Origin: a virus | Taxonomy: Duplodnaviria; Caudoviricetes | Direction: 5' to 3' (one strand) | Length of the DNA: 64,000 nt | IMG/VR virus record: IMGVR_UViG_3300025383_000009 | Shown: one piece after another, positions 1 to 64,000 of the stretch | Position numbering within the stretch: the stretch's first letter is position 1 | How the letters are laid out: every line of letters starts with the position of its first letter | Position numbers and translations under genes: made by a program | Notes under the pieces: model-generated | Told to the model about the DNA's origin: nothing | What the model saw: only the letters and a program-made list of their open reading frames with translations | The model's database searches: none

Positions 1-345
1 ATTTAGGTTCCTATTTCGTGGAGACGGATGATCAATCTTATAATGTGGTATGTCATACTTATCACATACTTTTGATACAAATCCACCAAGTGCAATCACT
101 ACTTTACCTTGTGTCTCTGTTAGTAATGCATCCACGTCTACATCAGACATCTTATAAGAGTTTATCTTATTAGGTATCACATTATGAAACGACCATTCAT
201 ATAGACCTACTGTGTCCATCCAATCCTTCAGACGTGCAAATGTCCCATTCTTAAACGGTGTAGTTTTAGATGAGGGACATTGGCCTAAGACTATAACTTC
301 GTCAGAAGGCCTATGATATGGAAGAAAATCCGTCACTGATTTCAT
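1..345 (-). CDS. Uracil-DNA glycosylase-like superfamily protein, 3'-truncated by the window edge (absent from ORF track)
   Basis: Manual translation from ATG at 345: MKSVTDFLPYHRPSDEVIVLGQCPSS...GKVVIALGGFVSK...HYKIDHPSPRNRNLN, open to base 1. The VIALG and HPSP motifs are UDG-fold-like. Confidence 0.6.
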   Translation of the reverse strand, partial: MKSVTDFLPYHRPSDEVIVLGQCPSSKTTPFKNGTFARLKDWMDTVGLYEWSFHNVIPNKINSYKMSDVDVDALLTETQGKVVIALGGFVSKVCDKYDIPHYKIDHPSPRNRNLN

Positions 346-351
346 AATATA

Positions 352-380
352 ATTATACCCCAAAGGGTATTAAAAGTACA
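352..380 (-). promoter_or_regulatory. sigma70-type early promoter (TGTACT-N17-TATAAT)
   Basis: Exact 17-nt spacer; the ATG of the UDG-like gene lies 6 nt downstream of the -10 box. Confidence 0.6.
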
Positions 381-381
381 A

Positions 382-696
382 TTAAGCTTTAAATTGGGCG
401 TCGTTTGCACCAGCTAATACGATACCAGAACCGTAGATCCTGTTATATTCGTTTAGTAGTTCTTTCTTAACGTCAGTAATTGCTGCGATAGATGTATGAT
501 ACACTGCAATAGTGCCATCATGGTAAGGCATAAAAGGAGAGAATCCGACGGATACTGTACCTTCTTTTGTTTGGTGATATACTAATGTGACACCATTTTC
601 AATGACCATTGCACCTTCTCCTGAAGATATAAGGCCACAAATGATCTCTTCACCACTAGTAAATTTAATTAGTTTAATATCTGCCATCTTGCTCAT
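382..696 (-). CDS. Conserved T4-like hypothetical protein (Sm-like fold suspected)
   Basis: IKLIKFTSGEEII N-terminus typical of small T4-like phage proteins. Confidence 0.5.
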   Translation of the reverse strand: MSKMADIKLIKFTSGEEIICGLISSGEGAMVIENGVTLVYHQTKEGTVSVGFSPFMPYHDGTIAVYHTSIAAITDVKKELLNEYNRIYGSGIVLAGANDAQFKA

Positions 697-898
697 CCTT
701 TAAAATTATAAATTCAATAAAATTTGCTGCTTCTTCTAAATTGCTAAAGTGTTTTACAAAGAACTTATCCACATCCATCATGTGATTACCTACAACCATG
801 ACAGACATATGCTTAAGAACGGAAACCTTTAGTTGATAGTTGCCTCTCCGCAAGAACGGATAAGAAACTAAATCTTTTGTCAATTCACTCTTCATCAT
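674..898 (-). CDS. Hypothetical protein
   Basis: ORF co-oriented and overlapping with neighbours in the operon. Confidence 0.55.
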   Translation of the reverse strand: MMKSELTKDLVSYPFLRRGNYQLKVSVLKHMSVMVVGNHMMDVDKFFVKHFSNLEEAANFIEFIILKDEQDGRY

Positions 899-910
899 AT
901 ATTTATGAGA

Positions 911-928
911 GGGGAGATTGCTCTCCCC
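911..928 (-). terminator. Hairpin after hsp20 (GGGGAGA-GCAA-TCTCCCC)
   Basis: Perfect 7-bp stem with a GNRA loop just after the stop codon. No U-tract, so it may be a stabilising or processing hairpin instead. Confidence 0.45.
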
Positions 929-934
929 ATCCCT

Positions 935-1486
935 TTAACTATCCATATCGTACTGTTGACCAGAGGCGTAATTAGCATCTTTAGCGTAGTCAGTTGGGTT
1001 ATCTCTTTCATTTAAGAGTTCTCTAACACGGTCGATACCAGTAGACGGCGTTAAGTTGTCCGTGATCTCGATTTGACGAGGTTTCTTAGATTCAGGGATA
1101 ACATTCTCAAGAGCGATACGTAAGATGCCATCTTTAAATTCAGCACCACGCACTTCGACCGTATCAGCCAACTTGATTGACTTAGTGAACGAACGCGTTC
1201 CGATACCTTTGTGGAGGTATTGTACATTGCCATCATCAGGATTCTTTTGTCCTTTGATGATCAATAAGCCTTCTTCTAAAGTGATAGTTACCTCTTGCTT
1301 ATTGAAACCAGCGATAGCCAATTCAACGATATATTCGTAATCGTCTAGCTTAATAATGTTGTGAGGTGGGAATGCTTGGTTGTTGTTTAGTGGTGCTGCG
1401 AGCATCTCATCAATCTCTCTTAGCATACTTTCAAAACCAATAGTTTGTGGCCAGATAGGGCCGAATGATACATTTGTAGTTCGCAT
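935..1486 (-). CDS. hsp20: Small heat-shock protein Hsp20 (IbpA-like)
   Basis: FPPHNIIK, ELAIAGF, YLHKGIGTRSFTKSIKLAD, AEFKDGILRIAL are alpha-crystallin/IbpA motifs. Confidence 0.95.
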   Translation of the reverse strand: MRTTNVSFGPIWPQTIGFESMLREIDEMLAAPLNNNQAFPPHNIIKLDDYEYIVELAIAGFNKQEVTITLEEGLLIIKGQKNPDDGNVQYLHKGIGTRSFTKSIKLADTVEVRGAEFKDGILRIALENVIPESKKPRQIEITDNLTPSTGIDRVRELLNERDNPTDYAKDANYASGQQYDMDS

Positions 1487-1554
1487 ATTTTTCTCCTTAG
1501 TTAAGCGAGTTTAACAAAATCCTGCCCCCGAAGGCTGCAGGTTTAGGCAGTTTC

Positions 1555-1680
1555 CTACCTAAATTTATTTATAATACGAAGGAATACTTTTTTAAGTTTT
1601 TGTTTACGAGTTAATGGTGCAGGAGGACTACCGATACAGCATACTCTGTCCCATTCTCGTTGAGTATAATTAGGCTGCAT
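1555..1680 (-). CDS. 41-aa small protein MQPNYTQREWDRVCCIGSPPAPLTRKQKLKKVFLRIINKFR (absent from ORF track)
   Basis: Manual translation; overlaps the stop of the omega-like gene and fills the gap. YxQxEWDR is a motif I recall from small T4-like phage proteins. Confidence 0.5.
   Translation of the reverse strand: MQPNYTQREWDRVCCIGSPPAPLTRKQKLKKVFLRIINKFR
1566..1573 (-). promoter_or_regulatory. T4-type late promoter TATAAATA upstream of hsp20
   Basis: Exact gp55 consensus on the minus strand. Confidence 0.6.
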
Positions 1681-1933
1681 CATCTATGATGTCTTGTAGT
1701 GCTTGGTTGATTGGCTTATAGCCATAGTAGTGGAGCTTCTCTGACTTGCGGTCTAGAAAGTCTCGACGTTTTTCAATATCTCTTGCTCTATAGGCAGCTT
1801 CAAGGATCATCGTATAACGGTTACCTTCACGAGTCTTTTCATGTGCTGCAAGTACTGCTGCTACGTCTACTCTTGGTAAATCAGCCTTCTTTTTGACTTG
1901 TTGCATTCCACTGTCCTCCATAATAACGTTCAA
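1670..1933 (-). CDS. RNA polymerase omega subunit (RpoZ)-like protein
   Basis: GNRYTMILEAAYRARDI...KPINQALQDI parallels the RpoZ pattern GNR(F/Y)xLVLxAAxRAR...K(P/T)xxxALxEI. Confidence 0.6.
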   Translation of the reverse strand: MNVIMEDSGMQQVKKKADLPRVDVAAVLAAHEKTREGNRYTMILEAAYRARDIEKRRDFLDRKSEKLHYYGYKPINQALQDIIDDAA

Positions 1934-2081
1934 GTTGACCTACATTATTTAATCTTTGATCACCGTCTTGTGGTGTGTCAAGCTTAACTGACCAGTCAAT
2001 CGCATCAAAGTTCTTATCAAATTCTTTGGTGGCAGTCTTAGATAAGATGCTGTCACCGGTGATATCATTCTTTGCTGCCAT
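1881..2081 (-). CDS. Small hypothetical protein
   Basis: AKNDITGDSILSK...FDKNFDAIDW N-terminus; translationally coupled (TAATG) to the upstream micro-ORF. Confidence 0.6.
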   Translation of the reverse strand: MAAKNDITGDSILSKTATKEFDKNFDAIDWSVKLDTPQDGDQRLNNVGQLERYYGGQWNATSQKEG

Positions 2082-2146
2082 TATTTTGGCAACTTATCTT
2101 TTTTTGGACGACCTTTGCTTTCTTTTTTCTTATCACGGTTTCCCAT
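2081..2146 (-). CDS. 21-aa basic micropeptide MGNRDKKKESKGRPKKDKLPK (absent from ORF track)
   Basis: Strong RBS AAGGAG 6 nt before the ATG; its stop overlaps the next start (TAATG). Confidence 0.6.
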   Translation of the reverse strand: MGNRDKKKESKGRPKKDKLPK

Positions 2147-2156
2147 AATTTTCTCC

Positions 2157-2426
2157 TTAATATAATTTTTTAGGTGGTTGACTTGATGCTACTTTTTTCA
2201 ACCAACGTTTCTTCGCCTGACTCTTTGCTTTCTTACGAGCTACACATGGCTTTTCATACTCCATACGTTCTCTTATTTCAATCAGAAGCCCTGAGTCTTC
2301 TACTTTGTTTCTAAACTTACGAAAAGCTTTTTCAAATTGGCCTTCTTGTACGTCTACAAATAACCCTTGTTTAGAGTCACTTTGTTTTGGCCTAGGTTTA
2401 CGATTAAATTCAGCCATTAGTAACAA
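2157..2426 (-). CDS. rpsU: 30S ribosomal protein bS21
   Basis: VDVQEGQFEKAFRKFRNKVEDSGLLIEIRERMEYEKPCVARKKAK matches the bS21 pattern. Confidence 0.92.
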   Translation of the reverse strand: MLLMAEFNRKPRPKQSDSKQGLFVDVQEGQFEKAFRKFRNKVEDSGLLIEIRERMEYEKPCVARKKAKSQAKKRWLKKVASSQPPKKLY

Positions 2427-2758
2427 GTTCTCGTTCTAGTCACGTTACCATATTGATCTACTGACTCAACCCATGCTGTACAGTTTTGATATACAGTTGG
2501 AGCTTGTTGATAGATCACTGTAGGTGCTGGTTGTACATAACGTGGTTGCGCTAGTTCGTAACCGATAACTCCACCAATTAAAGCTGGAGCAACCCAATTT
2601 ACACCACCTCCATGATAATACCCACCATGGTAACCACCATAATAGCCGCCATATCCGCCATGATAACCTGCGAATGCTGAGGTTGATGCTGTCGCTAATG
2701 CTAATACTGCTATAAGTTTTTTCATTGTACTTCTCCTATTCTGAGACCATTGTACCAT
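2417..2758 (-). CDS. Secreted Gly/Tyr/His-rich small protein (signal peptide)
   Basis: MKKLIAVLALATASTSAFA signal peptide, GYHGG repeats, and a Pro/Gln-rich segment followed by a Cys pair. Real start is probably MKKL (RBS AGGAG). Confidence 0.7.
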   Translation of the reverse strand: MVQWSQNRRSTMKKLIAVLALATASTSAFAGYHGGYGGYYGGYHGGYYHGGGVNWVAPALIGGVIGYELAQPRYVQPAPTVIYQQAPTVYQNCTAWVESVDQYGNVTRTRTCY

Positions 2759-2777
2759 ATTTATTAATTATTGTACA
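2749..2777 (-). promoter_or_regulatory. Early promoter TGTACA-N17-TACAAT
   Basis: Same motif family as the other early promoters in this window. Confidence 0.55.
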
Positions 2778-3159
2778 TAGGCCCAATTGTAACAATTTGT
2801 AACCACTTTTTAGATCTATTCTTATGCCATGCCTTAATAGATTCAGACATTTTTCTTTTTTGTTCATCTGACATTACAAATGACTTTTTACCTTTAGTTG
2901 CTAAACTCATTTTGCGCTTAGTTTCTTCAGATCTAGGAACTCCTGCTAAACCGCCTTTAGTTCCTTTTTTGCTTCTACTTATCTTTTTCTTAGATTCTTC
3001 AGTATGTTTTTTACCATACCAGTGGCTTTCTTCTTTTGGAAGACCTTTATTCCATGAATCTTCTATTATAATTTCAGAGTTAGCTTCTAGTTCTTCTTTA
3101 GTTATAATCATAGTTTTAAGGGAATTAAACTCTTCTGGAACCGGGGATAAATATGACAT
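2764..3159 (-). CDS. NUMOD3-repeat DNA-binding protein (homing endonuclease-derived, no nuclease domain seen)
   Basis: GKKHTEESKKKIS, PRSEETKRKMS and SDEQKRKMS repeats. The RBS AAGGAG favours a start at MSYLSP (3159) over 3222. Confidence 0.75.
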   Translation of the reverse strand: MSYLSPVPEEFNSLKTMIITKEELEANSEIIIEDSWNKGLPKEESHWYGKKHTEESKKKISRSKKGTKGGLAGVPRSEETKRKMSLATKGKKSFVMSDEQKRKMSESIKAWHKNRSKKWLQIVTIGPMYNN

Positions 3160-3226
3160 GCTGGCACTCCTTTTAGTGTTAGAGTCCTTGGAGATTGCCG
3201 TCTCGCGAAGGACATTTTTCATATTA

Positions 3227-3234
3227 TATTTATA
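3227..3234 (-). promoter_or_regulatory. Late promoter TATAAATA
   Basis: Exact consensus upstream of the NUMOD3 gene. Confidence 0.6.
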
Positions 3235-3260
3235 AAAAAGGGACCTCTAGGATCCCTTTT
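3234..3260 (-). terminator. Rho-independent terminator after pqqA
   Basis: AAAAGGGATCC-TAGA-GGTCCCTTTTTT: stem plus U-tract. Confidence 0.75.
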
Positions 3261-3280
3261 ATTCTTTAAGAATGATCGAA

Positions 3281-3352
3281 TTAACGATTCATTACATAAA
3301 GGGTAACTTCAAAGCCAAAGCGCATTTCAGTTGCTTGAGGTTTCGTCCACAT
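3281..3352 (-). CDS. pqqA: Pyrroloquinoline quinone precursor peptide PqqA (absent from ORF track)
   Basis: Manual translation MWTKPQATEMRFGFEVTLYVMNR (23 aa) with the invariant E-x3-Y; RBS AAAGGAG; terminator downstream. Confidence 0.93.
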   Translation of the reverse strand: MWTKPQATEMRFGFEVTLYVMNR

Positions 3353-3535
3353 AGTATTTCTCCTTTGTTTATAAAAATTTATAAACTCAGATCGTTAGAG
3401 AGAACGGCTTTTAACTCAGACATTCAAGGTCTAACTTGAGGCTCATATTCCTGTAGAGTTTCCCCTACATTACTATCTATACAATACTCTTAAAAAGAGA
3501 CTAGTTAAAAGTATTAATACTTAGTAATCCTGTGC

Positions 3536-3979
3536 TTAATATTCTGTATCAGATTTAGGCATCCTTTTGATGCCACCAATGTTATATTTTGGTACGAGTT
3601 CCCACTCACCCTTCTCTTTAAAGGACACTACCTTTATCTGAGATAAGCTAGCTTTTGGTTCTGCCTTAGACTTATCAAGGATCTTCAGCAGACCCCAGTC
3701 TTGAAGGAGTTCAGCAATGATATTGCGTCTCTCAATGTCAGACATGGAGATATCCGATTCCTTGCCATCTAGGGCAAATAATTCTTTGAAATGTACAATG
3801 AAGTACTTTCCTTGTTTATGTAGTATGTGGCATGATTGGAATAGCTTTTTGTCTTTTCGACTTGCTATACCTATGCGAGTTAGAGTCTCTCTGACTTTGA
3901 GGAAGTTATCCGGTTCGATCAAGTCAACTTCTAACATTGCATCTGGTGTCCAATCATAATATATCATGATACTTGTCAT
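3536..3979 (-). CDS. regA: RegA translational repressor
   Basis: FLKVRETLTRIGIAS...QSCHILHKQGKYFIVHFKELFALDG. Confidence 0.95.
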   Translation of the reverse strand: MTSIMIYYDWTPDAMLEVDLIEPDNFLKVRETLTRIGIASRKDKKLFQSCHILHKQGKYFIVHFKELFALDGKESDISMSDIERRNIIAELLQDWGLLKILDKSKAEPKASLSQIKVVSFKEKGEWELVPKYNIGGIKRMPKSDTEY

Positions 3980-4009
3980 TATAAATCTTTCTTTATTGAT
4001 TACATTATA

Positions 4010-4017
4010 TATTTATA
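4010..4017 (-). promoter_or_regulatory. Late promoter TATAAATA upstream of regA
   Basis: Exact consensus. Confidence 0.5.
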
Positions 4018-4023
4018 AGACTA

Positions 4024-4404
4024 TTAGTTTCTACCACCCTTATCATAGGCTTGCCTGATCTCCTCCATCTGCATTGTGGATAGGATACTGAGGACTTCAT
4101 GTGCTCTCTTCTCAGAGTAGTTATAGTGCTTCATGATAAGCTTGACCTGATCTGTGGTTGCATCCCTCTTATGCCACTTGGAGAACCTCTTCTTTTTAGG
4201 GATAGAGTTCTTGAGGAATTCAAACTGCCACTGTGTAGGGATCTGGGCGTGCATGTTCATCTCGTTGGCATACATCACTGTATCCGGGAAGAACGATAAC
4301 CCACGGTTGATCATGAAGGGAGCATAGTCCTTGGATGCCTGTGGATCCTGGAATAAGTCCTTCTTGTTCTCGTTTATGGCATTAAGGAAATCAAATGGTG
4401 TCAT
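4024..4404 (-). CDS. gp62: Clamp loader small subunit gp62
   Basis: PFDFLNAIN, YAPFMINRGLSFFPDTVMYANEMN; position after gp44. Confidence 0.93.
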   Translation of the reverse strand: MTPFDFLNAINENKKDLFQDPQASKDYAPFMINRGLSFFPDTVMYANEMNMHAQIPTQWQFEFLKNSIPKKKRFSKWHKRDATTDQVKLIMKHYNYSEKRAHEVLSILSTMQMEEIRQAYDKGGRN

Positions 4405-4585
4405 TTACCCATTCCTCTGCTGCAGCTTCTGCGATATCTTCATCTAACTGAGAATCTCTACTGATTAACTTACCGTCTTGGTATAGTTCTGCTATAAACC
4501 ATCTACCCCACTTATTAACCTTTGCTGTCTTGCCATTATCTTGGCCAAAGTATTCACTTAAAAATACTGTCTCAATATTACTCAT
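4391..4585 (-). CDS. Hypothetical protein
   Basis: Overlapping co-oriented ORF. Confidence 0.55.
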   Translation of the reverse strand: MSNIETVFLSEYFGQDNGKTAKVNKWGRWFIAELYQDGKLISRDSQLDEDIAEAAAEEWVNDTI

Positions 4586-4887
4586 TTTAAACCTACCTCT
4601 TCAAGATTTTGTTTGTTTGCCATGAAATTTGTATCGGGAAACCGTTTTTGTAGTAATGCGGTTATCTCGCCTCTTGTATTACCTTGTGCTAAGAACTGTT
4701 GGGTGTCTCTATTATATGCTAGTATGGCATGTTCCATCTTAACAAAGTTTATATTAACTATCTTTTTTTGAGGTAATGGAGCATCAGCAATATTACCTAA
4801 GATCTTTTGCACTTTATAATATATAAGGATCTTAAGTGCTATCCAACCTAAAAAGAATCCTGAGACAAACGTAAGAAAATAGTTCAT
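4582..4887 (-). CDS. Hypothetical protein with N-terminal membrane anchor
   Basis: Hydrophobic N-terminus MNYFLTFVSGFFLGWIALKILIYY. Confidence 0.55.
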   Translation of the reverse strand: MNYFLTFVSGFFLGWIALKILIYYKVQKILGNIADAPLPQKKIVNINFVKMEHAILAYNRDTQQFLAQGNTRGEITALLQKRFPDTNFMANKQNLEEVGLK

Positions 4888-5093
4888 GCCTTCCCTTCGA
4901 ATGGTGGAGTCCCACCGTTTTTAATATACTCGTCATAGCTACGCATCTTAACATTATGGATAGCTATCGCTGTTTCACGGATATTCTCCATCTTGTCTCC
5001 AGCTGGGTTTGACTGTACAAAACCTCGTTCGATTAGGTATGATGCTTTGTCCCAATCGTCTGAGTCGTATTCTCTTTTTACTTCATCTTGCAT
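4884..5093 (-). CDS. Hypothetical protein
   Basis: Overlapping co-oriented ORF. Confidence 0.5.
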   Translation of the reverse strand: MQDEVKREYDSDDWDKASYLIERGFVQSNPAGDKMENIRETAIAIHNVKMRSYDEYIKNGGTPPFEGKA

Positions 5094-6010
5094 GATGACA
5101 TAACCTCCGTAAGTGCAGCCATGAGGTTTAGTTCATGATCTGCAACGAACGCAGCCTTATACTGATAGTCAGCAAGTATCAATACTAATTGTGGGATACT
5201 AGCTGGCTCCATGTTTACTGAAGCTGTGTCGTATAGTTGTCTAAAGATATTTATAGTCTCTGAGTCTCCGTTCTTAGCTACCCACTTCCTAACTTCTGTG
5301 AAGTTCTTTTCCTTCATGTTGTTGATGAGTTGCTTGAATGAGTCTTCAGTCATGTTTACAAGGATGCCAGCATCGATCTTACCTGACACTGAATATCTCT
5401 GTAATTCGTTTAGTACACGTCTCCAATCAGGAAAGTGTTTAGTGACCAACTCTGCTACCACCTTCTGGTCTGCTTCAACGTTCTCTTGCTTTAAGATGTT
5501 CATGGTACGTTTGAAGAAGGACGCTGCGATCTCTTGCTTCTCTGTATTCTCGATCTTAAAGTCAATGACTGAACATCTACTATGTAACGGCTCGATGATA
5601 CGGTTCTTATAGTTACATGTAAAGATGAAACGACAGTTGTTAGAGAACTCTTCGATGAATGCTCTAAGCGCTGGTTGTGTAGAATTTGGGTTTAGATAGT
5701 CTGCTTCGTCTAGTATGATGACCTTCTTAGCGTCAGTCAACGATACTGTTGAGGCAAAGGATTTGATCTTGGTTCGAAGGACATCGATACCAGATTCTTC
5801 GGATCCGTTTATGAGAAGATACTCGGCTCCGATCTCGTTACATAATGCTTTGGCAACGGTGGTCTTACCCACACCTGCCGTACCACAAAATAAGAAGTTA
5901 GGCAGTTCACCGGTTTGGACGAACTGCTTGAATGTTTCTTTTAAGTTCTTTGGTAAAATACAATCTTCGATCGTCTGAGGTCTGTAGCGTTCAACCCATA
6001 AATATTCCAT
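5078..6010 (-). CDS. gp44: Clamp loader large subunit gp44 (AAA+)
   Basis: LWVERYRPQTIEDCILP, Walker A GTAGVGKT, ILDEAD, SRC motif. Confidence 0.97.
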   Translation of the reverse strand: MEYLWVERYRPQTIEDCILPKNLKETFKQFVQTGELPNFLFCGTAGVGKTTVAKALCNEIGAEYLLINGSEESGIDVLRTKIKSFASTVSLTDAKKVIILDEADYLNPNSTQPALRAFIEEFSNNCRFIFTCNYKNRIIEPLHSRCSVIDFKIENTEKQEIAASFFKRTMNILKQENVEADQKVVAELVTKHFPDWRRVLNELQRYSVSGKIDAGILVNMTEDSFKQLINNMKEKNFTEVRKWVAKNGDSETINIFRQLYDTASVNMEPASIPQLVLILADYQYKAAFVADHELNLMAALTEVMSSCKMK

Positions 6011-6034
6011 AATATCTCCATAATATAAATTAGC

Positions 6035-6712
6035 TTACGCTTCAAATGTTGAATCAGCTTCAACTGCTACATAATACACTAGATCACCTGCGCCTTTAAA
6101 GCGTGAGATCTTTTTAGATGAGATAGAAACATCATAGTCACCTGGTACCATCTTAAGGTTCTCGATCTTGAGGTTCACCTTAAACACCGATGTTGTCGTA
6201 CCTAAGGTATATGTATATGCATTTGATGTTGCATTCTTCTTATCACCCACGACCACTTGGATGGTTGATCCATCACCCAACAGTGCAACATCTGTAGACT
6301 TGAGGATTGGTGCGGTCTTGAGGATCATAGCTAATACGTTTGCTTCAAGCTTGAAGTTGATCTCTGCATCGGGGAATACGATCTCTTTCTTAGGTACAAC
6401 GATAGAGTTAGGTGCTGCAGCAAAGTACTTGATACTGCTGTTACCTTGTTTCACTGTCACTGTCTTTTCAGAGAACTCAAGATCTGGATCCTCAAATAAT
6501 GATAGCACAGCAAGGAACTCGTTCACATCATAGATACCGAACTCATTAGGGAATGTTTCAGTAACTGTACATGATGACATGATGGTGTTACTTACTGCAA
6601 TTGTAGATAGTACATTGCCTGGTTTAAATAACAAGTTGTTATTGATTGAGGCATAGTTTTTAATCAGTGCCAATGTTTCTTTACTTAGTTTCATTATATT
6701 TTCCTTCATCAA
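6035..6712 (-). CDS. gp45: Sliding clamp gp45
   Basis: MKLSKETLALIKNYASIN...FGIYDVNEFL...YYVAVEADS. Confidence 0.95.
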   Translation of the reverse strand: MMKENIMKLSKETLALIKNYASINNNLLFKPGNVLSTIAVSNTIMSSCTVTETFPNEFGIYDVNEFLAVLSLFEDPDLEFSEKTVTVKQGNSSIKYFAAAPNSIVVPKKEIVFPDAEINFKLEANVLAMILKTAPILKSTDVALLGDGSTIQVVVGDKKNATSNAYTYTLGTTTSVFKVNLKIENLKMVPGDYDVSISSKKISRFKGAGDLVYYVAVEADSTFEA

Positions 6713-7019
6713 GATCTAACATAAACATTAAACAACAAATCGCATGAGCTATATGATTGACTCCTGTTTCAGGATCATACATCTCACCTTCTTTATATGC
6801 CCACAGGTGTCTCTGTGCTGCATCAAAATACCTACGATTGCCATCTGGTACTCTACGCCAATTATCAGGCTCATACTTCTCTGCGCCAAATGTCAATACT
6901 TTAACAGTCTCGCGTAAAGCGAGAGGTGGAATAAGTCCATATTGCAACTTACCACCATCGAATTTGCGTCCACCTTTGTGGTCTTTACTCTGCGAAATCT
7001 TTAATTCGTCTTTAGTCAT
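6681..7019 (-). CDS. DUF5664-type dATP/dGTP diphosphohydrolase-like protein
   Basis: GRKFDGGKLQYGLIP...GAEKYEPDNW...RHL...DPETGVNHIAHAICCLMF. Confidence 0.8.
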   Translation of the reverse strand: MTKDELKISQSKDHKGGRKFDGGKLQYGLIPPLALRETVKVLTFGAEKYEPDNWRRVPDGNRRYFDAAQRHLWAYKEGEMYDPETGVNHIAHAICCLMFMLDLDEGKYNETK

Positions 7020-7032
7020 CGTGTCTCCTCTG

Positions 7033-7083
7033 TTTAGAACTCTCAGTTAAGAACTCTAAAGAGAGGAGGCATTGCGCCTCCTC
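7033..7083 (-). other. Two intergenic hairpins upstream of the DUF5664/gp45 operon
   Basis: GAGGAGGC-GCAAT-GCCTCCTC, then TTTAGAGTTCT-TAACTG-AGAGTTCTAAA, which pairs fully (with two G-U pairs) only as minus-strand RNA. Confidence 0.5.
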
Positions 7084-7109
7084 GAACTGACTTACTAGAG
7101 AATTGACTC

Positions 7110-7484
7110 TTAGAATGCTGAACCACCTAATACAGCATAAGCTGCAGCAATCATTTTACGGCTTGGTGTACCTAATCTGTAACGAGTAGTTGATTCACCA
7201 TTCCAAAGTGTAGAATTGTTTGCATAAACTGCATAACCCTTCATACGTAATTGACGAACTGCTTCATGCGGGTTAGCAAGACCAAATCGTGCAGTGATTT
7301 GTTTAGCAGTTACTGTTTTACCTGATTTAAGGTAATTGATTAATGATGTTGTTGCTGACATACTATTACTCCTTGAAATTGCGACGTTACGGGAAATGCT
7401 GATAAGATTGTCGCTTGTCTTACCGAATACTGTACCATTATACACTGGTTTTGAATTAAAGTTAAATAATTTTTTTAAGTTCAT
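7110..7484 (-). CDS. Winged-HTH-like DNA-binding protein (conserved in T4-like phages); likely start at 7361
   Basis: LINYLKSGKTVTAKQITARFGLANPHEAVRQLRMKGY...YRLGTPSR; RBS AAGGAG precedes MSATT. Confidence 0.65.
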   Translation of the reverse strand: MNLKKLFNFNSKPVYNGTVFGKTSDNLISISRNVAISRSNSMSATTSLINYLKSGKTVTAKQITARFGLANPHEAVRQLRMKGYAVYANNSTLWNGESTTRYRLGTPSRKMIAAAYAVLGGSAF

Positions 7485-7490
7485 AATATA

Positions 7491-7826
7491 TTATGGCTTT
7501 AGGCCATACTCCTTGATCACGTTATTTAATAATGGTGAGAACTTAGATAAGTCAATCACCGCTTCTACATTTCCACTGAGGTAATCCTCCATCTCCGATT
7601 CAGTGGGGACCGGAAATCCATAAACACTTTTCAACTTCTTATTCTCTGCTACTATAAGCCAATTAGGATAGCCTAACTTGGGACATCCATCTTCTCTGGC
7701 ATCGACCATAATCTTATGATAGTCTTTTATCTGAGTAAGATCTATAGTCTCATCAGAGTGATTGAAGCGATTCATCACCTCAATCACGTACATCTTTTGT
7801 GTTGGCTTTAGTTCTTTAAATTGCAT
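7491..7826 (-). CDS. Hypothetical protein
   Basis: Co-oriented ORF overlapping cobS. Confidence 0.55.
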   Translation of the reverse strand: MQFKELKPTQKMYVIEVMNRFNHSDETIDLTQIKDYHKIMVDAREDGCPKLGYPNWLIVAENKKLKSVYGFPVPTESEMEDYLSGNVEAVIDLSKFSPLLNNVIKEYGLKP

Positions 7827-9042
7827 CGTTTGTAACCGTAGTTGTTACTGTTTGGCTAGCTGTAGCTGCATTATAAGCATCTGATATAGTTGCATAAGCT
7901 GCAGCATCACTACTATTCACTGGATCATGTAACACTTCTGGTGCTGGGTTTGATATCTTATCAAATACATCCATGAATGCAGCTTTAGTTTGTGGATCGA
8001 AACGGTTACAACATAACTCGATCGCTTTCTCTTTCTTTTTGAAGATTGAGAATGCTCGTACGATATGAGTCATACGACGGGTTGTGATGGTCTCGTCTAC
8101 ACCACCGTCTTCGAATGTGCGACGGATAGCATCAGCCCATTTAATCAATGTGTCTGCAAAGTCTTGGTCCTCACAGTTATAATGCTTCATAAGGTTCTTA
8201 ACGATCTTCATCTCGACTGATGCATTAGGATACTCTTGTTCGAATGTCACTGCGAAACGCTCGAGGAATGCTTCGTTAAGTACGTTTGTGCCGATGTATC
8301 GGCCATCGTCTGAACCTTTACCCTTTGTGTTAGCTGTAGCAATGATGTTAAAGCCAGCAGCTGGAACTATAACCTCGTTCTTAAGCTTGAAGTAGTAAGG
8401 CTTGCCTTCGAGGATAGGCTGTAAACACAATAGTGTGTTAGCTGAACCAGCATCCACTTCGTCAAGCAATAATGTATAACCGTTACGTAGAGCAATCAAT
8501 ACTGGGCCTTCCACGATCTCCACGTTACCATTAATAAGTGTCTTAGCACCAATAAGTTGCTCTTCGTCAGACATCATGTTAAGGTTAACACGAATAAGTG
8601 GCTTACCAAATTTAGCGCAGATCTGCTCGATCATGGTTGACTTACCGTTACCCGTAGGGCCGGAAATATAAGATGGATAGAAAAGTCCAGCTTTGATGAT
8701 CATCTCGAGATCTGAATAGTTGCCAAATGGTACATAGTTTGGGTCCTTGGCTGGGATTAATGTCTCAGGTCTATCGAAGTTTACGATGGCTTGGCTTTCA
8801 ATTTTTACTGGGGTTTGAACCACTGAAAGCACTGGCTTTGGAATTACTGAAGGCACCTTCACGTTATAAACACCACGTGACACCTGACCAGCAATCATGA
8901 ACCAAGGCATAGTATCATAACCTAATGAATTTACCACTGTCATAAGATCGGTCTTACTGATCTCAGGGGTTTTAACTAGACCTGGATAGGTCTCGAATAG
9001 TTTAGCTTGAACTTCAAGCTTTTGTTCACTTTTATATCTCAT
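7816..9042 (-). CDS. cobS: CobS/MoxR-like AAA+ ATPase
   Basis: YISGPTGNGKST, LLLDEVDAG, ATANTKGKGSDDGRYIGTNVLNEAFLERF, typical of T4-like aquatic phages. Confidence 0.92.
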   Translation of the reverse strand: MRYKSEQKLEVQAKLFETYPGLVKTPEISKTDLMTVVNSLGYDTMPWFMIAGQVSRGVYNVKVPSVIPKPVLSVVQTPVKIESQAIVNFDRPETLIPAKDPNYVPFGNYSDLEMIIKAGLFYPSYISGPTGNGKSTMIEQICAKFGKPLIRVNLNMMSDEEQLIGAKTLINGNVEIVEGPVLIALRNGYTLLLDEVDAGSANTLLCLQPILEGKPYYFKLKNEVIVPAAGFNIIATANTKGKGSDDGRYIGTNVLNEAFLERFAVTFEQEYPNASVEMKIVKNLMKHYNCEDQDFADTLIKWADAIRRTFEDGGVDETITTRRMTHIVRAFSIFKKKEKAIELCCNRFDPQTKAAFMDVFDKISNPAPEVLHDPVNSSDAAAYATISDAYNAATASQTVTTTVTNDAI

Positions 9043-9075
9043 AATGTAGTCTCTCCGTTATCAATTAACAAAACC

Positions 9076-9104
9076 ATTATATACTGAATATGAATTAATG
9101 TACA
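9076..9104 (-). promoter_or_regulatory. Early promoter TGTACA-N17-TATAAT
   Basis: Exact spacing; upstream of cobS. Confidence 0.7.
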
Positions 9105-9162
9105 TAGGCCCTAAATATATGATTCCAATAGTCTTTTTCATAAGTTATTGATTTCATTAGCT

Positions 9163-11274
9163 TTATGCCACCAGCCCTATAAACTGATTAAGCAATATGC
9201 GACTGGTCTTCTTATTTGAGAGCATCTTGGTGAGCTCCCGGGCGATCCTGGATGCGCTTTCCTTTTTACCTATAGAAAGCTCTTTGTCATCCTCAATCTT
9301 AGCTCTGGATTCAGCCACTATGAAGAGCTCGTCCCGACCTGTATCCTTCATTGATGCAAAGCCATTCTTACGAAGATCTCTCTTCATGTCTTCGATACCC
9401 ATAGCTGAGATGTGTGAGCCATGACCATAATGAGCTACGAATGCATTGTGTAGATATCTGAACGTTGGTCGTGTGATGTAAAATCCTACAGTAGTGATAG
9501 CATGTCTATCCTTAATCATCTGTAAGAGTGACTTAGTTTGCTCTGCGTTCTCTGACATTGGATAGTTCTTACGAGTTACTGTATCAGATAAGAACGGCTT
9601 GACAGTAACATAGTCTTTGCCATTATAGTTTCGTTTCATCCTGATCTGATCAAATCCAGTTCTTAAGTACTCGCCTTCACCGTCAGTCAATGTGATGAGC
9701 GTCATCTTTTCTGTACCGTTCTTACTCTTAAATTCTGGGATGTAGTTGTATAACCATGCTAACGCAGAATTCAATGGAGTACCAGATGTTTTAAAGTTGT
9801 GAAGGTTATAGAATAACCTTGATAAAGTGATGGTGATCATCTTATTAAATTCTGATTGAGTCATCTTAGATGAGAATAACTCCATCATAGTAAGACCAAA
9901 CGTGTCAACTTCAGATTCACCTGCTGTCATCATACGGGTACCATCAGCGTTTCTGTACTTAGTATCAGACCAACCGTTTGTGAATGCAAATACTTGGAAT
10001 GGGATCTGAGCACCTCTACAAAACATTGCTAATGATACGACTTGCTCGATCGTTGGTCTTAACACATGATCCATTGAAGCTGACCAATCCAATAAGAATA
10101 TCATACCATGACTTTTACCGTTAGGGATAGACATCACTTGTTTGAATATGTCATCGTTTAGTTTATAAGCATAAAGCTTTTTACCATCCAATGAACCAGT
10201 CTTTGCGACCTTAGCACGTTTATAGTTTTGTGCTGACTTACGCATCTCGAATTCTTTTACTAAGTAGCTAACTACGTTCTTAGATGATGCTTTAAACTTC
10301 TCAGCGCGTTCTACGTCATCATCATTAATTACTGAAGCACCGCTAGCATTCCATTCTGCTTCATATTCTGCATGCTCTGCAAATACTTCTTTATAGGTAA
10401 CCATTGGATTGACCTTAAATTGTTTAGGGATAGTGATGTACTTGTATTCGATTGAAGTATCAGCTAATTCTTGAAGCTTCTTATCTAAGTTCTTTTCAGT
10501 TTGTGACTCTAACTGATCTTCGAGTGAGTCTTCAAGGTCTTGAAGCGGATCCGTTTTGGTTGATGGTGATGATTGCTCGTCTTCGATCTGATCAGTCTCT
10601 TCCTCATCTGCATCAAAGTCTTGCATCTGTGAATTACCTTGCTCTTCAGACTCTTCTTCTTCAAATTCTTCGTGATCGTCTGACAATGCTTTCATCTGTT
10701 CGATCTTGTCTTCCATAGCTTTCTTAGAATAGTCATAGATCTCTTTAGCTAACGCGATCACATCTTTACATGTCTCAGTCTCTTCAGCACGTCTTACGAA
10801 TGCTTTCTCTTCAGCATTAAAAGTAACACCGCATGAATAACCAGCTTTGAAATATAGGTTGATCTTATCGATGAGTAACATATCTTTGAAACCGTTAGCT
10901 ACACCAAAGAAGTCTCGATTATTAAGTTCTTTATAACCTAAGTTGAATGACTTACGAAGACCAGGATATCTGCGCTTCATAAGCTTCTCGATACGTACAT
11001 CCTCAAGCACGTTCATATAGCCTGAGAAGTGAGGGGTATCTTTATAAGGGTTTTTAGTTGAATACTCTTCAAGAGTAGTGTAAAGCGCGTGACCTACTTC
11101 ATGACCAACTAACATATCAATAAGATCGTTAGTCATGTCCTTCCATTGTGGAAGTCTTAGGACACGATTTTTGATGTCAAACGATGCTGTAGATACAGGT
11201 GCCTGTATAACAGTAAGGTTTTCGTTTGCTAATAATTTTGCTACTAAGTCAGTTTTTGTCATCAATCTCTCCAA
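9163..11274 (-). CDS. CobT-like metallopeptidase/VWA protein (partner of CobS)
   Basis: HEVGHALYT (HExxH), acidic linker, FLLDWSASM MIDAS motif, GTPLN, LTDGEG. Confidence 0.88.
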   Translation of the reverse strand: MERLMTKTDLVAKLLANENLTVIQAPVSTASFDIKNRVLRLPQWKDMTNDLIDMLVGHEVGHALYTTLEEYSTKNPYKDTPHFSGYMNVLEDVRIEKLMKRRYPGLRKSFNLGYKELNNRDFFGVANGFKDMLLIDKINLYFKAGYSCGVTFNAEEKAFVRRAEETETCKDVIALAKEIYDYSKKAMEDKIEQMKALSDDHEEFEEEESEEQGNSQMQDFDADEEETDQIEDEQSSPSTKTDPLQDLEDSLEDQLESQTEKNLDKKLQELADTSIEYKYITIPKQFKVNPMVTYKEVFAEHAEYEAEWNASGASVINDDDVERAEKFKASSKNVVSYLVKEFEMRKSAQNYKRAKVAKTGSLDGKKLYAYKLNDDIFKQVMSIPNGKSHGMIFLLDWSASMDHVLRPTIEQVVSLAMFCRGAQIPFQVFAFTNGWSDTKYRNADGTRMMTAGESEVDTFGLTMMELFSSKMTQSEFNKMITITLSRLFYNLHNFKTSGTPLNSALAWLYNYIPEFKSKNGTEKMTLITLTDGEGEYLRTGFDQIRMKRNYNGKDYVTVKPFLSDTVTRKNYPMSENAEQTKSLLQMIKDRHAITTVGFYITRPTFRYLHNAFVAHYGHGSHISAMGIEDMKRDLRKNGFASMKDTGRDELFIVAESRAKIEDDKELSIGKKESASRIARELTKMLSNKKTSRILLNQFIGLVA

Positions 11275-11285
11275 TTAATATAACC

Positions 11286-11314
11286 ATTATACTATAAGGG
11301 CTATTTAATGTACA
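11286..11314 (-). promoter_or_regulatory. Early promoter TGTACA-N17-TATAAT
   Basis: Exact spacing. Confidence 0.7.
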
Positions 11315-11363
11315 TAGCCCTTAAGTTATTGATTTATATAGATAATTATGTAAGTTATTGATT

Positions 11364-11519
11364 TTATTGAGGATTTAATTCATGAAGAGTAATTTGTTTT
11401 TGCTCAATTTGGGGGTTATTTTGTAAGAATTTTTTTAAGTTTTGCTCAGTAGTGAATAATTCGATAAATGTATGATTTGAATAGATGTCACGGGCATGTA
11501 AAATAAAAATGTTTGTCAT
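11364..11519 (-). CDS. 51-aa early protein MTNIFILHARDIYSNHTFIELFTTEQNLKKFLQNNPQIEQKQITLHELNPQ (absent from ORF track)
   Basis: RBS AAGGAG and a dedicated promoter at 11547-11575. Confidence 0.65.
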   Translation of the reverse strand: MTNIFILHARDIYSNHTFIELFTTEQNLKKFLQNNPQIEQKQITLHELNPQ

Positions 11520-11546
11520 ATTTAGATCTCCTTAATTAATAGAACC

Positions 11547-11575
11547 ATTATACCTAAAATGCTATTTAATGTACA
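11547..11575 (-). promoter_or_regulatory. Early promoter TGTACA-N17-TATAAT
   Basis: Exact spacing. Confidence 0.7.
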
Positions 11576-11626
11576 CATTTATTTTTAACACGCAGGACCA
11601 GGGATCCGGGATACCAGCATACACCC

Positions 11627-11655
11627 ATTATCTCACAAATATGATTTAATGTACA
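11627..11655 (-). promoter_or_regulatory. Early promoter TGTACA-N17-GATAAT
   Basis: Same family; no convincing ORF directly downstream. Confidence 0.5.
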
Positions 11656-11750
11656 TAGGCCCTCCCTCCATGTAAGGTACATTAACCTATCTAGTCAAAA
11701 AATGGGCTGTCCTGGGAGCTGCCGGGCACTTGTCTATATAAATCAATAAC

Positions 11751-13469
11751 TTAGGAGTTTGTGACTACGGAACTGAAATCGTTGGTCTTTTCAAAGCGGA
11801 TGTTATTCTTAAACTTATCAAGAAGCACATCACCTTTATGGGATATAACGAACACATTGGTGTTTTCACCCAACGTATCCATCACAGATAGGAAGTAATC
11901 AGTACCAGCCACATCAAGACTAGAATCAAATATCTCATCTAGTAATAGTAAGTTGGTGTTCACTGAGTTTTTCATCTTAGCGATCTGACGCCAAGTGAAT
12001 AAGATTGCGAGATCTATACGCATCTTTTCTCCTTCAGAGAACGAAGCATAAGTGAACTCGTCTCTAAACCTAGATTTAATCGATTCATTGAACGATTCAT
12101 CTAGTTCAAACTTAACAAAGAAGTCCATTGCGGACAGATACATGTTAATTAGTTTGTTCATTGCTGGTAGGTATTCACGTATGATAGTGGTCTTGATACC
12201 AGTATCCTTAAGCAGTACGCTGGAGATCTCTTGTAGTTGTTTCTCTTTCATGAGGTCTATCTTTACTTCATTCTTTGCTAATGCATCGTTAGCGAGTAAC
12301 TTGATCTTATCTTTCTCAGAATCAATATCACCTTGTACAGATAACTCGTTGATCTCTTTCTCGAGTTGTTGGTTTGCTTTGATAAGCATGTTCATACCAT
12401 TGATCTCTGTAGAGATAGAGATGTTTTTATCTTGTATTTGATTTAAGACGTCTTGTTTCTCTTGTAGGTCTACACTCAACTTAGTATAAGCTGAGTTCAG
12501 CGTATCCATGTTGGATGTGATCTGTTGTTTACTTTCAGTTATCTTACTAATGATCTTATCTTTATGTTCGTGCTGTATACCTTGCTCACACGATGGACAC
12601 GTCTCATTACTTGTAAAGAACTCGATATGCTCATCAACTTGTGTAAGCTTTTGTGATAGCTTATTCATGTTTGATTTACACATATCAATATTTTTATCTA
12701 CATCAGCTTTATCATGTAGTTTAGCATTCAACTGTTCGATGTCTTTGTTCATGAGATCTACTAGCTGAGTCTTATCATTTATCTCGTTGATGTTGGCATC
12801 GATCTTATTTCGTAGTATCTGTACGTTTTGATCTTTAGAGTTTTGTAATGAATCAATCAAGCTCTTCTGTGCTTTAGCTTGTTCGGTGATGATACGGATC
12901 TCAGTCTCTACGGCAGATAGCTCTTCTTTATTCTCTGCTATCTTTTCTTTGAGGATAGTATTCATCGTTGAGAATACCTTGATGTCAAGGATATCTTCGA
13001 TGACTTCACGTCTTTGCCATACAGGTAACTGCATGAACGGTACAAAGGAAGCAGATCCTAATATCACTACCTGGGTGAAGGTTTTATAATTAAGTTTTAG
13101 GATCTGCTGTTCGAGGACTTTTTGATAATCTTTTACGGCTGCATCTTGGTTGATGATCGTTCCGTTCTGATATATCTCAAAGATATTAGGTTTGATACCG
13201 CGTACTACTCTATATTGGATAGGACCAATGTCAAACTCAATCTCAACTACGCAGTTCTTTTGATTGATAGAGTTAACAAGTTGGTTCTTATTGATATCAC
13301 GAAATGGTTTATTGAACAGTGAGAAGGTAAGTGCATCAAGGATAGTGGACTTACCTTCACCGTTTTTCCCAACGATTAAGGTTGTTGAGTGACCGTTTAG
13401 TTCTACTTTGTTTGGGGAATTACCTGTTGAAAGAAAGTTTTTCCAATTCACTGACTTAAATATTATCAA
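11751..13469 (-). CDS. gp46: Recombination endonuclease subunit gp46 (SbcC/Rad50-like)
   Basis: WKNFLSTGN, GKNGEGKST, CPSC hook, FSEGEKMRIDLA, LLDEIFD. Confidence 0.97.
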   Translation of the reverse strand: MIIFKSVNWKNFLSTGNSPNKVELNGHSTTLIVGKNGEGKSTILDALTFSLFNKPFRDINKNQLVNSINQKNCVVEIEFDIGPIQYRVVRGIKPNIFEIYQNGTIINQDAAVKDYQKVLEQQILKLNYKTFTQVVILGSASFVPFMQLPVWQRREVIEDILDIKVFSTMNTILKEKIAENKEELSAVETEIRIITEQAKAQKSLIDSLQNSKDQNVQILRNKIDANINEINDKTQLVDLMNKDIEQLNAKLHDKADVDKNIDMCKSNMNKLSQKLTQVDEHIEFFTSNETCPSCEQGIQHEHKDKIISKITESKQQITSNMDTLNSAYTKLSVDLQEKQDVLNQIQDKNISISTEINGMNMLIKANQQLEKEINELSVQGDIDSEKDKIKLLANDALAKNEVKIDLMKEKQLQEISSVLLKDTGIKTTIIREYLPAMNKLINMYLSAMDFFVKFELDESFNESIKSRFRDEFTYASFSEGEKMRIDLAILFTWRQIAKMKNSVNTNLLLLDEIFDSSLDVAGTDYFLSVMDTLGENTNVFVISHKGDVLLDKFKNNIRFEKTNDFSSVVTNS

Positions 13470-14539
13470 ACAACCTCCTGATTGATTGCTTCAATGTATA
13501 AGGATTTTACAAAGGTTTTAATAGCTTCCTTATCTCCCTCCGTTTGGATGGAATCAATGTAATTACCAAGAATACTAACAGTATCTTCCAAATTAATTTC
13601 AGCGTCGATGGTGCCTTCATTGAACTCAGAAAGGTCTTCGATGATTTTGACTTCATATGGTTGTTGTTCGTATAGTGTGTTAACAAACCTATCAAACTTA
13701 TAGAGATCGGTTTTATTTATAACCACTAACTTAATGTATTTGTCCTTTATATCTATGGTTGTAAGATCGATTGGCTCTACATCCTTATCATTATACTCGA
13801 TCTTTTCATGTATAGTGAAAGGGTTTTGATGAAACTCTAACTGTCTTGTCTCTGTGTCGAATACTGAGAATCCTTTTGGATCACTAGCATCTTGCCATGT
13901 CATCTCGTATGGAGTGCCAACATACTCGATGTTTTCTTGCTTTGATCTTGTATGGTAGTGACCAGATAATACACGTTCATACTTTGCAAACATCTCATGA
14001 GATAGACCTTCTTCTGAGTGCATACCTCGGTACATCGGGAATCCTGCTATCTCAAAATGACCCAAGCAGAGATCAGATTTACTGCTATCAATAAACTCAA
14101 ATACATCATTCTCATTCTCCTTACAAATCCATGGTATAAGATCGATAGAAGCATTATCTTCGTGCATACGTGTAGGTTTATCGATCACTGTAATATTATC
14201 ATACTCACCAAGTATCAATGATTGTGCATTGACAGCTAGTGATTCTTTCCAAAATATATCGTGGTTACCTAATAGAGTTATTAGTTGGATGCCTCTTGTC
14301 TTTAGTTCATCAAAGAAGTATCGTTTACATTCAGCGAGTGTATTGAAGTTAACAAACTTACGACGGTCGAATAGATCACCTAATTGATAGATGACTTTGA
14401 TTTGATTTTGCTCCATGTATGGGAATAGGAAGTCTCTATAGAACTTCTCCATGTATGTATGGAACTTTAATGAATCACCTCTAACACCGAAGTGTGTATC
14501 GCCTAATACAACAAATTTACTCACCAAATTCATCCTCAA
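13466..14539 (-). CDS. gp47: Recombination endonuclease subunit gp47 (SbcD/Mre11-like)
   Basis: GDTHFG, LGDLFD, GNHD, GHFE, SGHYH phosphoesterase motifs. Confidence 0.97.
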   Translation of the reverse strand: MRMNLVSKFVVLGDTHFGVRGDSLKFHTYMEKFYRDFLFPYMEQNQIKVIYQLGDLFDRRKFVNFNTLAECKRYFFDELKTRGIQLITLLGNHDIFWKESLAVNAQSLILGEYDNITVIDKPTRMHEDNASIDLIPWICKENENDVFEFIDSSKSDLCLGHFEIAGFPMYRGMHSEEGLSHEMFAKYERVLSGHYHTRSKQENIEYVGTPYEMTWQDASDPKGFSVFDTETRQLEFHQNPFTIHEKIEYNDKDVEPIDLTTIDIKDKYIKLVVINKTDLYKFDRFVNTLYEQQPYEVKIIEDLSEFNEGTIDAEINLEDTVSILGNYIDSIQTEGDKEAIKTFVKSLYIEAINQEVV

Positions 14540-15092
14540 TAAAAGTGTCTAATGTAATAGTGTCGTCTTTTTTCTTTTTCTTCTTTTTCTTCATACGCTC
14601 TTCAAACCCTTCATCGAACGTACCATGTTGTTGCATAAACCCGATGTAGGAGTTTTGAAAATCTTCATCGTTATCTGAACCTTGTGTTTCAAAGGATTCT
14701 ACTGTTACGTCTCTAATTAGTTTACCACGGATATATGATTGTTTCTTTTCTTTTTCTATACGTCTAAGGAATGCATAGTAGATTATCTGTGTAAAGTAAC
14801 TGAAAGGATTAGATGATTTTTCAGGATCAAAGTTATCAAAGTACATGATACAGTTCTCGATGCCGTCTAGGATCATGTCATCTTTATAGGAATAGTTGAT
14901 GAAGTTTGGTCTATTAGCAAGCTTGGTAGCTATCTTAAGTATACACTCACCAAGGTAGTTTGATATCTGGGGTTTTGGATCTCCACATGCCTCTGCTTCA
15001 GCAACCTGCTTCTTATACTTCTTAACTGCTTCAAGGAAGTCTGGATTGTTTACGTAGTGGACTGGTTTTTTCTCAGCCATGATGTGTTTCAC
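14517..15092 (-). CDS. gp55: Late sigma factor gp55
   Basis: HYVNNPDFL, LANRPNFINYSYKDDMILDGIENC, NPFSYFTQIIYYAFLRRIEKEKKQ. Confidence 0.96.
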   Translation of the reverse strand: MKHIMAEKKPVHYVNNPDFLEAVKKYKKQVAEAEACGDPKPQISNYLGECILKIATKLANRPNFINYSYKDDMILDGIENCIMYFDNFDPEKSSNPFSYFTQIIYYAFLRRIEKEKKQSYIRGKLIRDVTVESFETQGSDNDEDFQNSYIGFMQQHGTFDEGFEERMKKKKKKKKDDTITLDTFIEDEFGE

Positions 15093-15112
15093 CTTTATTA
15101 ATAATTAAGACC

Positions 15113-15141
15113 ATTGTACTACATAGTTAGTATAAAGTAAA
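15113..15141 (-). promoter_or_regulatory. Early promoter TTTACT-N17-TACAAT upstream of gp55
   Basis: Exact spacing. Confidence 0.55.
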
Positions 15142-15147
15142 ATTATT

Positions 15148-15477
15148 TTATGCAGAGAATGATGAACCACACCCGCATTTAGATGTTGCGTTTGGATTTT
15201 TTATTGTGAATTGGGATGCGGCTAAAGTTGTTTCATATGCTATTTCAGATCCAGCTAAATACTGCATGCTCATAGCATCTACTAGTAACTTAACTTCATG
15301 CTGTTCTATGACAAAGTCGTCTTCATTTTGATTATCGTCAAATGTGAATCCATATTGAAATCCAGAACATCCTCCTCCTGATACGAATATACGTAGCATA
15401 AGGTTTGGAACATCCTCTTCTTTTAATAGGGCTTTGATCTTATCCGCTGCTGTTTGATCTATTGTTATTTGATCCAT
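15148..15477 (-). CDS. erpA: Iron-sulfur cluster insertion protein ErpA (IscA/HesB family)
   Basis: [45 protein letters not shown]. Confidence 0.93.
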
Positions 15478-15539
15478 AAAAATAATTGTACATTAAATTG
15501 GCAAAGCTGTATTATAACTGTATGGGGTTTTTCAAGTGG

Positions 15540-15971
15540 TTAATGAATAGTTTTAGATGATTCTACTTGAATAGAGGGAAACTCTTCAAATTCTTCCATC
15601 CTATCTTTAAACATCGCCTGTAGTTTATCAGCTAGTTCTTGCATCTCGTTCGGGTTGTATGGTTCCGGAACTTGGGCGTTCATCGCGATGAAGTCATCGA
15701 TCGCACGGTTATACTCGGCTTCATATTTTGGATCAAGGTTCTTAATGAATATTATCTGGTTCTTTTGAAATGTATACTCATCATCTCCGGCAAAGTAAGT
15801 ATACGGAGACAATACAACGGATTCTGCAGGTCCATGGGACGTCATCCGTGGGACATGCTTTACTATCATAGGAAATAATACGCTTATCTCATAATCATCT
15901 TCTTTTATGAGATGAGTTACGAGTTCTTCGCCTGTAACCAACTTCATTACGATGTAACGATCGCCGATCAT
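15540..15971 (-). CDS. Conserved T4-like hypothetical protein (Sm-like) after uvsW
   Basis: IVMKLVTGEELV N-terminus; canonical position. Confidence 0.6.
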   Translation of the reverse strand: MIGDRYIVMKLVTGEELVTHLIKEDDYEISVLFPMIVKHVPRMTSHGPAESVVLSPYTYFAGDDEYTFQKNQIIFIKNLDPKYEAEYNRAIDDFIAMNAQVPEPYNPNEMQELADKLQAMFKDRMEEFEEFPSIQVESSKTIH

Positions 15972-17488
15972 ATGTTTACCTCGTGGACTTTGTATTCGAA
16001 CCGTTCATCTGAATAGATCTTGATTCGCTCTTCAAAGTGGTTAAATGTATGGTTCTTTCTTGTCTTATATTGTAAATCATCAGCTACATCATATAGTTTA
16101 AGGTGTGTCTTACCGTCTTTAAGCCTTAACCCACGACCGATAGATTGGAGGTTTCGGATCTTAGACTTAGTAGGAGAAGCAAAGATAATGTTCTCTATAC
16201 TAGGTATATTTATACCCGTGGAGAATGTGGCGTATGAGGCAACTATGATTGTATTATCATCAAGTTCGGTATTCTTACGGATGTCTTCACGATCTAATGT
16301 ATCCACTCCGCCATGCACGAAGTATACCGTCTTGTCAGGGGCTTTAGTCTTTATCATATCATATAAGACAGCTCCATGTTTCTCTACGTATTGGAATAGG
16401 ACAAGAGTGTTACCCTTACAGTTGATAGCAAGGTTCCTAATAAACTTATTGCGGGCCTCATTTGATATGAGGAAGTCCATCTCTTCTTGGTACATATGTT
16501 CTTTACATGCTTTCCTTACCTCTTCCTTATACTTAAGTAAGATGCAGTTGATGTCTATGTTTACTACCTTACCAGAATCCATCAGTTCTTTTGTTGTCGT
16601 TACTCTATGAACTGGTCCAAATAAACCTTCGAGCGTGAGTTGGTTTAACTTTTTATTATCAATCGTACCCGTGGTACCTATACGATACTTAACATGCTTC
16701 ATCTTTTCCATTATGGATATCAAGGATGTGGCTTTGAATTGGTGCGCCTCGTCTCCAACTATGACGTCAAACTGCTCGAACCATTGTTTTGGTTGGGTGT
16801 AGATGGACTGCCAAGTGGTGATAAGGACGTTAGATGTTATGTCGCGCGTAAAACCTGAATATAGTTTTTGGCAGTTAGACTTAACTGACCATCCATTATG
16901 CGATGAGTAGTCTTCAAAATCCGAATACATCTGCTCGACTAATGATGTGGTAGGCACAACGATGATGATCTTACGATCCTCTTCAAGGTGCCATCTCATC
17001 AGACAATAGATCATGAATGATTTACCAGATGCAGTAGGTGATAGTAACACTGTACGGTTAAGGTTTAATGCTGTGCGTACTGCTTCTATTTGATAATCTC
17101 GTGGTGTTATTGGTTGACCACGACCGTACAAGTCAAGGTCATAGATGAACTTAGATATTTGGTCTAACGTGTAGTTATGTAGATCAAGTGGTTTTGGATA
17201 ATCATCTGTTGGGTTGAACGTTAGCTCGTAGTTATTACGTTGTGCAAACTCTAAGACATATTGATATAGACCAGCGTATAATGTCTTCTTGATTAATGAG
17301 TACAGTCGAACCTTACCATCCCATAACCTAGCTTTAAACTTAGGTGTAAACCTTGCACCAGGAACTTCGTAAGTAAAGAACGCTTCGAGTTCTTGCTCAC
17401 AACCTAGATCGCCGTAAACACGGATGTTTACTTCATTAATCTTTTCAATAGTTAATTTCATTACATTCCAGCTAGGAACTTCTTCCAT
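15968..17488 (-). CDS. uvsW: UvsW SF2 helicase
   Basis: PRDYQ, SPTASGKS, GDEAH, STGINIP, QSIGRGLR. Confidence 0.96.
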   Translation of the reverse strand: MEEVPSWNVMKLTIEKINEVNIRVYGDLGCEQELEAFFTYEVPGARFTPKFKARLWDGKVRLYSLIKKTLYAGLYQYVLEFAQRNNYELTFNPTDDYPKPLDLHNYTLDQISKFIYDLDLYGRGQPITPRDYQIEAVRTALNLNRTVLLSPTASGKSFMIYCLMRWHLEEDRKIIIVVPTTSLVEQMYSDFEDYSSHNGWSVKSNCQKLYSGFTRDITSNVLITTWQSIYTQPKQWFEQFDVIVGDEAHQFKATSLISIMEKMKHVKYRIGTTGTIDNKKLNQLTLEGLFGPVHRVTTTKELMDSGKVVNIDINCILLKYKEEVRKACKEHMYQEEMDFLISNEARNKFIRNLAINCKGNTLVLFQYVEKHGAVLYDMIKTKAPDKTVYFVHGGVDTLDREDIRKNTELDDNTIIVASYATFSTGINIPSIENIIFASPTKSKIRNLQSIGRGLRLKDGKTHLKLYDVADDLQYKTRKNHTFNHFEERIKIYSDERFEYKVHEVNI

Positions 17489-17898
17489 TCGATACCGTTT
17501 TTAAGTTGCCAATCTCTTGCTTTGATTTGCCCTAAGATACCTTCGAGTAGGTAACCCATAGTCTCGAGGTATTCGATCTTTGTATTTAGTGTAATTAAAT
17601 CTTGATCGCCTTGAAGGAACTCGTCCATCTCGTTCTTAAGTGGCTTGATTAGTTGATATGGTTGCCAACCTAAAGCTGCTAACTCTTCACGTGATAGTTC
17701 ACCACGATAGTAGCGAAACTTATTCTTACGTAGCAGGTTGTATTCGGCTCTAGACTTAGTAAGGCGTAGCTTTACCTGAACCATTAGTTTGATGTACTTA
17801 GCATGGACCTTTGCTGTCTCAGTCGATGCTTCACCCAAATGGTTGTCATCGATAAGACTGTCCTGCTCCCACATCGTTTGAATCTCTTCAATATTCAT
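17461..17898 (-). CDS. uvsY: Recombination mediator UvsY
   Basis: WEQDSLID...HAKY...RYYRGE...IKARDWQLKNGIEWKKFLAG. Confidence 0.93.
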   Translation of the reverse strand: MNIEEIQTMWEQDSLIDDNHLGEASTETAKVHAKYIKLMVQVKLRLTKSRAEYNLLRKNKFRYYRGELSREELAALGWQPYQLIKPLKNEMDEFLQGDQDLITLNTKIEYLETMGYLLEGILGQIKARDWQLKNGIEWKKFLAGM

Positions 17899-17923
17899 AA
17901 TTAAATCCGCTTATCAAAACTAC

Positions 17924-17952
17924 ATTATACCATAATAATTAATTAATGTACA
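17924..17952 (-). promoter_or_regulatory. Early promoter TGTACA-N17-TATAAT upstream of uvsY
   Basis: Exact spacing. Confidence 0.7.
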
Positions 17953-17955
17953 TAG

Positions 17956-18522
17956 TTAAATTATAGTAAAGAAAGTGTATCCAAAGGTTGCAGTCCCCGT
18001 CAGATATTGGATGTCGTCCACGTTTGATTGGAACTCAAGTGAGCCCAAGCTAATTGGGTGTAGATCTATAAAGTGAATAGATCTAACTGGAACATTATTA
18101 CTGCCTAGGATCTGTAAGATACCATCAGAGTAGTTACCTACTTGGGTGCCAAAGTTTGGAGTAAGGCTGTTTGATTGTGCTACACCAGAAGTACTATTTT
18201 GTGAACCATTAATCAAAGCTTGGTATTGTGCCCAATCTTGTGGGAAACCTAAACCTATTAACCAATTCCATATAGCGGAGTAGTTAGTCATCTTCTCATC
18301 TACCACAAAGTTGATGGTTAAATCGCCAAACCTAAGTAGTTCACCAGGAACTTTATTGATAGACAACGGTGTTGCCATGGCAACGTTTTCTAGTGTAACT
18401 TCAGGTAGCGTAGCTATCTGACAGAAGTATGTCACTTCTGGGATCTTAGTGATTGATAGTTGAAACCCGGTAGGTGATAATGGATTAATGCTACCTGGTA
18501 CTGGACATAATGCGTTTGCCAT
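17956..18522 (-). CDS. gp3: Tail tube terminator/completion protein gp3
   Basis: NPLSPTGFQLSI..PEVTYFCQ...LPE...GDLTINFVVDE...IWNW; follows gp23. Confidence 0.85.
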   Translation of the reverse strand: MANALCPVPGSINPLSPTGFQLSITKIPEVTYFCQIATLPEVTLENVAMATPLSINKVPGELLRFGDLTINFVVDEKMTNYSAIWNWLIGLGFPQDWAQYQALINGSQNSTSGVAQSNSLTPNFGTQVGNYSDGILQILGSNNVPVRSIHFIDLHPISLGSLEFQSNVDDIQYLTGTATFGYTFFTII

Positions 18523-18546
18523 AATAATTTCCTTAACGTTATATAC

Positions 18547-18554
18547 TATTTATA
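18547..18554 (-). promoter_or_regulatory. Late promoter TATAAATA
   Basis: Exact consensus before gp3. Confidence 0.7.
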
Positions 18555-18559
18555 TGCAA

Positions 18560-18586
18560 TAAAAAGGGCTCTTTCGAGCCCTCTTT
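18560..18586 (-). terminator. Rho-independent terminator after gp23
   Basis: AGAGGGCTC-GAAA-GAGCCCTTTTT. Confidence 0.85.
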
Positions 18587-18613
18587 ATCAATGTAGTGTC
18601 CTTGCGGATCTTA

Positions 18614-19945
18614 TTACATGAGATTTGTGACGGCAACTTTCCTGTAGTAGTAGTTCTTGTTAGCAACGATAACGTTGTTATCAGAATTACCATCATCTAA
18701 GTTAACAAATGGGTTAGCTACGATACCGTAACGTGTCTTGAAACCAATTTTTGGTTGGAAGCTATTAGGATCAACAGCTCTAACTAATTGGAGAGGAACG
18801 TATGGGCAATAGAATAAACCAGCATCAAATGCTGATGTACCTTTGTAACCAACTACAAAGAATTGTGAACCATTTGCTGATGGGTTGTTACCGCCAGAAT
18901 ATGGATCAATGTATACTTTGTATTTGCCATTTAAAACACCAGCGAATGTTGTTGAAGCTTCATCAACGTTCAATGATGTTGAAAGAGCTGGAGCGTAATC
19001 TAATACACCTGCCATAGCTAGAGCTGAAGCTGTATCTGATGAGCAGATTAAGAAATTACCACGACCTCTACGAGTTTGTTGAGCAATCGCATTAGCTTCA
19101 CGTTCGATTTGAAACAAGAGGCCTTTGAATTTTTCAACAGACCAACGACCGTTTGAGTCAACATCAAGGTCAAATGTACCAGCAGTAGCTGTACCGTATT
19201 GAGCACCAACTTTAGCACCGTAGTAAACTGTACGGATAACTTCACGGTTGATTTCAGCAAGGATTTCAGTTGAAAGGATGTTGCTTAATTCACCTTCAGC
19301 ATCTAAACCATGAACTGATTTCAAGTCTTGTGCTAACTCGATTGAGTACTCAGCTTTAAGAGCACGAGTCTTAGCAGTTACGCTAGTTTTTTCAATTGAG
19401 AAAGCCATTTGAGCGAAGTCAGCAGCAGGTGAACCTGTACCTAATGCTTCAGCATCAGCTGTAGTAATACCACGGCCAGTGTTTGTGAAGTCATCAGTGA
19501 ATGGGTTACCACCAGCATTTGGTGAAGTACCATCACCACCGAAACCTGTATCAGCTTCGTTGAATAATGCTTCAGTGCCGTTTTGTTGTGTGTAACGTGA
19601 TTTCATCGCGAAGATGAGACCAGTAGGTTGTGTCATTGGTTGAACGCCTGCGATATCGTAAGCGATCATTTGTGGCATAGCACGACGTACTAAAGCGATA
19701 AGTACTGGGTCGAAACCAGATACTGTACCAGTAGAAGCACCAGCACCACCTAAACCAATACCAGAACCACCAGAGTTGCTAGGAGCAGCTTCGAAAAGAG
19801 CTTCAGCGCCTTTTTGCATTTCACGTTCTTGGTTTTCTAAAAGAATCGCAGTAACTTCCTTACGGTAGTTATCTTTGATTTCTGGGAGTGAGCTATGCTC
19901 TAAAATCGGCTCCCATTTTTTTACTAAGTCTTGACGAATTGTCAT
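18614..19945 (-). CDS. gp23: Major capsid protein gp23
   Basis: KWEPIL, VRRAMP, GVQPMTQPTGLIFAM, KTRALKAEY, FYCPYVPL, FQPKIGFKTRYG. Confidence 0.98.
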   Translation of the reverse strand: MTIRQDLVKKWEPILEHSSLPEIKDNYRKEVTAILLENQEREMQKGAEALFEAAPSNSGGSGIGLGGAGASTGTVSGFDPVLIALVRRAMPQMIAYDIAGVQPMTQPTGLIFAMKSRYTQQNGTEALFNEADTGFGGDGTSPNAGGNPFTDDFTNTGRGITTADAEALGTGSPAADFAQMAFSIEKTSVTAKTRALKAEYSIELAQDLKSVHGLDAEGELSNILSTEILAEINREVIRTVYYGAKVGAQYGTATAGTFDLDVDSNGRWSVEKFKGLLFQIEREANAIAQQTRRGRGNFLICSSDTASALAMAGVLDYAPALSTSLNVDEASTTFAGVLNGKYKVYIDPYSGGNNPSANGSQFFVVGYKGTSAFDAGLFYCPYVPLQLVRAVDPNSFQPKIGFKTRYGIVANPFVNLDDGNSDNNVIVANKNYYYRKVAVTNLM

Positions 19946-19955
19946 TTTGTTTTCC

Positions 19956-21002
19956 TTATTTAATGTTATTGAGTACGGACATATATCTCTTAATTGAAGG
20001 ATTAACAGCTTTTTCTTCTGTTAATGGTTCAACTGGAGTATCTGTCACAACTGACTCAACTAATGTTGATGTTGCCTTGTTTGTGAAATAATTTTCACGA
20101 ATTACCTGAACTTTCTTAGAGAATGATTCAGCATCTTCAAAAGCTAATTCTTCAGCTAAGCCAACGAATTTTTCTTTATCAGTTTCTGTTAAACCATCTA
20201 AAGCATCAGCAACGATTTCGTTTTTAGCGGATTCGTTAAGGGCTTTAGCCATCTCAACGTTAGCTGCAACTTGTTCGTCTAGCTTAGCTTGTAATTCAGC
20301 GATAGTTTCTTCTTGTGCACCTAACACATCGAATTTTTCCTCTGGAACATCGATATAGTGCTCTTCGAATAAACCTTTCATACCGCTTACAAAGCTTTCT
20401 AAGATTTCAGACTTCATACCACTTTCAAGGGCGATTTCATTTTGTTTAACCCACTGCTCAACTACGTAGTTGAGGTATCCATCAACTTTTTCAACAAGAC
20501 CCTCTTGATTCTTTGCTGCTTCCTCTTGGAGGCGAGCTTCGAATTCTTCTTCAATAGTAGTCATGGCTTCGTTAATACGAGTCATAACTGCTGCTTCGAA
20601 GATAGTAGTTGCTTTGTCTTTAAACTCTTCAGTAAGTTCTTCACCGTTGAATAAAGCATCCATATCTTCTTTAAAATTAACTGCATGGCCAGGTGCGTGA
20701 GCTGGGATAGAATCCTTAGCTGTACGGATAACTGCTTGATCACCTGCTTCAGCCTTAGCTGTAACAACGTTAGGTTTCTTAGAAGTAGCTTCTGCAGCTG
20801 GATCTTCGTCTTCTACATTGTTTTTAGCGTTAGCTTCGTTAGGTGTTTCACCACCATTTGGCACTGAACCATGTGGACGAATAACTGCTTGGTCACCCGC
20901 TGCAGCATGTTTCGTCACAACATTGTCCTCATTTAACTCTTCTGCATTATCTGTAGCTCTTGATTCAGCTAAGATTTGTGCAATTTTTTGTTCGATTGAC
21001 AT
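19956..21002 (-). CDS. gp22: Prohead core scaffold gp22
   Basis: EEFKDKATTIFEAAV, VEKVDGYLNYVVEQW, HYIDVPEEK. Confidence 0.95.
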   Translation of the reverse strand: MSIEQKIAQILAESRATDNAEELNEDNVVTKHAAAGDQAVIRPHGSVPNGGETPNEANAKNNVEDEDPAAEATSKKPNVVTAKAEAGDQAVIRTAKDSIPAHAPGHAVNFKEDMDALFNGEELTEEFKDKATTIFEAAVMTRINEAMTTIEEEFEARLQEEAAKNQEGLVEKVDGYLNYVVEQWVKQNEIALESGMKSEILESFVSGMKGLFEEHYIDVPEEKFDVLGAQEETIAELQAKLDEQVAANVEMAKALNESAKNEIVADALDGLTETDKEKFVGLAEELAFEDAESFSKKVQVIRENYFTNKATSTLVESVVTDTPVEPLTEEKAVNPSIKRYMSVLNNIK

Positions 21003-21043
21003 CTTAATCTCCTAAATTTGTGTATCTTTTTAAGATATACTAT

Positions 21044-21051
21044 TATTTATA
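21044..21051 (-). promoter_or_regulatory. Late promoter TATAAATA before gp22
   Basis: Exact consensus. Confidence 0.7.
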
Positions 21052-21052
21052 G

Positions 21053-21703
21053 TTATTTAATTTTCGCAAGGAATGATTGGAATGCTCTAATCTTTGCCTC
21101 TTGTAAATTTTTGCTTGAAGCTTTTCTAATAAATGCTTGTGCTTCTCGCAAGTCTTTCTCCACAAATTTTCCATCGACCATAACCCATTCTTTAGACTCC
21201 ATGACACCCTCTACGAAAGCATTAGGGGCGGACGGGTCAGCAACTATATCAGCTGCTGTCGCTAAAGTAAAATCTTTACCTACATAAGAAACATCACCTT
21301 TACGATCTAGTGATCCCATACCTCTGGAACTAACGCCAAGTCTAGCTCCTTCATCGATAAGTGACTTCACTATCTTACCATATGGTGTATCCATGATCTT
21401 AGCTTTACCAATGAAGTTATCACCTTCTCGATGAAGCTTTTTAATCATATGAGACACCCTGTCAAGGTTGATCGTAGGGGAATCAGGATGACCTAACTCA
21501 CCAAAGGCACGATTCTTATTGACATACTCATCGTTATATCGTTTTACCTCACCATCAAGTATCTCTACTGGATAGATACGGCCGTTACGATTCTTTAAGT
21601 TCGATTGAAGGAATACACCTTCAATGAAGTATTCTTTACCTTTACCTAGTTTCTCTTCAACTAAGTACTTAACCTCTTCGGTATGTTCTTTAATTAGCTT
21701 AAT
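21053..21703 (-). CDS. gp21: Prohead protease gp21; full length requires an ATT start at 21703 (ORF track shows only the C-terminal 134 aa)
   Basis: In-frame upstream sequence (ATT)KLIKEHTEEVKYLVEE...YFIEGVFLQSNLKNRNGRIYP...AFGELGHPDSPTINLDRVSH; GVSSRGMGS catalytic motif; RBS AAGGAG 7 nt before ATT. Confidence 0.93.
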   Translation of the reverse strand: MKLIKEHTEEVKYLVEEKLGKGKEYFIEGVFLQSNLKNRNGRIYPVEILDGEVKRYNDEYVNKNRAFGELGHPDSPTINLDRVSHMIKKLHREGDNFIGKAKIMDTPYGKIVKSLIDEGARLGVSSRGMGSLDRKGDVSYVGKDFTLATAADIVADPSAPNAFVEGVMESKEWVMVDGKFVEKDLREAQAFIRKASSKNLQEAKIRAFQSFLAKIK

Positions 21704-21750
21704 TTTAATTCTCCTTTATGCTTGCAGTTATTAAAATGCCAACGATGCAT
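21694..21750 (-). pseudogene. Remnant of a homing endonuclease C-terminus (MHRWHFNNCKHKGELKLS)
   Basis: Near-identical to the end of the intact endonuclease at 44749-45429 (MYRWHFNNCKLKGD). Confidence 0.65.
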
Positions 21751-21772
21751 AGCAACTATGTTGTTACCACTC

Positions 21773-22252
21773 TTAAGCTCCAGGACTTCCAGAAATGTTT
21801 TGAGCACCGACTTTAGTTTCATCATCGTACTCACCATATTTTTCGTACTCAACTTTAGAGTAGAAGCCTTCTTGTTTATGAAGCACTAAGTAACCAGTGA
21901 CTGGAACACCAGATGCACCTTCTTTGATGATAACGATATCCTTGTTATTGTTTCGATTTTCAGTAATACCGTTGCCTGTTAAATCTAAAAATGGAGCATT
22001 TTCTGGAGCACATGCAAGGATGTTCTCGCCATTTCTAGTAATCCTAATAGCAGATCCAAGTTCTCCAGTAAAAATCATCTTAGCTATATTAACTACAGGA
22101 CCAGTTGCACCAGTAGCACCAGTTGCACCTAATACTTGGTCTGCAGAAGCTAAGCTTGTAAGAGCAAGTACTCCAGTAGCACCATCGACAGTATCTACTT
22201 TAACAACTACTTCTTTGTTTGTGTTCTTGATTATGTAGGTATATACAGCCAT
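21773..22252 (-). CDS. Conserved head-region protein containing a GATGATGATG insert
   Basis: Located between gp21 and the gp67-like genes; carries the motif found in the collagen genes. Confidence 0.6.
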   Translation of the reverse strand: MAVYTYIIKNTNKEVVVKVDTVDGATGVLALTSLASADQVLGATGATGATGPVVNIAKMIFTGELGSAIRITRNGENILACAPENAPFLDLTGNGITENRNNNKDIVIIKEGASGVPVTGYLVLHKQEGFYSKVEYEKYGEYDDETKVGAQNISGSPGA

Positions 22253-22254
22253 TC

Positions 22255-22794
22255 TTATTCTCCGATTTGTTTAAGCACATCGATAAAGTTTTCTTTGCTT
22301 TCTCTCATGTGCTCAATGATTTCTTGTTCATCATGAAACAACTCAGCCAACTTATCTTGAGTAGTCTCATTGATAGCAATAATTGTGCCATCTTCCAATT
22401 TGTAGTCGATCTTACCTTCTACGATCTTATCAAACTTATTAAGATTCCTAATATCTCTTACGACAGGGTCTACAGTAAATTGTTTAGAGGAAGCAAAATC
22501 TACGTATGACTCTATTAAAGTATCTGTTACTTTTACATCGTAATATTCTTTAATAATGTTTGCTATCTTGTTATCTGATATGTCTTCGTATAGTTCTGTC
22601 TTAATTTGCTCTTCTATGTTTCTTGTCGTATGTTTTGTCTTAATGTATTGTCTTGCTTCCTCTAAATCTGTAAAAGAAGTCTTCTCACCATCGATAAGGA
22701 TCTTACCGTTGGATGCCTGCTCAATAAGGTGTCCGTATGAGTGGACTCTAGCTGTAGTGCCAGTTAAGGCCTTAAGAAAGCTTCCGTATTGCAT
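22255..22794 (-). CDS. Hypothetical head-region protein
   Basis: Position; YKLEDGTIIAINE motif. Confidence 0.6.
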   Translation of the reverse strand: MQYGSFLKALTGTTARVHSYGHLIEQASNGKILIDGEKTSFTDLEEARQYIKTKHTTRNIEEQIKTELYEDISDNKIANIIKEYYDVKVTDTLIESYVDFASSKQFTVDPVVRDIRNLNKFDKIVEGKIDYKLEDGTIIAINETTQDKLAELFHDEQEIIEHMRESKENFIDVLKQIGE

Positions 22795-23258
22795 TATTTT
22801 GTTCTATCTGAACGTAAAAAGTTGCTGCACGTAACCATATAGTCTTCAGCTAACGTGATCTTTGTTTCTACCCATTCGGGCAATAGATCATCAGGCTTGA
22901 TCATAGCAAGCAACTCAGTGGTGTTATGTAGTACACTCTTTAACTGGTTGATTGACATACGAGCATCCTTCTTAGCATCGAATGACTTTTCTGTCTCTTC
23001 TTTATGATACTGAGCTGGACCACCAGGATTAACTTCCTGATCTCCAAACACACCTTCCTTCTTCATCTTTTTCTTCTTGCTTTCATAGGCAATGTTTAAA
23101 GACGTAGATGGCATCGCATCTCCCTTAGAGCCGCTTGGTTCTGCTTGTAAGTCGTTCATAGAGCATGTAGGGTTATATGCTGACTCTTTACTGCAAGCAC
23201 ATTTCCTAGCAGCTTCTAGTAAGCTAGGATCGAACTGTGATGCGTCTAGTTTACTCAT
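22794..23258 (-). CDS. Hypothetical head-region (internal) protein
   Basis: LPEWVETKITLAEDYM motif seen in T4-like head proteins. Confidence 0.6.
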   Translation of the reverse strand: MSKLDASQFDPSLLEAARKCACSKESAYNPTCSMNDLQAEPSGSKGDAMPSTSLNIAYESKKKKMKKEGVFGDQEVNPGGPAQYHKEETEKSFDAKKDARMSINQLKSVLHNTTELLAMIKPDDLLPEWVETKITLAEDYMVTCSNFLRSDRTK

Positions 23259-23709
23259 GACCCATCTTCTTGCCAGCCGCGGCAGCTTTTTGGAACTTTT
23301 CTTTACCGTATTTTTTACGGCCGATTGCTGCTGCTAAAGCACCAGGATTCTTAACACCAGCTTTATGAGCTAGTTCACCTTTAAGCTTTGCAAAGCCTTC
23401 GTATTTTTCTTCTAGTTCAAGAGTATTCTCTTCATCAAGACCTTCGAAGTCTTCGTCTGTTAAAGACTCGATGATAGATGCTAATTCATCTGTATCGATC
23501 TCTTCTGCAAAGAGTTCTACTTCCTCTTCAACAACTTCTGCTTCTTGTTCTGATTGTTCTGTTGCAAACATACCCTTAGCAACGTTAACTCTCATATCTT
23601 CTAGTCTTGTAGAGATACGTGTAGCCATTTCTGCTTGAAACGCTGCATCGATAGCTTGTGAATCACCAGAATCGATAGCTTGAATTAAGTCTTGTACGCC
23701 TTGTGACAT
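23251..23709 (-). CDS. Prohead core protein gp67-like
   Basis: Follows portal; VQDLIQAIDSGD...AAFQAEMATRI; acidic middle and basic tail. Confidence 0.7.
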   Translation of the reverse strand: MSQGVQDLIQAIDSGDSQAIDAAFQAEMATRISTRLEDMRVNVAKGMFATEQSEQEAEVVEEEVELFAEEIDTDELASIIESLTDEDFEGLDEENTLELEEKYEGFAKLKGELAHKAGVKNPGALAAAIGRKKYGKEKFQKAAAAGKKMGHE

Positions 23710-25289
23710 TATACTTCTCCTTTAGTTTTATTTGGTGGTGGTAGTGATGGTGCGGTTGGACCTGCGCCCATTCCACTATCAACTGGAACACCGTTTTGCA
23801 TAGCCATCATGGCCTGAATCTCTTCTTGTTCTGCGTTAATCTGTTTCTCTATCTCTTCAATCTCTTCTTCAGACTGCTTGAGTACATGACGTTTTACAAA
23901 CTCCATGCTGTAGAACGTACCAATATATGGCTGTATCTGGCTTAACGTACTGATCCTATTAGACAACACCTCGGCTTCTTTTAACTCTGCAAAGTGGTTG
24001 TCTTCTTGGAAGTCAAACCGTATATCTTGTACGATCAATGGCCATTCATCTGGTCTAATGATCTGTTTTGCAATCAATTGTACCCTAAGAGCTTCAGCAA
24101 ACAACACAGAGAACTTACGTCTAACGCGTTCAATGAACTTATTGAACTTGATCTCATCTCTTGTTACTTCTGTAGTTCTACCAAGACTAAAACCTTCTTG
24201 TGATTGTAACCTTCCAATAGGTACATTCAAGCATTGATATAGTTTATTTTGGAAATATTGTATGTCTTCGATCTGACCGAGGTTTTGACCGCCGGAAAGG
24301 GTAGTGATTTCAGTACCTTTTCCACCTTCTCTTCGAGGCATCCAAAAGTCTTCCATCATAGAGAGGTGTTTACGGTCGTCTCGTATCTCGCCAGTGGCTG
24401 CATCGTAGACAACTTTATTTCTATACTTGTTCATGATATCATTGACGTACTGCTCAGCTTTAAGCTTTGGCAAGTTACCTACGTCAATGTAAAATATACG
24501 TCTTTCAGGTGCTCGCGATACCCTGTAAATAACTAGAGCATCTTCGATCATCTTTAATTGGTTTACAGGTTTGATCGCTTTATGTAGGTAACCTAACATT
24601 GAGTTAGAGTTAGCATCGATCAGTCCTGAAGGACAGTAGATTACCGAATCAATCGATAACTTAACGCCTTGACTTGTATTCTCGTTGATACCCTTATCGT
24701 TATAGATATAGAACTCTTCTATGCCTACTACGACGTCGATACCCTTATCGTTCTTACCTTTCTTGATATTCTTGATACGTCTGATCTTGCGTGGATCAAT
24801 GAAACGTAGTTCTTGAATACCGTTCTTAAGGTTCTCTTCATCTAATAGTATGTGATAGTAAAGTCTACCATCCACATACCAAGACCTAAATATATCGTGA
24901 CCTTTTGTACCAAACTTATAAAGCTTAAGTATCTCATCAAACTCTGCCTGTATCATCTTCTTTACAGAACTAGATAAGTTTACATCATCTAGTACTACCT
25001 CTACAGGAGCTTCGTCTGAATTAGCTACGATAGCTTCATTAACAATGTCTTCCACGGCATTATCACAGTCGCCGTATTGGGAGATCTCCCTATAACGACG
25101 GATTAAGTCGTTCTCATTTTTGATAACACCTTCAAGGTCTACAGTCATGCCGTAGTAGGCAGCTGCAGCTCCTAGTGTAGATATTACCGTGGAACCATCA
25201 TCAGGAGCCGGGGTAACAACCTCAGCTCCAGGTCTTATCTTTCTCTTGTCTTTCTCAGCACGATTTATTTCAAATCCAAATATTTGCAT
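23709..25289 (-). CDS. gp20: Portal protein gp20
   Basis: WYVDGRLYYH, YLHKAIKPVNQLKMIEDALVIYRVSRAPERRIFYIDVGNLPK, EDFWMPRREGGKGTEI. Confidence 0.98.
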   Translation of the reverse strand: MQIFGFEINRAEKDKRKIRPGAEVVTPAPDDGSTVISTLGAAAAYYGMTVDLEGVIKNENDLIRRYREISQYGDCDNAVEDIVNEAIVANSDEAPVEVVLDDVNLSSSVKKMIQAEFDEILKLYKFGTKGHDIFRSWYVDGRLYYHILLDEENLKNGIQELRFIDPRKIRRIKNIKKGKNDKGIDVVVGIEEFYIYNDKGINENTSQGVKLSIDSVIYCPSGLIDANSNSMLGYLHKAIKPVNQLKMIEDALVIYRVSRAPERRIFYIDVGNLPKLKAEQYVNDIMNKYRNKVVYDAATGEIRDDRKHLSMMEDFWMPRREGGKGTEITTLSGGQNLGQIEDIQYFQNKLYQCLNVPIGRLQSQEGFSLGRTTEVTRDEIKFNKFIERVRRKFSVLFAEALRVQLIAKQIIRPDEWPLIVQDIRFDFQEDNHFAELKEAEVLSNRISTLSQIQPYIGTFYSMEFVKRHVLKQSEEEIEEIEKQINAEQEEIQAMMAMQNGVPVDSGMGAGPTAPSLPPPNKTKGEV

Positions 25290-25322
25290 TATATAACCTT
25301 TATAATATTAATTTCCCGCCAA

Positions 25323-25919
25323 TTAGATTGGTAATGGGAATGTACCTACTGGTGTAGTTACAGAAGCATTAACGCCGAAAGCGCTGGTACCGACTGTAGT
25401 ATTAGAAGTCCAGTAGTTGTAGTTAAACTCAACGTCGAACATTTCAATTTGATTGTTGGCATCATAGTCAAGTGTAATTTGGCCCACTGATGTAGGATAC
25501 GCATCATGGAACTTATATGACTTGATTGTTGCGCCGTTACGATCTAATTGATTAACTATTAAGTCAACTTGATAAGCTCGTGGGTTTGTAAGGCCGTTTG
25601 TTTGTGCGTTGTTCATGATACCATCTGACCATTTTTCCATAGCATCCCTGATCAAGAACGTTGTATCGTTATAGATCGTTACTGTCCATGGAGCAAATGC
25701 TCTTTCACCTGCAAAGTTAACTTGACGGCCTCTGTATAAGATCTGCATGTTCTCTACTGTAGAAGCTGGTAATGTAGTAGCTTTACATAAGAACTGTGAA
25801 CTTAAACCTACAGCCGCACCAGTTTGTACGAATGCTGGGAATGTTAATTGAACATTAAACTGGTTGGGACGAGCTCCGCCACCAATCAGTTGTGCTTTAA
25901 AATCGCTAATGTTTGCCAT
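25323..25919 (-). CDS. gp19: Tail tube protein gp19
   Basis: FKAQLIGGGARPNQF, FLCKATTLP, GERAFAPWTVTIYND. Confidence 0.95.
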   Translation of the reverse strand: MANISDFKAQLIGGGARPNQFNVQLTFPAFVQTGAAVGLSSQFLCKATTLPASTVENMQILYRGRQVNFAGERAFAPWTVTIYNDTTFLIRDAMEKWSDGIMNNAQTNGLTNPRAYQVDLIVNQLDRNGATIKSYKFHDAYPTSVGQITLDYDANNQIEMFDVEFNYNYWTSNTTVGTSAFGVNASVTTPVGTFPLPI

Positions 25920-25945
25920 ATTTTATCCTTTATTTTTCCTATTAT

Positions 25946-25953
25946 TATTTATA
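25946..25953 (-). promoter_or_regulatory. Late promoter TATAAATA before gp19
   Basis: Exact consensus. Confidence 0.7.
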
Positions 25954-25955
25954 TG

Positions 25956-27665
25956 TTATGCACCGATTTCAGAGAAACTTACTGAAGATCTTGCTGCAAT
26001 AAAGTTCAATGTAATGAAGTTGATTGAACGGTTAGGTTTAATATAGATATCGGCAACAAATTGGTTAGCGTCGATAACTTGACCTGTATTATTTGTATCG
26101 TCACAAACAACTGCAAAGTCAGTAACACCACGTCTACCTTGAACGTCTCTTAAGTAAGGAGTGATCAAGTTAACGAACTGAGCTCTTGTAAAGCTGTCAT
26201 TAAACTCAAATAATTGGTACTTAGCTGCAACTGCAATAGCTTTTTCAAGTACGATGAATAACCTACGTACGTTGATACGATCAAATGCGCTTGGTTTAGC
26301 AAGCAATGTCTTATCACCGTAGAGGATTGTACCTTGACCAGGGAATGTTACTACTGGGTTTACACCAGCTGCATATAACATGTCTCTGTCTGTTTGCATT
26401 GGGTTAACTGCAAGCTTAACAACGTTCTTAATTTGACCTCTGTTGAAGCCACCTGGTGACCACCATGGATCATTTGTATGATCTGTACGGGCGCATAGAC
26501 CAGCAACGTCACCGTTTAATGGAACCCATCTGTATACGTCGTTGTATCTATCGTATTGGTATTTGTAACCAGAATCTAACACTGCATAAGAAGTGCTTGA
26601 TAATGAGTTTCTAAACGTTACGATGTTATCGATAGCATTAGCAGCTCCTGGAGTAATGATGTCATTACTTGGATCTAATGGAGAGATGAACACAACGCAG
26701 TCAAGTCTTGTCTCTGCTACGTTACTGATAACGTATTGAGCGACAGTTGAAGAAACTTTACCTGTTGGGATCAACGCGATGTCGTATTGATCTGCATTAG
26801 CAAATATATCAAAGCCATCTTGTAATTCACCGTCTGTAGCAGCAAAGTCATCTACACCGCCTAAGAGCGTCTTAGTAACGACAGCTGAAAGGTCTTTAAA
26901 GCCATTGTTAAGAGCTACAGAGCCCCAAGCCACGCCGCTTGTACCAACTCCATTGACTGAAGTAGATACTGATGTTGTATGATCCATCCACCAGATGTAT
27001 TGTGATTGGCTGTTGATTACGTTCTTATAGTAGTTGTTTGTACCATTTGTTTGTACTGCGTCTGATGCTTTAGATACGTATGAGTATTTTTCTAAGATAG
27101 CACCGATAGTACCAGTCCATAGACCATGTGCATCTACTACAACGATATGGAGTTCGTCATTTGAACCACCAACTGATGCTGCGTATGTAGATGTAGAAGG
27201 AGCCAATGGGAACTCTGACTCATATTCCCAACCTGAGAAGGTTGTTGCATCAGCCATTGAAACTGTGATTGAGTTACCTAATGCACCTGGGTACTTAGCA
27301 GCCCATTCACCTACAGAAGCTTCGCCAGCAGCAAAGTTTTCTAGGTAATGATCTTGGTTTTTAATCTTAATAGCTGTTCCAGAAGCTACTGCATTTTTAG
27401 CATTAGTAGTGTCTACTCGAACGGTTAATAGGTTATTTGTGTAAGCAAGGAAATTTGCTGCAGTGAAAAATGATTGCGCTGTCGCATCTGTTGGTCCACC
27501 AAAACGTTGGACTAAAATTGTTTCAGATGAGATTGTAACAGGATCTAATACGGGACCCCAAGCAAACACACCAGCGAAAGCACCTGTAGATGTTGAAACT
27601 GCAGGAACGATCTCTGAAAAATCTTTTTCTACTACCGCAACTCCTGGAGATAATTGGAACGGCAT
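25956..27665 (-). CDS. gp18: Tail sheath protein gp18
   Basis: MPFQLSPGVAVVEKD, WWSPGGFNRG, AFDRINVRRLFIVLEKAI, FEFNDSFTR. Confidence 0.97.
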   Translation of the reverse strand: MPFQLSPGVAVVEKDFSEIVPAVSTSTGAFAGVFAWGPVLDPVTISSETILVQRFGGPTDATAQSFFTAANFLAYTNNLLTVRVDTTNAKNAVASGTAIKIKNQDHYLENFAAGEASVGEWAAKYPGALGNSITVSMADATTFSGWEYESEFPLAPSTSTYAASVGGSNDELHIVVVDAHGLWTGTIGAILEKYSYVSKASDAVQTNGTNNYYKNVINSQSQYIWWMDHTTSVSTSVNGVGTSGVAWGSVALNNGFKDLSAVVTKTLLGGVDDFAATDGELQDGFDIFANADQYDIALIPTGKVSSTVAQYVISNVAETRLDCVVFISPLDPSNDIITPGAANAIDNIVTFRNSLSSTSYAVLDSGYKYQYDRYNDVYRWVPLNGDVAGLCARTDHTNDPWWSPGGFNRGQIKNVVKLAVNPMQTDRDMLYAAGVNPVVTFPGQGTILYGDKTLLAKPSAFDRINVRRLFIVLEKAIAVAAKYQLFEFNDSFTRAQFVNLITPYLRDVQGRRGVTDFAVVCDDTNNTGQVIDANQFVADIYIKPNRSINFITLNFIAARSSVSFSEIGA

Positions 27666-27723
27666 TTTTTTGTTTCTCCTTAAATTATGATTTTTATGAT
27701 ATAGTTAGAGTCACCTCTACACA

Positions 27724-27731
27724 TATATTTA
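27724..27731 (-). promoter_or_regulatory. Late promoter TATAAATA before gp18
   Basis: Exact consensus. Confidence 0.7.
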
Positions 27732-27737
27732 TAAGTC

Positions 27738-29327
27738 TTAAAAATTCAATAGGACCTGTTCGTCCTGACCGCCCCTACCATCATCCATGAATCCGAATGG
27801 GGTCAGCTCATCCTCTATCTGTTTGATACGATTCTCATACATTATCTCTCTCAAGTTAACGTTGTTGAGCTCTTTAAAGTATGGGTTGGTGGTCAGCCAA
27901 CTAAATAGTACTAAAGTCATGACCAAATCATCATGATACCCTTCATCCGCCTCGTAAGAGCCTTTGTTGTTCTCGATGAAGGTCGAGATCTCAGCTATGG
28001 TGTCCATGTCCTGTATAAGCAGCTTGTTCTCTTCCACCAAAGACTTGAAATTCATACAACCAATACGTTTTACTTTCTTATCAGTGTTGACACCTAGTTG
28101 AGTCTTACCTCCACCAAAGCCACCTGACACTACTTGACCGTCTACGCCTCTATTGACAAACAATAGGTTATCATACTCCATCTCACCGTATAGGATCTGC
28201 GCTACTTGTTCTGAGGAGTTAACCTCAAGCAATACGTATGCTTTATTATACTCTGTCGCTACTTTGTATATGACTGAAGGGAATAGCATAGGGCTAATCT
28301 GGTTGTCCCTATACTTTGCCACTTGCTTGTATGGTGCTGCTGTCACGTCTATGATTGAGAATGATGAGAAGTCACCTCCCACACCCTTTGCAGTATCAGC
28401 CACTAAGCAATAGCTATGATCCTTGATAGGCTTTTCATATACATCAAGGCCATCCTTACTATGTATAATGAAGCCAGCAGATAGCCTCCCGATCACATCG
28501 GCACGCACCAGAGTGAGTGCAGAACCAAGGAAGTTACACATAACCTCTTGGTTATATTTTAGTTCACCAAGCTGTCTCCTTTGCTCCTCTGCCCACTTCT
28601 CATCCCTACCTGGGATTCGTGTGTACGGGATATATAATGGAACAAAGTCATTGCGCTTATTTTCTGCATCGTTCCAAAACTTCCAGAAGTGGTTGTAACC
28701 TAATGGAGTAGAGCTTAGTAATATCTTTGTCGTTTCACCTGCAGATATCGTTGGGTAGACTGAAGTAAAGAAGTCATCAGCTACGTTGTTAGGTATGATC
28801 GCGGCTTCGTCCACATACAGCATGTTGACAGATTTACCTCGGATACCAGAAGATGTTGTAGCTGCAGTGAACACCTTTGAATTGTTCTCAAGTTCTATAT
28901 CTCCCTTGTTCCATGTAGTAACACCCTGTTGTAACCACATAGGTAAGTTCTCATACATCAGCTGATACCTGTATAAGACCTCACGGGCGGCGGTGGCTTT
29001 GTTTGCCAAGATCGCGACTTGCTTCGATTCCTGAAATAGTGTATACCATAAAATATATGCTGCACTAGTTGTCGTCTTACCTTGTTGACGACCTTCCATA
29101 AGGATAACTTTTCTATTCTCATGTATAACCTTCACCTTTTCCTTTTGGCAATCATATAGTTTAAAATCAATAAGACCATGATCAAGTGATATGATCTTAC
29201 AATAAGTTTCAATAAAGTAGATCGGGTCGGCAGCACACTTCATGTACTCCTTGACTTGATCCTCAGTAAAAGGGATGTTGACACCAGCAGCCTTTAACTG
29301 ACTATTGGCGTTGTAGTTCTTTGACAT
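27738..29327 (-). CDS. gp17: Terminase large subunit gp17
   Basis: GRQQGKTT, LYVDEAA, STPLGYNHF, ADTAKGVGGDFS, HDDLVMTL; no intein seen. Confidence 0.97.
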   Translation of the reverse strand: MSKNYNANSQLKAAGVNIPFTEDQVKEYMKCAADPIYFIETYCKIISLDHGLIDFKLYDCQKEKVKVIHENRKVILMEGRQQGKTTTSAAYILWYTLFQESKQVAILANKATAAREVLYRYQLMYENLPMWLQQGVTTWNKGDIELENNSKVFTAATTSSGIRGKSVNMLYVDEAAIIPNNVADDFFTSVYPTISAGETTKILLSSTPLGYNHFWKFWNDAENKRNDFVPLYIPYTRIPGRDEKWAEEQRRQLGELKYNQEVMCNFLGSALTLVRADVIGRLSAGFIIHSKDGLDVYEKPIKDHSYCLVADTAKGVGGDFSSFSIIDVTAAPYKQVAKYRDNQISPMLFPSVIYKVATEYNKAYVLLEVNSSEQVAQILYGEMEYDNLLFVNRGVDGQVVSGGFGGGKTQLGVNTDKKVKRIGCMNFKSLVEENKLLIQDMDTIAEISTFIENNKGSYEADEGYHDDLVMTLVLFSWLTTNPYFKELNNVNLREIMYENRIKQIEDELTPFGFMDDGRGGQDEQVLLNF

Positions 29328-30069
29328 TAGAATTGAGCTTCCCAGTTCTCAGTCACTGGAGCAGTTGGAGAGTCAGCTGTTGCAGTATACTTATTGATAG
29401 GATCTGCACCTTCTTGTTGTGATACGTTCGCCTTAACAGTGGTGATGAGGCTTTGATCTTGTACTGGGCCATACATGCTAGTCTTGATAGTAAACGATAG
29501 TGTATGGACTACGAAGCGTCTCTCAGTAAATTGACCATCATAGTTATCTTCGACAGTTACGCTGTTTAATATGATCGGTATACGTTGTGTGATCTCTACA
29601 CTCGGTAAAGCATTGATTGCTAAAGAGTATTCTGGATTAAACGTAGGTAAGATTTGCTCGATGATCTGCATCGCGTCTTCCTGCGTCTTTGTCAACACAT
29701 ACAGGTTGATGTTTATATTGTATGGCGTTGGAGATAATACAGACTTACGGATAGGGTTTGATGCAGTACTCTCGTCTGTACAATTAATCATCTGCATCTT
29801 ATTGGTCTTACGTGAAGAGTCGTATGTATAACCAGTTATCTCAAATGATAGTCTTGGTAAAGATATGTAGGTATTATTTGTTAAGTTTGGGTCTTGCTCG
29901 ATACGAAGCAGCCACTTCTCCTTAGGAGCATAGGCAAGCGGGACGGCAAGGGTTTGTACCACGTTACCGTTGTTGTCTTCTCGAGCTATCTTGATATCAG
30001 AGAATAAACGACCAAACGCAACGATCGTCTTTCGTATGGTACCATGATAGTATGTTAACCCATTAAGCA

Positions 30070-30070
<1 letters not shown>
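29327..30070 (-). CDS. gp15: Tail sheath stabiliser/completion protein gp15
   Basis: YHGTIRKTIVAFGRLFSDI, VPLAYAPKEK, LPRLSFE, QIIEQILPTFNP. Confidence 0.93.
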
Positions 30071-31400
<1,330 letters not shown>

Positions 31401-31401
31401 A

Positions 31402-32421
31402 CTATCCTAAAAAGAATTCCAACGGAGCAGCCTTATTCAGCATCTCATCTTCGAGGTCTTTGATCTCCGCTATAGCTTCTGAATATAGAGAAGCCCCATC
31501 AAGGATCACACCGCCTGGTAGTTGGATATTACCAAACTTCTTGATGTTTGTAGCCCATTGGCGTTTGAATAGTGCTGTAACGTAGTGACGGAACCAAGGT
31601 TCATTCCATACTTTACTGAAAGTTGCTGGGTCAAGAGCTCTGTAGCACTCAACAACGATGAAGTCACCGATAGTCAACGCAGAGTCCCAGTTAACATCAA
31701 GGCTTAACCTACCCATCATACGGTTAAACCTATATAGTGGATAGCCGTTTAGTTCTAGGTTAAGTAGAGAGATGTGTGACATAACAGTCTTATAGTAGAT
31801 CAATGACGTTGAAGTCAAGTCATATAAGTCGTTAAGTCTTAGTTGATATTGTAAGTCAAATAAGTTCTTTGAGCTGGATGCTGCATTAAACGGGATGACT
31901 CTTGTGATACCATAGATGTAGTCTGGTAGCGGGAAGTAATGTAGGTCATATGTACCTAATACTGCTCCGTCTGCAGATATAACCGCTGTCGCTCCATTAG
32001 ATCCGGTGATGGTCTCACCTACTATGAATGCTGGTAGAAGCTCTGAAGTAAATTGATTTTGAGATGTAGTACCATCATTTTGGCCTGCTATCGTCATGTT
32101 TTGACATACGATCTGTGTATCTACAGGATTACGACCATACTGCATGCATACCTTAGCTGTTGCACCAGATGTGCTTCCAGTGATCTTTGTACCTATGGGG
32201 AAATCAGTTTGTGTAGGAGTAGTGATGTTGATGATTGAGCCAGTGATCTGTGCTTTAAGATACATACGTTCTGCACCATCAAAGTGGTATTGGTTCCAAT
32301 AGTCAAGAGCTTCATCGATACGCTCATTTAGTTGGACATCGTCCACGTTGATTTCAACTACTGGTTCGCCTAGAGCTCTAAGGCAATATTGAGTTAATTC
32401 TTCTCTGCTAGTAACGGCCAT
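31402..32421 (-). CDS. gp13: Neck protein gp13
   Basis: SREELTQYCLRALGEPVVEINV, KRQWATNIKKF, LPGGVILDG. Confidence 0.93.
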   Translation of the reverse strand: MAVTSREELTQYCLRALGEPVVEINVDDVQLNERIDEALDYWNQYHFDGAERMYLKAQITGSIINITTPTQTDFPIGTKITGSTSGATAKVCMQYGRNPVDTQIVCQNMTIAGQNDGTTSQNQFTSELLPAFIVGETITGSNGATAVISADGAVLGTYDLHYFPLPDYIYGITRVIPFNAASSSKNLFDLQYQLRLNDLYDLTSTSLIYYKTVMSHISLLNLELNGYPLYRFNRMMGRLSLDVNWDSALTIGDFIVVECYRALDPATFSKVWNEPWFRHYVTALFKRQWATNIKKFGNIQLPGGVILDGASLYSEAIAEIKDLEDEMLNKAAPLEFFLG

Positions 32422-32445
32422 TATACACTTCCTAGTTTATTGTAT

Positions 32446-32453
32446 TATTTATA
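32446..32453 (-). promoter_or_regulatory. Late promoter TATAAATA before gp13
   Basis: Exact consensus. Confidence 0.7.
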
Positions 32454-32454
32454 A

Positions 32455-32859
32455 CTATAAGGTATTTATAATGGAGTGTATAGAGTAATCATGATCCTGG
32501 ATACGAAGGTTATATTTAGTAGGTGGTTCAAATATCTTATCAGTGTCTTCATACTTTGATATGACTACTGTATCCATCCAGATAATAAAGTCAGCATCAA
32601 ATATGTCTCTACTTTCTTGTAATGGAGCTATAAAATCTACGATAGTATAGTCATCATCAACATTAGCTAAGTCGGCTAGTCTTTTGGCTTGTCTAATTCG
32701 TCCTTCATATGAGAAGTCCCAGTCTTGATATAGAGACCTTATCTTATCAGCATTTAACCATGTGACAGACTTTCCTTCTTGTTTAAGACTAGCCTCAAGT
32801 CTACCTGCAAGAGTAGTCTTACCAGATCCAGGAAGACCCATGATTAATATTTTAAACAT
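32455..32859 (-). CDS. Adenylylsulfate kinase (CysC)-like P-loop kinase, short
   Basis: GLPGSGKTTLA, WLNADKIR, DWDFSYEGRIRQ, DFIAP. Confidence 0.8.
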   Translation of the reverse strand: MFKILIMGLPGSGKTTLAGRLEASLKQEGKSVTWLNADKIRSLYQDWDFSYEGRIRQAKRLADLANVDDDYTIVDFIAPLQESRDIFDADFIIWMDTVVISKYEDTDKIFEPPTKYNLRIQDHDYSIHSIINTL

Positions 32860-33640
32860 ATTGTTTTTCTATCTCAACGAACCTATTGTATAGCTCTTCA
32901 CCAAGAACTTCCTTTGCAGGCTTTGATATCTTTTCTAGTTTAGGTCTAATAGTATGTAAACCTTCAAATCCCCAAGCTAATAAGTCATCATCGTTGGTGT
33001 CATTCTGGATATTATTAAAGTCGTACTCATGTTTTGGTAACTCTAAGAATTGTTCTATACGAGCGATCTCATGTTTAGGATCGTTAACTATATCATCGTA
33101 CTTAACAACTATGATCTGATCTGGAACATCTTTCTTGATCTGTTGAGCACCTTCCATACAATCTTTAACCATATTAAACCACATCTCTGCCATCCGATTA
33201 TCATCAGTTGCTGGATAACCTTTTAATATAAGGTTCTTATCAAAGTCTGATTTAGTTTGGTTTTTAATGATAGTTAACCAGCTTGCCATGATACTAGGAA
33301 GATCACGTTCCACTACAATAACCTTGATCTTTTCCCCGAATAAAGCATTGACTGTAGGCATGTTTTTAGCCCATCCACGACCTTTATCTATGATGATTGG
33401 TTCTGACCTATGCTGCCAAAATGCCGGTAATATCGCCTTAGTTAAGTTTCTTGCTTGTTCTTCAAAGTAGTTAGCTTTAACTGTTGGATCCTCTCTCCAC
33501 GCTTCTTGCATCTTTACTGCTACGTTAAGCATAGGAGAAGTAGGAGTTACGTATATCGCTGGGTTTTGGTTAAGTATTGAAGATAAGACTGTTGAGCCAG
33601 ATCTTGGCAATCCCGATAGAAAGTGTAATTTTTGTTTCAT
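32852..33640 (-). CDS. Sulfotransferase family protein
   Basis: 5'-PSB-like GLPRSGSTVL; IDKGRGW; RDLPSIMASW; VKYDDIV. Confidence 0.85.
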   Translation of the reverse strand: MKQKLHFLSGLPRSGSTVLSSILNQNPAIYVTPTSPMLNVAVKMQEAWREDPTVKANYFEEQARNLTKAILPAFWQHRSEPIIIDKGRGWAKNMPTVNALFGEKIKVIVVERDLPSIMASWLTIIKNQTKSDFDKNLILKGYPATDDNRMAEMWFNMVKDCMEGAQQIKKDVPDQIIVVKYDDIVNDPKHEIARIEQFLELPKHEYDFNNIQNDTNDDDLLAWGFEGLHTIRPKLEKISKPAKEVLGEELYNRFVEIEKQYV

Positions 33641-34494
33641 AATATAGACTTGATAGATGAGTGGATTAACTCTCTTTGTTCTGTATTTATAGATGCATTC
33701 CTGTATATGTCTATGAGCTGCGTGCTTATCTTCTTATACCAATCATCATCACGTTTATGATGGTCGACAAATAAACATGCAGCTGGTATATATTTGTCGA
33801 TCTGATTACTATTTTTATAATGATAGAGAAGATACCAAAGGTTCCATGTATTAGTCGGGTTATCTCGATACTCGTCTTCCATCATCTTAACGTATAGTTC
33901 AGGTCTTTCTTTCTTTTGAAAGTCTTGATCATGTACTAAGAATATCTCATCAGCATATAGTTCATTCTCATTACGATCTTTATGTATCCAACTTAGGTGT
34001 TCATAGATGGGTTGGTTCCATGTGTAATCAGCTCTAAGGTGGATCTTGTTAGTAGCTATAAAGTTTGGTGGTCCGACACGAACAGTCTTAGAGTAGATGT
34101 CTAGTCTATCACACGCTATGTTTGTTATAGTAGGTACAGCAGCTATGATGATATCCATCTGTTCACGTGTATTGATAGAGAAGTACTCATCAAGGTCTGG
34201 AGATAAACACCAAGTAACCTCTTCAGGCACCATAGCAAGGTTATGTCTACGAGCAACATCAAACCTCCATGGAGTAAACGTCTTTTGTTCGATGATTAAG
34301 TTTGGATCTTTCTTAGCATACTCTTGTAGTAGTTCCCATGAACCATCAGTAGAACCAGTATCTAACAGGACTCTATAATCATAAGGCTGAGTATAGTACA
34401 TCCATTTTTCAATGAACTTCTTTTCGTTCTTAAGTATAGTATATGCGGCTGTCTTAAACTTTTTCATTACCAAATTTTTCTCTTGCATGATCAA
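33637..34494 (-). CDS. Glycosyltransferase family 2
   Basis: ILKNEKKFI, LLDTGSTDGS, FDVARRH, DLDE, IYEHL. Confidence 0.8.
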   Translation of the reverse strand: MIMQEKNLVMKKFKTAAYTILKNEKKFIEKWMYYTQPYDYRVLLDTGSTDGSWELLQEYAKKDPNLIIEQKTFTPWRFDVARRHNLAMVPEEVTWCLSPDLDEYFSINTREQMDIIIAAVPTITNIACDRLDIYSKTVRVGPPNFIATNKIHLRADYTWNQPIYEHLSWIHKDRNENELYADEIFLVHDQDFQKKERPELYVKMMEDEYRDNPTNTWNLWYLLYHYKNSNQIDKYIPAACLFVDHHKRDDDWYKKISTQLIDIYRNASINTEQRELIHSSIKSIL

Positions 34495-34831
34495 TTAATG
34501 AAGGATGATGACCCTTACGACAATCAAACTGTCGACATGATATTGGTCTATAACTATATATAGAACATTTCCCATCTATAAACATACCACAACCGCCCTC
34601 TTTCTTACGATACAGTGTGACTATAGGCCCGACTTGTGAGTTGTCAGCTCTATGCTGGTCAGTGGGGTTAATGAAGCTTAAAGGGTATAATCCAGAAGCT
34701 ATCTCTTCAGGTGTTAAGTATGGTGTTAACTTCTCACAACACAGTGAGCATGTACCACATGGCACATCTTCTATAGGCTCATCAGAACCTACTGAAGTTA
34801 AGTTGATGTTTATGATCTTATAACTATGCAT
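34454..34831 (-). CDS. YkgJ/CxxCxxCC Fe/Zn-chelating protein
   Basis: CGTCSLCC...GCGMF..GKCSIYSYRPISCRQFDC. Confidence 0.85.
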   Translation of the reverse strand: MHSYKIININLTSVGSDEPIEDVPCGTCSLCCEKLTPYLTPEEIASGLYPLSFINPTDQHRADNSQVGPIVTLYRKKEGGCGMFIDGKCSIYSYRPISCRQFDCRKGHHPSLIDHAREKFGNEKV

Positions 34832-35444
34832 CTTGTTTTATAAAGAATACTTGTGTTAATCGGCCATCTTGTAAGGTGTCTCCAAAATAATCATTCGACT
34901 TATGATACGTATTACCTGGATAAAGTACTAACCTATTGAAAACGTTTCCTATAACATCTATAGGTTCAAATAGATCTTGATATAGCTGCGTATTTTCTAC
35001 CCTATTAATGGTCTTAAGCGTGTTATAACCTTCACCAGTTGACATATATGACTGCCATCTTTGTTCGTCTTTACACCTATAAAGTGATGTTCCTGAAGAT
35101 ACAGGCGCATCTGGATTAAGATACAGTATAGCGGCAAGATCCGTATCGTTGTCTTGATGAACCCAACTATCACCATCATCTTTTGTAGTTAGTTGAAAAT
35201 ACGATCGAATCGATACGTTAGTTAAGCCAAAGTGTTTATTAGCAAGACTAGCTATGTTTGTTAATACAGTGTTAGCATATATCTGGTCCAGATCCATCAC
35301 GTGTTTCGTTCTTTTTCCTGGCCAATCAGTGTGTTTACCATACATCTCTGTAAATTCTTTAGAATCATAAAATTGTTGGTTGATCGCCCATGTCCTAACT
35401 TGATTAGGAAACATTATGAAGTTATCAATGATCATCACACTCAT
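34824..35444 (-). CDS. DUF6445-type putative 2OG-Fe(II) oxygenase
   Basis: IIDNF...WPGKRT...WVHQDND..AAILYL...GTSLY...NRLVLYPGNTYHKS...RLTQVFF. Confidence 0.75.
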   Translation of the reverse strand: MSVMIIDNFIMFPNQVRTWAINQQFYDSKEFTEMYGKHTDWPGKRTKHVMDLDQIYANTVLTNIASLANKHFGLTNVSIRSYFQLTTKDDGDSWVHQDNDTDLAAILYLNPDAPVSSGTSLYRCKDEQRWQSYMSTGEGYNTLKTINRVENTQLYQDLFEPIDVIGNVFNRLVLYPGNTYHKSNDYFGDTLQDGRLTQVFFIKQDA

Positions 35445-36133
35445 CTTAGTTCCTTTATTAATAAGTCTGCTACTTTAATATGCTCTTCCTTTGTCCAATA
35501 TTCTTTATCAGTATCTTTTCCAGCGATACCTCTAGAAGCGTTTAGTAAGTTTGTACCTCTTAGTATATAGTTTGGTACATCTGTAAAAACATCATCATCA
35601 CACTGATCACACCATACATCAAATGCTAACCATCTACATTCAGATTTATCTAGTATATTTTGGCAAGAAGTAAACATGACCTTAAACATCTCTTTATACC
35701 ATGCTTCTGAATTAAACGGTCCATATGCACCCCACATAAATTGTTTTGCATATGGACATGTGGTTGAGTCCATAAGATGGTATGACATGCGCTTAGTCTT
35801 TATACCATCATCTTCATTCATGTCAGTTATCCTATAATGGATATCAGGATGACTTGGTATACTATCATAATCATCAGCTAACCCAAATTCAAACCTTGTA
35901 GGAGCTGTCCATCCTATCAACACGATATCGTCTTTTGTTAGGTTTAAAGACTGTAGTTTTCTAGCTATACGCCAGTTACTAGATGCTGGCAAAGAGAAGT
36001 CTGTAAGCGGTTGACCTAACTTATCAGCAAGCACTGATGGCCATATCAATCGTTTTTGTTCCTCATCGTTTATACTTGCATCTATATAGAAGTTCCAGCC
36101 CCATGTATAGCTATCACCAAAAGTATATATCAT
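35441..36133 (-). CDS. SGNH/GDSL-hydrolase-like protein
   Basis: FGDSYTWG, SSNWRI, IGWTAPTR, terminal EEH. Confidence 0.6.
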   Translation of the reverse strand: MIYTFGDSYTWGWNFYIDASINDEEQKRLIWPSVLADKLGQPLTDFSLPASSNWRIARKLQSLNLTKDDIVLIGWTAPTRFEFGLADDYDSIPSHPDIHYRITDMNEDDGIKTKRMSYHLMDSTTCPYAKQFMWGAYGPFNSEAWYKEMFKVMFTSCQNILDKSECRWLAFDVWCDQCDDDVFTDVPNYILRGTNLLNASRGIAGKDTDKEYWTKEEHIKVADLLIKELR

Positions 36134-37428
36134 AGCATGTCTTTTAATTCTTTTAGAGGAGCGTTCCAGTTATCATACTCACGCTGTCTAAGTACGGTTA
36201 AGTTATCACCATACCATTTTGTGTGGTAGCCTAATTTTGCCCACGTATAATAAGTTAGTATAGGTATGATGACTATAGATTCTTTACCTATAGCTCCAGC
36301 CGCATGGATCAAAGATGTGCAACTCGATACGATGATATCCATCTGATTGATATAATCTAATGTATCGTCCCATGTCTTGATCTTGTCTTTCAATGGTATG
36401 ACTCGTGGATGAGTAAAGTCCTCGTCTATATGAAAGGAGTATATCTCATAGTCTTCAGGTATAGAGTCGATCAGCTGTTCGAATGGTATGGTTCTATGTA
36501 AGTCTTGATCATACTTAGGATTTCCCATACACTTGATACCAATTCGTTTCTTGCGGTTATTTGGAAGTAGAGGTGCTTTGTTTAATGGAGTTAAGTATGG
36601 ACCATACCATAGATCGTCTTCTTCTAGGTCTAAGTATGTGGGCGATGGCATAGAGTATGTCCATAGCCAATCATGCGGTATAGCATTGATGTTAGAAACA
36701 GTCTTGAAACCGTTCCTCTCAAATATAGCAGCGATATCTTTTCTATCAGTATACCATATAGGATTCATACCAACATCTTTAAAGTGTTTCATGAACCGTA
36801 CTGATATGATCTCGTCACCTATACCGCCTTCTGCACAGAGGATTATAGTCTTTCCTGGCTGTGGAGTACCTTCCCATAGTTGACTCTTAGGAAATTTAAA
36901 CTCGTGCCAGATATTCAACTTACGACCATCGAGTAACACATGACGAAGGCCTTCTTTAAACTTACCGTTCCTTAAGTCGTATGTTCCTAGGTTAAAGTTG
37001 ACTCTAAAGTTAATATCTTGTGTATGTGGTTCTGTAAGTATCTTGCGAAGGATCTTTTCTCCTTCATCCTTCTTATCAAGCAAAAAGAAACACATGGCTT
37101 TGTCCATCTGGTTTGGATGGTCGTTGGGTTGTTCTTTCTCGTTAATACCCACATACGTTAATGCTTCTATGGGTTTATTTAAGTTGAGGTATGCTCTGAT
37201 GATGTTGACTCGTGCATCAAACTTAGCGTGTGGAGTTTGTACTAATGCATAGATCCTTTCAGCAAGCTCTAACGTATCATTGAACTCTCGAATATCTGCA
37301 TAAAGCTTCCCGATCTGATCGATCTCTTCTATCCGTTGAGCATAAGGCTTTAGTAGATCGAGGACGATCTTAGCTTTGTCAAACTGTTTGAGATGTATAA
37401 AAAACTCAGCTGTTGCTAGGGGATTCAT
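36130..37428 (-). CDS. TPR-repeat plus GT-B (GT9-like) glycosyltransferase
   Basis: Helical TPR-like N-terminus; WEG..QPGKTIILCAEGGIGD; DIIVSSCTSLIHAAGAIG. Confidence 0.75.
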   Translation of the reverse strand: MNPLATAEFFIHLKQFDKAKIVLDLLKPYAQRIEEIDQIGKLYADIREFNDTLELAERIYALVQTPHAKFDARVNIIRAYLNLNKPIEALTYVGINEKEQPNDHPNQMDKAMCFFLLDKKDEGEKILRKILTEPHTQDINFRVNFNLGTYDLRNGKFKEGLRHVLLDGRKLNIWHEFKFPKSQLWEGTPQPGKTIILCAEGGIGDEIISVRFMKHFKDVGMNPIWYTDRKDIAAIFERNGFKTVSNINAIPHDWLWTYSMPSPTYLDLEEDDLWYGPYLTPLNKAPLLPNNRKKRIGIKCMGNPKYDQDLHRTIPFEQLIDSIPEDYEIYSFHIDEDFTHPRVIPLKDKIKTWDDTLDYINQMDIIVSSCTSLIHAAGAIGKESIVIIPILTYYTWAKLGYHTKWYGDNLTVLRQREYDNWNAPLKELKDML

Positions 37429-38116
37429 TAGGTATCACGAAGTAGTTCACGAATATGTCACGCTTAATCTCTTGATGCACACTATGTATCTTGTAGTTAT
37501 TATCTATAAGCCATTGATCAAAGTCTTCATAGTTTTGTTTGGATACTTCTATGAACATCTTTGGTCTACACCTATCGATAGTTTCTTTTAGACCAGCAAG
37601 AGCTACCATCTCCATGCGCTCTACGTCCATCTTAATAAAATTAACATCGATGTCTTTAAACAATGAATCACCTGTTACTACACGGACAGGTTCAAGAGCT
37701 AAATCATTCTCGCTGTCATATAGAGTAGGACTGATGGTCGCTGCACCTAAGTTGTCTTTACCATATATTAAATGTGGGTAACCAACGCACTCTCTATCTC
37801 CCAGTGCTAGTCCAATAAAATCTAAGTTGACGTTATGACAATAGTTCAGAGCTACGTTAGCAAGCAACAACCTATAGGAGCGTGGGACTGGTTCAACGAC
37901 ATAAATGGTCTTAGCGTCTGTGAACTTACTGAAGTAAACAGTATGATTACCGATGTTAGCACCAATGTCTATCAATACTGTATCAGCATCGATGTGCTGC
38001 TTCATGAACTCTAGTTCCTGTATCTCAAAGAACCTATTATTGACTAGATGAGATTGTATGATATCTTTTGGATTATCTAGTATCCATCTCATGTCTTTTT
38101 TGATTTCATAACTCAT
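37406..38116 (-). CDS. FkbM-family methyltransferase
   Basis: IDIGANIGNHTVYF, VEPVPRSY, FIKMDVERME. Confidence 0.9.
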   Translation of the reverse strand: MSYEIKKDMRWILDNPKDIIQSHLVNNRFFEIQELEFMKQHIDADTVLIDIGANIGNHTVYFSKFTDAKTIYVVEPVPRSYRLLLANVALNYCHNVNLDFIGLALGDRECVGYPHLIYGKDNLGAATISPTLYDSENDLALEPVRVVTGDSLFKDIDVNFIKMDVERMEMVALAGLKETIDRCRPKMFIEVSKQNYEDFDQWLIDNNYKIHSVHQEIKRDIFVNYFVIPNESPSNS

Positions 38117-38676
38117 CGTGTACTCACCTTTTCTTTATTAACGTACCACTTGATATGGTACTCAACGACTACATTATTAAACGTCCTTGCTGTATAGTCA
38201 CACTGTTCTTCAGTCATCTCTTTAAATCTTGGTAACCAATACTCGTCTAACACTGGTTGATAATCTAATACATACATGTCTACATTATATATGAACCCTA
38301 TTGGTGTCTCAGTTCCACCCGCATCCATGTCTTTTTGGTTTCGTGTCTTAGAGAACATATCAAGGGTATGTGGATAGATAGGACGCCTGTGTGTGGGGTC
38401 TATGAGGAAAGTATCATGGTTGGGGTGTGGGACATGGACATCGATGATCGTGCCGTGCTTACATACTCGGTATAGCTCTTGTACGCAGTTGAAGAACCCT
38501 TGACCAAGGTGTTCTAGGATATGATGTGCTATGACTCCATCAATAGAGTCATCATCAAATGGGAGTCTTTCATTCTCGATATCGACAACAAAGTCTGGAT
38601 TAGATCCAGCATCGATGTCTATATTCAAGTAACCAGGATATCGTTTAGTACCAGAACCAAGATTTATCTTCATCAT
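38113..38676 (-). CDS. Class I SAM-dependent methyltransferase (type 11-like)
   Basis: INLGSGTK, LNIDI, LPFDDDSID, HHILEHL, ELYRVCK. Confidence 0.85.
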   Translation of the reverse strand: MMKINLGSGTKRYPGYLNIDIDAGSNPDFVVDIENERLPFDDDSIDGVIAHHILEHLGQGFFNCVQELYRVCKHGTIIDVHVPHPNHDTFLIDPTHRRPIYPHTLDMFSKTRNQKDMDAGGTETPIGFIYNVDMYVLDYQPVLDEYWLPRFKEMTEEQCDYTARTFNNVVVEYHIKWYVNKEKVSTR

Positions 38677-38692
38677 TCACCTTTTATTTCAT

Positions 38693-38721
38693 ATTATATA
38701 CCATATTATATATAATGTAAA
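38693..38721 (-). promoter_or_regulatory. Early promoter TTTACA-N17-TATAAT heading the first modification operon
   Basis: Exact spacing. Confidence 0.7.
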
Positions 38722-38726
38722 ATTAT

Positions 38727-39911
38727 TTATGTGATGCTTGTTAACGCGGCCATATGACTATAAAATTTTCCAGATCCCACCGACTTCCAGTTAGTACCAC
38801 CCGCGACAGTCTGGACTGGGCTGGATCTATGAGTTGTAGTATTATCACCTAGTGTACCATTACTGTTGTTACCCCAGGTCCATAATGTGCCATCTGTCTT
38901 GATGGCTGCTGAGTAATAAGCACCACATGCTACTAGTTTCCAGTTAGTACCACCAGCAACAGTCTGGATTGGACTGGATCTATGGACTAAAGTATTGTCA
39001 CCTAGTGTACCATAGCCATAATAATTACCTCCCCAGAGCCATAATGTGCCATCTGTCTTGATGGCTGCTGTATGATAGGATCCACATGCTACTAGGTTCC
39101 AGTTAGTGCCACCTGCGACGGTCTGGATAGGACTAGATCTATGGACTTTAGTATTGTCACCTAGTTGACCAGCGTTATTATCACCCCAAAGCCATAAAGT
39201 ACCATCAGTCTTAACAGCCGCTGTATAAGTTGATCCACACGCAACCTGTTTCCAATTAGTGCCACCAGCTACGGTTTGGATAGGACTAGATACAAGGGTT
39301 GTAGTATTGTTACCTAGTTGACCATAGCTACCAAGCCCCCATGTCCATAGCGTACCGTCTGTCTTAATGGCTGTTGTAAAATTGCTTCCAGCTGCGACTT
39401 GTTTCCAGATAGCTCCACCGGCTACTGTTTGAACCGGACTAGATTTACGAACACTCGTATTGTCACCCAGTTGACCAAAGGGGTTCTGTCCCCAAGTCCA
39501 TAGTGTGCCATCAGTCTTGATGGCTGCTGTATATAAAGATCCACAAGCCACTTGTTTCCAGTTAGTGCCACCAGAAACAGTCTGGACAGGACTGGATCTA
39601 TGGGTTATGGTATTGTCACCTAGTCCACCATAGCTGTTTTGTCCCCAAAGCCATAGTGTACCGTCTGTCTTGATGGATGATGTATGATATTGTCCACCTG
39701 CTACTAGTTTCCAAATAGTACTACCAGCAATAGTTTGGACTGGACTAGATCTAGGAGTTGTAGTATTGTCACCTAAAGTTCCAATGTTGAAGTTATATCC
39801 CCAAAGCCATAAACCCGCATCAGAGAACAAGTTGATGTTGACAAAGGCATCAGCGAAGTCTGCTGGATATCCGCCGTTATTAAACTTAAAGTTAGTTGGG
39901 TTCTTTGCCAT
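38727..39911 (-). CDS. RCC1/BLIP-II repeat beta-propeller protein (7 repeats)
   Basis: Seven ~52-aa repeats W(K/N)xVAxG...IKTDGTLWxWG.N..GxLGDNT...SSPVQT. Confidence 0.9.
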   Translation of the reverse strand: MAKNPTNFKFNNGGYPADFADAFVNINLFSDAGLWLWGYNFNIGTLGDNTTTPRSSPVQTIAGSTIWKLVAGGQYHTSSIKTDGTLWLWGQNSYGGLGDNTITHRSSPVQTVSGGTNWKQVACGSLYTAAIKTDGTLWTWGQNPFGQLGDNTSVRKSSPVQTVAGGAIWKQVAAGSNFTTAIKTDGTLWTWGLGSYGQLGNNTTTLVSSPIQTVAGGTNWKQVACGSTYTAAVKTDGTLWLWGDNNAGQLGDNTKVHRSSPIQTVAGGTNWNLVACGSYHTAAIKTDGTLWLWGGNYYGYGTLGDNTLVHRSSPIQTVAGGTNWKLVACGAYYSAAIKTDGTLWTWGNNSNGTLGDNTTTHRSSPVQTVAGGTNWKSVGSGKFYSHMAALTSIT

Positions 39912-40404
39912 CTTTTTCTCTTAACCTAAATGTTTGTATTAGTCCTGAGTCAAACGAATGAAACAGCCATGGTCTAAACATCACGCCTTGTCCTGGTTTT
40001 AATAAGTAGTTTATCGTTAAGTCCCATGCAAATAAATCTCTGTAAGGTAACTCATGCCCTTCTAATGCGTTCTTTGGACCTTTCAAGCTCTCGTATACGT
40101 TGAAGGTACTGTTATCAAGAGCTACAGCAAACACCCATTCATTTAGTGTATCAAAGCCCTCAAAGTGTATGAATAAGCTAGGATACCTAAACCTACCCGA
40201 GTATTCCTCTAACACTTCTACCTCTGCACCTAGTATAGCACTAAACTGTTCGTTGGCATCAGGCGCTATCAGGTAAAATTCTGGTATCTCCTTACCAAAC
40301 TCTGACTCTTTGTACTGGAGATCTCGCACACAGTTATGCATCTGTGTCGCTTGGTCCTGATTAAAGAACCCGTCTATAGTAACGATCTTGACCAGAGGAT
40401 GCAT
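39892..40404 (-). CDS. DUF6445-like oxygenase-fold protein
   Basis: IDGFFNQ...IHFEGF...GQGVMFRPWLFHS. Confidence 0.55.
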   Translation of the reverse strand: MHPLVKIVTIDGFFNQDQATQMHNCVRDLQYKESEFGKEIPEFYLIAPDANEQFSAILGAEVEVLEEYSGRFRYPSLFIHFEGFDTLNEWVFAVALDNSTFNVYESLKGPKNALEGHELPYRDLFAWDLTINYLLKPGQGVMFRPWLFHSFDSGLIQTFRLREKDGKEPN

Positions 40405-41612
40405 TACATGTCGTCCATCGAGTCATCACGGATGCATGCTGTATGATAGACTCCAGCTGTCACTAGTATCCAGTTAGTGCCACCTGAAACAGTCTGGATA
40501 GGACTGGATCTATGGACTATACTAGAACCATCACCTAGTTGACCTTGGCTGTTATGTCCCCAGGTCCATAGTGTACCATCTGTCTTGATGGCTGCTGTAT
40601 GATAGAATCCACTCGCTACTTGTTTCCAGTTAGTACCACTAGCAATAGTCTGGACAGGACTGGATTTAGCGGCTGCAGTATTATCACCTAGTTGACCATA
40701 GGTGTTATATCCCCAGAGCCATAGTGTACCGTCAGTCTTGATGGATATTGTATAATACCGTCCACATGCCACCTGTTTCCAATTAGTACCACCGGCAACA
40801 GTCTGGATAGGACTGGATTTAGCGGCTGCAGTATTATCACCTAGTGCTCCATAGAAGTTATTTCCCCAGGTCCATAGTGTACCATCGGTCTTGATGCATG
40901 CTGTATGATAGGTTCCACCTGCCACCTGTTTCCAGTTAGTACCACCAGCAACAGTCTGGACAGGACTGGATTTAGGAACTGTAGTATTATCACCTAGTTG
41001 ACCATAGGTGTTATATCCCCAGAGCCATAAGGTACCGTCTGTCTTGATGCATGCTGTATGATATTGTCCACCCGCCACTTGTTTCCAGTTAGTACCACCA
41101 GCAACAGTCTGGACAGGACTGGATTTAGCGGCTGCAGTATTATCACCTAGTGCACCAACGCCGTTATGTCCCCAGGTCCATAGGGTACCGTCTGTCTTGA
41201 TGCATGCTGTATGATAGTAACCGCCCGCCACTTGTTTCCAGTTAGTACCACCAGCAATAGTCTGGATAGGACTGGATCTATGGACTATACTAGAACCATC
41301 ACCTAGTTGACCATAGGCGTTCTGTCCCCAGGTCCATAGTGTACCATCGGTCTTGATGCATGCTGTATGACCGTAGCCACCCGCCACCTGTTTCCAGTTA
41401 GTACCACCAGCAACAGTCTGGACAGGACTGGATTTAGCGGCCGCAGTATTATCACCTAGTGCACCAAGGGAGTTAAATCCCCAGAGCCACAACCCAGCAA
41501 ACCTGAAAGTATCGACTAGTTCAGGATACCTGTCTATGAGGTATGACTTCTCGACCAATGTTGACCCGATGTCAATACCGGCACTATTCTTATAGTTGGT
41601 GGTTAATCCCAT
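40404..41612 (-). CDS. RCC1 repeat beta-propeller protein (7 repeats)
   Basis: Seven TNWKQV-type repeats. Confidence 0.9.
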   Translation of the reverse strand: MGLTTNYKNSAGIDIGSTLVEKSYLIDRYPELVDTFRFAGLWLWGFNSLGALGDNTAAAKSSPVQTVAGGTNWKQVAGGYGHTACIKTDGTLWTWGQNAYGQLGDGSSIVHRSSPIQTIAGGTNWKQVAGGYYHTACIKTDGTLWTWGHNGVGALGDNTAAAKSSPVQTVAGGTNWKQVAGGQYHTACIKTDGTLWLWGYNTYGQLGDNTTVPKSSPVQTVAGGTNWKQVAGGTYHTACIKTDGTLWTWGNNFYGALGDNTAAAKSSPIQTVAGGTNWKQVACGRYYTISIKTDGTLWLWGYNTYGQLGDNTAAAKSSPVQTIASGTNWKQVASGFYHTAAIKTDGTLWTWGHNSQGQLGDGSSIVHRSSPIQTVSGGTNWILVTAGVYHTACIRDDSMDDM

Positions 41613-41615
41613 GGT

Positions 41616-42239
41616 TTACTCGGTTATGTTGATACCAGCTAAGTCTTCTGAACTAGCACAAGCATCGATAGCTTGTAGCTTGGTGTATTCCCAGTCAAAA
41701 GATGATTGTACGTGTACTAACACTGTAGACAACACTGTCTGAACATCAGAAGGAGCCAATGTTACCCATGTCTCTCTGTCTTGTTTCCAGTTGATGTTAT
41801 CGGTACTAGCTTGTGCGTTCATTAAGACAAGACGTGTAGCTCTGTCAGTACCGAAACTATAGTCAGTCCCGTTTAAGTTTACTGTAACACCGCTGTTTTC
41901 TTTGGTCCATCGTTCTGCTGCGACTCGGTCTTTTAGCATAGCCTTGGCTGCGTCTAATGGTAGAGGTTGTACAATGTAACTCATGATAGCTACGGTGTCT
42001 GTGAATTCCCAGAATGGACCATGTAACATCTCTATCGTGGGGTTGAACTCGGGATTCTCTGTACCTTGGACTGGTAGGATCTTGATGTTATCTGATACTG
42101 TGATAGGGTCTAAGTTATCATTAGTAGCAGGCAAAGTAGTATCTACCTCACACTCCTCTAAGATAGTGTTCTCAAACTTAAATCGGCTCCAACGCATCGG
42201 GCCTAAGATTACTGTGTTATCGTGAACTATTACAAACAT
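41616..42239 (-). CDS. DUF4376-type tail-fibre assembly/chaperone-like protein
   Basis: LKDRVAAERWTKENSGV...TDRATR...INWK...WVTL...VHVQSSFDWE. Confidence 0.7.
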   Translation of the reverse strand: MFVIVHDNTVILGPMRWSRFKFENTILEECEVDTTLPATNDNLDPITVSDNIKILPVQGTENPEFNPTIEMLHGPFWEFTDTVAIMSYIVQPLPLDAAKAMLKDRVAAERWTKENSGVTVNLNGTDYSFGTDRATRLVLMNAQASTDNINWKQDRETWVTLAPSDVQTVLSTVLVHVQSSFDWEYTKLQAIDACASSEDLAGINITE

Positions 42240-42253
42240 TTTTATTTTCCTTT

Positions 42254-43456
42254 TTAACTTGATGGGTATAGTTTTCCTGCTTCGTAGAAGAATACGGCTG
42301 CTGTATACACTCCACCCGCCACCTGTTTCCAGTTAGTACCGCCAGCAATAGTCTGGATAGGACTGGATTTACTGACTAGAGTGTTGTCGCCTAGGTAACC
42401 TTGGGCGTTATTTCCCCAGATCCATAGTGTACCATCGGTCTTGATAGCTGCTGTAGCACCAAGATTAGCCACCTGTTTCCAGTTAGTACCACCAGCAACA
42501 GTTTGCACAGGACTGGATTTATCGACTACAGTATTGTCACCTAGTTGACCAACGATGTTATATCCCCAGATCCATAGTGTACCGTCCGTCTTGATAGCTG
42601 CTATATTATAGCCTCCACCTGCCAACTGTTTCCAGTTAGTACCACTAGCAACAGTCTGGACAGGACTGGATTTATTGACTATAGTGTTGTCACCTAATTG
42701 GCCATTGGAGTTCTGTCCCCAGGTCCATAGTGTACCATCTGTCTTGATAGCTGCTATATAAGAGATTCCACTTACCACCTGTTTCCAGTTAGTACCGCCA
42801 GCAATAGTCTGGATAGGACTAGATCTATGGGTTATACTAGTACCATCACCTAGTTGACCTTGTTGGTTCCATCCCCAGGTCCATAGTGTACCATCTGTCT
42901 TGATAGCTGCTGTATTAGTATATCCACAACCCACCTGTTTCCAGTTAGTACCACCAGCAACAGTCTGGACAGGGCTGGATTTTAGGCTTGCAGTATTGTC
43001 ACCTAGTTGACCATATAAGTTATGTCCCCAGGTCCATAGTGTACCATCTGTCTTGATAGCTGCTGTATGATATTGTCCACCTGCCACCTGTTTCCAGTTA
43101 GTACCACCAGAAACAGTTTGGATAGGACTAGATCTATGGGTTATACTAGAACCATCACCTAGTGCACCATAGGTGTTACGTCCCCAGGTCCATAGCGTAC
43201 CATCTGTCTTGATACATGCTATATGATAGTTTCCACCCGCCACTAGTTTCCAGTTAGTACCACCAGCAACAGTTTGCACAGGACTGGATTTATCGGCTGC
43301 ATTAGTAAGTGCTGCAGTATTGTCACCTAGTTGACCATAGGTGTTACGTCCCCAGGTCCACAGTGTTCCAGTCGCAGCGTACTGGTCGATCATAGCATAG
43401 TCGGTGACGAATAGCTGTTCTAGGTCGCCTTGACGGCTTTGGAATTGTCCGGCCAT
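42254..43456 (-). CDS. RCC1 repeat beta-propeller protein (7 repeats)
   Basis: Seven TNWKQV-type repeats. Confidence 0.9.
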   Translation of the reverse strand: MAGQFQSRQGDLEQLFVTDYAMIDQYAATGTLWTWGRNTYGQLGDNTAALTNAADKSSPVQTVAGGTNWKLVAGGNYHIACIKTDGTLWTWGRNTYGALGDGSSITHRSSPIQTVSGGTNWKQVAGGQYHTAAIKTDGTLWTWGHNLYGQLGDNTASLKSSPVQTVAGGTNWKQVGCGYTNTAAIKTDGTLWTWGWNQQGQLGDGTSITHRSSPIQTIAGGTNWKQVVSGISYIAAIKTDGTLWTWGQNSNGQLGDNTIVNKSSPVQTVASGTNWKQLAGGGYNIAAIKTDGTLWIWGYNIVGQLGDNTVVDKSSPVQTVAGGTNWKQVANLGATAAIKTDGTLWIWGNNAQGYLGDNTLVSKSSPIQTIAGGTNWKQVAGGVYTAAVFFYEAGKLYPSS

Positions 43457-43579
43457 CCTATGCTCCTACAACTTTAATGCTTATATTAAACTGCATGTAT
43501 TATATCATCCTGTTGTTAACCAGAATATCAATAATAAAGGTACACCGCCACTTATATTAGGTTATATTTGTTATCCTAT

Positions 43580-43587
43580 TATTTATA
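43580..43587 (-). promoter_or_regulatory. Late promoter TATAAATA heading the RCC1 operon
   Basis: Exact consensus. Confidence 0.7.
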
Positions 43588-43598
43588 AGAAAAACTAC

Positions 43599-44765
43599 CT
43601 AGTACTTGCGACCAGGATACTTCTTAAGTGCATAGTCCATGTCTGTACGACCAGGATTCTCTTCGTACCAGCCTTTACCAGTATGGATATTAAGCACGGC
43701 TTGGAAGTATTCCTCATACATCTTAGCCACATGATCTAATGAGAAGTTATTGATAGCCCAATCTCTACAGTCTTGAGGTTTGATACGATCGATGTTCTTG
43801 AGAGCCCATACGAACTCTTCAAACGTACGGCATCTGTAACCTGTAACACCATGGATATTGTTTTCTGTGAATGAACCCCAGTCAGTGGTGATGGTTGGTG
43901 TACCAGAGAATAAGTTCTCGATCTGTACTCCACCAAATGGCTCAACGTACATAGAAGCGACCATAGAGACTTTAGCTTTTGACATAAGCTCTCTGCGTTT
44001 CTCTACGTCTGCATAACCGATGAACTCTACATGAGATGGGATCTCTTTATAACCACATGCTTGTAGGTTATTCTGACCTGCAACCTTAAGTTTCATGCCA
44101 GCTTTCTCTGTAGCCTGGATAGCTATATGGATACCTTTACCTTCATACACTCGACCTAAGAATAAGCAGTAGTCTTCCTTAGTTTCAGGTGCAAAAGTAA
44201 AGTCATCTGGGTTGAAATAATTTGGTATTACTGTGTCATAGAAGTTGTTTTTACATGTACCGACAGCCTCAAGACCATAGTATGCATGCATGATAGCATA
44301 TGATTCAAAGATCTTAAACCTTGCCCAGTGTCCACCAGCGTATCCGATACCGGGTTCTACGCAAATTAAGTCTGGATGTGCATCACACACTGGACGAGTA
44401 CCTGATCCCCAGAATGGTAAAATAAAATCGTGTTTTTGTTTTCTAAGTCCTACTTCTCGAATCGCGTTTTTGTAAAATGTCTGATAAGCATGGTCGTTTG
44501 TGGCAAACTTGAAGAAGTTCTTACGCCAATCATAAGAACCATATGCTATCTCTAGATCTTTATTAGTAGTAACTGTAACGTGTTCAGTGGCTTCAACAAT
44601 TGAATCTTCATGACCATAATGAATCACTTCATGACCGCGTTCGGTCATCATCTTACAGAACTTTAGAACTTTCATTGTATATGCACAGGCCACATATTCT
44701 GGAGAAGTTACTGTATGAGGGAGGCCTAGTGCATGGAATCTAAATTTATTACTCATTGTTATCAC
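43599..44765 (-). CDS. GT4 (GT-B) glycosyltransferase
   Basis: LFLGRVYEGKGIHIA, LKVAGQ, SMYVEPFGGVQIENLFSGTPTITTDWGSF. Confidence 0.9.
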   Translation of the reverse strand: MITMSNKFRFHALGLPHTVTSPEYVACAYTMKVLKFCKMMTERGHEVIHYGHEDSIVEATEHVTVTTNKDLEIAYGSYDWRKNFFKFATNDHAYQTFYKNAIREVGLRKQKHDFILPFWGSGTRPVCDAHPDLICVEPGIGYAGGHWARFKIFESYAIMHAYYGLEAVGTCKNNFYDTVIPNYFNPDDFTFAPETKEDYCLFLGRVYEGKGIHIAIQATEKAGMKLKVAGQNNLQACGYKEIPSHVEFIGYADVEKRRELMSKAKVSMVASMYVEPFGGVQIENLFSGTPTITTDWGSFTENNIHGVTGYRCRTFEEFVWALKNIDRIKPQDCRDWAINNFSLDHVAKMYEEYFQAVLNIHTGKGWYEENPGRTDMDYALKKYPGRKY

Positions 44766-45429
44766 CTTTTAATTTACAATTATTGAAATGCCATCTATAC
44801 ATGTTATTTGAACCGCCTAACATGTTACAGTGGGGACATACTATTTTTGTTTTAGGTTTTCTCATGGCAATTTTTGCTTCTTCTGTCACTATCTTGCCTT
44901 TATGAGAATCACTAATCTTTTTCTTGGTTTCTTCTGAATGCATTATTACTTGTTTACTTCGTGCTGATTTTATTTTTGATTTAGTTTCTTCTGTTCTTTT
45001 TCTATCTTTTAATTTTGATTTAGTTTCTTCTTTACATGGTACACCTTTATTCCATGCAGCAAATCCTTTTCTTGCTTGACTCATTCTTTGTTTTTCTTCA
45101 TCTGTTCTTGGAATACCTTTATTCCATGGTGTAATACCAGGTATAGCACCATCTAATCCATTCTCTATCTTAAGATTAGCCCATTTGTCAGAGTTAACTA
45201 TGTCCATCTCTTCAGATATTAGTGTTGCAAACTCAACCAATTTACTTTTATCTGTAAATGGTTCAGAAACCCAAATCGTCTTAACATGATATAAACCATG
45301 TTTATTGATATGTCTAACCCAGTGTTTACCAGATCCTTGATACTTATATGGATCAGATTTAGTAGTCTTACCAAGATATCTCATCCCAGTAATACTATGT
45401 TCTTTTATATAAAGGTAAGTTGGTTTCAT
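44749..45429 (-). mobile_element. Free-standing homing endonuclease (GIY-YIG-like N-terminus, NUMOD3 repeats, C-terminal CPHC)
   Basis: TYLYIKEH..TGMRYLGKT...Y.GSG..W; WNKG repeats; HSEETKKKIS; CPHC...RWHFNNCK. Confidence 0.85.
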
Positions 45430-46053
45430 CTATTCCTTATAGTGTTCAAATAATTTTGTTATCAACGCTTTATGTGATAAAGCACCATTTAAACCTTTTA
45501 ACTCTACAACTTTTTCTGGCTTGTCTGCAAAGAACTCGTCTACTGCTTTCTTTACACCAGGCCAATATTCATCACCATAATCATCTACTAATATGACACC
45601 ACCAGGAACCACACGATCGTATATCAACTTAAGTGGATCCATTATACTTATATATAAATCCCCGTCAAGGTGTGCAAAGGAAATCTTTTCTGGTACTTGT
45701 TCTGGCTTGATATCACTGAACCAACCCTTACGTATATATGGTATTCTTATACCATCATAGGTAAAGTTCTCACATAGTAGATCGAGCGATGTCTTCATCT
45801 CACCCGGTAAGTTCTCTTCCGATTCTGGTAATCCTTCAAAGCTATCATATACATATAGCCATTTATCTGAGATGTATGATATCAACTTTGAGGTGTGACC
45901 GCAGTAGCAGCCAAACTCAACTATATCACCTTCAAGGTGTTGCGTCTCAAGCACATAATGACATATATGAACTATCCTTGAGAAGTCTTGCATCTCAAGT
46001 GTGTTCCTTAGTAAGACATCAGCCTTACGTGAAACGTTTATATCATGCGCCAT
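45430..46053 (-). CDS. TylF/MycF (macrocin O-methyltransferase) family protein
   Basis: GDIVEFGCYCG, YDSFEGLP, KGWFSD, AHLDGDLY, GGVILVDDY. Confidence 0.9.
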   Translation of the reverse strand: MAHDINVSRKADVLLRNTLEMQDFSRIVHICHYVLETQHLEGDIVEFGCYCGHTSKLISYISDKWLYVYDSFEGLPESEENLPGEMKTSLDLLCENFTYDGIRIPYIRKGWFSDIKPEQVPEKISFAHLDGDLYISIMDPLKLIYDRVVPGGVILVDDYGDEYWPGVKKAVDEFFADKPEKVVELKGLNGALSHKALITKLFEHYKE

Positions 46054-47654
46054 TATCTATTCCTGATAGTATTCAAGTAGTTTTTGATATCACCATTAGG
46101 CATAGCAAACCTACTTACTAATTCTGGCTTCATCATCTCTACCATCGTATATACGGCTTCTTCTGTTCCGATAGTACCTTGATCTAGTAGCTGTCTTATT
46201 GTGTCATAGTAGTACTTATTAAACTCTGTAACCTGATCCTTTGACCCACCAAATAATGTTGCACGACATACATAACTTGGTTTAGTTCCTACTATATTTG
46301 TCATGACATTGATATTACAACCATGGATCTCAGAGTTTGTTTGGTACGGGTATGATGTTAAGAAGAACTTATCTTTAGGTAGGAACAAGAAGTTATATGT
46401 ACCGATAGGTTCTGTAATACCAAAGCTGTTTGACATACCTGAATCTATCCAATAGAATCGTTTAGATCCTAGCGGGTTTTGTTCTGCCACGTCTTGTAGT
46501 AACTTGTTCTTAATGAGTGTTAGTGGTATGTAGTATGGGTTTCTTAGTGCAGAGTCTTTGATCCAATCAGATTGATTAATGAACGCATCGCTGTTGATGA
46601 TGGTTTGTATCTCTTGGAACGGCGTGTTGTTCTGGATATCTTGTAGTGTTAATACTCTACACTCAATACGATTGTTTGATGTAGCAATGCTTAGTTGTTT
46701 GCGTCTTAAACGTATATAGTCATGATACTTAGGATCTGCATAGACTACTAATGGGTTACGTACAGATAATAGATGATCTAGACCTTTGATATAGTGTTCT
46801 TCGAATGATCGATCTCCACGTGATATATCAACTGCCATGGTAACTAGTGTTACATCACCAGGATACTCATACGTATAGTCCATGGCTCTGAAATCAATAT
46901 AAGGAGCAGTGCGATTCTTTAGTAGTTCCTTAGGATAGAAGTCATATGGAACTTTAGAATCGTCTGGTCTTTGTCCAGCCATCTTAGAGCAATGGTCACC
47001 AAGGTGTCGAGCATACTCGCCATTAAGATAAACACCTTTGAATCCTAATGCAGTAAACTTACGATCGATGTTCCATTCATTATGCCACTTCTCTACTCGA
47101 CCTAACATGATAAGGTCATCTCTGCGTCTTAAGTTAGGAGAGCCGCACCATGCATGCCATGCTAAGTGATGGTCAGTTATCTTCCATGGTTTCTTCCAAA
47201 AGAACTCACCGTCTACAAGACCTTTTTGATAGGAGTCTATACCTTGGAACTCGAATGTTCTCCATGAGATGTCAACAACACCGACTTCTCGATACTTTTG
47301 TAGGATTGCTTTAGATTTATTCAGGTAACCTGGTTGTGTAAGTTCCCAGTCGTCTTCAAGGTAAAAGATGTAATCTGAATCACAATATGAGCACATAAAA
47401 TCCATCGCCCACCATTGTGATCTGTTTCTTGGGAAGCATATGACGTCACATATATCTCCATACTCTTCAACTAACTTCTCAAATACACCTTCCTCAGCGG
47501 AGTCATCTACGATCACCATCTTGGTGACATAGTCTTGGGTATCAAAGAATGATTGAAGTGTCTTGGCTAAGACATCTAGTCTGTTACAGGATAGTACAAA
47601 GGTAGTTGTATCTGAATCTGGTTGGTCAACGGTGTGGAACTTCACTTGTGACAT
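46053..47654 (-). CDS. Fusion of a GT2-like glycosyltransferase and a HtrL/YibB-like domain
   Basis: N-terminal LSCNR...IVDDS...YLEDDW; C-terminal VTLVTM...NPLVVY...QNPLGSKRFYWIDSG...LFGG...IGTEE. Confidence 0.7.
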   Translation of the reverse strand: MSQVKFHTVDQPDSDTTTFVLSCNRLDVLAKTLQSFFDTQDYVTKMVIVDDSAEEGVFEKLVEEYGDICDVICFPRNRSQWWAMDFMCSYCDSDYIFYLEDDWELTQPGYLNKSKAILQKYREVGVVDISWRTFEFQGIDSYQKGLVDGEFFWKKPWKITDHHLAWHAWCGSPNLRRRDDLIMLGRVEKWHNEWNIDRKFTALGFKGVYLNGEYARHLGDHCSKMAGQRPDDSKVPYDFYPKELLKNRTAPYIDFRAMDYTYEYPGDVTLVTMAVDISRGDRSFEEHYIKGLDHLLSVRNPLVVYADPKYHDYIRLRRKQLSIATSNNRIECRVLTLQDIQNNTPFQEIQTIINSDAFINQSDWIKDSALRNPYYIPLTLIKNKLLQDVAEQNPLGSKRFYWIDSGMSNSFGITEPIGTYNFLFLPKDKFFLTSYPYQTNSEIHGCNINVMTNIVGTKPSYVCRATLFGGSKDQVTEFNKYYYDTIRQLLDQGTIGTEEAVYTMVEMMKPELVSRFAMPNGDIKNYLNTIRNR

Positions 47655-47678
47655 AGTTACTCCTCAGGGTATTATATG

Positions 47679-47707
47679 ATTATAATATAGATTGTGTTTA
47701 ATGTAAA
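47679..47707 (-). promoter_or_regulatory. Early promoter TTTACA-N17-TATAAT heading the second modification operon
   Basis: Exact spacing. Confidence 0.7.
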
Positions 47708-47708
47708 A

Positions 47709-50700
47709 TTATTTATCTATCTTTTTAGATAGCTCATCTATTTGTTTTTGTTGTTCTTTGATAGCGTTGATTAGGAAACCAAACAAGCCGTTGTAGTTAA
47801 CTGACTTATTACCAGCATCGTCTGTCGTTACGAGGTCTGGTATCACTTCTTCAAGCTCTTGAGCAATAACACCGTAAGACTTCATGCCGTTGTTTTTCCA
47901 TTGGAACTCAACACCGTTTAACTGTGTTATAGTATCAGCAGCGTTCTTGATCTTCTTGATGTTCTTTTTCTTACGCTTATCTGATAGAGAGTTGAATATC
48001 GTAGCGTTGATAGTACCAGTAGATGGGTTAAAGTATAATCCAGCGCTTGCAGTGTATGCAGTAGAGAAAGTACCAGATGTCGCAGATGACATAACTGGAT
48101 AGTATGGACCAGCTGACGCATTATCATTAGTGATCGTAGCACCACCACCTGATGCAGATAATGCAACACCGTTAAGATATATGCTACTGAAGTAACCAGC
48201 TTGTGAAGACATAGAACCGGTAGCACCAACAAAGCCTGTGGCACCTGTTGCACCAGTAACTAAAGCAGGACCAGTAATATTACCAGTTGCAGTGATAGAT
48301 CCTGTAGCTCCTACTGTCGCAGTTCCAACTCCTAATGAACCTAGTATGTATACAGCACCAGTCGCGCCTGTAGCACCAGTAAGTGTACCAAATTGTGCAG
48401 TAAATGCTGAGTTATATGCTGTAGATTGTGTTCCTGCAGGACCAGTAGCACCGTTAGTTCCTGCAGGACCAGTGGCACCGTTAGTTCCTGCTGTACCTGT
48501 AGCTCCGTTAGTTCCGTTAGTTCCTGCAGGACCAGTGGCACCGTTAGTTCCTGCTGTACCTGTAGCTCCGTTAGTTCCGTTAGTTCCTGCAGGACCAGTG
48601 GCACCGTTAGTTCCTGCAGGACCAGTAGCACCTGCAGCGCCAGATGCGCCAGTAACTGATACACCACCAACAGTTAGTGTATTAAAGTATCCTGATAAAC
48701 CTGATATAGAGCCAGTAGCTCCAATAAATCCTGTAGCACCTGTTGCACCAGCAACTATGTTTGATGATGTTAATATATTAGTAGTAACGCCTGTTGCACC
48801 AATCGTACCAACACTTAATGTATTAGTGGTAACACCTGTCGCACCAATAGTTCCAGCAGATAGTGTTGCGATAGTACCAAGTGATGTTAAGCTTGACGCT
48901 GTGATACCAGAACCCAATGTATTTGCACTAAGCACTGACACACCATTGATATAGTATGCTTTGTTTGTACCAGATAAGTTCCAGTTTTCTGAAGCATTCC
49001 AGTAACCAGTGTTTGTTCCACCAGTAGTAGCTGATGATTGCCAGATTAATGTCTTATCTGCTGTACCATGTAATGTTATACCACCGCCTGCTGCTGTAGT
49101 ATCTGTAGGTGTTGTTACTTTACCAAGCTCAACGTTTATATCATTAACGGTTAGAGTAGTTGTATTGATTGTAGTAGTTGTACCATTAACTGTAAGGTTA
49201 CCAGTAACCACTGCATTACCACCAACGTTAAGATCACCTGAGGCATTAATAGAACCTGTTGCACCAGTAGCTCCTGTGCCAATTTCAAGAGTTTGCAGTG
49301 CTGCGTTAGTGGATACTAATGTATTTGTTGTAACACCTGTTGCACCGACTGTGAATGCTGTCAATGCACCAGTAGCACCAAGTGTTGTAGATCCAACTGC
49401 AAGACCACCACCATGTGCAGCTCCACCGCTTGATACGATAGAACCTGTAGCACCAAGTGTTGTAGATCCAACTGCAAGACCACCACCATGTGCAGCTCCA
49501 CCGCTTGATACGATAGAACCTGTAGCGCCAACAGTTCCTCCACCAACGTTTAGTGGAGCGTTCATGTTGATGGCACCAGATGCACCGATAACCATCGCCG
49601 CTGTAGATAAGCTATTAATTACAAAGTAGATAGCATTAGATCCGTATGTACCGATAGCTAGGTCTTGTGACTGTGAACCTAAGTATGCTATACCAGGATT
49701 ACTGAATATACCTGTACCAGAGAACGTTGGTGAGTTGATACCAAGCTCTGCATAGTTAGTTGAGTTTGTAGCAAGTGCATTTGATACAACGAAGTTCGTT
49801 GATGCATTAGCTGTGTTGCTTGTATTTTGTAAAAGTAGTTGGTTATAGTTATCGACTGATGATGACCATGAACCCATGATGTTACCATCTGCATAGTTTA
49901 GTGTACCGTATGCAAACGCACCTTGTGTGCCTGATGCACCTATAGATGCTGTCGCTACATGTGTAGGTGCAGAGAATATACCTGTGCTTGGAGTAAATGA
50001 GTATGTAGTTGCAAGATAGCCGTTAGGCATCGGGCCAGTAGCACCTGTCATGACTGGATAGTATGTTACACCAGTCGCACCTAATCCAATACTACCGATG
50101 ATACCTGTTGCGCCAGTGGCACCATTTATTCCTGCTGTACCGGTCGCACCAGTTGCACCATTTATCCCTGCTGTACCTGTAGCACCATTAGTTCCGTTGG
50201 TTCCTGCTGGACCAGTGGCACCTGTTGCACCATTGATACCTGTCGAACCTGACGCACCTTGTGAACCATTAGTTCCTGCTGGACCGGTTGCACCAGTCGC
50301 TCCACTAATACCTGTCGAACCTGATGCACCTTGCACACCTTGAATACCTTGGATACCTTGAGGACCTGTAGCTCCTGTATTACCGGTAACACCAGTCGCA
50401 CCATTAGTTCCTGCAGAACCAGTCGCACCGTTTGTTCCTGCAGAACCAGTCGCACCGTTTGTACCTGCACTTCCAGTTGCACCTGCAGTCCCTGTTGCAC
50501 CGTTTGTACCGTTAATTCCTGCAGAACCAGTCGCACCGTTTGTTCCTGCTGTACCTGTGGCGCCTGTTAAACCCGTTAATCCTGTAGCACCTTGTACACC
50601 TTGAACTCCAGTAGCTCCGGTTAATCCAGTAGAACCTGATGCACCTTGTACACCTTGAGAACCTGTAGCACCGCTTGCACCTTGTACACCTTGAGAACCT

Positions 50701-51737
50701 GTAGCACCGCTTGCACCTTGGATACCTTGAGAACCTGTTGCACCACTAATACCGGTGGCACCTGTTAAACCAGTAGAACCTGAAGCACCTTGCGTTCCTG
50801 ATACTATACCAAGGAATAACTGGTGATCATTTGCAAAGTTGCTTGTTCCTGTACCTCCGCTAGATACTAAGGTTACAGGTATATCGTACCAGCTATTAGT
50901 ACCGCTTGTTTGGTTTGTTACTGTCCCTGATATTGTCCATATCTGGTAGTTATTAGACAAATTTGCATCTTGAATGATGAACTCTTGACCTTGTTGAAGC
51001 AAAGCAAGATAGATGTCGATGTCAATAGCATTAGTAGAACCACCACTTATAGTGTCTTCTGTTAGGTGACTGACCCAGATGTTTGTTGAACTTATCTGTG
51101 TAGAGTTATTCCATACGATGTATCCATCACCAACGTATGTAGAACCGCTTTGAGTCGTTGTCTTTGCTTGATAGTTGAATATACTGTTTGATTGGCCTGC
51201 TGCACCTTGAGAACCTGTGGCTCCAGTATAACCAGTAGCACCAGTTAATCCTGTACCAGTGGCACCGGTTAAACCTGTAGAACCTGAAGCACCTTGAATA
51301 CCTTGAGCACCTGTTGCACCGGTTAAACCTGTAGAACCTGAAGCACCTTGAATACCTTGAGCACCTGTTGCACCGGTTAAACCTGTAGAACCTGAAGCAC
51401 CTTGAATACCTTGAGTGCCTGTTGCACCAGTATAACCAGTCGCACCAGTTAAACCAGTACTTCCACTTGCTCCTTGAATACCTTGAGAACCTGTAGCTCC
51501 TGTTAAACCTGTGGAACCACTAGCACCTTGAACACCGCTTGCACCTTGAACACCTGTAGCACCAGTATTACCTGTGACTCCAGTTGCTCCTGTTAAACCT
51601 GTTGAGCCTGATGCACCTTGAAGAGTTCCGGTCGCGCCGATCCAATTACCGTATTGGTCGATGACGTCGACGATGCCTGAGGCACCACCAACGGATAGTC
51701 CGTTCTTGATGACGAACGATTTATTGCTTGTAGACAC
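47709..51737 (-). CDS. Collagen-like tail fibre with C-terminal peptidase S74 intramolecular chaperone
   Basis: G-A-T/S triplet runs; [13 protein letters not shown]...[16 protein letters not shown]...VNYNGL coiled-coil end; GTG start. Confidence 0.9.
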
Positions 51738-51776
51738 GGTTCATTTTCCCCAGTGTTTATGTGTATATGTTATTTA

Positions 51777-54700
51777 TTAGTACCCGTATGTGATCTTATC
51801 TAAATCTGTCCTTGATTGGAAGTTACCAGATACGATGTTCACTATCAATGTACTGCCATCCCATGATACTATTGTACCAGCTGCAGGGTTTTGTGGACCT
51901 ATGCCAGCAGAATCAACTGTGATCTCTGTGCCGACCAATGAAGCGAAGTCGATTAAGTTAGACCAGTATGTATCTGGGTATAAGTATGCTTTACCTAATG
52001 GTATCGCGCCGTTATCAGAGTTATTTAATGAGTAGAATAAGTTTAATCCGCTTGGGTCATCAACAGTTGTTCCACCGATACGACCTTGTACAGACTCTCT
52101 TACCCAACTAATCGCTGTGCCAGAAGATGTTGGAGTTACCTTCAATGATATCACTGAACCGTTTGTTACTGCTGTTACATCCATGACTTTCGTAGCTTTA
52201 TCTGATCTTAATGTCGCATACTCAGTCATGTAAACTGCAGACGCATTTTGTGTTAAGATAACTTCTGTAGCTTGTACTTTGTTTGTTGTGCTAACACCTT
52301 GTACGATATACTTAGCTGTACCAACTTCGTTAGCAGCAAACATATCTACTGTTGTTTGTGATGTGCCAGATAATCCTGTTGAACCGTTTGCTAGGCTGTA
52401 ACCTTGTAGACCTGTGTAACCTTGATCACCGTCAGGACCAGTAGCACCTGAAGCACCAGTAATACCAGTAGCACCATCTAAACCGGTTTCACCTTGTATA
52501 CCTTGGTCTCCGTCTAAACCTGTTTGACCTTGTTCACCAGTTACACCTGAAGCACCTTGTACACCAGTAGCACCAGTTGAACCTGTATAACCTTGTTCAC
52601 CGAAAGCACCAGTTGCACCTTTATATCCATTAATACCTGTGGCACCATCTTGACCTGTTACACCTGATGCACCTTCCATACCGACTGCACCGTCAAGGTT
52701 AACATAAAGTGTATCAACTCCTGGAGTACTGTTACCTACTTCTGTTACGATAGTAATATTAATAGTACCAGTAATATTATCATAACTGTTTACTAAAGCT
52801 GTAGCAAAGTTCTCTGAATCTTTAGAGATGATGATAGTTTGACCAGCAGCATATGAATATGAGTAGTCAAGTGTTTGTGAATCTATTTGTATATTGATAT
52901 CACCACTTACATTGATATTTACACCGTTATCAATGTAGTAGTCAGTGTTAAGTAATATTGCTTTGAATCTATGACCATATGAACCAGTTGCACCATCAGT
53001 ACCAGTCTCACCTGTTGGACCTGATGCACCATCGATACCTTGTACACCAGTAGCACCTGTTGCACCGTCTTGACCTGTAGGACCAGTCGCTGCGTCATAA
53101 CCTAAGATACCTTGTTGACCGTCTGGACCTGTTGGACCTTGTACACCTGTAGCACCTGTCTCACCAGTTTGACCTTGATCACCAGTTATACCGATTCCGC
53201 CATCGATACCAGTTGCACCGTCTTGACCTGTTGGACCTGATGCACCATCAATGCCTTGGTTACCGTCTGGACCAGTAGCACCTGTTGCACCAGTTGAACC
53301 TGTGTAACCTATGTTAGTTGCAGCTGTATTACCTAAATATGTGTATCCACTTGGAACATCATGTTGTGGAGTAGTTATTAATTCAAACACAGCACCATCG
53401 AGTGTGCTTACTGCTGGATAACTATGCGATTGAGCTAATAAGAATGGTGAACCGTTAGTATTAGTTGCTGGATCACCGCCTTTTGACCATGCTCCACCGT
53501 TAACTCTTGCCCAAAATACTCCTGTATTATAATTATAATTAACTGCAACTTCTACTAAATCTCCAACGCCCCAATTAATACCTAATGAATCAGTTTGGAT
53601 ACCATTTATCCAAACAGTACCATCTTGTTGGAATCCTTGCGATTGGTCATCATATCTTCCTAATGCATTATTAACATCAATGCCAGATGTTCCTAAGCCA
53701 ATGCGATTAGTAGTAGCAGGTATATCAGCATCTAACCTTACACCAAACATACTTAAACCAGAGTTAGCGTATGTTGCCATTTCAGCAGTAGTTATTGCTG
53801 ATTCAACATAACCAACTGTACCACTTAATATTGTATTTGCGCCGTTACTGCCGCTTGAAATTGTTTGATTAGGCCCATAATGACCATAACCAGTATCAAA
53901 TTGAATTGCAGCTGATGAACCATCACCACCTTGAGCACCAGTAGCACCAGTATAACCTGTTGCACCATCTACACCTGTGTAACCTTGTTCGCCATCAGGA
54001 CCTGTTGCACCATCTAAACCTGTTGAACCTTGGATACCATCAGCACCAGAAGCTCCGTCTATACCAGCTTCACCAGTTGCACCTTGAAATCCTCGTTCAC
54101 CTGTAGCACCAGCAACACCAGTTGCACCAGTTAAACCTACTGTACCTGTAGCACCATCAGCACCAGTTGCACCTCTGGCATTATATGTACGACCTTGCAA
54201 TCCTCGTTCGCCATCGATACCTTGTGCGCCGTCTTGACCGGTAACACCAGTAGCACCAATTTGACCTACTGCTCCGTCAAGGTTGATTACCCATGCGTTA
54301 TGTGAACCAGTACCTACGTGATCTGTTTGTGTAAATGCAAGGATGTTTGTTACTGGATCGTAACTTGTAACTGTACCATGTTGATGTATACCACCACCAT
54401 CGGTAAGAATAATTGTTTCACCACCACCATAACTTAATCTTTCATCTACGACTACAACTCCTGTAGCACCTGTAGATGCAAGTGTAAATGCAGTGGTTGA
54501 AGAAGTTTTGTATCTGTGACCATATGAACCAGTTGCACCAACTTCACCTGTTTGACCTGTTGCACCTATGTAACCAGCATTTCCTGTTACACCACGACGT
54601 AAGAATGTGAATCCGCTTGGAACACCGTATTCAGCAACATCATTGATAGTAAATTGTGCAGGACCATTAGAACCATAGATACCTACTGCTGGATAAACAC

Positions 54701-55886
54701 CAGCACTAAATACAGAATTATCAACTGATAAACCGCCAACACCAGTAGCTGGATCATTAGAGATATTACCATTCCAGTAACCATTGTTTACTCTGAACCA
54801 TATTAAATGGTTATCAGTGTCTACAGCTATATCAATCTTGTCTCCACTAGTATAGCTATCATAATGAGTTACATATGAACCAGCATAATAGATATCACCG
54901 TTTTGCGTATAAGCTATGGAGTTTTCATCAGGACCACCAAGCATAGCATTAAGATCAACATTACTGTTTGCGATACCAACTGAATTAGCGTTGTCACTAA
55001 AGTAATCGAAGGTAAAGCTGAACATGTAAGCATTGCCGCCGGCAATGTTTTGAGTACCTAGCGCATTATAGTAACCTTCGTTATCATCTGAAATTGTGAA
55101 GTAGTCGTCATTTGGGTAATATAACTGACTACCGATATAAGCTGGATCGAATACGTATGTGTTTGCAATGTAACCACCGAATCCACCTGTAGCACCATCA
55201 AGACCTGTTGGACCTTGATCACCTGTTACACCTTGAACACCAGTAGCACCGTCATAACCTTGTGCACCATCTTGACCAGTTACACCTTGAGAACCTGTAG
55301 CACCTTGGGCGCCTGTTGCTCCTGTAGCACCTGTCTCACCAGTTGGGCCAGTTGCACCTGCATAACCTGTATTTGTAGCAGCGCTATATCCTGTAATTGT
55401 GATTGTTGCATTTACTGGAATATCACCTAAAGTTATAGGTGTGTTTGTTAAACCTAAGAAAGATATATCACCTTGATCTACATAATTATAAACTGTGTAT
55501 GTAACTGAGTTATATACAAACGTCATTCCTGGTGCAGGAGTAGCTGATAGCGCTCTACCATCAATACGAATGTAGCTACCGTAGAGCGTTGGATATACTA
55601 ACCAAGCGTTATCTAATGCAGCTGTTACAGTTGCATCGATTGATACATATGTACCACCATTACCGCCTGTAGCACCTGTTTGACCAGTTACACCAGAAGC
55701 ACCATCAATACCGGTAGCACCAGTAGATCCTGTCTCTCCTCTAACACCTGTTGCACCGTATGGTGATTCACCTGGACCAGAAGCTCCGACCCATTCACCA
55801 GCTGTGTTGATGACCTCAAATCCAGAGGCACCGACCGCTAGTCCGTTCTTGACGTTAAACTTTATATCATTGGTTGGTAGTGACAC
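51777..55886 (-). CDS. Collagen-like fibre protein with two SPRY/B30.2-like domains
   Basis: Gly-X-Y runs interrupted by GD(K/L)(I/V)xxAV...WxRVNxGxW...YPAV domains; GTG start. Confidence 0.85.
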
Positions 55887-55914
55887 GTGCCTATCTCCTG
55901 AATTTTATTTGTTA

Positions 55915-58191
55915 TTAAGCTAGTACTGCTTCTCTTAAGAAGTCGATTGTTGTGTTTGTATTTACTGGTGATACTTTAACGTATACTGTACCAGAGTCAT
56001 AGTTTGCACTTACAGTCATTAGAGACGCTGTTGAGTACATCGTTGCATACTCTGTAACTGAAGCATCTGAACCATCATGCGTTACCAATACTTCTGTTGA
56101 GTGTACATCGCTACCATGTGTAGCTTGGATGATATACTTAGCTGTCCTGTAAACTGTAGCATCATATGAATCGATAGTTTGGTTAGCAACTGTAGTTGTT
56201 AATGGATCGTTTCCTGCAGTTAAACCTGTACCTGTAGCACCAGTTAAACCTGTTGAACCACTTGCACCTTGGTAACCAGTAGCTCCATCTAATCCTTGAG
56301 GACCTGTTGCTCCTGTGAAACCTGAAGCACCTTGGATACCAGTTGCACCAGTATAACCTGTTGCACCAGTATAACCAGTCGCACCATCTACACCTTGAGG
56401 ACCTGTTGCACCAGTGAAACCTGTAGCACCTGATGCACCTTGGAAACCAGTGGCACCTGAAGCACCATCGATACCTGTTGCACCTGTGTAACCAGTTGCA
56501 CCTTGAACACCTTGTGCACCATCAAGGTTAACTGTCCATGCTGTATGTTCACCTGAACCAACTGCTGTTGTCTTGTCGAATACTAATTGGTCACCGCTGT
56601 AACTTACAACTGTACCTAATTGATAATTTGTATCATCGTAAGCAACTACGATTGATTGAGCTGGAGTATAAGCTAAACCAGAATCAACTGTTAATGTGAT
56701 TTGACCAGTTCCGCCGATAGTGAATCTTGAAGTTGATGATGTTGCATAGAGGTCACCGTTAGCACCGCTAGCACCAGCAATACCTGTTGCACCTGTGTAA
56801 CCAGTTGCACCATCGATACCTGTAGCACCTGAAGCGCCGTCAATACCAGTTGCACCAGTATAACCGGTTGCACCATCGATACCTGAAGCACCGTCAATAC
56901 CTGTCGCACCTGTGTAACCTGTAGCACCATCGATACCAGTTGCACCTGTATAACCTGTAGCACCAGTATAACCTGTCGCGCCACTTGCACCGTCGATACC
57001 TGTAGCACCTGTATAACCTGTTGCACCATCGATACCAGTTGCGCCTGAAGCACCTTGATATCCTTGTACACCATCGTTACCTTGAGCACCTGTTGCACCA
57101 CTTGCACCTACTGGACCAGTAGCACCTGTATCACCAGTATAACCTGTAGCGCCGTCAGCACCAGTTGCACCTGAAGCTCCTTGAATACCTGTCGCACCGC
57201 TTGCACCATCAGCACCGGTTGCACCAGAAGCACCATCAATGCCTGTTGCACCGCTAGCACCTTGAAAACCAGTAGCACCTGATGCACCTTGATCTCCTTG
57301 AGAACCGGTTGCACCTGTGTAACCAGTGGCGCCTGAAGCACCTTGGAAACCTGTAGCACCTGATGCACCATCGGCACCTGTAGCACCGCTTGCACCTTGA
57401 ATACCTGTTGCACCTGTATAACCTGTAGCACCTTGAACACCGACAGCACCATCAAGGTTTACTGTCCATGCTGTATATTGTGTGCCTGTTGCATGATCTG
57501 CGGTTGTGATGATTAAATCTAATTGACCAGTACCTGAATTGTAGTTATCTACATAACCGATTACATAATCGGTAGGATTAGTTTGAGAAGCAACTAATAC
57601 TGATTGTTGTGGAGTATATGAAAGACCAGTTTCTACATTAATTGTTAATGTAACACCAAGAGCGTAGTCTGTAAGTGTTAATGGATCAGTTGAGGTTGTT
57701 GCGTATTTGTCACCGTTAAGACCGGCAGAACCTGTTGCACCTGTTTGACCAGTTGCACCTGTATAACCTGTAGCACCTGATGCACCATCGATACCAGTTG
57801 CACCAGTATAACCTGTAGCACCTGTGTAACCTGTTGCGCCGTCAATACCTGTTGCACCTGTAACACCAGTAGCACCTGTATAACCTGTAGCACCATCTAT
57901 ACCAGTTGCACCACTTGCACCATCAATACCAGTAGCACCTGTATAACCTGTGGCACCATCAGCACCCGTGGCACCTGATGCACCATCGATACCGGTTGCA
58001 CCGGTATAACCGGTTGCACCGTCAATACCTTGGACACCTGTTGCACCTGTGTAACCTGTGGCACCTGTAGCTCCAGCAGGAAGTTCGGCTCCTATCCAAT
58101 TACCGTTTTCGTCAATGACGTCAATTATGCCTGACGCACCCCCTACGGATAGCCCGTTTCTTACTACAAAAGTTGAATTATTCGTTGCCAC
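55915..58191 (-). CDS. Collagen-like fibre protein
   Basis: GATG(Y/I)(T/D) repeats; shared N-terminal and C-terminal modules; GTG start. Confidence 0.88.
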
Positions 58192-58232
58192 AGTTTGATC
58201 TCCTTGATGATGGTGTTAGTGCTTTATACTAT

Positions 58233-58240
58233 TATTTATA
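58233..58240 (-). promoter_or_regulatory. Late promoter TATAAATA
   Basis: Exact consensus before the collagen fibre gene. Confidence 0.7.
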
Positions 58241-58250
58241 ATAAATTTAT

Positions 58251-59855
58251 TTAGAGTCCTATCGTAGTTCTTATGTATTTTATATCAGTATAAGGACTTT
58301 GGGGCGTAAATCTTAACTCAATATAGCCTGTCCCAGACCATTGAATACGTGATACTATTAATAAAGGTGATCTACTTTCAACAGTAGATGCTACGTATAC
58401 ACCTGGGCTAGTCATGATAAACTTACTACTAAGAGTCGCTGATATAGCTCCTCCATTTAATGATATTACTGTTGTAGGTATTGCTGATAGTAATGCTTGT
58501 ACTGCTGAATTTGATGTAGAGTATATAGTTAATGTTGTTCCAGTCCAGAACGACAGAGCCGAAATGTTGATATCTGGTGATGAATAGTCATTATCTACAG
58601 GTGAGTAATACGTAGCGAATGATCCTAATGATTCACCCATACCTGCATACTCTGTAAAGAATACGTTTGCTTTATCCCATAAGAGTAATAACTCTTCAGC
58701 ATAGTAGTTTGTACCTTTTGTCAGCTGTACCTGATACTTTGCACTCCTATATATTGAGGTATCTAAGATGTCTATTAGCTGTTCATCTGTTGTGTTATTG
58801 GTGGTAAAGTCAATTACGTTGTCTACACCAATACCAGATGCACCTACAGGACCTTCGATACCTGTTGCACCTGTAATACCTATAGGTCCAGTAGCACCAG
58901 TCGCTCCAGCACCCTGTGCACCTGTGGCACCGTATGGACCAGTAGCACCTGGTAAACCTACTCCAGTTGCTCCTGCAATACCGCTTGCTCCTTGTGTACC
59001 AGAAGCACCTTGAATTCCAGTAGCACCTGTTTGACCTGTGGCACCTTGTGTACCTGTCGCTCCAGTTAAACCTGTTGAACCACTTGCACCTTGAATTCCA
59101 GTAGCACCTGTTTGACCTGTGGCACCTTGTGTACCTGTCGCTCCATCCAAACCAATAGTACCAGAAGCACCATCGATACCACTAGCTCCTTGTGGACCAG
59201 TAGCACCTGTTGCACCAGAACCTGATGCTGTTGCAGATATAGTTAATGATTGTGGGTTTGCTGAATGATCTGTTGTGATGGTGATACCAGTACCACCAAT
59301 GATATGTAGTGTATCTTCTGCTACAGCTACGAGGTCTGTCTGACCGTCTACTTTGATAGTCTTGAACGCAGAACCAAGACTTACTTTAACTTCACCGCCA
59401 CCAAGATCTGATACGTTGAATCCTGTATCCCTATCGAACCTTAGAGCGTTTACACCTGTTACTTCGTTAGTGATTGATCCTGTAGCACCACCAGTTGCAC
59501 CACTGATGTTACTTACCGTGATGTTTGCAACACCAACACCGCTCGCACCAGTTACACCGCTTGCACCTTGTGCACCGCTGGCTCCGATACCAGATGCACC
59601 TTGTGTACCTATTGCACCGCTTGCACCTTGAATGCCTTGTTGACCTTGTGCACCTGATGCACCAATACCTGAAGCGCCTTGTTCTCCTTTAGGACCTGTA
59701 GCACCGCTTGCACCCTGTGGGCCTGATGCACCACCTGTATCTCCCTGTGGGCCTGTTGCACCAGTAGGACCGGTAGCACCAAAGCCAGCACCGTTACCTG
59801 ATAGCCCTTGTATACCAACGGCCGCGACTTCTACGTATACGTCTCCTAATGCCAT
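58251..59855 (-). CDS. Collagen-like fibre protein
   Basis: GAS/GAT/GPQ triplets; YRSAKYQVQ module. Confidence 0.85.
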
Positions 59856-59864
59856 TCTTATTCC

Positions 59865-60218
59865 TTATATGATCTCTGGAGGATCAGATTGCGTTATTTG
59901 TGGTGTGAATATAATAACACCTTCTGAGACTCTTAATGATTCTCCAAAAGGTGATGTCACGTATACATCATACATGTATCTTCCAGGTTTAATCGATGCA
60001 GTATCAGCTGCAGACAATGATAGTCTTACTTGTCCACCTGTAGTAGAGTATACTTCAGCATGAAAGTCAATATGATTATGAGCTATATAAGACTTACGTA
60101 TGTAAGCCCGAGTAGTAAAACCCGATAAGTTTAGTGGCAGTCCGTCTGAACCCACCACAGTGATTACTGCACCAAAGTTTGATCCAGTGTCAATATAAAA
60201 ATTTGTTATAGCTGCCAT
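59865..60218 (-). CDS. Conserved T4-like fibre/baseplate adaptor (BppU N-terminal-like)
   Basis: NFYIDTGSNF...LNLSGF...IRKSY...GQVRLSLSAADT..IKPGRYMYDV...RVSEG. Confidence 0.65.
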   Translation of the reverse strand: MAAITNFYIDTGSNFGAVITVVGSDGLPLNLSGFTTRAYIRKSYIAHNHIDFHAEVYSTTGGQVRLSLSAADTASIKPGRYMYDVYVTSPFGESLRVSEGVIIFTPQITQSDPPEII

Positions 60219-60224
60219 AGTTAT

Positions 60225-60232
60225 TATTTATA
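60225..60232 (-). promoter_or_regulatory. Late promoter TATAAATA
   Basis: Exact consensus. Confidence 0.65.
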
Positions 60233-60246
60233 CGACACTGGTTCCT

Positions 60247-61623
60247 TTAAATTGGTTGTATGCTTATAATCTTCTTACCAGTCTTAGGTTCTGGTATCCC
60301 TTTTACAGCTCCGATGATGTCTTTTCTAGACTCATCAAGGTCTCCGTCAATATAGTATGGGAGACATCCTGTTAACATCTCAAACGCAGCCATGAAGAAC
60401 GGTATGTTATCAGAGTAAGCGTTATCACATGCTAGGCTCCACATATCTCCATGTAAAAACATGCATGAACCTTGACATATCTGTAATACTGGACATGTAG
60501 GACACTCTTCTCTATGACTCCAGTGTGTACTAGTCTTTAACTTGATGTTGTCAAAGTCATTAACGTTACCGATAAGGTGACTCTCACCATTAAATCCTAT
60601 AGCTACAGAGCTAACGTTTTGACATGTTAGCACGTTACCTTTTAAATCTACTGCAATATTGTGTTCATCATCCATCGTACACTTCTGACCTACAGCAACA
60701 GCTGGTCTTTTGGTTTGTATAGATGTTATGAACTCGTTGATCTTCTTCTTAGTGGCACCAACATTAGTTCCAAGTCCACTTCTTACTTCTTTAAACGTAT
60801 TAGCTCGATAGTTAAGGTGATCGTGTTCATCAGTAAAACAAACGCTAGCACCACCTTCATCATATGGATCAATGAACCCACCTTCTCCGATAGGTACATC
60901 AAACCCAAGTTTATCTTTAAACCATTGACTTATGGCTGCACGGCTTTGGTTATCTTTATTCACCATAGCGTTAAAGCTCATACGATTCTTTGGTCCTAAC
61001 CTATTCCATAGATCCATGATCATCGCGAATTGTTCTGGATCATCGAATGGGTCTAACCCTCTAACATGATAACCTGGTCCATCATGTGATATACCAACAC
61101 TAAACCCTAAGTTATCAAGCCATTCATTCTTTTCTAAGTCTAATATAGTACCATTAGTCACTATACCAAATGCTATGTTTGGATACATCTTCCTCATGCC
61201 TTCAGCAAGAGGCTTTAGACTCTTCCAATATACAAAGGGCTCACCACCCCAAAATTCTACTTTAACTCCAGTACCGTCTTTATTATCACCACCATCAAAC
61301 CATGTTGGTAGTTGATCTAAGAACGGACCTACATCATCCTTTGTCATCTCATCAGCTTTAGGTACAAACCTTTGACTGCAGTAGACACATTCATAATTAC
61401 AAGATAAGCCTAGCTGTATCTTGAGGATCTTAATATCTTTACTCTTTTTTGCTGGAGTGTCTTTACTTGTAGTAAACACTTCTTTATAGGAACGAGTATT
61501 ACCGTTACTAAAATCTATCACGTTTCCATTTGCATCTGATATCTCAGAAGTCATGTTATCATACCAAAACTCTACATCTTCATTTGTTACAGGTCTCACA
61601 CATTTTATATTAAACTTCGCCAT
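60247..61623 (-). CDS. Radical SAM/SPASM-domain enzyme (anSME/AslB-like peptide or protein maturase)
   Basis: CNYECVYC (CxxxCxxC), FWGGEP, TNGT, ISHDGP; SPASM cysteines KC...GNVLTC...ECPTCPVLQICQGSC...AC. Confidence 0.92.
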   Translation of the reverse strand: MAKFNIKCVRPVTNEDVEFWYDNMTSEISDANGNVIDFSNGNTRSYKEVFTTSKDTPAKKSKDIKILKIQLGLSCNYECVYCSQRFVPKADEMTKDDVGPFLDQLPTWFDGGDNKDGTGVKVEFWGGEPFVYWKSLKPLAEGMRKMYPNIAFGIVTNGTILDLEKNEWLDNLGFSVGISHDGPGYHVRGLDPFDDPEQFAMIMDLWNRLGPKNRMSFNAMVNKDNQSRAAISQWFKDKLGFDVPIGEGGFIDPYDEGGASVCFTDEHDHLNYRANTFKEVRSGLGTNVGATKKKINEFITSIQTKRPAVAVGQKCTMDDEHNIAVDLKGNVLTCQNVSSVAIGFNGESHLIGNVNDFDNIKLKTSTHWSHREECPTCPVLQICQGSCMFLHGDMWSLACDNAYSDNIPFFMAAFEMLTGCLPYYIDGDLDESRKDIIGAVKGIPEPKTGKKIISIQPI

Positions 61624-61643
61624 TTCATGTCCTTAATTATAAA

Positions 61644-62288
61644 TTATAATGTAACGTAATTCCTTACAGATTCAACAACCTTTATGTTAGTAACTAATGC
61701 AATAGTATCAACGCTTCCTAAGTTAACTTCAGTAGTATGGAATATTGAAGAAGGATGTATAGTAAATGTTCCTAGTACAGGACTTATTGGGAATAACATC
61801 TCATGATTCAATAATCTACTTCTTGAAGAAATAGGATCGATTATGTGTAACCTATTTCCTGCAGGTTTTTGATGAGTATTATTATTTGGAAAGTCTGTGA
61901 CTTCCATAGATACCCATAAAACTGCCACGTAGTCAACGCTTCTATGATTGTGAGGCTTTGCATACTCACCAGGAGCAAACTTACGTAAGCTAGTGATAGC
62001 TTCAAACTCTACTTCTTCTGGATTAATAAAACCTTCAGCTGCAGCTAACTGAGCCATCCTAGATTTTAACATACTTTTAAATAGCTGGCATTCTGGACGA
62101 GGATCAGCTAGTAAGTTATAAGCTGCCTCTTTTGACTTACGCATATAATAAGGGACATGAGCCTCAGGATGCTGAGCTTCATATTCTTCACCAATACTAA
62201 TAATATTCTTTAAAAAATCATCAGTAGCTTCAACCGCTCTTTGTTCAATAAGAATATTGGTTGGCCATAGTTGTGCAATATTAGTCAA
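61644..62288 (-). CDS. Fe(II)-dependent oxygenase, TIGR02466-like double-stranded beta-helix
   Basis: PGEYAKPHNH...YVAVLW...L..IDP...HPSSIFHTT. Confidence 0.7.
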   Translation of the reverse strand: MTNIAQLWPTNILIEQRAVEATDDFLKNIISIGEEYEAQHPEAHVPYYMRKSKEAAYNLLADPRPECQLFKSMLKSRMAQLAAAEGFINPEEVEFEAITSLRKFAPGEYAKPHNHRSVDYVAVLWVSMEVTDFPNNNTHQKPAGNRLHIIDPISSRSRLLNHEMLFPISPVLGTFTIHPSSIFHTTEVNLGSVDTIALVTNIKVVESVRNYVTL

Positions 62289-63057
62289 GTGTTACTACCT
62301 TAGTAGATACGCCAGTCCAGTATTTGTATCCAGTTTTAATTGTTACTACTTCACCAGCATTTAATCCAGTAGTGTCTAAGTTAAATGTACCACCATTCGT
62401 TACACGTGATCTATTAATTACACCAATATCAGATGAAAGATAAACCGTAGTGTTTGCTGGAGCCGTCACTGTATATGCATGTGTATCACCAGCTTTAATA
62501 GTACTTGGTCCATTAACTATGATAGGTAACCATGATTCTAAGAATGCATGCATCGATACTATAGATGTAGATGAAGGAGCTGATCCGTTAACTGTGATGT
62601 TTGCACCATCTCTAAATATGATAGTTAGTTCGCTGGTAGGACAATCCTTATATGGTGTTAAGATATACAAGTAACCATATGAAGAGTATCTACTGTTGAT
62701 AACTGACCATGGTGAACCTGGATATGTTTTACCTTCTGCCGCTGGTGTCACATCAGTTTTTTGATAGATCATACCTGGATCACCTCCGCCCTTTTCACTT
62801 AATGAAAGTTGTGTAGTCTCCATAGCCATGAATTCTTGAGTATCTGGGATATGCATTGCTTTTGGAAACAACGCGATACATCCATGATCCTGAGAATATT
62901 TTTGTACTAGTTCTGCTAGATTGAATGTACCAACAGCATTGGTTGTTCCAATTGCAGTAACAGTAGTATCAGAAATCTCCAATGTCAAGATATCATTTTT
63001 GATAGTGACATCGTTTTTTGATAACGTTCTTGTTGTACTTAGTGAGTAAAAATTCAT
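62281..63057 (-). CDS. Hypothetical protein in the radical SAM operon (beta-rich, Ig-like C-terminus)
   Basis: Overlaps the oxygenase start; C-terminal IIVNGPSTIKAGDTHAYTV. Confidence 0.65.
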   Translation of the reverse strand: MNFYSLSTTRTLSKNDVTIKNDILTLEISDTTVTAIGTTNAVGTFNLAELVQKYSQDHGCIALFPKAMHIPDTQEFMAMETTQLSLSEKGGGDPGMIYQKTDVTPAAEGKTYPGSPWSVINSRYSSYGYLYILTPYKDCPTSELTIIFRDGANITVNGSAPSSTSIVSMHAFLESWLPIIVNGPSTIKAGDTHAYTVTAPANTTVYLSSDIGVINRSRVTNGGTFNLDTTGLNAGEVVTIKTGYKYWTGVSTKVVTLD

Positions 63058-63081
63058 TGTTTTTTCCTTTTTATCTATTTA

Positions 63082-63447
63082 TTAGCAATTACATGCACAG
63101 TTACAGTTATAGTTTTGTAAAGTTAAAGCTCCGGAAGCACCAGTAGCACCGTTCCAATATAATCCCCAAACTCCACTTGTAAGGTGACCTACTCCTCCTC
63201 TTCCGCTACCGCATGCGCTAATAACACCACTGTTAAGGTTATCACCGCTTATGAGGTTTCCAGCTGATAAGAATGGTCCATAGTTACCAAGATCATTAGT
63301 AAACTGACTTAGTGCTGTTGGTCTTCCAACTATACCTGTGGCTCCTGTAGCGCCTGATGCACCTACAGTGCCCCATACAAATGATGCTGTACTTAAAGTA
63401 GTACCATCACCAAATTTTATATCACCATTTTCTAATATCGTTGCCAT
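63082..63447 (-). CDS. Small fibre-like protein with C-terminal NCNCACNC tail (candidate rSAM substrate)
   Basis: Ends LQNYNCNCACNC*; shares FGDxTTLS and LSQFTNxLGNY with its neighbour. Confidence 0.8.
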   Translation of the reverse strand: MATILENGDIKFGDGTTLSTASFVWGTVGASGATGATGIVGRPTALSQFTNDLGNYGPFLSAGNLISGDNLNSGVISACGSGRGGVGHLTSGVWGLYWNGATGASGALTLQNYNCNCACNC

Positions 63448-63456
63448 TTATTATCC

Positions 63457-63960
63457 TTAGCAGTTACAGTTGCAATTACAATTATTAGCATTGATTGACA
63501 AAGTTGTACCATTCCAGTTTAAGTGTCTTGGACCATATTCATTATATGCATAGTAACCTGATAATGTCATCTGATAAAGTTTTGTACTAGCTAAATTTTG
63601 TGAAACGCTGACCACATATACTCCAGTACCTCCTGTAGCGCCTGAAGTCTGTGATACAAAATATGTACCGTTTGCAACACCAACACCGTTTAATGCATTA
63701 GGACCAAGATTATTGCCGATAGCTATGCTACCAGATATGATACTTGTTACAGTTAGATTGGTTCCTGATATACTTCCAATAAAAACTGCAGCATGACTTA
63801 AATTATCAATTGTAATAAATGGATAGTAGTTGCCAAGATTATTAGTAAACTGACTAAGATTAGTAGGAGCACTAGTTAATTGTGATTGTGTAACATTTGC
63901 AGAAGATAGTGTGGTGTTATCTCCAAAAACTAATGATCCATTTGTTATTTTTGTTGACAT
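63457..63960 (-). CDS. Small fibre-like protein with C-terminal NCNCNCNC tail (candidate rSAM substrate)
   Basis: Ends NANNCNCNCNC*; has no other Cys. Confidence 0.8.
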   Translation of the reverse strand: MSTKITNGSLVFGDNTTLSSANVTQSQLTSAPTNLSQFTNNLGNYYPFITIDNLSHAAVFIGSISGTNLTVTSIISGSIAIGNNLGPNALNGVGVANGTYFVSQTSGATGGTGVYVVSVSQNLASTKLYQMTLSGYYAYNEYGPRHLNWNGTTLSINANNCNCNCNC

Positions 63961-63968
63961 CTATTATC

Positions 63969-64000
63969 CTAACAATTACAGTTACAGTTACAGTTGCAAT
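63969..64000 (-). CDS. 3' end of a third (Asn-Cys)n-tailed ORF, truncated by the window edge
   Basis: Minus strand reads xAT TGC AAC TGT AAC TGT AAC TGT AAT TGT TAG = ...CNCNCNCNC*. Confidence 0.8.
   Translation of the reverse strand, partial: CNCNCNCNC

What the first reader, a model, noticed from the sequence alone, without database searches (positions are those of the whole stretch)
3281..3352. Phage-encoded PqqA precursor as a stand-alone transcription unit
Seen: the 23-aa ORF MWTKPQATEMRFGFEVTLYVMNR with RBS and its own terminator, missed by the ORF track; no other pqq genes are in the window. Known: Glu and Tyr of ExxxY are cross-linked by the host rSAM PqqE to make PQQ, the cofactor of methanol and alcohol dehydrogenases, and PqqA is consumed stoichiometrically. 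Inference: the phage boosts PQQ supply in a PQQ-dependent, probably methylotrophic betaproteobacterial host.
Basis: partly seen in the sequence, partly recalled or inferred. Interest (0 to 1): 0.7.

Follow-up and report, generated by a model that had tools for sequence, protein, structure and literature searches.

The report
Phage copy of PQQ precursor gene
A freshwater T4-like phage carries a real 23-codon copy of pqqA, the small peptide that methanol-eating bacteria use up to make the cofactor PQQ. It is a genuine, conserved gene, but viral copies were already reported in 2020 and this scan has met them many times.

Summary
Window 3281-3352 (minus strand) encodes MWTKPQATEMRFGFEVTLYVMNR, which scores well above the curated cut-offs of Pfam PqqA and TIGR02107. 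It has a GGAG ribosome-binding site 7 nt upstream and a hairpin plus U-run terminator downstream.

No pqqB, C, D or E is present in the whole 127.6-kb virus record, which is about 74% complete.

The gene sits just downstream of regA in the T4-type replication module. That position is kept in at least 11 related viral contigs whose clamp loader is only 54-94% identical.

The same peptide type occurs in nine GenBank phages of Methylophilales/Methylophilaceae, mostly unannotated, and in at least 120 IMG/VR contigs, never next to pqqB-E. Among bacteria sampled it is almost confined to Methylophilaceae, which carry PqqE and 2-6 dispersed pqqA copies.

Best reading: the phage supplies the consumed precursor to the host's PqqBCDE so that PQQ-dependent methanol oxidation keeps running during infection.

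Two things are not shown: a promoter of its own, and expression.

Viral PqqA was reported by Coutinho et al. 2020, and this scan has logged the same thing on other DNA (58 notes, at least 37 genomes). This is a new member of a known kind.

The parts
3281..3352 (-). pqqA coding sequence: 23 codons plus TAA. The cross-link residues are Glu15 and Tyr19 (ExxxY).
   Evidence: Translation. PF08042 40.3 bits and TIGR02107 36.8 bits, both above cut-off. 20 of 23 residues match the commonest Methylophilaceae PqqA.
3360..3366 (-). Shine-Dalgarno AAAGGAG, 7 nt before the ATG
   Evidence: Read directly. An SD-like GGAG/AGGA lies in the 20 nt upstream of nearly all 121 viral copies.
3234..3260 (-). Intrinsic terminator: A-tract, GGGATC/GGTCCC stem, CTAGA loop, run of six T
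   Evidence: Fold at -12.9 kcal/mol. The same hairpin position in L012, L015, L086 and L117 has a fifth stem pair reading T-G, G-C, C-G, G-T and A-T.
3376..3383 (-). TATAAATT, a T4-late-promoter-like octamer 23 nt before the ATG. It is a candidate only.
   Evidence: The canonical TATAAATA is 22:2 biased to the coding strand in the record, but the TATAAATT variant is 6:5, so this site has no support of its own.
3353..3535 (-). 183-nt regA-pqqA spacer with stable hairpins but no hairpin plus T-run terminator. Read-through from regA is therefore possible.
   Evidence: Fold at -43.7 kcal/mol, z -2.25. No sigma-70-like site was listed here. More distant relatives do have a hairpin plus T-run in this spacer.
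3536..3979 (-). regA (T4 translational repressor), the upstream neighbour that marks the conserved insertion site
   Evidence: PF01818 153.9 bits. regA-pqqA synteny in at least 11 viral loci.
2764..3222 (-). Downstream neighbour: a NUMOD3 DNA-binding protein (homing-endonuclease-like) behind a canonical TATAAATA at 3234-3227. The likely true start is Met22 at about 3159, which has its own SD.
   Evidence: PF07460 62.2 bits, weak PHROG endonuclease matches. tblastn with this protein found no match in the closest relative L015.

Best explanation
This is a genuine pqqA gene carried by a lytic-type, T4-like freshwater phage of Methylophilaceae. The phage makes only the 23-residue precursor. The host's PqqD is expected to bind its N-terminal leader, and the host's radical-SAM enzyme PqqE to cross-link Glu15 to Tyr19. 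Host PqqB, PqqC and peptidases would then finish PQQ. One PqqA is destroyed for each PQQ made, and these hosts depend on PQQ-dependent methanol dehydrogenase for energy. A phage copy therefore keeps up, or raises, the supply of the one consumable part of the pathway while host gene expression is taken over. The logic is the same as for cyanophage psbA. Shown here: the identity of the gene, its translation signals and terminator, purifying selection, long retention at one site, the lack of pqqB-E in phages, and the presence of pqqB-E in the hosts. Inferred: expression, processing by host enzymes, and any benefit to the phage.
For: Family scores are above the curated cut-offs. ExxxY and the leader residues are intact, and 20 of 23 residues match the commonest Methylophilaceae peptide. 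The setting is viral: an IMG/VR record with regA, gp62, gp44 and gp45 beside the gene. No pqqB, C, D or E was found in the record, in 120 other viral loci, or, for PqqE and PqqC, in five GenBank phage records, four of them described as complete genomes. Hosts have the enzymes: 5 of 5 Methylophilaceae genomes have PqqE above cut-off plus 2-6 dispersed pqqA copies, and L248 carries pqqABCDE in a row. Selection: 107 distinct coding sequences among 121 viral copies, all exactly 23 codons, with pS 0.64 against pN 0.105. Retention: regA-pqqA synteny in at least 11 loci with gp44 identity of 54-94%. Recurrence: pqqA is present in Venkman, MEP301, MEP401/402, P19250A and Melnitz, and the viral loci fall into at least 5 gene-context groups. 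In four freshwater metagenomes the pqqA stretch alone is shared by many contigs whose flanks differ. Demand: xoxF is the most transcribed gene of an OM43 strain (PMC5120137). Precedent: PMC7678222.
Against: There is no expression evidence of any kind. No promoter of its own could be shown. PQQ is a recycled cofactor, so fresh synthesis during one infection cycle may matter little unless apo-enzyme is still being made or PQQ is lost. Leu18 was seen only in viral copies (7 of 121 viral, 0 of 130 bacterial), and its effect on processing is unknown. The pN/pS value is biased low because the search pattern fixed 11 residues. The record is only about 74% complete.
Confidence: 0.7

Rival explanations
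1. The phage pqqA serves a phage-encoded PQQ-dependent dehydrogenase, as proposed for the Lake Baikal population VP_266, which also carries methanol dehydrogenase. On this reading it does not serve the host's own enzymes.
For: Coutinho et al. 2020 report PqqA together with a viral methanol dehydrogenase. About 26% of this genome is missing.
Against: No PQQ-dependent alcohol dehydrogenase (TIGR03075) was found in the 127.6 kb held. I saw no dehydrogenase annotated in the 5-12 kb stretches around pqqA that I read in Melnitz, Venkman, MEP301 and P19250A, and the Melnitz paper does not mention methanol dehydrogenase; I did not search those whole genomes for one.
Confidence: 0.1
2. The gene is a neutral passenger: a captured host 'orphan pqqA' cassette that persists without benefit to the phage.
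For: DNA similarity to bacterial orphan copies covers the SD, the coding sequence and the terminator region (75-85% over 77-144 nt), as expected for a captured cassette. It is tiny, so it costs little.
Against: Silent sites are near saturation while the peptide is kept, and all 121 copies keep exactly 23 codons. The site is retained across relatives with only 54-60% identical gp44. The gene recurs in at least 5 gene-context groups.
Confidence: 0.08
3. The peptide acts differently from a substrate. It might be a decoy that ties up PqqD/PqqE, or a small regulatory or signalling peptide.
For: Position 6 is more variable in viral copies, and Leu18 was seen only in viral copies.
Against: The commonest viral peptide is identical to the commonest host peptide, so most viral copies should be processed like the host's. 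Glu15 and Tyr19 are kept in every copy retrieved, but the search pattern required them, so that is no independent evidence. No benefit of blocking PQQ synthesis is apparent.
Confidence: 0.06

Closest known systems
Viral PqqA of Lake Baikal Methylophilaceae phages (population VP_266; Coutinho et al. 2020, Microbiome 8:163, PMC7678222)
   Same: A PqqA precursor peptide encoded by a freshwater virus predicted to infect methylotrophs. It was proposed as an auxiliary metabolic gene that supports PQQ-dependent methanol oxidation.
   Different: That virus also carries methanol dehydrogenase, and none was found in this record. Here the gene lies at a fixed site after regA in a T4-like replication module.
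Dispersed 'orphan' pqqA copies of Methylophilaceae chromosomes (PF08042 / TIGR02107)
   Same: 23 residues with the same leader and ExxxY core, 20 of 23 identical. They stand alone with their own SD and terminator, away from pqqBCDE: only 25 of 119 bacterial loci sampled had pqqB nearby. DNA similarity extends over the SD, the gene and the terminator.
   Different: This copy is carried on a phage genome. Gln6, Leu18 and Arg23 differ from the commonest host peptide, and Leu18 was not seen in the 130 bacterial copies sampled.
Unannotated pqqA of cultured methylophages (Venkman, MEP301, MEP401/402, P19250A, Melnitz)
   Same: 77-87% identical 23-residue peptides in phages with proven Methylophilales or Methylophilaceae hosts. 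Searches in four of them found no PqqE or PqqC.
   Different: The sites differ. In Venkman and MEP301 the gene lies on the strand opposite to its neighbours, near recombination genes. In P19250A it follows a co-oriented gene and converges on the next one. In Melnitz it lies beside tRNA genes ahead of the baseplate hub, and an antisense hypothetical CDS is annotated over it.
Cyanophage psbA (D1 protein), named from general knowledge as an analogy and not tested here
   Same: The phage carries only the fast-consumed component of a host energy-yielding system and relies on the host for the rest.
   Different: psbA encodes a structural reaction-centre protein. Here the product is a sacrificial peptide turned into a cofactor. 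There is no sequence relationship.

Membership tests
PqqA (PF08042 / TIGR02107) | Profile score above the curated cut-off | tested here: met
   40.3 bits against 21.1, and 36.8 bits against 20.
PqqA (PF08042 / TIGR02107) | Short peptide carrying the Glu-x-x-x-Tyr pair that becomes PQQ | tested here: met
   23 residues, with Glu15-Val-Thr-Leu-Tyr19.
PqqA (PF08042 / TIGR02107) | N-terminal leader of the kind bound by PqqD (role of the leader: PMC10906245) | tested here: met
   Residues 1-5 and 7-17 are identical to the commonest Methylophilaceae PqqA. Binding itself was not tested.
PqqA (PF08042 / TIGR02107) | Linked in cis to pqqBCDE | tested here: not met
   None in the record. This is not a strict requirement: only 25 of 119 bacterial pqqA loci had pqqB in the flanks, and hosts carry 2-6 dispersed copies.
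PqqA (PF08042 / TIGR02107) | Converted to PQQ by PqqE, PqqD, PqqB and PqqC | not testable with these tools
   This needs biochemistry or complementation. The peptide is under the 30-residue limit of the complex predictor.
Phage auxiliary metabolic gene | Host-derived metabolic gene inside a true viral genome, under selection | tested here: met
   T4-type neighbours, pS 0.64 against pN 0.105, and syntenic retention.
Phage auxiliary metabolic gene | Expressed during infection and alters host metabolism | not testable with these tools
   No RNA data could be obtained.
Stand-alone transcription unit | Own terminator | tested here: met
   51 of 119 viral copies and 111 of 127 bacterial copies have a terminator-like hairpin.
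Stand-alone transcription unit | Own promoter | tested here: inconclusive
   No sigma-70-like site was listed in the spacer. TATAAATT lies 23 nt upstream, but that variant shows no strand bias. There is no clear terminator after regA in this phage.

The most novel reading that the evidence does not exclude
pqqA may be a near-universal, independently acquired hallmark of phages infecting Methylophilaceae: at least 5 gene-context groups, three tail types, and both marine and freshwater habitats. If so, supply of the sacrificial peptide, rather than of any enzyme, would be the step of PQQ synthesis that fails first in an infected cell. A 69-nt gene would then serve as a host-prediction marker for uncultured methylophages. 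It would also be a clean case of a virus borrowing a host peptide-maturation pathway by bringing only the substrate.
Probability: 0.45. Interest if true: 0.45.

Novelty: new member of a known kind. Interest (0 to 1): 0.3.

Why it matters
Methylophilaceae (OM43, LD28/Ca. Methylopumilus, Methylotenera) are major consumers of methanol in lakes and coastal seas, and their energy supply runs through PQQ-dependent methanol dehydrogenase. A phage gene that feeds this cofactor pathway would tie viral infection directly to C1 carbon turnover.

In practice the gene is too short for gene callers. It is unannotated in most GenBank methylophage records and matches no PHROG family. Because of that it is a useful, overlooked marker for assigning uncultured phages to methylotroph hosts.

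The idea itself is not new (Coutinho et al. 2020), and no experiment has yet tested it.

Tried and rejected
I used degenerate DNA patterns instead.
- Megablast of window 1-8000 against GenBank phages found no match.
- Rfam at gathering scores found nothing in the window. No tRNA genes were found.
- I looked for a host signal with the phage S21 protein in 300 genomes of the class. Identity was 36-48% everywhere, so it gave no signal.
- No RNA holder was listed for this stretch. The four runs laid were DNA contigs and cannot show expression, starts or ends.
- The 17-nt motif shared with relatives downstream of regA occurs once in the window, so it is not a repeated promoter element.
- The consensus promoter/terminator scan listed neither a promoter nor the terminator for pqqA. 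The terminator rests on the fold and on covariation.
- The antisense 55-aa ORF at 3272-3439 (+) matches no Pfam or PHROG family. It is rejected as the real gene because selection acts on the pqqA frame.
- An integration-site (attP) reading is rejected. Identity to the best bacterial copy is at most 82% over 72 nt, and there is no long exact match.
- The radical-SAM/SPASM gene at 60247-61623 was considered as a phage PqqE and rejected.
- Complex prediction was not used, because PqqA is below its 30-residue minimum.

Full report
**The observation**

The minus strand of window 3281-3352 reads MWTKPQATEMRFGFEVTLYVMNR followed by TAA. Short ORFs are plentiful here: there are 127 of at least 20 aa in the first 9 kb. 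This one, however, matches Pfam PqqA (PF08042) at 40.3 bits against a cut-off of 21.1, and TIGR02107 at 36.8 bits against 20.

AAAGGAG lies at 3366-3360, 7 nt before the ATG. Downstream, 3260-3236 folds into a 10-bp stem with a 5-nt loop, followed by a run of U, at -12.9 kcal/mol. The consensus scan did not list this terminator.

The same hairpin is kept in four syntenic relatives, and its stem covaries. The fifth pair reads T-G, G-C, C-G, G-T and A-T in the window, L012, L015, L086 and L117.

**The setting**

The window is bases 16340-80339 of a 127,626-base linear IMG/VR virus record that CheckV rates at about 74% complete. The genes just upstream on the same strand are:
- regA (PF01818, 153.9 bits);
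- the clamp-loader small subunit gp62;
- gp44;
- the sliding clamp gp45.

Downstream lie a NUMOD3 protein, ribosomal protein S21, an omega-like protein and Hsp20. The gp44 protein is at best about 60% identical to uncultured marine viruses and T4-like cyanophages.

The stretch is held by many freshwater metagenomes. One contig in another sample covers 2653-3939 without a single difference. So this is a freshwater T4-like phage.

**No other pqq genes**

Family searches for PqqE, PqqC, PqqB and PqqD over the whole record found nothing at E up to 0.1. tblastn with PqqB-E taken from a Methylophilaceae pqqABCDE operon also found nothing (L248, identified; search). No PQQ-dependent alcohol dehydrogenase was found.

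I checked it. Its best NCBIfam matches are ranthipeptide-type and geopeptide-type maturases, all far below their cut-offs. PqqE is not among the 25 matches shown, and BLASTP against a real PqqE gives nothing significant. It is not a phage PqqE.

**Relatives in phages**

tblastn of the peptide against GenBank phages gave 12 records. Nine are named Methylophilales or Methylophilaceae phages with cultured hosts: Venkman, MEP301, MEP401, MEP402, P19250A and four Melnitz isolates, at 77-87% identity.

No correct-strand pqqA CDS is annotated in the records I opened:
- In Venkman, MEP301 and P19250A nothing is annotated at the site.
- In Melnitz and in MW202481 an antisense hypothetical CDS is called over it.
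- In Venkman, MEP301 and MW202481 the gene lies on the strand opposite to its neighbours.

All encode exactly 23 residues, nearly all have an SD-like motif upstream, and all have 31-47% G+C.

None of the 120 has pqqB-E in its flanks, whereas 25 of 119 bacterial loci have pqqB. Five GenBank phage records, four of them described as complete genomes, lack PqqE and PqqC. PHROGs has no family that matches the peptide.

By shared flanking proteins the viral loci fall into at least five larger groups, of 68, 18, 14, 6 and 5 loci. The largest group contains the Venkman-, MEP301- and P19250A-like phages. In 36 loci both neighbours lie on the opposite strand.

**Retention in the T4-like group**

At least 11 viral loci share the order gp44-gp62-regA-pqqA, with gp45 too where the contig reaches that far. 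Their gp44 identity to the window ranges from 54% to 94%. The gene has therefore stayed at this site through long divergence.

tblastn with the NUMOD3 protein and the Gly/Tyr-rich secreted protein found no match in the closest relative, L015 (gp44 94% identical). Both therefore look like insertions in the window's phage.

In Melnitz, also T4-like, pqqA lies elsewhere, next to tRNA genes ahead of the baseplate hub. That implies a separate acquisition or a move.

**Selection**

Among 121 viral copies there are 107 distinct coding sequences. Pairwise pS is 0.64 and pN is 0.105. For example, Arg11 uses CGT 57 times and AGA 46 times, and every copy stops at codon 24.

One caveat applies. The search pattern fixed 11 residues, so pN is biased low. 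Phe12, Phe14 and Asn22 were not fully fixed by the pattern and are still conserved.

**Host**

Of the 80 rows shown:
- 52 are named Methylophilaceae genera (Methylophilus, Methylotenera, Methylobacillus, Methylovorus, Ca. Methylopumilus, Novimethylophilus).
- 24 carry generic beta-proteobacterial or proteobacterial names.
- Only 4 are named otherwise.

The commonest bacterial peptide (59 of 131) is identical to the commonest viral one (30 of 121). The window's peptide differs from it at three positions: Gln6, Leu18 and Arg23. Leu18 was seen in 7 viral copies and in no bacterial copy.

Five Methylophilaceae genomes of 1.0-2.9 Mb all have PqqE above cut-off and 2-6 pqqA copies scattered over the genome. 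These hosts therefore already multiply the precursor gene.

DNA similarity between the window and bacterial orphan copies is 75-85% over 77-144 nt. In the longest of these matches it covers the SD, the gene and the terminator region. That fits an old capture of a whole cassette rather than an attachment site.

In four freshwater metagenomes the summed contig depth over 3271-3337 is about 7 to 30 times that of the adjacent bins, and loose ends sit at both borders of the gene. Many genomes in those waters therefore share just this stretch.

**Transcription**

The record carries the T4 late-promoter octamer TATAAATA 22 times on the coding strand and twice on the other strand. One copy, at 3234-3227, overlaps the last T of the pqqA terminator and serves the NUMOD3 gene. 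That gene's likely true start is Met22, which has its own SD.

Upstream of pqqA there is only TATAAATT (3383-3376), and that variant shows no strand bias (6:5). No sigma-70-like site was listed in the 183-nt spacer. The spacer folds stably but lacks a hairpin plus T-run. More distant relatives do have such a terminator after regA, followed by a -10-like element.

So an own SD and an own terminator are shown. An own promoter is not, and read-through from regA remains possible. No RNA data could be found.

**Mechanism**

From established PQQ biochemistry, PqqD binds the leader of PqqA, PqqE cross-links the Glu and Tyr, and one peptide is consumed per cofactor (PMC10906245).

The phage peptide keeps all these features, the phage has none of the enzymes, and the hosts have all of them. 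The hosts' dominant transcript is the PQQ-dependent methanol dehydrogenase xoxF (PMC5120137).

The best-supported reading is that the phage supplies the consumable precursor so that PQQ-dependent energy generation continues during infection. I put this at about 0.7.

The rivals are:
- service to a phage-borne dehydrogenase in the missing part of the genome (0.1);
- a neutral captured cassette (0.08);
- a decoy or other peptide role (0.06).

**Novelty**

Coutinho et al. 2020 (PMC7678222) already reported PqqA in a Lake Baikal methylophage and proposed the same role. The Melnitz paper does not mention it, and I found no paper stating that the gene is general among cultured methylophages.

This scan has logged the same finding on other DNA: 58 notes in at least 37 genomes. 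My own tests agree with those notes.

What is particular to this window is the fixed site after regA in a freshwater T4-like lineage and the Leu18 variant. It is a new member of a known kind, of modest interest.

Noticed in passing
window 2764-3222 (-) and 2417-2758 (-): A NUMOD3-only protein (three NUMOD3 motifs, no nuclease domain recognised) sits behind a canonical TATAAATA. Next to it is a signal-peptide-bearing Gly/Tyr-rich 113-aa protein with no family match. tblastn with either protein found no match in the closest relative L015, so they look like a recent insertion between pqqA and the S21 gene.
   Followed up: partly
window 2157-2426 (-), 1670-1933 (-), 935-1486 (-): The phage encodes ribosomal protein S21 (54.6 bits), an RNA-polymerase omega/Rpb6-like protein (25 bits, just under the cut-off of 26) and Hsp20. 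A phage omega-like subunit is unusual.
   Followed up: no
whole record G000 (window offset 16339): TATAAATA occurs 22 times on the coding strand and twice on the other strand, often 20-85 nt ahead of a start codon with an SD. The phage therefore appears to use T4-type late promoters.
   Followed up: partly
window 60247-61623 (-): This radical-SAM/SPASM enzyme, flagged by earlier notes as part of an Asn-Cys fibre-tail system, is not PqqE. PqqE is not among its 25 NCBIfam matches shown, and it shows no BLASTP similarity to a Methylophilaceae PqqE.
   Followed up: partly
L002 6001-6066 (+), L249/L250/L251 2501-2569 (+), L252 2119-2187 (+): GenBank records of Melnitz, Venkman, MEP301, P19250A and MW202481 all contain an intact pqqA. 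It is either unannotated or overlaid by an antisense 'hypothetical protein' call.
   Followed up: yes
window 3501-3517 (-): The 17-nt motif TTAATACTTTTAACTAG just after regA is shared with relatives L015, L086 (twice) and L117, but occurs only once in the window. It forms part of a long AU-rich hairpin. Its function is unknown.
   Followed up: partly
window 3271-3337: In four freshwater metagenomes the summed contig depth over pqqA is about 7 to 30 times that of the adjacent bins, and contigs break off at both gene borders. The cassette is shared by many genomes in the same water.
   Followed up: partly
window 7816-9042 (-) and 9163-11274 (-): Two large genes look by eye like the CobS-type AAA ATPase and CobT-type VWA protein pair common in marine T4-like phages. 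I did not check them against any family library.
   Followed up: no
window 382-696 (-): A 104-aa protein matches phrog_527 (unknown function) and, weakly, phrog_471, which is annotated 'methylamine utilization'. That would be of interest in a methylotroph phage, but the match is weak.
   Followed up: no

What the first reader, a model, noticed from the sequence alone, without database searches (positions are those of the whole stretch)
60247..64000. Phage RiPP-like system: radical SAM/SPASM and oxygenase adjacent to (Asn-Cys)n-tailed virion-like proteins
Seen: one co-directional, tightly packed run of at least three paralogous ORFs ending in (NC)n, then a 258-aa unknown protein, an Fe(II) oxygenase-like protein and a complete rSAM/SPASM enzyme. 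It sits at the head of the tail-fibre block, and a late-promoter-like TAATAAATA lies just upstream of the 258-aa gene. Known: SPASM maturases make Cys-to-carbon thioethers. NxxcB links Cys to the Asn beta-carbon, PapB links Cys to Asp, and QhpD cross-links a folded protein. Inference: this enzyme installs serial Cys-Asn thioether cross-links (or another Cys modification) in the C-termini of fibre-like proteins. That would be ranthipeptide-type chemistry used in virion maturation, and I do not know of it being described for phages.
Basis: partly seen in the sequence, partly recalled or inferred. Interest (0 to 1): 0.92.

Follow-up and report, generated by a model that had tools for sequence, protein, structure and literature searches.

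The report
Phage fibre Asn-Cys tails with radical-SAM enzyme
A freshwater T4-like phage encodes three small tail-fibre proteins that end in Asn-Cys repeats, followed by a dedicated radical-SAM enzyme. This pairing recurs in almost every related phage and prophage locus sampled, so these viruses probably modify their fibre tips enzymatically, which I could not find described in the papers searched.

Summary
On the minus strand lie three paralogous fibre-like ORFs ending in (Asn-Cys)4-5; the third runs over the window edge. They are followed by a 258-aa unknown protein, an Fe(II)/2OG-oxygenase-like protein and a complete radical SAM/SPASM enzyme, all in one late structural operon.

The enzyme-tail link holds in both directions.
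- Of 127 homologous loci with at least 3 kb of upstream flank, 120 carry a co-directional ORF with an (X-Cys)≥3 tail rich in Asn/Asp within 5 kb upstream. Only 11 such motifs occur in 2.08 million other ORF residues of the same loci.
- Of 33 IMG/VR matches to DNA encoding NCNCNCNC-stop with enough downstream flank, 31 have the enzyme downstream. The other two are not inside genes.

The tail sits on varied fibre proteins, some of them collagen-like. Where it is internal, it is mostly followed by a Hint domain, which is expected to cut itself off.

The enzyme has 3+7 invariant Cys and its model is closest to the thioether-forming CteB. It reaches no curated family cut-off.

The chemistry (Cys-S to Asn/Asp β-carbon thioethers) remains inference. 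No paper describing the system was found. Earlier notes of this scan report the same family in two other genomes.

The parts
63969..64000 (-). 3' end (last 10 codons plus stop) of the first NC-tailed fibre-like protein. It is 94 aa and ends GNCNCNCNCNC; the gene continues beyond the window to equivalent position 64253.
   Evidence: L004:4309-4593
63457..63960 (-). Second NC-tailed fibre-like protein, 167 aa, ending NNCNCNCNC. Its N-terminus carries the conserved GxxTFGDxT...LSQFTNxLGNY fibre motif.
   Evidence: (phrog_38233 tail fiber, 1e-9)
63082..63447 (-). Third NC-tailed fibre-like protein, 121 aa, ending NYNCNCACNC.
63076..63084 (-). TAATAAATA, one base off the T4-type late promoter TATAAATA. 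It overlaps the stop codon of the 121-aa gene.
62281..63057 (-). 258-aa companion protein. The N-terminal domain (about 175 aa) has no recognised fold; the C-terminal part (177-258) is a Big_1/intimin-like Ig domain. The family is present in 104 of 127 homologous loci.
61644..62288 (-). 214-aa Fe(II)/2OG-oxygenase-like protein (PF13759-like). Conserved residues: H113, position 115 as H/E/D, and H184. The family is present in 95 of 127 loci.
60247..61623 (-). Radical SAM/SPASM enzyme, 458 aa. It has CX3CX2C at C75/C79/C82, seven invariant SPASM Cys (C315, C334, C374, C377, C383, C387, C399) and an N-terminal beta domain of about 60 aa.
60225..60232 (-). Canonical late promoter TATAAATA. It lies downstream of the cassette and starts the next transcription unit.
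59865..60218 (-). 117-aa LtfC-like fibre-assembly or adaptor protein. It is a neighbour, not a conserved member of the cassette (tblastn found it in only 6 of the sampled loci).

Best explanation
This is a virion-maturation cassette. A dedicated radical SAM/SPASM enzyme, made late in infection together with the fibre genes, modifies the C-terminal (Asn/Asp-Cys)n tail of tail-fibre proteins.

The most likely chemistry runs as follows. A substrate Cys thiolate binds the open site of the first auxiliary Fe-S cluster. The 5'-deoxyadenosyl radical abstracts a beta-hydrogen from a neighbouring Asn, Asp or Ala. A Cys-S-to-C-beta thioether then forms, several times in series. The result is a non-reducible ladder that staples the fibre tip, within a chain or between the three chains of the trimer.

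In this T4-like lineage, three small paralogous mini-fibres carry the tail. In other phages, one larger fibre carries it. The 258-aa Ig-domain protein and the Fe(II) oxygenase are frequent optional helpers; the oxygenase may hydroxylate Asn or Asp.

Shown: the gene content, the two-way genomic coupling, the enzyme's cofactor motifs and its fold. Inferred: that the tail is the substrate (about 0.8), and that the product is a thioether (about 0.5).
For: 1. Coupling. 120 of 127 rSAM-homologue loci with at least 3 kb upstream have a co-directional Asn/Asp-rich (XC)≥3 ORF within 5 kb, at a median of 1462 nt. The same motif occurs 11 times in 2.08 million other ORF residues. In the reverse direction, 31 of 33 NCNCNCNC-stop matches in IMG/VR have the rSAM downstream, and the two exceptions are not inside ORFs.
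2. The pairing holds in isolates of different architecture: siphovirus JWF, where the repeat is followed by a Hint domain, and myovirus RSP15, whose annotated side tail fibre ends NCQCGN, a shortened two-repeat form that fell below the motif threshold.
3. Minimal two-gene versions exist, with the rSAM starting 14-76 nt after the tail.
4. The tail is terminal. 136 of 148 motifs lie within 4 aa of the C-terminus, and most internal ones precede a Hint domain.
5. Selection acts on the protein, not the DNA: codons are mixed and there are 103 distinct tails.
6. X1 is Asn in 95% of tails and X2 in 88%. Overall X is N 73%, D 12%, A 8%, Q 1%. Asp, Ala and Gln are the substitutions that NxxcB tolerates at its Asn acceptor (PMC9389541).
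7. The enzyme has exactly 3+7 invariant Cys. At the position of the extra anSME cluster ligand Cys261, the HMMER alignment shows no Cys.
8. The best structural match is CteB, Z 21.1 over residues 1-417 including the N-terminal domain.
9. The cassette lies between late promoters in a structural operon.
Against: There is no direct evidence for any chemical change, because no proteomic or mass data exist.

The enzyme falls far below every curated family cut-off: PapB 57 bits against 340, anSME 42 against 349, QhpD 35 against 453. Its chemistry therefore cannot be read from family membership.

An NxxC register leaves the last Cys paired with a variable residue, and the last two X positions are only about 55% Asn.

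Seven of 127 loci lack the motif as I defined it.

The complex prediction gave no verdict.
Confidence: 0.55

Rival explanations
1. The rSAM does act on the NC tail, but by a different radical reaction. Candidates are Cys to formylglycine (as anSME does), epimerisation, C-C or C-O cross-links, or a reaction involving the terminal Cys or its carboxylate.
For: anSME is a full-length structural and sequence match (Z 18.2; TIGR03942 aligned over 7-324 of 363). TigE, a cyclopropylglycine synthase, is the top hit by sequence profile. This shows that close SPASM folds perform unrelated chemistry. The tail almost always ends at the C-terminus, which could mean the terminus itself is involved.
Against: Asn at X1 and X2 is nearly invariant, which is unexplained if only Cys is altered. 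The enzyme lacks a Cys at the position of the eighth cluster ligand of anSME. There is no anSME-type C-x-P/A-x-R motif.
Confidence: 0.2
2. The alternating Cys tail is a metal- or Fe-S-binding needle, analogous to the His-x-His iron sites of the T4 gp37 tip. The rSAM would then act on something else, or only help to load the metal.
For: An alternating X-C-X-C pattern puts all Cys on one face of a beta-strand. Three chains would bring 12-15 thiolates together. CxC motifs are typical metal ligands. This rests on general knowledge and was not tested here.
Against: It does not explain why a SAM-cleaving SPASM enzyme is coupled to the tail in 94% of loci, and directly abutting it in minimal loci. 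It also does not explain why the X positions prefer Asn, Asp and Ala.
Confidence: 0.1
3. The small NC-tailed ORFs are precursors of a released RiPP-type peptide, such as a bacteriocin or signal, rather than virion parts.
For: In this window the substrates are small (94-167 aa) and occur in three copies, like multi-precursor RiPP clusters. The enzyme has a CteB-like N-terminal domain.
Against: No protease or exporter gene was seen in the cassette. In other loci the same tail ends fibres of 200-690 aa, some collagen-like. The N-termini carry fibre motifs and PHROG tail-fibre hits. The genes lie in a late structural operon.
Confidence: 0.05

Closest known systems
CteB / SCIFF and PapB / freyrasin (ranthipeptide thioether maturases)
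   Same: Radical SAM plus a 7-Cys SPASM domain. The best structural match is CteB (Z 21.1), and the match includes the N-terminal domain. PapB-family alignment is full length. The substrate has serial Cys next to Asp-like acceptors, and PapB links Cys to Asp/Glu (PMC12373016).
   Different: Scores are far below the family cut-offs (57 bits against 340). The substrates are the C-terminal ends of whole tail-fibre proteins, not leader-bearing short peptides. The system is encoded by phages of Proteobacteria. The repeat period is 2 (X-C), not CX3D.
NxxcB / NxxcA (streptococcal beta-thioether, Cys to Asn C-beta)
   Same: Each NCNC contains an NxxC. The natural X-position variants Asp, Ala and Gln are the same substitutions NxxcB tolerates at its acceptor (PMC9389541).
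   Different: Enzyme homology was not tested, because the libraries used hold no NxxcB model. NxxcA is a quorum-sensing-regulated small peptide with one link. Here there are 3-9 tandem repeats on a structural protein.
QhpD / QhpC (rSAM/SPASM cross-linking of a folded protein subunit)
   Same: A SPASM enzyme that installs several Cys-to-Asp/Glu thioethers in a protein rather than in a RiPP.
   Different: TIGR03906 scores 35 bits against a cut-off of 453. The substrate is unrelated, there is no quinone cofactor context, and the target is a virion component.
anSME (anaerobic sulfatase-maturating enzyme)
   Same: Full-length fold and sequence alignment. It acts on Cys in a protein without a leader peptide. 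GenBank annotates the JWF homologue with this name.
   Different: It scores 42 bits against a cut-off of 349. There is no sulfatase motif, and no Cys at the position of anSME's eighth cluster-ligand Cys.
CXXX-repeat rSAM systems in phage fibre modules
   Same: The same idea: Cys-repeat fibre ends encoded next to rSAM/SPASM enzymes.
   Different: The repeat period differs (every fourth residue against every second). The enzyme families differ (TIGR04115-type). The hosts are mostly Firmicutes or enterobacterial jumbo phages.

Membership tests
Radical SAM superfamily (PF04055) | CX3CX2C cluster motif and a score above the Pfam gathering cut-off | tested here: met
   C75/C79/C82 are invariant in 21 sequences. 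PF04055 scores 31.2 bits against 29.5. The fold matches rSAM enzymes.
SPASM subfamily (TIGR04085) | C-terminal 7-Cys motif: CX9-15GX4C, gap, CX2CX5CX3C, gap, C | tested here: met
   TIGR04085 scores 33.9 bits against 27. C315, G329-x4-C334, C374-x2-C377-x5-C383-x3-C387 and C399 are all invariant.
PapB-family ranthipeptide maturase (NF047865) | Score at or above the curated cut-off of 340 bits | tested here: not met
   56.7 bits
Anaerobic sulfatase maturase (TIGR03942) | Score at or above 349 bits, and an eighth Cys that fully ligates auxiliary cluster I | tested here: not met
   41.8 bits. The family has only 7 invariant SPASM Cys, and no Cys aligns to anSME Cys261.
QhpD (TIGR03906) | Score at or above 453 bits | tested here: not met
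   35.4 bits
NxxcB/NxxcA system | NxxC motif in the substrate | tested here: met
   Every NCNC contains NxxC. X1 is Asn in 95% and X2 in 88% of 103 tails.
NxxcB/NxxcA system | Enzyme orthology to NxxcB, and a short leader-bearing precursor | not testable with these tools
   The libraries searched hold no NxxcB model. The substrates here are fibre proteins of 93-691 aa, not short precursors.
RiPP (in the strict sense) | Leader peptide recognised by an RRE and removed, releasing a peptide product | tested here: inconclusive
   The N-terminal beta domain aligns with the CteB N-terminal region, but it has only strands and no helices. No protease or exporter gene was seen in the cassette. The tail is C-terminal on structural proteins.
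Fe(II)/2OG oxygenase, PF13759 (the 214-aa protein) | Score above the gathering cut-off, and an H-x-D/E...H metal triad | tested here: inconclusive
   24 bits against 27; phrog_81 at 1.5e-12. H113 is 98% conserved, position 115 is H/E/D in 93%, and H184 is 100% conserved.

The most novel reading that the evidence does not exclude
The rSAM builds a ladder of inter-chain thioethers that covalently locks the three chains of a fibre tip. In this lineage the tip would be a heterotrimer of the three conserved paralogues. This would be an enzymatic, non-reducible cross-linking of a virion receptor-binding organelle, widespread in phages of freshwater and soil Proteobacteria, with the oxygenase adding beta-hydroxyl groups to Asn or Asp.
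Probability: 0.25. Interest if true: 0.9.

Novelty: new variant of a known kind. Interest (0 to 1): 0.8.

Why it matters
Known covalent stabilisation of phage particles, such as the HK97 isopeptide chainmail or disulfides, is autocatalytic or spontaneous. A dedicated radical-SAM enzyme acting on tail-fibre tips would be a new kind of virion maturation.

It would extend RiPP-type thioether chemistry from small secreted peptides to large structural proteins. It would also define a very short, portable C-terminal tag, (N-C)4-5, that is recognised by one enzyme.

The family is large (2470 homologues at E ≤ 1e-10, none with an informative name). It occurs in culturable phages (JWF, RSP15), so the question can be tested directly. 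It could matter for fibre stability, host recognition and protein engineering.

Tried and rejected
- Megablast of the region against GenBank phages found no match.
- Complex prediction of the rSAM with the 94-aa NC-tailed protein scored 0.02 and gave no verdict. It is not evidence either way.
- The 258-aa protein could not be assigned a function. Pfam and NCBIfam gave nothing. Fold searches found only a generic Ig domain plus uncharacterised phage proteins. The ESM Atlas added nothing usable.
- Plain tblastn found the 258-aa and oxygenase genes in only 29 loci. Iterated HMMs were needed, and some profile drift cannot be excluded.
- Single-linkage clustering of the fibre bodies collapsed into one cluster through shared fibre motifs, so it did not measure diversity. 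Domain scans and N-terminal sequences showed the diversity instead.
- The distant homologue in jumbo phage RP12 (25% identity) sits among three rSAM genes with no Cys-rich neighbour. It is a different system and marks the boundary of this family.
- An N-glycosylation sequon reading was rejected, because N-C-N is not N-x-S/T/C.
- A DNA-microsatellite or phase-variation reading was rejected, because the repeat codons are mixed.
- Literature searches for this system found nothing relevant.
Full report
WHAT IS THERE

The window is part of a 127.6-kb IMG/VR viral contig and has about 37-47% G+C. The canonical T4-type late promoter TATAAATA occurs 16 times, always on the minus strand, against an expectation of 6.

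On the minus strand, read 5' to 3', the genes run as follows:
- A 1720-aa baseplate or fibre protein, preceded by a late promoter at L004:10888.
- A 68-aa ORF.
- A 303-aa fibre with a Peptidase_S74 intramolecular-chaperone domain.
- Three small paralogues of 94, 167 and 121 aa, ending GNCNCNCNCNC, NNCNCNCNC and NYNCNCACNC.
- A 258-aa protein.
- A 214-aa oxygenase-like protein.
- A 458-aa radical SAM/SPASM enzyme.

The next canonical late promoter lies at 60225-60232, in front of an LtfC-like gene and three collagen-like fibres. The cassette is therefore part of a late structural operon.

THE ENZYME

- PF04055 and the SPASM model TIGR04085 both pass their cut-offs.
- Across 21 homologues down to 43% identity, exactly ten Cys are invariant. 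Three form the CX3CX2C motif (C75, C79, C82). Seven form the canonical SPASM pattern (C315, C334, C374, C377, C383, C387, C399).
- No curated family is reached. The best scores are the geopeptide maturase at 60 bits, PapB at 57, anSME at 42 and QhpD at 35, against cut-offs of 340-453.
- The AlphaFold model has pLDDT 86. It aligns best with CteB, the SCIFF thioether maturase, at Z 21.1 over residues 1-417, including the N-terminal beta domain. Next come ChlB (19.6), anSME (18.2) and TigE (17.6).
- In the HMMER alignment to anSME, no Cys corresponds to anSME's additional cluster ligand. From established knowledge of CteB and anSME, a 7-Cys SPASM domain leaves an open iron site that binds the substrate Cys. 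This fits thioether-forming enzymes, but it is an inference.

IS THE ENZYME TIED TO THE TAILS?

I collected 169 loci with homologues of 42-72% identity. They comprise 80 IMG/VR contigs, 80 GTDB genome contigs, and isolates. The genome contigs are mostly Limnohabitans and other Burkholderiales, with some Alphaproteobacteria; many look like prophages.

- Forward test. Of 127 loci with at least 3 kb of upstream flank, 120 have a co-directional ORF with at least three X-Cys dipeptides (at least two X being Asn or Asp) ending within 5 kb upstream, at a median of 1462 nt. The same motif occurs only 11 times in the other 2.08 million ORF residues of these loci.
- RSP15 fell among the seven misses only because its annotated side tail fibre ends in two repeats, NCQCGN.
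- Reverse test. I scanned all IMG/VR contigs for DNA encoding NCNCNCNC followed by a stop codon. This gave 51 matches. Of the 33 with at least 3.5 kb downstream, 31 have the rSAM within 5 kb. The two exceptions do not lie in any ORF of 70 aa or more.
- About a dozen contigs have the rSAM starting only 14-76 nt after the tail. The pair alone is therefore a sufficient unit.
- A distant homologue in jumbo phage RP12 (25% identity) has no such neighbour.

THE TAILS

- I found 103 distinct tails. Four or five repeats are commonest.
- X1 is Asn in 95% of tails, X2 in 88%, X3 in 74% and X4 in 57%. Overall X is Asn 73%, Asp 12% and Ala 8%.
- 136 of 148 motifs end within four residues of the C-terminus.
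- Internal motifs are mostly followed by a Hint domain (C|FPAGT...), as in phage JWF and a Burkholderia paludis prophage. If that domain cuts itself off, as Hint domains generally do, the repeat becomes the C-terminus.
- The carriers differ widely: mini-fibres of 93-170 aa, fibres of 200-400 aa, and collagen-repeat fibres of 550-690 aa, with several unrelated N-termini.
- Codons within the repeats are mixed. In 99 of 105 tail DNAs, at least half of the 6-nt units differ from each other. Selection therefore acts on the peptide.
- In the T4-like clade closest to the window (61-72% enzyme identity), the three mini-fibres are conserved as an orthologous trio. This suggests a heterotrimer, but I could not test it.

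COMPANION GENES

Iterated profiles place the 258-aa family in 104 of 127 loci and the oxygenase family in 95 of 127. All four genes occur together in 78 loci.

The 258-aa protein model (pLDDT 81) has a C-terminal Big_1/intimin-like Ig domain (Z about 10). Its N-terminal domain has no solved counterpart. Whole-length matches are only to uncharacterised phage proteins.

The oxygenase family keeps H113, position 115 as H/E/D, and H184, so it probably binds Fe(II). Both proteins are frequent but dispensable. I infer a helper or adaptor role for the first and a tailoring role, such as Asn/Asp beta-hydroxylation, for the second.

MECHANISM

The best-supported reading is that the rSAM modifies the tail (about 0.8). 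The chemistry I consider most likely (about 0.5) is formation of serial Cys-S-to-C-beta thioethers with Asn or Asp. The reasons are:
- NxxcB makes exactly this link in an NxxC motif and tolerates Asp, Ala and Gln at the acceptor position (PMC9389541). These are the natural variants seen here.
- PapB links Cys to Asp/Glu (PMC12373016).
- The nearest solved fold is a thioether synthase.

The rivals are other radical chemistry on the tail, a metal-binding needle, and a released peptide. They are scored in their own section. Nothing here measures a mass change.

NOVELTY

Full-text searches found no description of this system, and public annotations call the enzyme 'radical SAM domain-containing protein' or 'anaerobic sulfatase-maturating enzyme'.

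Earlier notes of this scan describe the same enzyme-tail family on two other genomes (e1-3435272, e1-3503543). They also describe analogous CXXX-repeat systems in other phages. My counts were made independently and agree with them.

I class the finding as a new variant of a known kind: SPASM thioether-type maturases, here applied to virion fibre tips.

Noticed in passing
window 51777-59855 (-): Three large collagen-like fibre proteins (1369, 758 and 534 aa) lie directly downstream of the cassette. They are built of G-x-T/S-G repeats such as GATGxTG, with almost no proline.
   Followed up: no
L004:4602-5513 (-), just beyond the window end: A 303-aa fibre with a Peptidase_S74 intramolecular-chaperone domain lies directly upstream of the three NC-tailed genes (PF13884, 8e-12).
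   Followed up: partly
L014:5796-7247 (phage JWF gp028); also L151, L171, L036, L125, L060: In some phages and prophages the Asn-Cys repeat is internal and followed at once by a Hint (intein-like) domain. That domain would cleave itself off and leave the repeat at the new C-terminus.
   Followed up: partly
L158:5512-5982, L170:5498-5917, L154 and L157: A different class of small Cys-rich proteins directly abuts the rSAM in Paraburkholderia and Polynucleobacter contigs and in two metagenome-assembled genome contigs. They carry a motif like CTNCDxxAWLQxNCNCACTYNC followed by a second NC run.
   Followed up: no
L174 (Ralstonia jumbo phage RP12, record positions 84042-89152): Three radical SAM genes in a row lie near virion structural genes, with no Cys-rich ORF nearby. 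This appears to be a separate, uncharacterised phage rSAM system.
   Followed up: partly
whole window, minus strand: There are 16 exact TATAAATA sites, all on the minus strand (about 6 expected). This fits T4-type late transcription of this contig.
   Followed up: partly
L177, L178, L181, L188, L192, L193, L202, L205, L207, L210, L216: These are minimal two-gene versions of the system. The rSAM (about 44% identity) starts 14-76 nt after the NCNCNCNC stop codon, with no 258-aa or oxygenase gene in between.
   Followed up: partly

What the first reader, a model, noticed from the sequence alone, without database searches (positions are those of the whole stretch)
63082..64000. Family of tandem paralogues with conserved leader-like motifs and a terminal Asn-Cys dipeptide repeat
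Seen: the tails are NCNCACNC*, NCNCNCNC* and (x)CNCNCNCNC*. The two complete ORFs share N-terminal NGxxxFGDxTTLS, internal LSQFTNxLGNY and pre-tail WNG...L motifs, but their middles differ (121 vs 167 aa). The gene junctions are near-identical (TAAGGATAATAAATG and TAGGATAATAGATG). Cys codons mix TGT/TGC and Asn codons mix AAC/AAT, so the repeat is kept at protein level and is not just a microsatellite. Inference: this is a constant recognition region, variable cargo and a constant modified core, the precursor logic of RiPPs.
Basis: partly seen in the sequence, partly recalled or inferred. Interest (0 to 1): 0.8.

Follow-up and report, generated by a model that had tools for sequence, protein, structure and literature searches.

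The report
Phage fibre proteins with enzyme-modified Asn-Cys tails
Three small tail-fibre-type proteins of a contractile-tailed phage end in an Asn-Cys repeat that, across hundreds of phages and prophages, almost always sits just upstream of one particular radical-SAM enzyme, so phages probably cross-link their fibre tips with chemistry so far known only from bacterial peptide natural products.

Summary
Three tandem minus-strand genes (121 aa, 167 aa, and a 94-aa one that runs off the window) end in NCNCACNC, NCNCNCNC and NCNCNCNCNC. They share the stated motifs and near-identical junctions.

The reading as a RiPP precursor is only half right.
- **Supported:** the tail is tightly coupled to the SPASM-type radical SAM enzyme 1.5 kb downstream. 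Starting from the tail, 37 of 38 loci with enough flank carry the enzyme, against 0 of 25 chance matches. Starting from the enzyme, 57 of 62 viral loci and 53 of 54 bacterial-genome loci carry the tail.
- **Not supported:** the N-terminal motifs are not a leader. The same tail and enzyme occur on 80-686-aa tail fibres with unrelated N-terminal anchors. The LSQFTNxLGNY block is a piece of a full-length fibre. In some phages the tail is followed by a self-cleaving Hint or S74-like domain.

Most likely reading: virion mini-fibres whose C-terminal N-C-N-C-x-C-N-C tail is cross-linked by the enzyme, probably through Cys-Asn thioethers. A conserved two-β-sandwich protein and 2OG oxygenases are accessories. 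The chemistry is inferred, not shown.

I found no paper describing this. This scan has found the same cassette before on other DNA (e1-3435272, e1-3503540, e1-3503543).

The parts
63969..64000 (-). 3' end of paralogue A (94 aa; the rest lies beyond the window, genome 80308-80592). The five-Cys tail NCNCNCNCNC occupies about 63972-64000.
63457..63960 (-). Paralogue B, 167 aa, a mini-fibre with a 75-aa fibre-like insert. The tail NCNCNCNC is at 63460-63483.
   Evidence: (phrog_38233 tail fiber, E 1.1e-9)
63082..63447 (-). Paralogue C, 121 aa, with a short collagen-like insert ([13 protein letters not shown]). The tail NCNCACNC is at 63085-63108.
62281..63057 (-). 258-aa conserved partner (family F2), built of two beta-sandwich/Ig-like domains. 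It lies directly after the tail gene in most loci. Its function is unknown.
   Evidence: (pLDDT 83.6)
61644..62288 (-). 214-aa 2OG-Fe(II) oxygenase-like protein, an accessory present in about a third of cassettes.
   Evidence: PF13759, 24 bits, below the cut-off of 27; phrog_81, E 1.5e-12
60247..61623 (-). 458-aa radical SAM enzyme with a full SPASM domain. CX3CX2C is at C75/C79/C82; the auxiliary-cluster Cys are C315, C334, C374, C377, C383, C387 and C399. All are invariant in 23 homologues.
   Evidence: phrog_1802, E 2e-68; TIGR04085, 33.9 bits, above the cut-off of 27
59865..60218 (-). 117-aa LtfC-like beta-sandwich (tail-fibre assembly type), downstream of the rSAM in a subset of cassettes.

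Best explanation
The three genes encode small tail-fibre-type virion proteins (mini-fibres A, B and C) of a myovirus. Their extreme C-terminus, consensus N-C-N-C-x-C-N-C, is the substrate of the co-transcribed radical SAM/SPASM enzyme.

By analogy with Cys-rich substrates of SPASM enzymes, the enzyme most probably abstracts an H atom from Asn (or Asp). It then joins that carbon to a neighbouring Cys sulfur, giving several thioether cross-links. These could lie within a chain (each N-C-N-C is an NxxC motif) or between the chains of a fibre. The product would be a compact, covalently knotted fibre tip.

The 2OG oxygenase may add a second modification such as Asn/Asp hydroxylation. The 258-aa beta-sandwich protein may present or cap the tail.

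Shown: gene anatomy, conservation, and the near-obligate tail-enzyme linkage on fibre proteins.

Inferred: that the enzyme acts on the tail (about 0.8), that the proteins are in the virion (about 0.75), and that the chemistry is thioether formation (about 0.45).
For: **Linkage**
- Tail-first: 37/38 loci against 0/25 chance matches; the rSAM is on the same strand in 56/56, usually 16-3100 bp downstream.
- Enzyme-first: 48 C-terminal tails plus 9 tails followed by another domain (Hint, S74-like or an unidentified 'SKIIC.KL' domain), of 62 viral loci; 50 + 3 of 54 bacterial-genome loci.
- All catalytic and SPASM Cys of the enzyme are invariant.

**Fibre nature**
- The carriers have typical fibre N-termini and lie in fibre modules.
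- There is homology to a 364-aa fibre and a match to a tail-fibre PHROG.
- Where the tail is internal, it is mostly followed by a Hint-type domain (CFPAGT...) or an S74-like one (SDDTLK...). If these self-cleave as their families do, the tail is again the mature end.

**Chemistry by analogy**
- The best full-length family alignment is to the PapB ranthipeptide maturase.
- NxxcB links Cys to the Asn beta-carbon at an NxxC motif, and PapB links Cys to Asp (PMC8326336).
- Asn (75-84%) and Asp (5-6%) dominate the position before Cys. Asn is kept at three of the four x positions in homologues found without using the pattern.
Against: - There is no experimental datum: no mass spectrometry, no structure and no virion proteomics.
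- The enzyme scores far below the cut-off of every curated maturase family, so its chemistry cannot be read from homology.
- The enzyme-substrate complex prediction gave no verdict.
- The monomer model of the 94-aa protein is poor (pLDDT 52.5).
- A few enzyme-first loci show no tail: 5 of 62 and 1 of 54.
- Ralstonia phage RSP15 has only a degenerate tail (...NCQCGN).
- The Asn/Asp statistics are biased by the NCNCNCNC search pattern.
Confidence: 0.6

Rival explanations
1. The enzyme-tail pairing on fibre proteins is the same, but the chemistry differs. Options include Cys to formylglycine or dehydroalanine (as with anSME), epimerisation, C-C or C-O cross-links, or methylation.
For: The enzyme also aligns full-length to the anSME and DynA profiles, and its best PDB hits are a cyclopropylglycine synthase (8VPO) and anSME. 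Every curated family scores far below its cut-off, so the reaction type is open.
Against: The anSME substrate motif C/S-x-P/A-x-R is absent. Substrates that combine many Cys with Asn/Asp acceptors are, in the known cases, thioether substrates (PMC8326336).
Confidence: 0.2
2. The alternating Cys form a metal- or Fe-S-binding needle on the axis of a trimeric fibre, like the HxH iron sites of the T4 gp37 tip. The radical SAM protein then acts only indirectly, or on another target.
For: The ligand residue alternates at the distal end of fibre proteins. The Cys are invariant while one x position varies freely. A short collagen-like insert in paralogue C hints at trimers. Note e1-5320561 raised this reading.
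Against: Linkage to the enzyme is near-obligate, which a plain metal site would not need. Asn is conserved at three of the four non-Cys positions, so both faces of the strand are constrained.
Confidence: 0.1
3. The proteins are true RiPP precursors. An N-terminal leader is recognised, the tail is modified, and a small peptide is released with a role outside the virion.
For: The proteins are small (89-167 aa) with a conserved N-terminus and a Cys-rich C-terminal core next to an rSAM/SPASM enzyme.
Against: The same tail and enzyme occur on 200-686-aa fibres with other N-termini. The conserved internal motif is part of a fibre. No protease or exporter was found in the genes scanned. The genes lie inside the structural operon.
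Confidence: 0.05

Closest known systems
NxxcB / NxxcA (streptococcal RaS-RiPP, ranthipeptide type)
   Same: An rSAM/SPASM enzyme with a substrate carrying the NxxC motif. The known product is a Cys-S to Asn-C(beta) thioether (PMC8326336). Every N-C-N-C here contains an NxxC.
   Different: NxxcA is a short secreted peptide with one cross-link and quorum-sensing-type regulation. Here the motif is an overlapping repeat at the C-terminus of phage fibre proteins. Enzyme homology to NxxcB was not tested.
PapB / freyrasin (NCBIfam NF047865)
   Same: This is the best full-length profile alignment of the enzyme (residues 65-388). PapB makes multiple Cys to Asp beta-thioethers in a repeat substrate. Asp replaces Asn in some of the tails here.
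   Different: The score is 56.7 bits against a cut-off of 340. The freyrasin motif is CxxxD, not xCxC. Freyrasin is a bacterial peptide, not a virion protein.
QhpD / QhpC of quinohemoprotein amine dehydrogenase (TIGR03906)
   Same: An rSAM/SPASM enzyme that installs Cys to Asp/Glu thioethers in a protein that stays part of a larger assembly (from my own knowledge). It gives a weak profile hit.
   Different: The score is 35 bits against a cut-off of 453. It belongs to a periplasmic enzyme subunit and has no repeat tail.
CXXX-repeat rSAM systems (TIGR04115) and other Cys-repeat phage fibre tails noted earlier by this scan
   Same: The theme is the same: a Cys-repeat end on fibre-module proteins next to rSAM enzymes (e1-479434, e1-1916123).
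   Different: Cys spacing is xC rather than CxxxC. There is one rSAM rather than two. TIGR04115 finds nothing in this genome.
T4 gp37 HxH iron-binding fibre tip, and lambda gpL Fe-S tail tip
   Same: A metal-ligand residue recurs at the distal or tip part of a phage tail structure (from my own knowledge).
   Different: Those use His or four scattered Cys and need no dedicated enzyme.

Membership tests
Radical SAM / SPASM-domain enzymes | CX3CX2C cluster motif, and a Radical_SAM domain above the Pfam cut-off | tested here: met
   C75/C79/C82 are invariant. PF04055 scores 31.2 bits against a cut-off of 29.5.
Radical SAM / SPASM-domain enzymes | SPASM seven-Cys motif for two auxiliary 4Fe-4S clusters | tested here: met
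   TIGR04085 scores 33.9 bits against a cut-off of 27. C315, C334, C374, C377, C383, C387 and C399 are invariant.
PapB-family ranthipeptide maturase (NF047865) | Score above the curated cut-off | tested here: not met
   56.7 bits against 340.
Ranthipeptide / NxxC systems | Substrate with Cys donors and Asn/Asp acceptors in a fixed spacing | tested here: met
   N-C-N-C-x-C-N-C gives N(i)...C(i+3). Asn or Asp precede 80-90% of the tail Cys.
Ranthipeptide / NxxC systems | A thioether bond is actually formed | not testable with these tools
   This needs mass spectrometry or NMR.
Anaerobic sulfatase-maturating enzyme (TIGR03942) | Score above the cut-off, and a C/S-x-P/A-x-R substrate motif | tested here: not met
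   41.8 bits against 349. No such motif is present in the tails.
CXXX-repeat rSAM system (TIGR04115) | Maturase of that family, and Cys at every fourth residue | tested here: not met
   No match in the genome at E <= 10. Cys here falls at every second residue.
RiPP precursor (leader-core, released peptide) | A conserved leader shared by the enzyme's substrates, and a protease or exporter in the cluster | tested here: not met
   The substrates have unrelated N-termini. No protease or transporter family was found in the flanking genes scanned.
Phage tail-fibre proteins | Homology to fibre modules, and a location in the fibre/baseplate gene block | tested here: met
   phrog_38233, E 1.1e-9. Alignment to a 364-aa fibre. 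The genes lie between an S74-chaperone fibre and collagen-like fibres.
Phage tail-fibre proteins | Presence in the virion, and trimeric assembly | not testable with these tools
   The monomer model is poor. No trimer prediction was available.

The most novel reading that the evidence does not exclude
A phage-encoded radical SAM enzyme staples the three chains of a fibre tip together with inter-chain Cys-Asn thioethers. That would be the first radical, RiPP-type covalent modification of a virion structural protein. In this phage lineage the cross-linked tip has been split off as three interchangeable mini-fibres (A, B, C), which may diversify host recognition.
Probability: 0.25. Interest if true: 0.9.

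Novelty: new variant of a known kind. Interest (0 to 1): 0.75.

Why it matters
If the enzyme does cross-link the tails, RiPP-type radical chemistry is used to build part of the virus particle, at the end of the fibre that meets the host. That would be an unrecognised step in phage assembly.

It would also matter practically. Fibres from these phages might not fold or function when expressed without the enzyme, which bears on phage engineering and receptor-binding-protein swaps. The system would supply a compact, genetically encoded cross-linking tag. It would also add a large, phage-borne clade to the peptide-modifying rSAM enzymes.

The cassette is common in phages and prophages of freshwater and soil Burkholderiales (Limnohabitans, Polaromonas, Polynucleobacter, Burkholderia, Ralstonia, Achromobacter). 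Cultivable test systems therefore exist.

Tried and rejected
- **Enzyme-substrate complex** (rSAM + 3 x 4Fe-4S + SAM + the 94-aa protein): median score 0.23, under the mark of 0.32. This gives no verdict and is evidence neither way.
- **Monomer fold of the 94-aa protein:** pLDDT 52.5, uninformative.
- **Fold searches with the 258-aa partner:** only generic Ig-like hits in the PDB, uncharacterised phage proteins in BFVD, and nothing usable in the ESM Atlas. Its role stays open.
- **tblastn of the 167-aa protein against GenBank phages:** no match.
- **Pfam and NCBIfam on the three tail proteins and the partner:** nothing significant.
- **Literature:** six topical searches (rSAM + tail fibre/thioether/phage; SPASM + receptor-binding protein; ranthipeptide + phage; NxxC; phage JWF; phage-encoded RiPP) found no description of this pairing. 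The phage-related hits opened proved irrelevant. The library lacks most subscription journals.
- **Heterotrimer of A+B+C:** considered but not adopted. The collagen-like insert is present in only one paralogue, which weakly favours separate homotrimers. This was not tested.

Full report
**1. What is in the sequence**

The window is bases 16340-80339 of a 127.6-kb IMG/VR virus record. The record encodes a major head protein, portal, large terminase and tail sheath, so it is a myovirus.

On the minus strand at the window's right edge lie three tandem small genes.
- C: 63082-63447, 121 aa.
- B: 63457-63960, 167 aa.
- A: its stop is at 63969-63971 and it runs off the window. Read from the whole genome it is 94 aa.

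They end in NCNCACNC, NCNCNCNC and NCNCNCNCNC. They share an N-terminal NGxxxFGDxT(T/S)LS block and an LSQFTNxLGNY block; B and C also share WNG...L before the tail (A2).

Upstream is a 303-aa fibre with a Peptidase_S74 chaperone domain. Downstream, on the same strand, come in order:
- a 258-aa protein with no family match;
- a 214-aa 2OG-Fe(II)-oxygenase-like protein;
- a 458-aa radical SAM enzyme (phrog_1802);
- an LtfC-like protein;
- four collagen-like fibres.

**2. The enzyme**

It carries CX3CX2C and the complete SPASM Cys set, all invariant in 23 homologues. It passes the Pfam Radical_SAM and NCBIfam SPASM cut-offs but falls far below the cut-off of every curated maturase family. The best hits are the geopeptide maturase, PapB, CbpB and anSME. 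The best PDB sequence hits are a cyclopropylglycine synthase (8VPO; PMC10878394) and anSME. It is therefore a peptide- or protein-modifying rSAM/SPASM enzyme of no described subfamily. The CXXX-repeat maturase model TIGR04115 finds nothing in this genome.

**3. Is the tail tied to the enzyme?**

Three independent routes say yes.

(a) Close relatives. All contigs of close relatives with enough flank keep three tail genes, and these form orthologous sets. A has five Cys. B has EYGP..L.WNG. C has ACGSGRGG.GHLTSG.

(b) Tail-first.
- Among ORFs of 65 aa or more with the motif within 12 residues of the end and at least 4 kb of downstream sequence, 37 of 38 have an rSAM homologue.
- Among chance matches (short low-complexity ORFs, giant-virus bins), 0 of 25 do.
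- The enzyme is on the same strand in 56 of 56 cases, mostly 16-3100 bp downstream.
- Many contigs are near-duplicates, but 46 distinct gene layouts remain.

(c) Enzyme-first, which is blind to the tail.
- Of 62 viral loci with 42-61% identical enzymes and at least 4 kb upstream, 48 have an N/D-C-rich C-terminal tail. Nine more have the run followed by another domain. Five show none.
- Of 54 loci in GTDB genomes, 50 have the tail, 3 have the tail plus Hint, and 1 has none.
- The bacterial records are mostly freshwater or soil Burkholderiales: Limnohabitans, Polaromonas, Rhodoferax, Polynucleobacter, Burkholderia paludis and Paraburkholderia.
- In GenBank, the enzyme's relatives are in Ralstonia phage RSP15 and Achromobacter phages JWF and 2-1, in each case next to fibre genes.
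- JWF gp028 reads ...NCNCDCNCNCSC and then a Hint domain. RSP15 has only a degenerate ...NCQCGN end.

**4. What the carriers are**

They are fibre proteins, not leader peptides.
- Tail-bearing proteins range from 67 to 686 aa. They start with several unrelated but typical fibre N-termini (MQNYTEIPSS..., MASITAPSITLRSTKGSPLTN..., MAITRIPKAGLDD..., and others).
- One 364-aa example shares 62% identity over its first 100 residues with the S74 fibre next to our genes. Its residues 297-330 align to residues 20-53 of mini-fibre A, including the LSQFTNDLGNY block.
- The extra 75 residues of B match tail-fibre PHROGs. The extra 11 residues of C are four Gly-X-Y triplets.
- Where the run is internal, it is mostly followed by a Hint-type start (CFPAGT...; weak Pfam Hint hits) or by an S74-like SDDTLK... 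segment. If these domains self-cleave as their families do, the run again becomes the mature C-terminus. The 'SKIIC.KL' domain that follows the run in the remaining cases has no family match.
- A profile of the mini-fibres finds 161 proteins in 5.8 billion, all unnamed. Of the best 120, 117 end in (xC)3 or more.
- The consensus tail is N-C-N-C-x-C-N-C, where x is N, A, V, Q, Y, R, H, L or F. The Cys and three of the four Asn are constrained.

**5. The rest of the cassette**

Among the 46 distinct layouts that hold both a tail gene and a full-length enzyme:
- the 258-aa family is present in 36, and directly follows the tail gene in 26;
- a 2OG-oxygenase-like gene of one of four families is present in 17;
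- three tail genes occur only in this phage's lineage (8 layouts).

The 258-aa protein models confidently as two beta-sandwiches (pLDDT 83.6). It resembles only uncharacterised phage proteins. The oxygenase keeps invariant His and Asp residues.

**6. Mechanism**

Shown: a conserved, intact rSAM/SPASM enzyme is co-encoded, in the late structural block, with fibre proteins whose only common feature is the Asn-Cys tail.

Inferred: the enzyme modifies that tail. The likeliest reaction is thioether formation between Cys sulfur and an Asn/Asp carbon.
- NxxcB does exactly this at an NxxC motif.
- PapB does it to Asp in a repeat substrate (PMC8326336).
- QhpD does it inside a protein subunit (my own knowledge).

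Links could be intra-chain or, in a trimeric fibre, inter-chain. The oxygenase might hydroxylate Asn/Asp, as AspH or FIH do (my own knowledge; speculative). The beta-sandwich partner might present or cap the tail (speculative). Other radical chemistries on the same tail remain open. A plain metal-binding needle fits the alternating Cys, but it does not explain the obligate enzyme or the conserved Asn.

**7. Comparison and novelty**

The system works like a ranthipeptide or SCIFF-type maturation but fails the membership test of every curated family. Its substrates are virion fibre proteins rather than released peptides.

I found no paper on it in six topical searches.

This scan has met the same cassette before on other DNA (e1-3435272, e1-3503540, e1-3503543), and related Cys-repeat fibre tails with other rSAM families (e1-479434, e1-1916123). 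My tests here were run independently and agree with those notes.

New in this window:
- the split of the tip into three orthologous mini-fibre genes;
- the N-C-N-C-x-C-N-C consensus;
- the near-universal 258-aa partner;
- the recurrent 2OG oxygenases;
- the Burkholderiales host range.

**8. Verdict**

The RiPP-precursor reading is partly supported: the modified core holds, the leader does not. The feature is a real and widespread variant of rSAM maturation, undescribed as far as I could find, applied to phage fibres. Its chemistry is unproven.

Noticed in passing
L023, L031, L075, L091, L117 (IMG/VR loci): A separate flavour: 67-82-aa proteins ending ...HTH(I/L)F(F/Y)DDYST(A/N)CNCNCNC(x)C.RG.., in loci with rSAM genes only 23-26% identical to the window's. 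L023 holds three rSAM genes.
   Followed up: partly
L087, L114, L130: Tandem 98- and 134-aa proteins with long C-Q-S/C-Q-G/C-Q-T repeats that end ...NCNCNCNCSNCDCGDDGG, next to a 22-23% identical rSAM. This is another Cys-repeat variant.
   Followed up: no
L030, L181, L190, L194, L199, L201, L207, L209, L212: In one sub-clade the tail-bearing gene lies downstream of the rSAM. There the Asn-Cys run is followed by a conserved domain of about 165-185 aa starting SKIIC(A/T)KL..., which has no Pfam match. It may be another removable or assembly domain.
   Followed up: no
L005 4796-6247 (Achromobacter phage JWF gp028), L155, L188, L189, L245, L271, L291: These tail fibres have a Hint (intein-like) domain immediately after the Asn-Cys run (...NC.C|FPAGT...). 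That implies autoproteolytic exposure of the tail.
   Followed up: partly
window 63082-63447 and 63457-63960: Compared with all orthologues, this phage's C paralogue has gained a four-triplet collagen-like insert and its B paralogue a 75-aa fibre-like insert. The mini-fibres therefore accept module insertions between the N-terminal block and the tail.
   Followed up: partly
window 47709-59855: Four large Gly-Ala-Thr-rich collagen-like fibre genes (534-1369 aa) lie directly downstream of the cassette. Earlier notes on this genome also recorded them.
   Followed up: no
window 7816-9042 and 11751-13469: A CobS/porphyrin-biosynthesis-type ATPase (phrog_249) and an SbcC-like nuclease subunit (phrog_77) lie among the replication genes.
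   Followed up: no
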